Source of the DNA: Verrucomicrobiota bacterium
GTDB lineage: Bacteria; Verrucomicrobiota; Verrucomicrobiia; Verrucomicrobiales; DEV007
Direction of reading: 5' to 3'
NCBI GenBank assembly: GCA_045046875.1
Contig: JASFYY010000076.1
Coordinates: forward strand, 1-20,243
DNA: 20,243 nt
In this document: positions 1 to 20,243 of the stretch, piece by piece
Layout of the letters: every line of letters starts with the position of its first letter
Numbering within the stretch: position 1 is the first letter of the stretch
Made by a program: the position numbers and the translations under genes
Notes under the pieces: generated by a model
Told to the model about the DNA's origin: nothing
The model's database searches: none
The model's input: the letters and a program-made list of their open reading frames with translations, nothing else

Positions 1-85
1 CATCATTGAAGGCAGGGATGAGAAATCTTCATGAGCAGAGATCAGATTGGCAATTGACTCGAGTCGCCAAGAAGAAAGTAGTTTC

Positions 86-919
86 TCAATCTTCAAAAGG
101 CGACCCTCTTTCACCAGGTTTGATAACTGAATTGCGTTCGTTATCGAACGCTGCTTCCAGCTCATTTGCCATCTTGGGATCCGTGGTGTGTATGTGGGAA
201 GGCATCAAAGCTGTCAACTCCGCCTTTGTCAGACCTCCCATATTTTTCCGATGTTGCCTCATCAGCTCTACTCCGCGCTCTTGTGATTCTATGATATCAC
301 TAAAGCTATTAAAGCTAATCGCATCCACGCCAGGATGTTTTTTTCGATATGACTCAACGGCTTCGTTATGAAATTGAACGAGGTCGCTTACCGAGGTGCT
401 TTCTGGCATTTGATTGCGCCGCCCTCCAGGAGGAGCGCTCAATAGCATCGCTGCTGTTGTGGTCATCACAAAATATCCGTCGGTGAACTCAGTTTCCAGA
501 TCTATCGTACGAAAGCTTGTGAGATTGCCAGACAACCACAAGAGTAATTTATTGAGCCGCGGAATTGGAAGATGATAAAACGCAGCCATGATCGAATGAT
601 CCTTGGAAACCATAAACCGAACCACTGTTTGTTGTTTTGGAAAGTTACGGCGGTGCTCTAGGTCCTGATAGTCGCCCATATTCGAAAATCCTTGCAAATA
701 CATAGCCGCTTCGCTCGCCTCATAAAATGAGTAATCAATCCTTTTTACAGAACGCAACTCCGTAGGCTGATAGTCAGGATTACTATTTCCGAAGGTTTTA
801 TCAATGTCAGCATTTGATTGCTTAGCTATATCCAACGCCTTTTTTTGTTTGGATTTTTTTGATAAACTTAAGATTACCAAGCTGATGGCCAGAACGATAA
901 TTGCTGTTGACCAAGTCAT
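86..919 (-). CDS. Hypothetical membrane-anchored protein (277 aa)
   Basis: Long ORF with an N-terminal hydrophobic helix (AIIVLAISLVILSL) followed by a basic stretch; no family recognised. Confidence 0.8.
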   Translation of the reverse strand: MTWSTAIIVLAISLVILSLSKKSKQKKALDIAKQSNADIDKTFGNSNPDYQPTELRSVKRIDYSFYEASEAAMYLQGFSNMGDYQDLEHRRNFPKQQTVVRFMVSKDHSIMAAFYHLPIPRLNKLLLWLSGNLTSFRTIDLETEFTDGYFVMTTTAAMLLSAPPGGRRNQMPESTSVSDLVQFHNEAVESYRKKHPGVDAISFNSFSDIIESQERGVELMRQHRKNMGGLTKAELTALMPSHIHTTDPKMANELEAAFDNERNSVIKPGERGSPFED

Positions 920-942
920 AAAAACAATAAGCTAAAAAAGAA

Positions 943-2022
943 TTATCCCCTCTGTGCGGTATAAATATCGGCTGCAATAGGGAAATCAACTTCTCCTATT
1001 TTTAGAAACCGGGCATGCTGAGGCAAAGTGTTATTAAAAGTTGCAAAAAGTTCACGCCTGTTATCATAATCTTTTTCCATTCTGACTATGCGCTCTCTCA
1101 TCGCTTCCGGCAAATCCATTGAGTCACAGGAATTCATGAGGGAATTAAAGCATTCTTTTGCATTCGAATATTTGTGAACCACCAGAAAATCATCATTTTG
1201 ACGTAGCCACTCTAAAGAATTCAATGTAGATGATTTAGCAAATTCTGCGACACACCACTCCCTAATAGAATAAGACTGGAAGTAACTATAAGAATTAATG
1301 GGAGCAACACTATCCGATGAGTCTTTCTTTAACATTTTGTTTTCCCTATCAGCAAGAATCGTTTCAACTCTTGCCAAGGCACGGGACTCTGACAGCTTGA
1401 CGTAATTTGAAACAAACTCAATTCGTCTCGCGGGAAGAACCTTCGCCGTTGTTTCTTTTCGAGCTTCATGCAACTCTCGACACAGGTCATACGGTGCTTT
1501 CATTGCCATGCGAATCACCGTTTCGTTTTTTATTGCAATAAAATTTTCAGCTTGGGATTGATCGGTGACAACGATTGAAGCTCCATCATCAAACACCGAA
1601 TAAACCTCGGAATAAATACGCTCATCATCAAAGCCTTCCCAAATTAAAGCTACCACCGCATGCTCCTCGCAAACCATCGCCACGAATGTATTTTTATCTG
1701 AATTTGAACTGGAAAATACGCCCACTTCCTCGAAATCTATAGAGCGGTATTCTGCCACCTTGGCTTCCACAGAATCCGGGTTTTCCCAGCCAGGCGTAAT
1801 AACTCCAGTAATACAGGTGAAAGGCTCAGGGAAATCGAATTCCAGGGCATCTAAATCATCTCCATATTCGTTTTTCACTTCTTTAAACGTATTCCTTAGC
1901 CGGTAAAAAAAACGCGCGGCAAAAAATAAAGCAATACTCAGAGCGAAGACACTGATCCCGCCAATGATCGCAAGAATGTTTATTAGTATGGGAGACATAA
2001 TTAGTGACGCAGAAAAAAACAT
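943..2022 (-). CDS. Hypothetical membrane-anchored protein (359 aa; alternative start at 1998)
   Basis: Long ORF with an N-terminal TM segment (ILAIIGGISVFALSIALFFA) followed by basic residues; lies 23 bp upstream of 86..919 on the same strand. Confidence 0.8.
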   Translation of the reverse strand: MFFSASLIMSPILINILAIIGGISVFALSIALFFAARFFYRLRNTFKEVKNEYGDDLDALEFDFPEPFTCITGVITPGWENPDSVEAKVAEYRSIDFEEVGVFSSSNSDKNTFVAMVCEEHAVVALIWEGFDDERIYSEVYSVFDDGASIVVTDQSQAENFIAIKNETVIRMAMKAPYDLCRELHEARKETTAKVLPARRIEFVSNYVKLSESRALARVETILADRENKMLKKDSSDSVAPINSYSYFQSYSIREWCVAEFAKSSTLNSLEWLRQNDDFLVVHKYSNAKECFNSLMNSCDSMDLPEAMRERIVRMEKDYDNRRELFATFNNTLPQHARFLKIGEVDFPIAADIYTAQRG

Positions 2023-2035
2023 GCGCTGCCTAATT

Positions 2036-2065
2036 AATTTAAAGTAGTGGGATGAGGTAAGTCAA
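2036..2065 (-). promoter_or_regulatory. Possible sigma70 promoter for 943..2022
   Basis: Minus strand TTGACT-18 nt-TAAATT just upstream of the ORF. Confidence 0.3.
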
Positions 2066-2109
2066 ACACTAACTGACAAGACAAGAAAATGAAGTGCCAA
2101 CTATTCCGA

Positions 2110-2261
2110 CTATTTACTAAAGTCGAACGAATTAGGTTCCGTCGTGTAAAGTAGGTGGTAAGCCGGAAGTACTGCGCCTGAATTTTTTCGCGCTAATTCT
2201 TCGTTGAGGAACATGGAATAATAATCCCGATTTTTGGGCAATCGGTTTTCTTCATGGTCAT
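2110..2261 (-). pseudogene. Possible relic of a GT2 glycosyltransferase N-terminus
   Basis: MTMKKTDCPKIGIIIPC, then after a frameshift LNEELA...AVLPA; resembles the GT2 start motif IIIPC(L/F)NEE. Short and degenerate. Confidence 0.3.
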
Positions 2262-2298
2262 ATAGAACAATCGGACAGTCTATATCAGGCTTTCTCTG

Positions 2299-2350
2299 AT
2301 CAGTGTCTTTCAGTGCATATCAGTGGTTAAAATATCATTTAAACACTGAT
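2299..2350. repeat. Three TCAGTG units at exact 10-bp spacing plus one inverted CACTGAT
   Basis: atcagtgtct-ttcagtgcat-atcagtggtt (2299-2328) and cactgat at 2344-2350, directly after the stop of 2352..2903. Confidence 0.6.
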
Positions 2351-2351
2351 T

Positions 2352-2903
2352 TCACTTTTTCGAGGGGCCAATCAATTCGATGAAGTTGCCGTCCGGGTCT
2401 TGCACGGTTGCCAGGAATTTGCCGCCGCCTAGATCTACCGGGGTCTCGCCCAGCAGTTTCACATTGGCTTTTTTCACTCGCTCAACAGCGAGATCAAGAT
2501 CGGCGACAAATAGGGTCAGGTAAGAAATGGAAATGGTGGAGTGAATGAATTTCTGGTCAGGTTTTACTCCCGGTGCTTTGGGGAATGCCATCAGCTTGAT
2601 CCTTGCCGTAGTCGCTCCCTTGCTGTCATCGAGCACAAATACCCTTATGTTGGCCGGTTGATGATCCGTCAGTCCGAGGCGGGTTGCTTTGTCGGCGGAA
2701 ACGTCAAAACCTTTGACTTCTTTTAATCCAAGCACGTCGGCGTAGAAGGCGGCTGATTTCTCGACATTAGCCACGGTGATGCCAATGTCGATGGTCGACT
2801 TGGAAAAGACCTTGTCGCTGTCTTGAGCGGCGACATGGGCGGCATTGGAAAAAGTAAGGGCGGCGGTTAAGGAGAGGGTGGCAAACAGGTGGGTGATTTT
2901 CAT
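2352..2903 (-). CDS. Secreted VOC/glyoxalase-bleomycin resistance family protein
   Basis: Signal peptide (AHVAA-Q); IGITVANVEKSAAFYADVLGL and C-terminal QDPDGNFIELI VOC motifs. Confidence 0.88.
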   Translation of the reverse strand: MKITHLFATLSLTAALTFSNAAHVAAQDSDKVFSKSTIDIGITVANVEKSAAFYADVLGLKEVKGFDVSADKATRLGLTDHQPANIRVFVLDDSKGATTARIKLMAFPKAPGVKPDQKFIHSTISISYLTLFVADLDLAVERVKKANVKLLGETPVDLGGGKFLATVQDPDGNFIELIGPSKK

Positions 2904-2987
2904 GCCGCTAAGCTACGGCCTTTTATTAAAACGGCAAGTGACAGAAAGGAGCGATCCCGAGGGAGGAAATCTAACCAGGGCATTAGT

Positions 2988-3278
2988 GGGATGCAGGGCA
3001 AAATAGTTAAGCCGCTGATCGTTATGCGTTTCGCCCTTTGCAGGGCTGGAAGAATTGAAATTTTTACCCAGCGCTTCTCACTGGGCTATATCATTGAGCA
3101 CCGTTGGTGCAAAAAAGGGATGAAAGCAAACGGTCCTGTAAGGACAAAATGTGATAGCCCAGTGCGAAGCGCTGGGGTTAAATCGTTTTTATTACCAGCC
3201 CTAAAAGGGCGGAATGATTTTGATGGGGGATAAGCTAGCTTTCAATAAACAAGGGTTAAGATTTTTGTCCTGCACCCG
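2988..3278. mobile_element. Palindromic REP/REPIN- or MITE-like element, copy 1 (~290 bp)
   Basis: Imperfect terminal inverted repeats (gggatgcagggcaaaatagttaa / ttaagatttttgtcctgcacccg); nested inverted arms 3029-3049/3195-3214 and 3067-3089/3154-3176 (22/23 match); a similar inverted copy lies at 19927-20175. Confidence 0.8.
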
Positions 3279-3280
3279 TA

Positions 3281-3922
3281 TCAGTGCATTCGCGAGAAAT
3301 GTTCTTGCCAGCTCTGCGGCAGAGCCGGTAGCTTGGCGGCTTTTTGTCTGTCGTCGTGATGGTCCTTGTCGAAGTATCTGAGACGGGTGATGTCTGCGAC
3401 GGAGAGAGAGTTTTTTTCGCGGTGGCTTTGCACAATCTCATCACCGGCTTGGATGCTGCCTGTTTCGATCACGCGTAGGTAAAATCCGGTTTTCAGGCTT
3501 TTTAAAAAGGGGTGCAGGATTTGCGGGGCTTGCAGGATGATGCCGAGTTTGAAACAAGGCACGCGGGGATGGGAGACTTCCAGTTCAAGTTGTCCACCGA
3601 TGCGGAAACGGTCACCGATCATGACCTCGTTTTCGAACAGGCCGATGGTGCTGAGGTTTTCGCCAAATTGTCCGTAGGGCAAGTCTTTGGCCGGGCGGTG
3701 AAGTAGGTCGGCAAAATAGGCATAGTGCTCGTGAGGGAAAAGATAAACGGCTTTATCCGGGCCGCCGTGAACAGAAAGGTCGGCTTGTCCGTCGTCGTAC
3801 AAGCCGACGACATTAACGGTCACTTGCCCGCTTGCTGGTATCTTGAAGATACCAGTGGAAACCGATTGGCCTTGCCACTCGACCGTGCGGGGAAGGGATC
3901 GGTTGACGGATAACAAGTTCAT
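3281..3922 (-). CDS. yiiM: MOSC domain protein, YiiM-like (with 3-alpha C-terminal domain)
   Basis: DGQADLSVHGGPDKAV, GQFGENL, SHPRVPCFKL (conserved Cys) and TGFYLRV motifs. Confidence 0.9.
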   Translation of the reverse strand: MNLLSVNRSLPRTVEWQGQSVSTGIFKIPASGQVTVNVVGLYDDGQADLSVHGGPDKAVYLFPHEHYAYFADLLHRPAKDLPYGQFGENLSTIGLFENEVMIGDRFRIGGQLELEVSHPRVPCFKLGIILQAPQILHPFLKSLKTGFYLRVIETGSIQAGDEIVQSHREKNSLSVADITRLRYFDKDHHDDRQKAAKLPALPQSWQEHFSRMH

Positions 3923-4044
3923 CGGGAGAAATTTATGGTTTATAGTTTGAGCCGTAGTGTAGCGTAGACAGCCGGAGGATATTACCCTTAGGCAAATTGG
4001 AGTCGCAGAGTGTGGCGCGTAGTTAAATTTGAAATAGGGGGCAT

Positions 4045-4079
4045 AAAAAGGGCCGGGTGATTTGCATCACACCGGCCCC
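4045..4079 (-). terminator. Rho-independent terminator after the sialidase-family gene
   Basis: Minus strand GGGCCGGtGTGAT-gcaa-ATCACCCGGCCC followed by TTTTT, about 18 bp past the stop codon. Confidence 0.8.
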
Positions 4080-4097
4080 TGATAAAAATGCCGGCGC

Positions 4098-5276
4098 TTA
4101 TTTTTTAAAGTCAGCGGTCGAGAAGCTGCGGAAGGTGATCGCTTCCGGCTCGGACTCGGACATGTTCGCTCCGCGTTCGTAGAGGATGTGAACAAGGTCA
4201 CCTTTGCCGGCAGCGAGCGACGAATAACCGGCGATGCCGCTGTCGATTGCTTGTGAGCTGGCGTAGGTTTTGCCGTTGTCAGTGCTGAGGCGGGCGGTCA
4301 GTTTCATGCGCATGATCATGTTGGCAGGGTTGGTGAAAACCAAACCTGCTTTGGTATTGACCAGGCTGCCTTCACACATCGGCTCCAACAGGCCTTTGAT
4401 GCCAGTAGCTTCGCTCCATCCGGTAGCGCCGTCTTTGCTGGTGGCTTGGATGCGCAGACCTTTGAGATCTTTGTTGCGGATGTTGATGATCACCGAACCG
4501 TCGGCGGTCTGGGCCACGGCAGCTTCGAGAGGTTTCTCGATTTTGGTGCCGGTCTTGGCGTTGGTGATGTCGAGGTCAAAAGCGACGATCTCTCCACGTT
4601 TCCAGGTTTTACCTTTGTCATCACTATAGATGGTAGCGGTGGCAGCAGGTTGGAAGCCGATGCCGCCTGTGCCTAGTGATAACCATACGGGAACGACCAA
4701 ACGACCGCTGCTCAACTGAGTGCCGGTGCCGGGGCCAACTGCGATCAATTTCCAATCCACTTCGCTTTTGAACTCTTCGAATACTTTGGTGATTTCAACT
4801 GCCGGAGTGATGCCTTCGCCATTGGCGTCTGCGGTCATGTGGAAGACGCGGTTGTATTCTACGCCATAAAGGATGTGCACGGTGCCGTTTTTCTGATCGG
4901 CGATCAAGGTGGGGTTGTGAGTGGCGATTTCACCTGCGTGTGCTGGTTTTTTCAAGGCCAGTGAGACGGGGTTGTCTTTGGCGTCAGCTGGAGCGCTGGT
5001 GATTTTTTTGGCATCGCTCCAGGTTTTACCGGCGTCTTTGGAGGTGCGCATGAAGATGTCGACGACATCCCAACCGGAAGCTTTGTTTTTGCGGCCTTCA
5101 GCAACGGCGATCAGAGTGCCTGCTTTGCTGCTCACCAGACTGGGGTAGCGATAGAGGGCGTAGTCGGAGTCGCCTTGTTTGAAAAGATCGGTGCTTTCAG
5201 TAGGCTCGGCTTTCAGCATCGAAGTGGAGACTGCGGCCAGAGAGAGGGTGAGAAGTGTTTTCGAAAATAGTTTCAT
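4098..5276 (-). CDS. Secreted sialidase-family (GH33-like, BNR/Asp-box) protein
   Basis: Signal peptide; YRYP (RIP-type motif); Asp boxes SKDAGKTW, SDDKGKTW, STDNGKTY; C-terminal AGYSSL and LYE. Confidence 0.85.
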   Translation of the reverse strand: MKLFSKTLLTLSLAAVSTSMLKAEPTESTDLFKQGDSDYALYRYPSLVSSKAGTLIAVAEGRKNKASGWDVVDIFMRTSKDAGKTWSDAKKITSAPADAKDNPVSLALKKPAHAGEIATHNPTLIADQKNGTVHILYGVEYNRVFHMTADANGEGITPAVEITKVFEEFKSEVDWKLIAVGPGTGTQLSSGRLVVPVWLSLGTGGIGFQPAATATIYSDDKGKTWKRGEIVAFDLDITNAKTGTKIEKPLEAAVAQTADGSVIINIRNKDLKGLRIQATSKDGATGWSEATGIKGLLEPMCEGSLVNTKAGLVFTNPANMIMRMKLTARLSTDNGKTYASSQAIDSGIAGYSSLAAGKGDLVHILYERGANMSESEPEAITFRSFSTADFKK

Positions 5277-5464
5277 GTGAATAGCTTGTTTTTCTAGTGA
5301 TTTGAAGTGCTTACAAAAGATGCCATGTCAGTGTTTTGCAAGTGGGATTTTAATTTCAAGATCCAGGTTGTTGCTGTTTTTTTAGAATTAAGAATTAGAC
5401 AATCAGGGGATCACCACCAAGTTCAGACTGGTGCGGCAAAAGCCGTGCTTTCTTTTTTCTTCCG

Positions 5465-6835
5465 ATGTTCTTCCTTAAGCTCAAACCCCACTGGCAGATC
5501 CTTATAGCATTGGCATTGGCCGCCTTTGCCGGTGCCGCGTTGGGGCATGATAGCAAAGACGGTAACGGGCTCAGTGGTTTCGGGGTTTTTGTCATCGCCA
5601 CTTGTCGTTTTTTAGGCACGATTTTCATGAGCGCGCTTAAAATGGTGATTGTGCCGTTGATTGTGTCTTCGATTGTGACCGGTATCGCCGGGCTGGGTAA
5701 AATGGATGGTTTTGGCAGGATGGGTTTGAAAACCCTGATGTATTACGCTTTGACCAGCCTGATGGCGATTCTCATAGGTCTGGCGGTGGTCAATGTGATG
5801 AAACCCGGGTTCAAGGACGGGGTGCCCAATCCGGTGATCAAAAAGATGTTGGATGATGAAGCAATCAAATTGGGCAAAACCCCAAATGAAAAGGTTGATG
5901 CCGCCAGTAAAAGAGCCAGCAACGGGACAAAAACGATCCTCGATGTGTTCAAGAGCATGGTGCCGACCAATATCGTCAAAGCGGCCGCCGAGGGGCAGAT
6001 GTTGGGTTTGATCTTTTTCAGTATTGTTTTTGGAGCCGCGATGACCCGTATGACGGGGGAAAGCGCCGAGGTGATGAGGCATTTTTTCCTCGCTTTGAAT
6101 GATCTGATGATAGCGATCACCAAAGGGGTGATGCTTTTTGCCCCGCTGGGAGTGTTTGCCCTGATCGTGCCAGTGATGGCGGAGACGGGTTTATCGACTT
6201 TGTTCGGTACTTTGTTCAAATATTTTGTGGTCGTTTTGCTGGCGCTGGGGATTCATATGTTTGTGGTTTTGCCCCTCATGTTAAAAACTTTTGGCAGGGT
6301 GAGCCCCTGGCGTCATTTCAAGGCGATGAAAGAAGCCATGTTGACAGCTTTTTCCACCTCGTCCTCTTCCGCGACTTTACCCGTGACGATGCGTTGTGTG
6401 ATCGATAATGCAGGGGTGTCGCGTCGGACGACCAGTTTTGTGCTGCCTCTGGGAGCGACAGTGAATATGGATGGCACGGCACTTTACGAATGTGTGGCGG
6501 TGATCTTTACCACCCAGGTATTGGGCTATCCGCTGTCGATGCCGGAGCAGTTTGCGATTGTATTCATGGCTTTGATCACCAGTATCGGAGTGGCGGGTGT
6601 GCCTTCCGCCAGTCTGGTGGCAATACTTATTATTTTTAAAAGCGCCAATATCCCAGGTTTACACCCGGCGGCGGCGATGGCAGTGCTGCTGGCGGTTGAT
6701 CGTTTGCTCGATATGTCACGCACCGTGGTGAACATTTTCAGCGATTCCTGCGGAGCGGTCATCATCGGTATCTCAGAAGGGGAGAAAAATATTTTGCAAG
6801 ACGAAAAAAGGGACGTTTTTGAGGAAAGTTTCTAA
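5465..6835 (+). CDS. Dicarboxylate/amino acid:cation symporter (DAACS, GltP/GltT family)
   Basis: AFSTSSSSATLP, LPLGATVNMDGTALY, ITSIGVAGVP and DRLLDMSRTVVN signature motifs; multiple TM segments. Confidence 0.95.
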   Translation: MFFLKLKPHWQILIALALAAFAGAALGHDSKDGNGLSGFGVFVIATCRFLGTIFMSALKMVIVPLIVSSIVTGIAGLGKMDGFGRMGLKTLMYYALTSLMAILIGLAVVNVMKPGFKDGVPNPVIKKMLDDEAIKLGKTPNEKVDAASKRASNGTKTILDVFKSMVPTNIVKAAAEGQMLGLIFFSIVFGAAMTRMTGESAEVMRHFFLALNDLMIAITKGVMLFAPLGVFALIVPVMAETGLSTLFGTLFKYFVVVLLALGIHMFVVLPLMLKTFGRVSPWRHFKAMKEAMLTAFSTSSSSATLPVTMRCVIDNAGVSRRTTSFVLPLGATVNMDGTALYECVAVIFTTQVLGYPLSMPEQFAIVFMALITSIGVAGVPSASLVAILIIFKSANIPGLHPAAAMAVLLAVDRLLDMSRTVVNIFSDSCGAVIIGISEGEKNILQDEKRDVFEESF

Positions 6836-6850
6836 TTTTATCAGAAGGTT

Positions 6851-6920
6851 AATAAAATTAAAAAATAAAATTAGAAAATTAAAAAAAAGTATCGACGGGA
6901 GAATGTGAAATGCGTATTGT
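6851..6920 (+). promoter_or_regulatory. Putative sigma70 promoter with A-tract UP-like element
   Basis: A-tracts at 6851-6888, then TCGACG (6892-6897)-17 nt-TATTGT (6915-6920), upstream of 6979. Confidence 0.45.
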
Positions 6921-6978
6921 GGTTTTACCTCGTGGGCGTCAGGCATATACTAAATAAATACATAAATACCCTGTAATT

Positions 6979-7410
6979 GTGGAAACACTCATTGAAACGG
7001 AAAGTTCTGATTCTGCGGAAACGGAGCCAGTTGAAAAAAACAACCCAAACGGGTTCACAGAGCCGATTACACCCGGTGAAGTGCCCTCGGCTGTGTTGAA
7101 AACGGCGCTCGAGAACGAGACGCCACGTCTTTTTGGTGTCTCTGCCCATGGAATAAGGGGGCGCACAGGCCCTGAAGAGGAAGCCGCGATTGGCCGCGAT
7201 CTGAATGCGATGAAAGAGGGCAGTGAGGCCATCGGGGAAGAGTTGGGTATGGAAACGATCGGATATGTGGTGATGTATGATGGCTATACTGCGATTGCTT
7301 ATCGCTACGACTCATCGTCTAGTCCCAGGGATCCGCATTTGATTGGGGCTATGGTGAATCGCCGTATGCCGATGCGGGAGTTGTTGAAAGTCATGGGTGA
7401 CGCTGTTTGA
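6979..7410 (+). CDS. Hypothetical protein, possible roadblock/LC7-like fold
   Basis: 143-aa ORF with GTG start; acidic disordered N-terminus, then helix-IGEELGM-beta-strand pattern. Confidence 0.65.
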   Translation: METLIETESSDSAETEPVEKNNPNGFTEPITPGEVPSAVLKTALENETPRLFGVSAHGIRGRTGPEEEAAIGRDLNAMKEGSEAIGEELGMETIGYVVMYDGYTAIAYRYDSSSSPRDPHLIGAMVNRRMPMRELLKVMGDAV

Positions 7411-7443
7411 GTGATGGGAAGCTAGCTTACAAATTTTTTTAGT

Positions 7444-8010
7444 ATGATTGATAATGGAGATAGTTCTGAAACCTTGGAGGTGCTGTTAGCCTCTGGAACT
7501 GTGAGGGGGACTTGTTTGTTGAAAAACGGCGAGGTTATTTATGAAAAATTCCCTTATTCAGCGGCGCGTTTGGTGAAAGTCTGCCGAGTGGTTGAGGGAC
7601 TGACCAAAGAATTCAAAGCACAGGGGCGTATGGTTGACCAAATGGCCTTTGGCTACGATGGTGGTAACTTGCTCGCGGTTACAGAGGGTAATTACAGGGT
7701 GATTTTCATGCACCTGATGAATGATGAGATTGATTTTCTTGCCAAGGCCGCCCGGGTTCTTCTGACAGATCTTATTGCTGCGGACAAACCTGCTAGAGAT
7801 GCGGTGTCACTCGATACGGTGCCAATTTCGCTGGTAAAAAACAATTTGGGATCTGATGTAAGGGTAGAAGATACCGCAAGAGTGGAGATCTTGACAGCCC
7901 CCCCCACAGAAGAGGCTCCAATAGCGGAAGCAGCGGGTGGATTGTCCCCGGAAAATATGTCGGTGGAGGATTTGGTTGGCTATTACTCTTCGCAAGACGC
8001 TGAAAAGTAA
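7444..8010 (+). CDS. Roadblock/LC7 (MglB-like) domain protein with acidic low-complexity tail
   Basis: VRGTCLLKNGEVI-helix-QMAFGYDGGNLLAV-RVIFMH-helix matches the roadblock secondary-structure order; co-oriented with 6979..7410. Confidence 0.65.
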   Translation: MIDNGDSSETLEVLLASGTVRGTCLLKNGEVIYEKFPYSAARLVKVCRVVEGLTKEFKAQGRMVDQMAFGYDGGNLLAVTEGNYRVIFMHLMNDEIDFLAKAARVLLTDLIAADKPARDAVSLDTVPISLVKNNLGSDVRVEDTARVEILTAPPTEEAPIAEAAGGLSPENMSVEDLVGYYSSQDAEK

Positions 8011-8011
8011 G

Positions 8012-8551
8012 CTATTTGACCTGTTGCACCAAGGATAGATCCACCATCAAATCCTGGGTGATGGCCTCGAGGTCGCTGCGGAAATCATCCAGTGATTGTT
8101 CGTCCGGCATGCGCAAGAGCGCGTTGGCCTGGAATAAAGTCTCACCGGACCAAGGGGCACTGCTGAGTTTGGTATTGAGCTCTTCGACATTGCCTGAGTG
8201 GGCGGCGATGACGGCGGATATCTGGCGGACGATGCCGGGTTGATCCTGGCCAACGACTTCCAATTGCAAGACGCAGCCGCTGCTAGAGGGGCTCGCAGCT
8301 GATTGAGGATGGTTTCCTGCGACCACTGAGATGGTCAAGCCATCTTTTGCCAGAGCGTCGAGAGCATGGGTGAGTTGGTCAGCCTGGGCAGAGGGGATTT
8401 CGATCAAGAGGATGCCGGCAAATTGCCCGGCCAAGTGGGCCATCTGGCTTTGCAACCAGTTGCCTCCGTTTTCGGTGACGGTGTGGGAGAGGGATTCGAC
8501 GAGTCCTGGACGATCAGGGCCGATAATGGTGATGACTAATGAACTTTGCAT
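8012..8551 (-). CDS. gcvR: GcvR-like double ACT-domain protein
   Basis: LVITIIGPDRPGLV...SQMAHLAGQFAGIL and a second ACT repeat VVGQDQPGIV. Confidence 0.85.
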   Translation of the reverse strand: MQSSLVITIIGPDRPGLVESLSHTVTENGGNWLQSQMAHLAGQFAGILLIEIPSAQADQLTHALDALAKDGLTISVVAGNHPQSAASPSSSGCVLQLEVVGQDQPGIVRQISAVIAAHSGNVEELNTKLSSAPWSGETLFQANALLRMPDEQSLDDFRSDLEAITQDLMVDLSLVQQVK

Positions 8552-8694
8552 AGGCTATAGAGGGAAGGTGGCAGGACACGGACCGTCGCGCAAGCCCGGG
8601 CTTGCAGTATTCCCTTGCGTAGCGGTGGGGTTTCGCCAACTTAGGAGCGTGGCAGTTGAAGCGTATTTGGCTGTAGGAAGAAAAAAATGATATC

Positions 8695-9567
8695 GTGATG
8701 CAGCAGGATAGGGCAAAACCAGAAGCTTGCCTGGCAATGGTGACGGCCTTGATGCCAGAGGCCAGACCCTTGATCGATCATTTTCGTCTACAGAAAATCA
8801 AAGGCCGCTCGCCCTTTCCTATTTTTCGCAGTGAAGACGGACGGCATTGTCTGGTGGTTTCGGGCATGGGAAAAATACTCAGTGCTTCGGCGACAACCAG
8901 TCTTTATCATGAAATGGGAGAGCTGCCCGGCATGGCTTGGTTGAATATTGGGATTGCGGGTCATCGTACACGTGAGCTGGGGGATTTGAGATGGGTGAAC
9001 AAAATCGAGGACGCGGCATCGGGGCAAAAATGGTATCCCCCTCGTTGGATCAAAACCGGCAGCAGGCAAGCGAGTGCGTTGTTAACCGTGGATCAGGCGG
9101 GAGAATACCCCGGAGGTGATACCCTGGTGGACATGGAGGCCAGTGGTTTTTATCAGATCGCCAGCCGCTTTTCGAGCAGGGAGTTGGTGCAGTGCGTGAA
9201 ACTGGTGTCTGATAATGCTGAAAATTCTTGGAAGGATTTAAAAAAGGGGCAGGTAGGGCTGTGGATCAGAGCGCAGCTTGATGATATCGTTGCGGGTTCC
9301 GAAGAGCTGTTGGTTTTGTCCGGGGACGAGATGAAACGTTGCCGGCTTCCCCGCGAAGCAGAGCAGATGTTGGATCTTTGGCATTTCACCCAAACGGAAA
9401 AACACCAGCTGTTTAAAATTCTGCGCCAACGCCAGGTATTGGCATCCGAGCAGGACAAGGCTGTATTATTTTGCCAGAACAATGGAGTCAGGTCGGCAAA
9501 GGAAATTTTGCCGCTTTTGCGGCAAGAATTAGCCGGCAAAGGGGATGAGTCCATTATGAAAATTTGA
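8695..9567 (+). CDS. Nucleoside phosphorylase-like (PNP/UDP/MTAN fold) protein with C-terminal extension
   Basis: TALMPEARP, SGMGK, LNIGIAG, VDMEASGF and KLVSDN motifs. Confidence 0.8.
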   Translation: MMQQDRAKPEACLAMVTALMPEARPLIDHFRLQKIKGRSPFPIFRSEDGRHCLVVSGMGKILSASATTSLYHEMGELPGMAWLNIGIAGHRTRELGDLRWVNKIEDAASGQKWYPPRWIKTGSRQASALLTVDQAGEYPGGDTLVDMEASGFYQIASRFSSRELVQCVKLVSDNAENSWKDLKKGQVGLWIRAQLDDIVAGSEELLVLSGDEMKRCRLPREAEQMLDLWHFTQTEKHQLFKILRQRQVLASEQDKAVLFCQNNGVRSAKEILPLLRQELAGKGDESIMKI

Positions 9568-9571
9568 GCGC

Positions 9572-10567
9572 GTGGATACTTTATACATTGAGCGGGAAAT
9601 TGTAACGCACGAGCGGGTGAGGGGACTGTGTGAGCGTTTTGCCAAGGCGGAGCGGATTATCTGTGATCGTTATGGTGAGGTGTTTAATGTGAAAGGGCAG
9701 AATTTTCGCTGGCAGAAACGCAAACCTTCCTGGATTTTGGCAGAGAAACATGGGCGGAGGGTTTTGCCAACTCCGCCAGCTTACGGAATTGGTTGTGAGA
9801 AAAATTTCTATTTTTCCCACATATTAAATTGCCCTTATGATTGCCGGTATTGTTTTTTACAAGGCATGTACAGTTCGGCTCACCAAGTGTGGTTTGTGAA
9901 TTACGAAAGCTTTCAACAAGCCATCGACGAGGTTTTGGCAGGATGCCCGGCGGAGGAAAAAGTGGGCTTCTTTTCGGGTTATGACGGGGATTCGCTGGCC
10001 TTGGAAAATATGACCGGTTTTGCTCAGAATTTTCTGCCTTTTTTCGAAAAACGTCCTCGGGCGATTCTTGAATTGAGAACTAAAAGTGTCAACGTGGGGG
10101 TGCTGCTCAAGCGTCCCGCGCTGGAGAATGTGGTGGTGGCTTTCAGTCTTTCTCCGCAGCAAATAGCGAGCGCTTTCGAGCATGGTGCGCCTACATTACA
10201 GCAACGATTGAAAGCGATGAAGAAGGTGGCGGAGCAAGGTTGGCCGATTGGCCTGAGGTTGGATCCTTTGATCGCCCAGCCAAATTTCACGGAGGAATAT
10301 GAAGCTTTGCTGACACAGGTTTTTAATGTGTTGCGCCCGGAGCAAGTGCACTCGGTGACCTTTGGCCCGATGCGCTTTCCCGAGGCGATGTTTGAGCGGA
10401 TGAGCTCACTCTATCCTGAAGAGCGTTTGTTTGCCGCAGGTTTTGAAAGACGGCAAGACGGTCTGTTGACTTACGCTCCGGAGCGGGAAAGGGAAATGCG
10501 TGATGCGTTGCGCCATTTGCTGAAAGAGCGCTTGCCTGACGAGAGGATTTTTGACTGTGCTGAGTGA
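9572..10567 (+). CDS. Spore photoproduct lyase (SplB)-like radical SAM protein
   Basis: CPYDCRYC cluster motif (9830-9853) followed by FLQGMY; ELRTKS, AFSLSP and RLDPLI motifs typical of the SPL family; starts 4 bp after the upstream gene. Confidence 0.85.
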   Translation: MDTLYIEREIVTHERVRGLCERFAKAERIICDRYGEVFNVKGQNFRWQKRKPSWILAEKHGRRVLPTPPAYGIGCEKNFYFSHILNCPYDCRYCFLQGMYSSAHQVWFVNYESFQQAIDEVLAGCPAEEKVGFFSGYDGDSLALENMTGFAQNFLPFFEKRPRAILELRTKSVNVGVLLKRPALENVVVAFSLSPQQIASAFEHGAPTLQQRLKAMKKVAEQGWPIGLRLDPLIAQPNFTEEYEALLTQVFNVLRPEQVHSVTFGPMRFPEAMFERMSSLYPEERLFAAGFERRQDGLLTYAPEREREMRDALRHLLKERLPDERIFDCAE

Positions 10568-10584
10568 GCGGCTGAGTATAAAAA

Positions 10585-13029
10585 TTATTTTTTAGGTATA
10601 TACCAGAGAGATTCCCAGTAGCGTTGGTCAAGTTGGTAGGGATCCACGTTTTCCTTTGTCAGATCAAAGGACTTGGGTAGAACACCGAAACGTTTCATTT
10701 CCCGGATATATTCCGGGCGAGGTTTGAAGTTTGGCATGTCAAAGCGTGTCACTTCATCAAGTTTGTCTTTTCCTGCACGTATCATGGCCAGTATAGCTTG
10801 GTAATCCGGGTCATTGTTATCTTTGAAAATTTCGACAGGTTTTTGGCTGCCATCTTTTGCAGTGCTTATGCAGGCACCTTCACCACCGGCAGCTTTGGAA
10901 AGTGGCCCGAGCAGGAGCAGCGATTGCTCGGGATGGCTCAGATTGTAGACAATATGGCGGGCGGTGTGCAACATCCGGTCATTGATGTCCATTCGCCAGA
11001 AACTGATGTTGCGTTCGTCTGACATGTTGTGGGGTAGGCGGAATTTTTCTGCGTGGCAAGAGGCGCAACGACGTTTTATAACTTCAGCTCCTTTTACGGA
11101 TGTTGGCCATTGTGAATCGTTGTTGACCAATTTGTTGGCTTGGTATCCGCCGATACTGCCGGTGCCAAGAGCAGCATAGGTTCCTGGGTAAACGGCTGCC
11201 GACTCGATCCAGTAGCGGATTTTTTTCACCTCGTTGGCAGAAAGTTGCGCACCATAGTGTTCGCCATTGAGTTTTTTCATCAGCGGGCTGGATGCCGCTC
11301 CGATCACGTAGGGATCATAGTTGGCATGGGGTCGGTTCCGCCCGTCGGCGAATTGTCCGTGAACAGTCAGAGTATAGTAGCTGTGGCTGAACATCGGTCC
11401 ACGGTCACCGGTGAGTAAAATTTTACCATCGCGTTTTGATGGCTTGTGACACTGGACGCAGTGTTTGTCGAGTATCGGTTGGATATCACGTGGGAAGTCA
11501 AACACATCAGGTATCCCTTCGATCTTGCGGATCACGCTTGGCGAGCGTTTTGCGGCGAGTGGAAGTGTTTTGGTGGGTGGCGACACTGTGGTGCGGTCTT
11601 CGTGACAACCGATGCAGCTGAGCATCTCGCCCGGCATGACGGAGGTGAAACTGTGCATGCGCTTGACGCTGTCTTCGTTTTTATCGAGTGCGATGAAAAA
11701 AACCGCGCGATTGGCGGGCACCTCGAAGAATGCCGAGCCGTCTTTCTCGACCGGCACGGTGCCGAGTAAGCGCTCTAGAGTGAACGATCCCCCATAGGTC
11801 AACGGGTCCATGCCTCCGGTATAGTTGATAGGTTTTGGCAAAGCCTCCATCACCAGTAGTTTTTTGATCGTGCCTTTTTTAACTGTTTCCATTTTTTGAC
11901 CGATATAGACATTGCTTAGCAGCATGGTGCCTGTCGCTTTTGACTCATCAGTTCGTTTTGGTAGCAATCTTTCCCGGCTGTGTTTTATAATCGGGCGGGG
12001 TTCATGGATATTCAGATTTTTCGAAAACATTGTTTCGGGAAGGTGAAATGCCGGATGTTCTGCACCGTCCCGGGTGATAGCGACAATCTCACGACCTCGT
12101 GCGGCTATAAAAACACTATGGCTAAGCGCATAAGGATCACGGTAACCATCTTCGGTTAGGTGTATTTTTGATTTTGGATCGTCCGGGCCGTTTTGGTTCG
12201 AGAGCAGAGTCACCTTACCTGAGTGTTCTTTTCTTCCATGTCCGGGTGAATCTATCAGGATCACTTCGTCGGAATCCGGAACGGGTTTGGCATCGATCAA
12301 TAAACCTCCCGGGTGTTTGTTGCCGTAATAAATTTTTTGCTCGGTGCCGTCGGGATTCATCGTCCACAAGTGGTGGAAATCCATCTGGCTGCGGTCGATG
12401 TATTCCCAGCGCTGGTACATAACACGGCCATCGGGTAAGACCCAGGGAGTATTGTCGTGTTCGAGATTGGGTGAAAGTTGCTGGATATGGTCCCCGTTGC
12501 CATCGCCACGGTGTATCGTGCCAACTTGTGTTGACCAACAGTTCACCCAGCGCTTGGCACGGGTAGAGACAAAAACAAGGCTGCCGTCCGGTTGGTAGGA
12601 TGCTTCATAATCATCGAAAGGCCCGGAGGTCAGTTGTTTGAGATGGGAGCCATCGGTATTAATTTCATAAAGATGAAAATTTTCGCTGTCACCTTTGCGG
12701 TATGAAAATAGGATCTTCTCACCATCGTAGTGGACGGCGGGGTCCCTGATCGTGCCTTTTGCATCGGCCACAAGTATGTCGATCTTTCCACTTTTGAGGT
12801 TCAAGATGCAAAGGTGACCGCCTTCCGAGTAAAGTTTAGACTCTTTGTCGTAGGAATAGTAGCCGATATTGGCATACCAGTGGCCGTCTTGAACCTGCCC
12901 TCTGCTGGCAAATACAATACGTTCGCAGTCCTGTGCGAGAATCAGATCACGACCCGTGTCGGTTTTTTCGCTGTATGCGAAAGTGTTTGCCAATAGCAGT
13001 AGGGGTAAAATGAATCGGGGTGCTTTCAT
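10585..13029 (-). CDS. HzsA-like (hydrazine synthase alpha-related) beta-propeller/c-type cytochrome protein with 3 CxxCH
   Basis: Start moved to the ATG at 13029 (MKAPRFILPLLLLANTFAYS signal peptide); the ORF-track extension overlaps the upstream gene. PD40/TolB-like blades, RWEYIDR, LWTMNPDG, LGTVPVEKDGSAFFEVPA; CIGCH 11602-11616, CVQCH 11446-11460, CASCH 11053-11067. Confidence 0.85.
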   Translation of the reverse strand: MKAPRFILPLLLLANTFAYSEKTDTGRDLILAQDCERIVFASRGQVQDGHWYANIGYYSYDKESKLYSEGGHLCILNLKSGKIDILVADAKGTIRDPAVHYDGEKILFSYRKGDSENFHLYEINTDGSHLKQLTSGPFDDYEASYQPDGSLVFVSTRAKRWVNCWSTQVGTIHRGDGNGDHIQQLSPNLEHDNTPWVLPDGRVMYQRWEYIDRSQMDFHHLWTMNPDGTEQKIYYGNKHPGGLLIDAKPVPDSDEVILIDSPGHGRKEHSGKVTLLSNQNGPDDPKSKIHLTEDGYRDPYALSHSVFIAARGREIVAITRDGAEHPAFHLPETMFSKNLNIHEPRPIIKHSRERLLPKRTDESKATGTMLLSNVYIGQKMETVKKGTIKKLLVMEALPKPINYTGGMDPLTYGGSFTLERLLGTVPVEKDGSAFFEVPANRAVFFIALDKNEDSVKRMHSFTSVMPGEMLSCIGCHEDRTTVSPPTKTLPLAAKRSPSVIRKIEGIPDVFDFPRDIQPILDKHCVQCHKPSKRDGKILLTGDRGPMFSHSYYTLTVHGQFADGRNRPHANYDPYVIGAASSPLMKKLNGEHYGAQLSANEVKKIRYWIESAAVYPGTYAALGTGSIGGYQANKLVNNDSQWPTSVKGAEVIKRRCASCHAEKFRLPHNMSDERNISFWRMDINDRMLHTARHIVYNLSHPEQSLLLLGPLSKAAGGEGACISTAKDGSQKPVEIFKDNNDPDYQAILAMIRAGKDKLDEVTRFDMPNFKPRPEYIREMKRFGVLPKSFDLTKENVDPYQLDQRYWESLWYIPKK

Positions 13030-13039
13030 AGTGCGTTTA

Positions 13040-15457
13040 TTATTCCAAAATAGGCATGACTTTCTTACCCAGGGCTTGTTTTTCGGTGTCGTGGTAGACC
13101 CCGTAAAAGAGAGAGCTGCAGTCCAGCCACAGCGTGATGTGGTGGAGCTCCTCGTCTGATAATTTAACTTCATAGTGCCCGTCCTCGAGCAGTTGCAACA
13201 GTCGCGAGGCACGGGCACCGACTTCGCCCGGAACAGAATAAGAGGTTTTGTTGCGCTCCAGTCCGGGGCCGTTGCCGCCGTATCTTGTCCATGCGAACGG
13301 GGTCAGGTTCTTGTAGGCGGTGGACCAACCGTATTTTTCAAAAGTGTCGCCTTTGAGGGAGAAGGTCTGGTTTTTTCCGTCATGGCAAGAGGTGCAGTTT
13401 TTGTTTATTACATGTTGAACCAAGCGTGGGAAGGTTAAGGGAAAGGAGCCTTCGACATCGGGTTTTATTTTGGAGGGAGCGCGTTGGAAAGCAATCGGAT
13501 TTTTAGTGTTGCGATAGGAAGCCGTGCGGGATTTTGATTCGTGGCAACCCACGCAACTCAGGCGTTCGCCTTCGTGCAAGTAGGTTGCCGACCTCATCGA
13601 CTGGATGGCGCGCCCCTTTTGGTCCAGTGCCTGGAAATACAATGGCACTCCGCTGGGAGCCTCGAAGTAGGCACTGCCGTCCTTTTCGACAGGAACGGTT
13701 CCAAGTACGCCTCGGCCGAGCGATTGTGTGCCGAAGCCGATGTTCGGCTCAGCCGAGGCGGGTGTTGTTTTCGGGAACAACTGAATAACGCGTAAGGCTG
13801 CGATGTCGGTGTTTTCGGGCCAATCTTGCTCGCTTTGGTAGACATCCATCACCGCAACTTCACCGCGTTTTTTTCCATTTTGGGTTGTTTTTCCTGGCAA
13901 TGCCGGCGGTTGTTTGCGTGCTCTTAGTGGAATGGGATCCAGGCAGGGCACCGAGGGATCGCGGTAAACCAGTTCGCGATTGCCGAAGCTGTCGATTAAG
14001 TATATGCCATAGTCACGACCTTTTCTGTCGTAGGTGCATAGGTAGTAGTTCTCGCTAAGTGGCCAGGGAGATCCTATTTGTTCAGACCCAGGCATAAATT
14101 TCTCCTTTGGTTTTCTAGGGATTCCGGGTGCGGTTTCTGCCTCAGGGAGGAATATATCCGGAGTGAGGCGTTTGACTTGGGACATGGCTTTGTTGTCAGG
14201 AACGGCGAGGTCAATCATTATCAGGGAGCCGTAAGCTTGCCCGTGGTGGGGTGCAGAGATTCCGCTGTACTTCTGTGAGCCGGGGATGGCTCGCAGGGAC
14301 AGCTCCATCCACGGACGGGATTCGCGCTTGATCGCATAGTTTCCGTGCAAGGCACGTGGATCCCTGCCATCCGGATAGGTAAGCCAGAGATGATGGGCGG
14401 AGTCCGAATCCCGATCCACATAGTCCCAGCGGGTGTAGACAATCATGCCGTTGTGATCCACGCTGGGGTGCCATTCATGGGTCTCATGGTGGCTAAGCCG
14501 CTGGATGTCAGCCCCGTTTTCCTTCATGCTATGCAAGGTGTAAACCGGATTCGGACGTGTGCCGCATCGCAGGAAACCGCCGCGTCGGTCGGAGATGAAA
14601 GCGATGCGTCCTCCGGGCAAATAACAGGGATCAAAATCGTTCCACTTTCCATCGCTGAGTTGGGTCAGATCGCTGCCGTCTATTTTCATTTTGAAAACAT
14701 GGTAGGTGCTTCGTTCGTTCCACAGATCCTCTTGCGGAGTGCGGGGGGTGGGTTGCACCGGAACCTCTGCTTCGGTCCAAGCAAATGCGATCTCGTCTGC
14801 ATTGTAGTTCAGATCCAGCGAGATGAACGAGCCAGCTGTTAGTTTGCGGCCTTTCAGGCGACCGTTCTGCACCAGTGCTCCGTCCATCAGATTCTGTGCT
14901 ACAGGTTTTTCTCCAAAGGGATCATTGAGGACATAAACTGATCCGCCCGGTGGAGCATGAAATCCATAGTACTGGTCGACCATGTGTTCGAAGCGCGCCC
15001 GGTGATGAGTCAGAAAAACGATTTTGTTAAAATCCAGTAAGGGGTTGGAGAAGGCAATGCGCCGCCTGAGTTTGCAAGCCGATAGGAACAGGTCCCGACG
15101 TTTCGGGTCGTTCTGCGCCAGTTGGTCATTTTTGTCGCCCAAGACGTTGAGCTCTTTCTGCAGAGCCTGCTTGTTTTCAAGTTCAAGATCATCAAGCAGC
15201 GCCGCAGTGCGGCGCAATACCACGTCAAGTGGGTTGCGGTCGGTTTCAAACAACAAGGCCGCCGACTGGAAGGTTTCCTGCTCCAGACGTTTTCTAACTG
15301 CGGCATCCGGCCTTGGTTGTTTCAGCTGATTGGACAGGTATTGCCATTCATCCAGCCAACTTTTACGGATCTCATCGTCTGCCTTGAGATTGCCGCAAAA
15401 AAAGATCAGAATGGGTAGCAGGACGGCGCCGGTGCGTATCAGATTCGAGGTTCTCAT
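13040..15457 (-). CDS. HzsA-like (hydrazine synthase alpha-related) beta-propeller/c-type cytochrome protein with 2 CxxCH
   Basis: Signal peptide; DFDPCYLPGGRIAFISDR, RWDYVDR, LGTVPVEKDGSAYFEAP and GERLSCVGCHE (13541-13555); CTSCH at 13382-13396. Confidence 0.85.
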   Translation of the reverse strand: MRTSNLIRTGAVLLPILIFFCGNLKADDEIRKSWLDEWQYLSNQLKQPRPDAAVRKRLEQETFQSAALLFETDRNPLDVVLRRTAALLDDLELENKQALQKELNVLGDKNDQLAQNDPKRRDLFLSACKLRRRIAFSNPLLDFNKIVFLTHHRARFEHMVDQYYGFHAPPGGSVYVLNDPFGEKPVAQNLMDGALVQNGRLKGRKLTAGSFISLDLNYNADEIAFAWTEAEVPVQPTPRTPQEDLWNERSTYHVFKMKIDGSDLTQLSDGKWNDFDPCYLPGGRIAFISDRRGGFLRCGTRPNPVYTLHSMKENGADIQRLSHHETHEWHPSVDHNGMIVYTRWDYVDRDSDSAHHLWLTYPDGRDPRALHGNYAIKRESRPWMELSLRAIPGSQKYSGISAPHHGQAYGSLIMIDLAVPDNKAMSQVKRLTPDIFLPEAETAPGIPRKPKEKFMPGSEQIGSPWPLSENYYLCTYDRKGRDYGIYLIDSFGNRELVYRDPSVPCLDPIPLRARKQPPALPGKTTQNGKKRGEVAVMDVYQSEQDWPENTDIAALRVIQLFPKTTPASAEPNIGFGTQSLGRGVLGTVPVEKDGSAYFEAPSGVPLYFQALDQKGRAIQSMRSATYLHEGERLSCVGCHESKSRTASYRNTKNPIAFQRAPSKIKPDVEGSFPLTFPRLVQHVINKNCTSCHDGKNQTFSLKGDTFEKYGWSTAYKNLTPFAWTRYGGNGPGLERNKTSYSVPGEVGARASRLLQLLEDGHYEVKLSDEELHHITLWLDCSSLFYGVYHDTEKQALGKKVMPILE

Positions 15458-15474
15458 AGGGGGGGATTTTGGGG

Positions 15475-16617
15475 CTAGGTTTTCTTGATCGCATCCACTT
15501 CCAGTTCGAATAGGAGGTCGTCGCGGCAGACGTCGTTCTGAACCAAACCAACTGGCATATCAGGCAGTTGGTGGGTTTCGCAATATTCGGTAAAACGGTC
15601 AAAGTCCTTCCGGCGTTTTACATAGGCCACACCACGAACCACATCATTCCAATCCATTCCCTGGGCGCTGAGGATTGCTTGAACCACTTCCATGGTGTAG
15701 GCGATCTGCGCTTCGATGTCGTCGATGTGAATGGTGGCTCCATCCGGGTCAATACTGGCGGTTCCGGATATGTATAAGCGTTTTATTCCGGGGGTCGCAA
15801 TCTCAACCGCTCGACTGAAGGAGCTTTCGTAATCGAGCGCCGGGCATTGCAGGGGAGAGGGAACTGCCCGGATGGTGGTCTGATCCGAAAGCGCTTCCAC
15901 CGCCAGGACACTGGCTTGAATAGCGGTGCCCATACTGTTGGCACCTCCAACCCCGGTGCTGGCGGGAACCATTTTTTTGAACACCTCACGGGGTTCAAAA
16001 AAACCAGTTCTTGCCTGGTTGAACTCGTCATACCAAGCAAGGATGTCATCCAGATACAGCCAGGTTCGCGCAACGTTGTCAAAGGACATGCGCATCCCTC
16101 TCAAGGCGTCTTCCATACGTTCGAACAGTTGATGGGTTTGTGCGCCTTTATTGAGGTGGGCTTCTGGATGGAGATTGTCCAATAATACATAACGTGCATG
16201 CTGATCCCTGAATTCATTGCCTACCAACTGCCCGCCGAGCCAGACCGGCTTCATCGCCCCCCCGGTGACGGCATGAACGTAAACCCCTGCCATTGGGCAC
16301 TTGTCCAACGAATCGGGCAAGGTGTGATTCAATCGGCATTCATTGCAGTTATAACAGTATCTTTGTTGTAGCCCCTCCGTTCCACGGGTGTTGACCTTAC
16401 CTAGAATATCCATGCGCAGGATGTTTGGTGAATCCAGCACTGCCAGCAACGCATCCAATCGTTCGAACATTTCTGCTGGGGATTCCCGGGGCATGGCCAG
16501 CCCGGTGAGGAAATGCTCCGTCACCTCACTGTGCTTGATGCTTGTGACGTAGCTACCCGTGGGCAGGTTAAGGGTGTTTTTTTCTAATAACATGGGGGTT
16601 TGCAGGCTTGTAGGCAT
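15475..16617 (-). CDS. Rid/YjgF-fold protein of the FkbO/Hyg5 chorismatase-like type (alternative start 16593)
   Basis: VARTWLYL, PASTGVG, FSRA, ISGTASI and DVCRDDLLFELE motifs; tandem YjgF-like repeats; no signal peptide; ATG 1 nt after the upstream stop. Confidence 0.75.
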   Translation of the reverse strand: MPTSLQTPMLLEKNTLNLPTGSYVTSIKHSEVTEHFLTGLAMPRESPAEMFERLDALLAVLDSPNILRMDILGKVNTRGTEGLQQRYCYNCNECRLNHTLPDSLDKCPMAGVYVHAVTGGAMKPVWLGGQLVGNEFRDQHARYVLLDNLHPEAHLNKGAQTHQLFERMEDALRGMRMSFDNVARTWLYLDDILAWYDEFNQARTGFFEPREVFKKMVPASTGVGGANSMGTAIQASVLAVEALSDQTTIRAVPSPLQCPALDYESSFSRAVEIATPGIKRLYISGTASIDPDGATIHIDDIEAQIAYTMEVVQAILSAQGMDWNDVVRGVAYVKRRKDFDRFTEYCETHQLPDMPVGLVQNDVCRDDLLFELEVDAIKKT

Positions 16618-16618
16618 T

Positions 16619-18490
16619 TTACAGAGACAGGACATATTCCACCAGGTCTTCGATCTCCTTGTCCTTCAGATTTTTGGTATAGCCGTGGTCGTCAGTTGGG
16701 TTGTGGTTCGTCACCACATCGCGGATCGTTCGTGAGCGCCCATCGTGAAGGTAGGGGGCGCTGCGCCATATTTCGACAAGGGTTGGCACATCGTATTTGG
16801 TATCGATCTCTCGTCCGGTGCCCGTTCCCACATCGTAGAGTTTCAGGTCGGTGAAATAGTTTCCGGCGTGGCATTTGCTGCATTTGGCTTTCTTGAAAAC
16901 AGCCTTTCCGCGTAAGGCTGACTTCGATAGTTTGTTATTAACCAGATGTGGGCTTGGGACGGGCTTCATGGATTTGAGGAAGGAGTCGATTGCCACGGCA
17001 TCCGATTCCGGCAGCACGGCCATAAAAAAACGAATGCCGGCTCGCACCGATGTTTCCGCGTTGGCGCGACAACCGGTGACCGTGGTTGGCGGAGTTTTGT
17101 GCGACAGTAACAGGCTTTTGGTGTTTTTCGGATTTCCAATGCCGTCATTAAGAATGTCCCAATTCAGGGCGTCGACACGTTCGCTGGGGTGGCAACTGGT
17201 GCAGCTCTGCCACTGCTGAAAACAGAAGGATCCGTCATTAAATAGGAAACGACCGCGTCTAACCACATTCATTTCTTGAGTCGGGCCGAGTGAATAGGAG
17301 GAAACAACAGGGAAGTCGGGTTCGGTCAAATCCACGACCGCGATATCGTCGGTGAAAAACTGGGCTGCATACAAGCGGGACCCTGCGATGACACAAGAGC
17401 GTGGACCCAAGCCCGGCAATTTCACCCGTTTGCGCATGCCGACGAGGAAGCTGAGATCGTTGGGAACCTGATCGCCTGCTGCTGCCAGTTTTGTGTGTAG
17501 GGCTGCCCGGTCGATCAGGCTGATCTCATGACTGCCTGCGTGTGTGCTAGCCAGCGTTTTGCCATCGGGTGTGATGGCGATACCCCAGGGGTTGGGAGCG
17601 CCCAGATCAATGTCGTCGAGGAGAAAGGTGTTGAGTAAGGCCATTTTTTCAAGGTCGATCACGCTGATGGCATTAGTGTTCACCCAACCACGTTCGATCT
17701 GGGTGGTTGGCAATTGGTAGCGGGCAAGCACATGGCCGAGGTAGGCGTATTTGCCATCGGGTGATAGACAGATATCACGCAAACCATTGCTACCATTGGG
17801 CAGTGCGAGTTCAGTAATGGTTTGGTTTGTTTTGGTATCGATGACAGAGATCGCTGCTGCCACATAGTCGCTGTTCGCCGTGCCTGCCGGGAGGTGATTC
17901 ACTACTAGGAGCTGGGCGCCGTCGGAGGTCAATACAGCAGAAACTGGTTCGCGCTTGACCGCAACGCGGACACGCGTTTTTCCTGATGCCGTGTCGATGA
18001 CCGAGACATCGTTGTTGAAACGATTGCAGATATATAGAGTTTTTCCATCTGCACTGACCACTGGCGCTGTCGGACTGTGACCAGCTTTATAGGTAGCTAT
18101 TGTTTTGCCTGACTGGGTGTCGAATACAAGCACCCGGCCGTTGCTGACTCCGGCTGTAATGTAAAGTTTTTTTTCATCCGGAGACAAAGCAAGTCCGCTA
18201 GGCTCCGATTTGATCGCAAGGCGCTTGATCAGCTTGCCGTTTGTGGCGTTCAGTTCCGCTACGCTGCCTGCTGTGGTTTCTGTTACAAACAGCCGTTTCC
18301 CATTTTTCGTGGCGATGATGTGCGATGGCGACCGGTATCCTGTTTCTGCCTGTCCTGCGGGCGGAGACAGGATGAACGCCATTCCCAGTATGAAAGCGGC
18401 GATTCTTGCACAGGAAGCCACCTGTGGATGTAGCGGGGATATCAAATTATTCGGGGGGGACAAGGGGTGGGGGGCAACACCGGGAAACAT
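16619..18490 (-). CDS. YVTN/YncE beta-propeller fused to a di-heme cytochrome c peroxidase-like domain (HzsB/HzsC-like architecture); true start may be at 18445 or 18421
   Basis: Signal-like segment ending AGQA; repeated blades such as PSGLALSPDEKKLYI and DGKTLYICN...VSVIDT; CTSCH (17189-17203), CSKCH (16868-16882) and VPTLVEIWRSAPYLHDG CCP-type motif. Confidence 0.85.
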   Translation of the reverse strand: MFPGVAPHPLSPPNNLISPLHPQVASCARIAAFILGMAFILSPPAGQAETGYRSPSHIIATKNGKRLFVTETTAGSVAELNATNGKLIKRLAIKSEPSGLALSPDEKKLYITAGVSNGRVLVFDTQSGKTIATYKAGHSPTAPVVSADGKTLYICNRFNNDVSVIDTASGKTRVRVAVKREPVSAVLTSDGAQLLVVNHLPAGTANSDYVAAAISVIDTKTNQTITELALPNGSNGLRDICLSPDGKYAYLGHVLARYQLPTTQIERGWVNTNAISVIDLEKMALLNTFLLDDIDLGAPNPWGIAITPDGKTLASTHAGSHEISLIDRAALHTKLAAAGDQVPNDLSFLVGMRKRVKLPGLGPRSCVIAGSRLYAAQFFTDDIAVVDLTEPDFPVVSSYSLGPTQEMNVVRRGRFLFNDGSFCFQQWQSCTSCHPSERVDALNWDILNDGIGNPKNTKSLLLSHKTPPTTVTGCRANAETSVRAGIRFFMAVLPESDAVAIDSFLKSMKPVPSPHLVNNKLSKSALRGKAVFKKAKCSKCHAGNYFTDLKLYDVGTGTGREIDTKYDVPTLVEIWRSAPYLHDGRSRTIRDVVTNHNPTDDHGYTKNLKDKEIEDLVEYVLSL

Positions 18491-18553
18491 CGACTTGCAA
18501 TTAGGGTGAATGCAACTCGTAGAAGTGGATTGCTGTCGTCCTTTTCACGAAAC

Positions 18554-18793
18554 TCACAATTTATGCGGATTATTGGACTGGTTATGCGGATGACCGGCCA
18601 GGTAAACGTATCTATGAAATTTATCCTGTGACATCGCACCGGATAATGATCTTGCCTGAGATCGGGTGGTAAGAAAGTGCTTCGCCCAGTGACCGGAAGG
18701 ATCCAGTTCAAGCACTGCTATCAAATCATCCAAAGCTTCGATCAGAGAGGAGATTTGTTCCTGCCGATACTCCATTGTGATGGGGTTGTTCAT
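18554..18793 (-). CDS. Small hypothetical protein, probably a truncated cassette-derived gene
   Basis: Protein-like amphipathic N-terminal half (LIEALDDLIAVLELDPSGHWAKHF); the C-terminus looks degenerate; lies right after an attC remnant. Confidence 0.4.
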   Translation of the reverse strand: MNNPITMEYRQEQISSLIEALDDLIAVLELDPSGHWAKHFLTTRSQARSLSGAMSQDKFHRYVYLAGHPHNQSNNPHKL

Positions 18794-18824
18794 AGGGCGG
18801 GGAAAGGGCTTGGTTTTTTGTGGG

Positions 18825-18833
18825 GTTCGAGTG
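18825..18833 (-). other. attC remnant (R'' box only)
   Basis: Minus strand TAA-CACTCGAAC directly after the pseudogene stop; near-complementary to the upstream R' GTTCGGTG. Confidence 0.45.
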
Positions 18834-19189
18834 TTATTGAGGTATTGGAATTGATGGCGGGGTGTTTACCGCATTCGGTTTCGCTGTGAATGAAATATGG
18901 GTTTTCCCCCAGCTTGGACTGCCGTAAGCTGTAACCGCATCTGAGTAAAGATCCACGTTATCAATAACAATCGGGGTGGATAACTAGGTTCTTATAGAAA
19001 TATCATTTAAAATGAAGGGTTAGCGTAAATCCTTCGGGATTCCAACTGTCACGTTTGGCTACAATGATGGCATCTATTGTTCCATCAATTTTCGACACCC
19101 GTGCGATCTCATACTCTCCACGATAAACGCTGAATAAGCATTTTGGCGTCAGGACGAATACAAAGGCAATGATCCCTGCGAGCCTTCAT
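18834..19189 (-). pseudogene. Decayed gene-cassette ORF (~118 aa secreted protein)
   Basis: ATG 6 nt after the attC R' box. Reads MK/LAGIIAFVFVLTP...TLHFK/NDISIRT*LSTPIVIDNVDLYSDAVTAYG...PQ*, requiring two frameshifts and one TAG; fills the space between the attC boxes. Confidence 0.55.
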
Positions 19190-19195
19190 ACCTTC

Positions 19196-19321
19196 ACCGA
19201 ACGTCGAGCTCACCCAGCACTGAGCAGGGAGCGAGCGTGAACGAAGAGGTTAGTGTTTAAAGTCATGTTGGTTTTTAACATCGGGGCAGCTCAGTGCTTG
19301 GTGAGCAGCGTTTTGTTTTCT
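19196..19321 (-). mobile_element. attC: Integron attC recombination site (126 bp)
   Basis: Minus strand R'' AGAAAAC ... GCTCACCAAGCACTGAGC / GCTCAGTGCTGGGTGAGC (17/18 paired) ... TCGAC-R' GTTCGGT; begins 6 nt after the toxin stop codon. Confidence 0.85.
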
Positions 19322-19327
19322 GCTTAG

Positions 19328-19645
19328 TTATAAATCCATCGAATACCTCAGAGCTTCCTTCACTGCCTTAAACGATTTGCCATGAATTGTCCCAATCGGG
19401 CCATTCAATTCATGATGCTGAATTGCCTGAAGACCTTGAACATTCGCGTAACTCTTCATCCGAAAAAATGGTAGGGAAGGTAGCTCTACTTCGTAAAGCG
19501 ATTCGCGGCATGATGAAGTAATTGGGACACATATAGACAGAGCCCGAGGAGAATCGCAATCTTCGCGTGATACGACCAACATCATTCGGACTTTGCCGCT
19601 CGCACCGAGATCAACTCGATAGACTTCACCTGGTTTAGTCGTCAT
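19328..19645 (-). CDS. mazF: Type II toxin, PemK/MazF family endoribonuclease
   Basis: KPGEVYRVDL..GKVRMMLVVS...CVPITS...KSYANVQGL...IGTI; overlaps the antitoxin by 11 bp. Confidence 0.85.
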   Translation of the reverse strand: MTTKPGEVYRVDLGASGKVRMMLVVSREDCDSPRALSICVPITSSCRESLYEVELPSLPFFRMKSYANVQGLQAIQHHELNGPIGTIHGKSFKAVKEALRYSMDL

Positions 19646-19865
19646 ATAGCGAATCTAAAGCACTTTGTCTCATCGAACTTGTGACCAAGAGATCATCATT
19701 CTGATCTGGAAGCCCTACACTAAAAGGAAGCCCTCGTTGGAGTTTTACCTGAGAGAGAAACATGCGAATCGCATCGGTAGTAGATATACCGAGCTCTGAA
19801 AAAATCCTGTCAGTCTCGTCTTTTAATTCAGGGTCTACCCTCGCCCTTACAGTTGCATCATTCAT
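19635..19865 (-). CDS. Type II antitoxin, RelB/DinJ family (RHH)
   Basis: MNDATVRARVDPELK...FSELGISTTDAIRMFLSQV..QRGLPF; start placed at ATG 19865 because the TTG extension runs through the promoter. Confidence 0.88.
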   Translation of the reverse strand: MNDATVRARVDPELKDETDRIFSELGISTTDAIRMFLSQVKLQRGLPFSVGLPDQNDDLLVTSSMRQSALDSLYDD

Positions 19866-19871
19866 GGCGCA

Positions 19872-19900
19872 ATTATGACACAAATGTGCTACAGCGGCAA
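19872..19900 (-). promoter_or_regulatory. Sigma70 promoter of the TA cassette with an internal operator-like palindrome
   Basis: TTGCCG-17 nt-CATAAT, 6 nt before the ATG; CACA-tt-TGTG palindrome in the spacer. Confidence 0.7.
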
Positions 19901-19910
19901 TATTTATTTA

Positions 19911-19927
19911 CAGACAACGTCGAGCTC
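19911..19927 (-). other. attC: Truncated attC (right end with R' only)
   Basis: Minus strand GAGCTCGAC-GTTGTCTG; the 12-mer GAGCTCGACGTT is identical to the right end of the intact attC; the rest is replaced by the palindromic element. Confidence 0.7.
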
Positions 19928-20175
19928 GGGTGCAGGACAAAAAAGTTAGCCATTGTTTATTGAAAGCTGCCTTATCACCCATCAACATCATTTCGCCCTT
20001 TTAGGGCTGGCAATAAAACCGATTTAACCCCAGCGCTGCGCACTGGGCTATCACATTTTGTCCTTACAGGACAGTTTGCTTTCATCTCTTCTGCACCAAC
20101 GGTGCTCAATGATATAGCCCAGTGCGAAGCGCTGGGTAAAAAACCCAATTCTCCCAGCCCTGCAAGGCATACGCG
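19927..20175. mobile_element. Palindromic REP/REPIN- or MITE-like element, copy 2 (inverted relative to copy 1)
   Basis: Reverse complement aligns along ~3025-3278, starting at cgggtgcaggacaaaaa; internal arms 20029-20051/20114-20136; distal end degenerate. Confidence 0.8.
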
Positions 20176-20243
20176 TCAACTTAAGGCAAGAGCGTAGAAA
20201 GATTCATGATAATTTTTTCGCCGCCTCTTATCGTAGCAGCAAT

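Follow-up and report, generated by a model that had tools for sequence, protein, structure and literature searches.

A Hyg5-type chorismatase-like gene within a hydrazine synthase-like haem operon of a non-anammox Verrucomicrobiota bacterium

A four-gene operon encoding relatives of hydrazine synthase (HZS) in a Verrucomicrobiota bacterium (GenBank assembly GCA_045046875.1) does not encode hydrazine synthase, and its most informative gene is one for a Rid-fold protein that resembles Hyg5-type chorismatases. The operon is not the undescribed system that an earlier note on this DNA suspected in it, since such clusters are already in print: Suarez et al. (2023; PMC10732223) reported non-anammox bacteria in which HzsA-like genes sit together with fused HzsBC-like ones, and the available text of Hagglund et al. 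(2025; PMC12758564) divides non-anammox HZS-like clusters into four clades, I–IV. What the present analysis adds is the steady pairing of a chorismatase with this described haem family, which is a clue to the family's function. How hydrazine synthase arose is an open question; the enzyme has many non-anammox relatives, for which no reaction was found in the literature searched, and a conserved, residue-intact Hyg5-type chorismatase is a first concrete handle on the HZS-like family. That search, which covered mostly papers available without subscription, found no experiment on such clusters, in keeping with the earlier note, and no link to a chorismatase (Tables S4–S5 of PMC12758564, which may mention one, lay outside it).

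The window (the whole stretch of 20,243 nucleotides analysed, from contig JASFYY010000076.1) holds the operon as four intact, co-oriented ORFs, re-found where they had been placed before. It is a compact example of one HzsBC-like fusion (BC) beside two differing alpha subunits (A1 and A2):

16619..18421, minus strand: BC, HzsB/HzsC-like fusion with signal peptide, seven-bladed propeller and di-haem domain
15475..16593, minus strand: Hyg5-type chorismatase-like protein (the Rid-fold gene), 372 aa, without signal peptide; Gly214, Gly277, Cys356, Glu363
13040..15457, minus strand: A1, HzsA-like, 805 aa, with signal peptide, N-terminal extension, propeller region, HZS_alpha middle domain and two CxxCH motifs
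10585..13029, minus strand: A2, second HzsA-like protein, 814 aa, with three CxxCH motifs

With two CxxCH motifs in BC and none in the Rid-fold protein, the total is seven, as counted earlier. Gaps of 1, 17 and 10 nt had been given between the genes; the last two stand, while the first is 1 nt only with an ATG at 16617 and is otherwise 25 nt, as it is with the ATG at 16593 used by close homologues and the database protein (372 aa). For BC, the GTG at 18421 is the probable start codon, in line with a 600-aa database entry. A hydropathy scan, which is not a signal-peptide predictor, agrees that three of the four proteins are exported, finding N-terminal hydrophobic stretches in BC, A1 and A2 (best 10-residue means 2.73, 3.11 and 2.30) and none in the Rid-fold protein (0.79). 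All four genes give dN/dS values of 0.05–0.09 against their G001 orthologues, at dS near saturation, and a 7,320-nt contig from run X1 spans 11128–18447 with 211 differences and no gap. Scans of the operon for promoters (6 versus 7.1) and terminators (13 versus 11.1) returned chance levels.

HZS ancestry, as proposed earlier, is upheld by the Kuenenia stuttgartiensis enzyme (PDB 5C2V/5C2W), which has the same three modules and is, among solved structures, the nearest to each of the exported proteins. BC matches 5C2V_B (phmmer, E 3.5e-32) and 5C2V_C (E 1.5e-24), and its AlphaFold2 model (pLDDT 91.3) superposes on the beta subunit, 5C2V_B, with Z 45.5 and rmsd 2.1 over 338 residues, the next fold lying about 10 Z lower; propellers filled all three lists from these fold searches, which have no bearing on the CCP fold. 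For A1 and A2, 29% identical to each other, 5C2V_A is the sole PDB match (A1, E 5.2e-10, profile E 5.5e-21; A2, E 1.7e-9). Both pass the PF18582 HZS_alpha cut-off (73.8 and 75.5 bits) and BC passes that of CCP_MauG, the two profile searches by which the earlier note had proposed to check its reading. Haem motifs lie at 17203 and 16882 in BC, 13555 and 13396 in A1, and 11616, 11460 and 11067 in A2, the three-haem form of the last recurring in 80 of 96 long homologues; two motifs in the gamma part and two in the alpha part occupy places matching those in HZS. The blade-6 insertion, a subunit linker in HZS, aligns without gaps in BC and is nearly invariant. A BC His kept in 125/129 rows aligns with the HZS gamma-II distal His, and haem 2 is probably bis-His, with its distal ligand as in HZS.

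The operon departs from HZS in fusing beta to gamma, in encoding two alpha-like proteins, of which A2 has a third haem, in containing a chorismatase gene and in belonging to a heterotrophic host. Extra cysteines are conserved: one in BC at 17224, seven residues ahead of the haem-1 motif (125/129 rows), which might stand in for gamma-Cys165; a free propeller Cys in A1 at 14566, invariant in 120/120 A1-like rows; and a free Cys in A2 at 12540, kept in 119/121 A2-like rows. Five HZS residues are lost, namely alpha-Tyr591, gamma-Cys165, gamma-Asp168, gamma-His144 and beta-Glu253. The alpha-Tyr591 site, four residues past the first alpha haem His, is occupied by Ser in A1 and by Thr in A2, with 4 of 250 homologues having Tyr there; the beta-Glu253 site, within the blade-6 insertion, is Gln; the gamma-144 position is Val; and gamma-Cys165 and gamma-Asp168 fall inside a 12-residue gap in the alignment of BC to 5C2V_C. 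Scores against the NCBIfam equivalogs (alpha, beta, gamma and beta-gamma) are 72.9 and 49.5 versus a cut-off of 800, 154 bits versus 1250 (NF052342 on BC), 123 versus 560 and 81 versus 625. Because alpha-Tyr591, gamma-Cys165, gamma-Asp168 and beta-Glu253 are missing and these scores fall so far short, the operon's product is not hydrazine synthase. Matches to hzs-like genes in metagenomes need not signal anammox.

Elsewhere in the host genome (94.7% complete) no HZS equivalog exceeds its cut-off. The window contains no octahaem HAO/HDH-type gene, as had been noted; outside it, contig C55 carries an HAO-fold octahaem gene, whose HDH score is 71 versus a cut-off of 900 and whose nearest PDB entry is 4QO5. 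That low score and the operon's Verrucomicrobiota relatives fit the non-anammox host assumed earlier; the BC database matches at 55% are named Sedimentisphaerales. The host also has four haem-copper superfamily genes and a third A paralogue, on contig C15.

As far as the available text of Hagglund et al. (2025) describes clades I–IV, the operon shares with them co-located alpha-like and fused beta-gamma-like genes (the PF18582 gene adjoining the fusion), canonical CxxCH haems and the loss of HZS key residues, and differs in its host's haem-copper oxidase genes. The residue analysis in that text is limited to clades I–III, which have Trp at gamma-144, with Cys165 in clade I; BC here has neither. 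By description it resembles clade IV, which has a two-haem BC and neither FG-GAP nor ABC genes nearby. FastTree, applied to a set without the published clade sequences, placed BC apart from ten-haem clade-I-type proteins, and the gamma-144 Trp is kept in the four proteins of that type. The same text contains no chorismatase link, no pattern of one BC to many A proteins and no A-BC fusion, all of which are seen here.

The Rid-fold protein matches FkbO (4BPS, E 1.1e-21) and Hyg5 (5AG3, E 4.2e-21) in profile searches. Its Gly214, Gly277, Cys356 and Glu363 align with Hyg5 Gly173, Gly240, Cys327 and Glu334, the Gly, Gly, Cys product-selectivity set and catalytic Glu of CH-Hyg5 (CH-II, 3-hydroxybenzoate synthase, EC 4.1.3.45, which yields 3-hydroxybenzoate and pyruvate from chorismate; 5AG3, 5A3K), as given in the available part of PMC7170507. 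Gly277, Cys356 and Glu363 occur in 124/124 rows and Gly214 in 122/124; the aligned site Arg, Tyr, Phe and Arg are likewise kept here, and of 42 full-length homologues from the loci, 39 have all 13 site residues. Since the three Hyg5-type signature residues and the catalytic Glu are in place, the product is predicted with good confidence to be 3-hydroxybenzoate. The residues are those of Hyg5 and not of the FkbO type named in the earlier label 'Rid/FkbO-like'. Differences from CH-Hyg5 are an identity to characterised chorismatases of just 20–30%, a score under the TIGR04444 cut-off (65.5 bits versus 325), Ser instead of Ala in the PAATG-like motif, and no polyketide or ligase genes near the operon. 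A reading as a plain RidA deaminase was rejected, since the 372-aa protein has a multi-domain fold and finds its best solved relatives in FkbO and Hyg5. The host genome encodes chorismate synthase. A role in a quinone pathway has no local support, because the genome gave no match to the futalosine family PF02621 and its five UbiA-family genes all lie off the operon's contig.

Among 301 genomes of the phylum, 60 bear A and 63 bear BC; both occur in 58, so that the co-occurrence in other genomes on which the earlier reading hung was borne out. The chorismatase is present in 62 of the 63 BC genomes versus 55 of the 238 without BC, lying within 400 nt of BC in 40 of the 63 and within 10 kb in 45, counts that are not independent, as the genomes are kin. 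Copies of A outnumber those of BC in 38 of the 58 genomes, at least threefold in 26, and seven genomes hold at least 16 A copies; A paralogues elsewhere bear lectin-like, FGE-like and PKD domains. One natural A-BC fusion, a 3,111-aa ORF with both domains (L076), suggests a stable complex. The chorismatase also leads operons of the distant ten-haem clade (L106, L121, L125, L159). Separately, 1,040-aa di-haem proteins adjoining BC in L053 and L077 were considered as HzsA-like and rejected, having no detectable similarity.

The chorismatase has other company too. Seven of 26 well-flanked metagenome loci place it with neither partner set, and it also occurs beside unrelated exported systems (DUF1549/1553-DUF1501-PPC; imelysin-DHOR-FecCD). 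Because it is found without BC or A and with such systems, its product may serve something general. A quick-method tree of 43 chorismatase rows (the L026 fragment left out) has two main groups, each mixing BC-linked and DUF1501-linked copies; long branches meet in it, and we therefore draw no order of events. Across 450 co-oriented ORFs, gathered from 121 loci of the chorismatase, recurrence in at least three loci was limited to exported proteins, ABC ATPases, hydrolases, an oxidoreductase and a family without a Pfam match.

The observed homology, the lost HZS catalytic residues, the kept Hyg5-type ones, linkage, the copy-number pattern and the one natural fusion underlie a tentative model, which as a whole we rate at rather less than an even chance: a periplasmic redox complex that uses a chorismate-derived aromatic and does not perform nitrogen-cycle chemistry. 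The exported haem proteins likely assemble into a complex, so that the periplasmic haem complex of the earlier note gains support as probable from the co-occurrence of A and BC, their fusion and the kept blade-6 insertion. In the periplasm, BC and A proteins would build haem-c complexes shaped like HZS yet producing no hydrazine, with BC the partner common to all A subunits; its haem 2 would pass electrons in or out, with haem 1 as relay. A1, A2 and the C15 paralogue would be interchangeable catalytic subunits, each with its active site at the first haem above the propeller; the organic substrate would most likely be a compound encountered during glycan foraging. In such hosts chance alone would bring glycan-enzyme genes into the neighbourhood, an observation that weighs against the model.

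In the cytoplasm, the chorismatase would convert chorismate to 3-hydroxybenzoate, which would cross the inner membrane and become a cofactor, a redox mediator or a precursor of either. Functional coupling of 3-hydroxybenzoate to the haem complex is fairly likely; its service as cofactor or mediator in redox reactions of organic substrates is plausible at rather less than even chances, and to our knowledge no enzyme uses it as a cofactor. As many as 4,867 representatives at the 50% identity level match A2 at E ≤1e-10. It is possible, if doubtful, that this very large haem-enzyme family is the ancestral stock of HZS and depends on a new chorismate-derived cofactor or mediator (3-hydroxybenzoate or a derivative), which a single chorismatase and a common BC subunit would provide to many A proteins; the molecule may serve the DUF1549/DUF1553-DUF1501 systems too.

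The copy-number pattern would also suit a BC that acts as a MauG-like maturase, oxidising 3-hydroxybenzoate or a derivative and joining it to the propeller Cys of many A proteins as a quinone-like cofactor. One BC and one chorismatase per many A paralogues, the near-invariant free Cys of A1 and A2, and the CCP/MauG ancestry of BC speak for this; BC has the di-haem fold motifs and PTL...APY.HDG-type signature of the CCP/MauG/MbnH superfamily, exceeds the PF03150 cut-off and carries an invariant Trp three residues ahead of its haem-1 motif. We nevertheless consider it unlikely. BC departs from that superfamily in its fusion to a propeller and its compact domain; the inter-haem relay Trp is present in 2/129 rows, with Val here; and MauG haem needs Tyr where BC haem 2 has the conserved HZS-type distal His. 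No haem-copper oxidase/NO reductase match occurs in 47 of the 63 BC genomes, and the A-BC fusion points to a stable complex.

Handling of NO, hydroxylamine or nitrite, as detoxification or as an N–N/N–O step, with the Rid-fold protein supplying an aromatic acceptor or removing an intermediate, is similarly improbable. It draws on HZS being the closest solved relative and on the host's octahaem and haem-copper genes. The NO, hydroxylamine and N–N chemistry named in the earlier note is disfavoured because the HZS residues tied to it are missing: gamma-Asp168 and gamma-Cys165 lie within the deletion, and the alpha-haem Tyr is absent from A1 and A2 and nearly all homologues. Moreover, a single inorganic substrate would hardly call for at least 16 divergent A paralogues, the 121 chorismatase loci show no recurring nitrogen-cycle gene, and the octahaem gene sits on another contig.

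The chance is small that 3-hydroxybenzoate becomes a chelator or reductant for iron or other metals, made or recycled by the haem complex. At L036 and L078 the chorismatase family lies between imelysin, di-haem DHOR and FecCD/periplasmic binding genes, and clade III clusters include ABC substrate-binding genes (PMC12758564, available text); against this, the imelysin-DHOR-FecCD setting is found at 2 of 121 loci, in a single genus, no uptake gene lies near the operon or its G001 and G005 orthologues, and seven haems are an expensive route to iron. We give a comparably low probability to biosynthetic tailoring, in which the complex would build 3-hydroxybenzoate, by oxidation or coupling, into a metabolite or signal for secretion. 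Characterised Hyg5-type enzymes supply natural-product pathways (PMC7170507, available part), and a DAHP synthase adjoining the chorismatase in L051, L052, L066 and L157 suggests extra flux; yet no ligase, prenyltransferase, hydroxylase, carrier protein, synthase or exporter recurs across the 121 loci, and the large sets of A copies, with their varied binding domains, suit a range of substrates better than one product. That the operon encodes a genuine hydrazine synthase, in an anammox organism so far overlooked, is extremely improbable: the full alpha, beta and gamma parts list and the HAO-fold gene elsewhere in the genome would fit, but NCBIfam scores are 50–154 against cut-offs of 560–1250, the HZS catalytic residues are absent, the C55 octahaem protein is far below the HDH cut-off, and relatives at 80% identity are Verrucomicrobia.

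The operon is real and intact. Its four genes, encoding a fusion of HzsB- and HzsC-like parts (BC), a Rid-fold protein and two HzsA-like proteins (A1 and A2), follow one another in that order on the minus strand:

16619-18421, minus strand: BC, 2 CxxCH motifs
15475-16593, minus strand: Rid-fold gene, 0 CxxCH motifs
13040-15457, minus strand: A1, 2 CxxCH motifs
10585-13029, minus strand: A2, 3 CxxCH motifs

These are the four co-oriented genes, with seven CxxCH motifs in sum, that the earlier note described, and its three signal peptides agree with a hydropathy scan, which placed hydrophobic N-termini on three of the four products and detected no later membrane segment in any of them. All four genes are under purifying selection (dN/dS 0.05-0.09 against the orthologous operon of a relative, G001) and a contig from sequencing run X1 is colinear with the operon region across 7.3 kb. 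The X1 strain departs from the window sequence at ~18447, and a 79-aa ORF lies upstream of BC at 18554-18793 (minus strand). The host genome (5.6 Mb, 94.7% complete), of which the window is the entire contig C76, contains cytochrome c assembly genes. In G001 a third A gene, reversed, sits between A1 and A2 (L024:4314-6830), and in a second relative, G005, the A2 orthologue is split over two ORFs (L025:6139-8610).

Ancestry shared with hydrazine synthase (HZS), as proposed earlier, was borne out. BC matches both the beta and gamma chains of the Kuenenia enzyme (PDB 5C2V) in sequence searches, while the sole PDB match of A1 and of A2 is 5C2V_A and a search for the HZS_alpha domain found PF18582 in both. 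A structural comparison was made for BC: each of three fold searches ranked the beta chain as the structure closest to its model (pLDDT 91.3, pTM 0.93), with Foldseek E 7.8e-29 and Z 45.5 against 34-35.5 for the next folds; the fold of A1 and A2 is a putative assignment from sequence.

Catalytic residues were assigned roles from the available text of PMC12758564 and PMC12607021. Alpha-Tyr591 is not kept (Tyr occupies that place in 4 of 250 homologues), gamma-Cys165 and gamma-Asp168 both fall inside a deletion in BC, gamma-His144 is replaced by Val and beta-Glu253 by Gln, and NCBIfam scores of the operon proteins reach at most about one-fifth of the cut-offs. Judged by its predicted products, the operon does not encode hydrazine synthase. 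The earlier note reported no octahaem gene in the window; elsewhere in the host genome, contig C55 carries the following:

L056:4329-9340 (host contig C55): HAO-fold octahaem gene; its neighbours encode a membrane protein of DsrP/NrfD type and a tetrahaem cytochrome

The octahaem gene scores 71 against an HDH cut-off of 900, and the closest solved relative of its product is 4QO5.

Such clusters are already published, which overturns the idea of an undescribed system. In the portions available, PMC12758564 sets out four clades in which alpha-like genes are co-located with fused beta-gamma-like ones, and dismisses an anammox function for them, PMC10732223 proposes a wider family acting on other substrates, and PMC11266412 states that anammox genes in those hosts could not be confirmed. 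The operon fits the description that PMC12758564 gives of clade IV, of which it is a candidate member; "RidA", "chorismat" and "L-PSP" have no occurrences in the main text of that paper. The family is thus described; on predicted gene content, the operon is a variant of it in which two alpha subunits are combined with a Hyg5-type chorismatase.

FkbO and Hyg5 are the first matches of the Rid-fold protein's profile. Its Gly214, Gly277, Cys356 and Glu363 align with the CH-Hyg5 selectivity residues Gly, Gly and Cys and the catalytic Glu, as given in the available text of PMC7170507, whereas FkbO carries Ala at selectivity positions two and three. Among 124 aligned rows, Gly277, Cys356 and Glu363 are invariant and Gly214 is present in 122. 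The protein misses the TIGR04444 cut-off by a wide margin, which counts against the Hyg5 assignment. CH-Hyg5 enzymes yield 3-hydroxybenzoate, according to the part of PMC4685789 available. A second chorismatase-like gene of the host (L058:3967-4911, contig C20) scores 158 bits on TIGR04444 and has Ala at the first selectivity position.

Across 301 phylum genomes, many of them fragmented assemblies, BC occurs in 63, A in 60, both in 58 and the chorismatase in 117. The chorismatase is present in 62 of the 63 BC genomes, within 400 nt of BC in 40 (downstream in 39) and within 10 kb in 45, in line, for this phylum, with the neighbourhood conservation raised earlier. It is also the first gene of ten-haem, FG-GAP-containing clade-I-type operons. 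The BC, A1 and chorismatase families are large (at least 5,629, 3,893 and 3,333 clusters over threshold, respectively, from about 8,000 candidates scored for each). Of the 36 other genomes in the host's family, two gave a BC match below E 1e-100, both from the same genus; this patchy occurrence with different flanks suggests lateral gain or repeated loss.

Related gene arrangements were found elsewhere in the host and at other loci:

L033:8687-12118 (host contig C15): third host HzsA-like gene, encoding 1,143 aa that end in an FGE-sulfatase-like domain; no BC in the 20-kb stretch around it
L076:1497-10832: 3,111-aa ORF with passenger repeats, A domain, FGE-like domain, PKD domains and BC domain
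L053:6496-15040 and L077:4907-13091: BC, then a 1,040-1,065-aa di-haem propeller protein that, unlike A proteins, has no HZS_alpha, then an FGE-like protein and chorismatase
L066:9461-14751 and L157: DAHP synthase, BC, chorismatase, small ResB-like protein, CcsA; no A gene in this stretch
L036:2652-10330 and L078:3451-11159: imelysin, three-haem DHOR protein, Hyg5-type chorismatase, FecCD, binding protein

Another recurrent operon joins DUF1549/DUF1553, DUF1501 and PPC-domain proteins to a Hyg5-type chorismatase (L037, L044, L045, L081, L124, L156 and others); three HzsA-like genes flank the L081 copy, and a literature search found no publication on this chorismatase link. Among 80 metagenome loci picked by chorismatase, of which the pairs L081/L082 and L084/L085 look duplicated, 26 hold BC or A and 14 the PPC protein of this operon. 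Where 2.5 kb was available on each side (26 loci), BC or A was found in 15, the PPC protein in 6, either in 19 and neither in 7.

The A-BC fusion in L076, together with a kept inter-subunit loop, argues that the exported proteins may form an HZS-like assembly. Free cysteines conserved in the propeller loop of A and ahead of haem 1 in BC are candidate haem ligands or attachment sites. At least 272 A matches were counted against at least 74 BC loci in the 301 genomes (up to 16 A and 4 BC candidates counted per genome); from one BC and many A paralogues with varied binding domains, we infer that the A subunit would choose the substrate and BC would serve as common partner. That BC is instead a maturase seems improbable.

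Although the chorismatase is cytoplasmic, most of the proteins that recur beside it are exported. Across 121 chorismatase loci, neither a ligase nor a prenyltransferase nor a hydroxylase came up three times or more, under a filter that drops ORFs masked by longer frames overlapping them. Most simply, the link would be a small diffusible chorismatase product acting in the periplasm, perhaps finally as a cofactor or mediator for redox of organic substrates. Since no haem-copper oxidase/NO reductase match was found in 47 of the 63 BC carriers, the chemistry need not rely on respiration; the host itself, though, has four genes of this type. That the haem complex handles nitrogen oxides seems about as improbable as the maturase reading. 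Slightly less probable again is an iron-related role for the operon, which the seemingly iron-uptake-like imelysin-DHOR-FecCD loci recall, and a biosynthetic role deserves the same small credence.

Elsewhere in the window, two small co-oriented proteins at 6979-8010 (plus strand), without a match in Pfam or a real match in NCBIfam, may resemble roadblock-type proteins. A nucleosidase-like gene lies 4 nt from a radical SAM gene of the spore-photoproduct-lyase family (8695-10567, plus strand); the pair converges on the operon, ending 17 nt from the A2 stop, and was not seen next to it in either G001 or G005. A RelB-type antitoxin gene is followed by a PemK/MazF-type toxin gene at 19328-19883 (minus strand), and ~19190-19500 shows very high depth, with loose ends in two runs, as in a repeated or mobile element.
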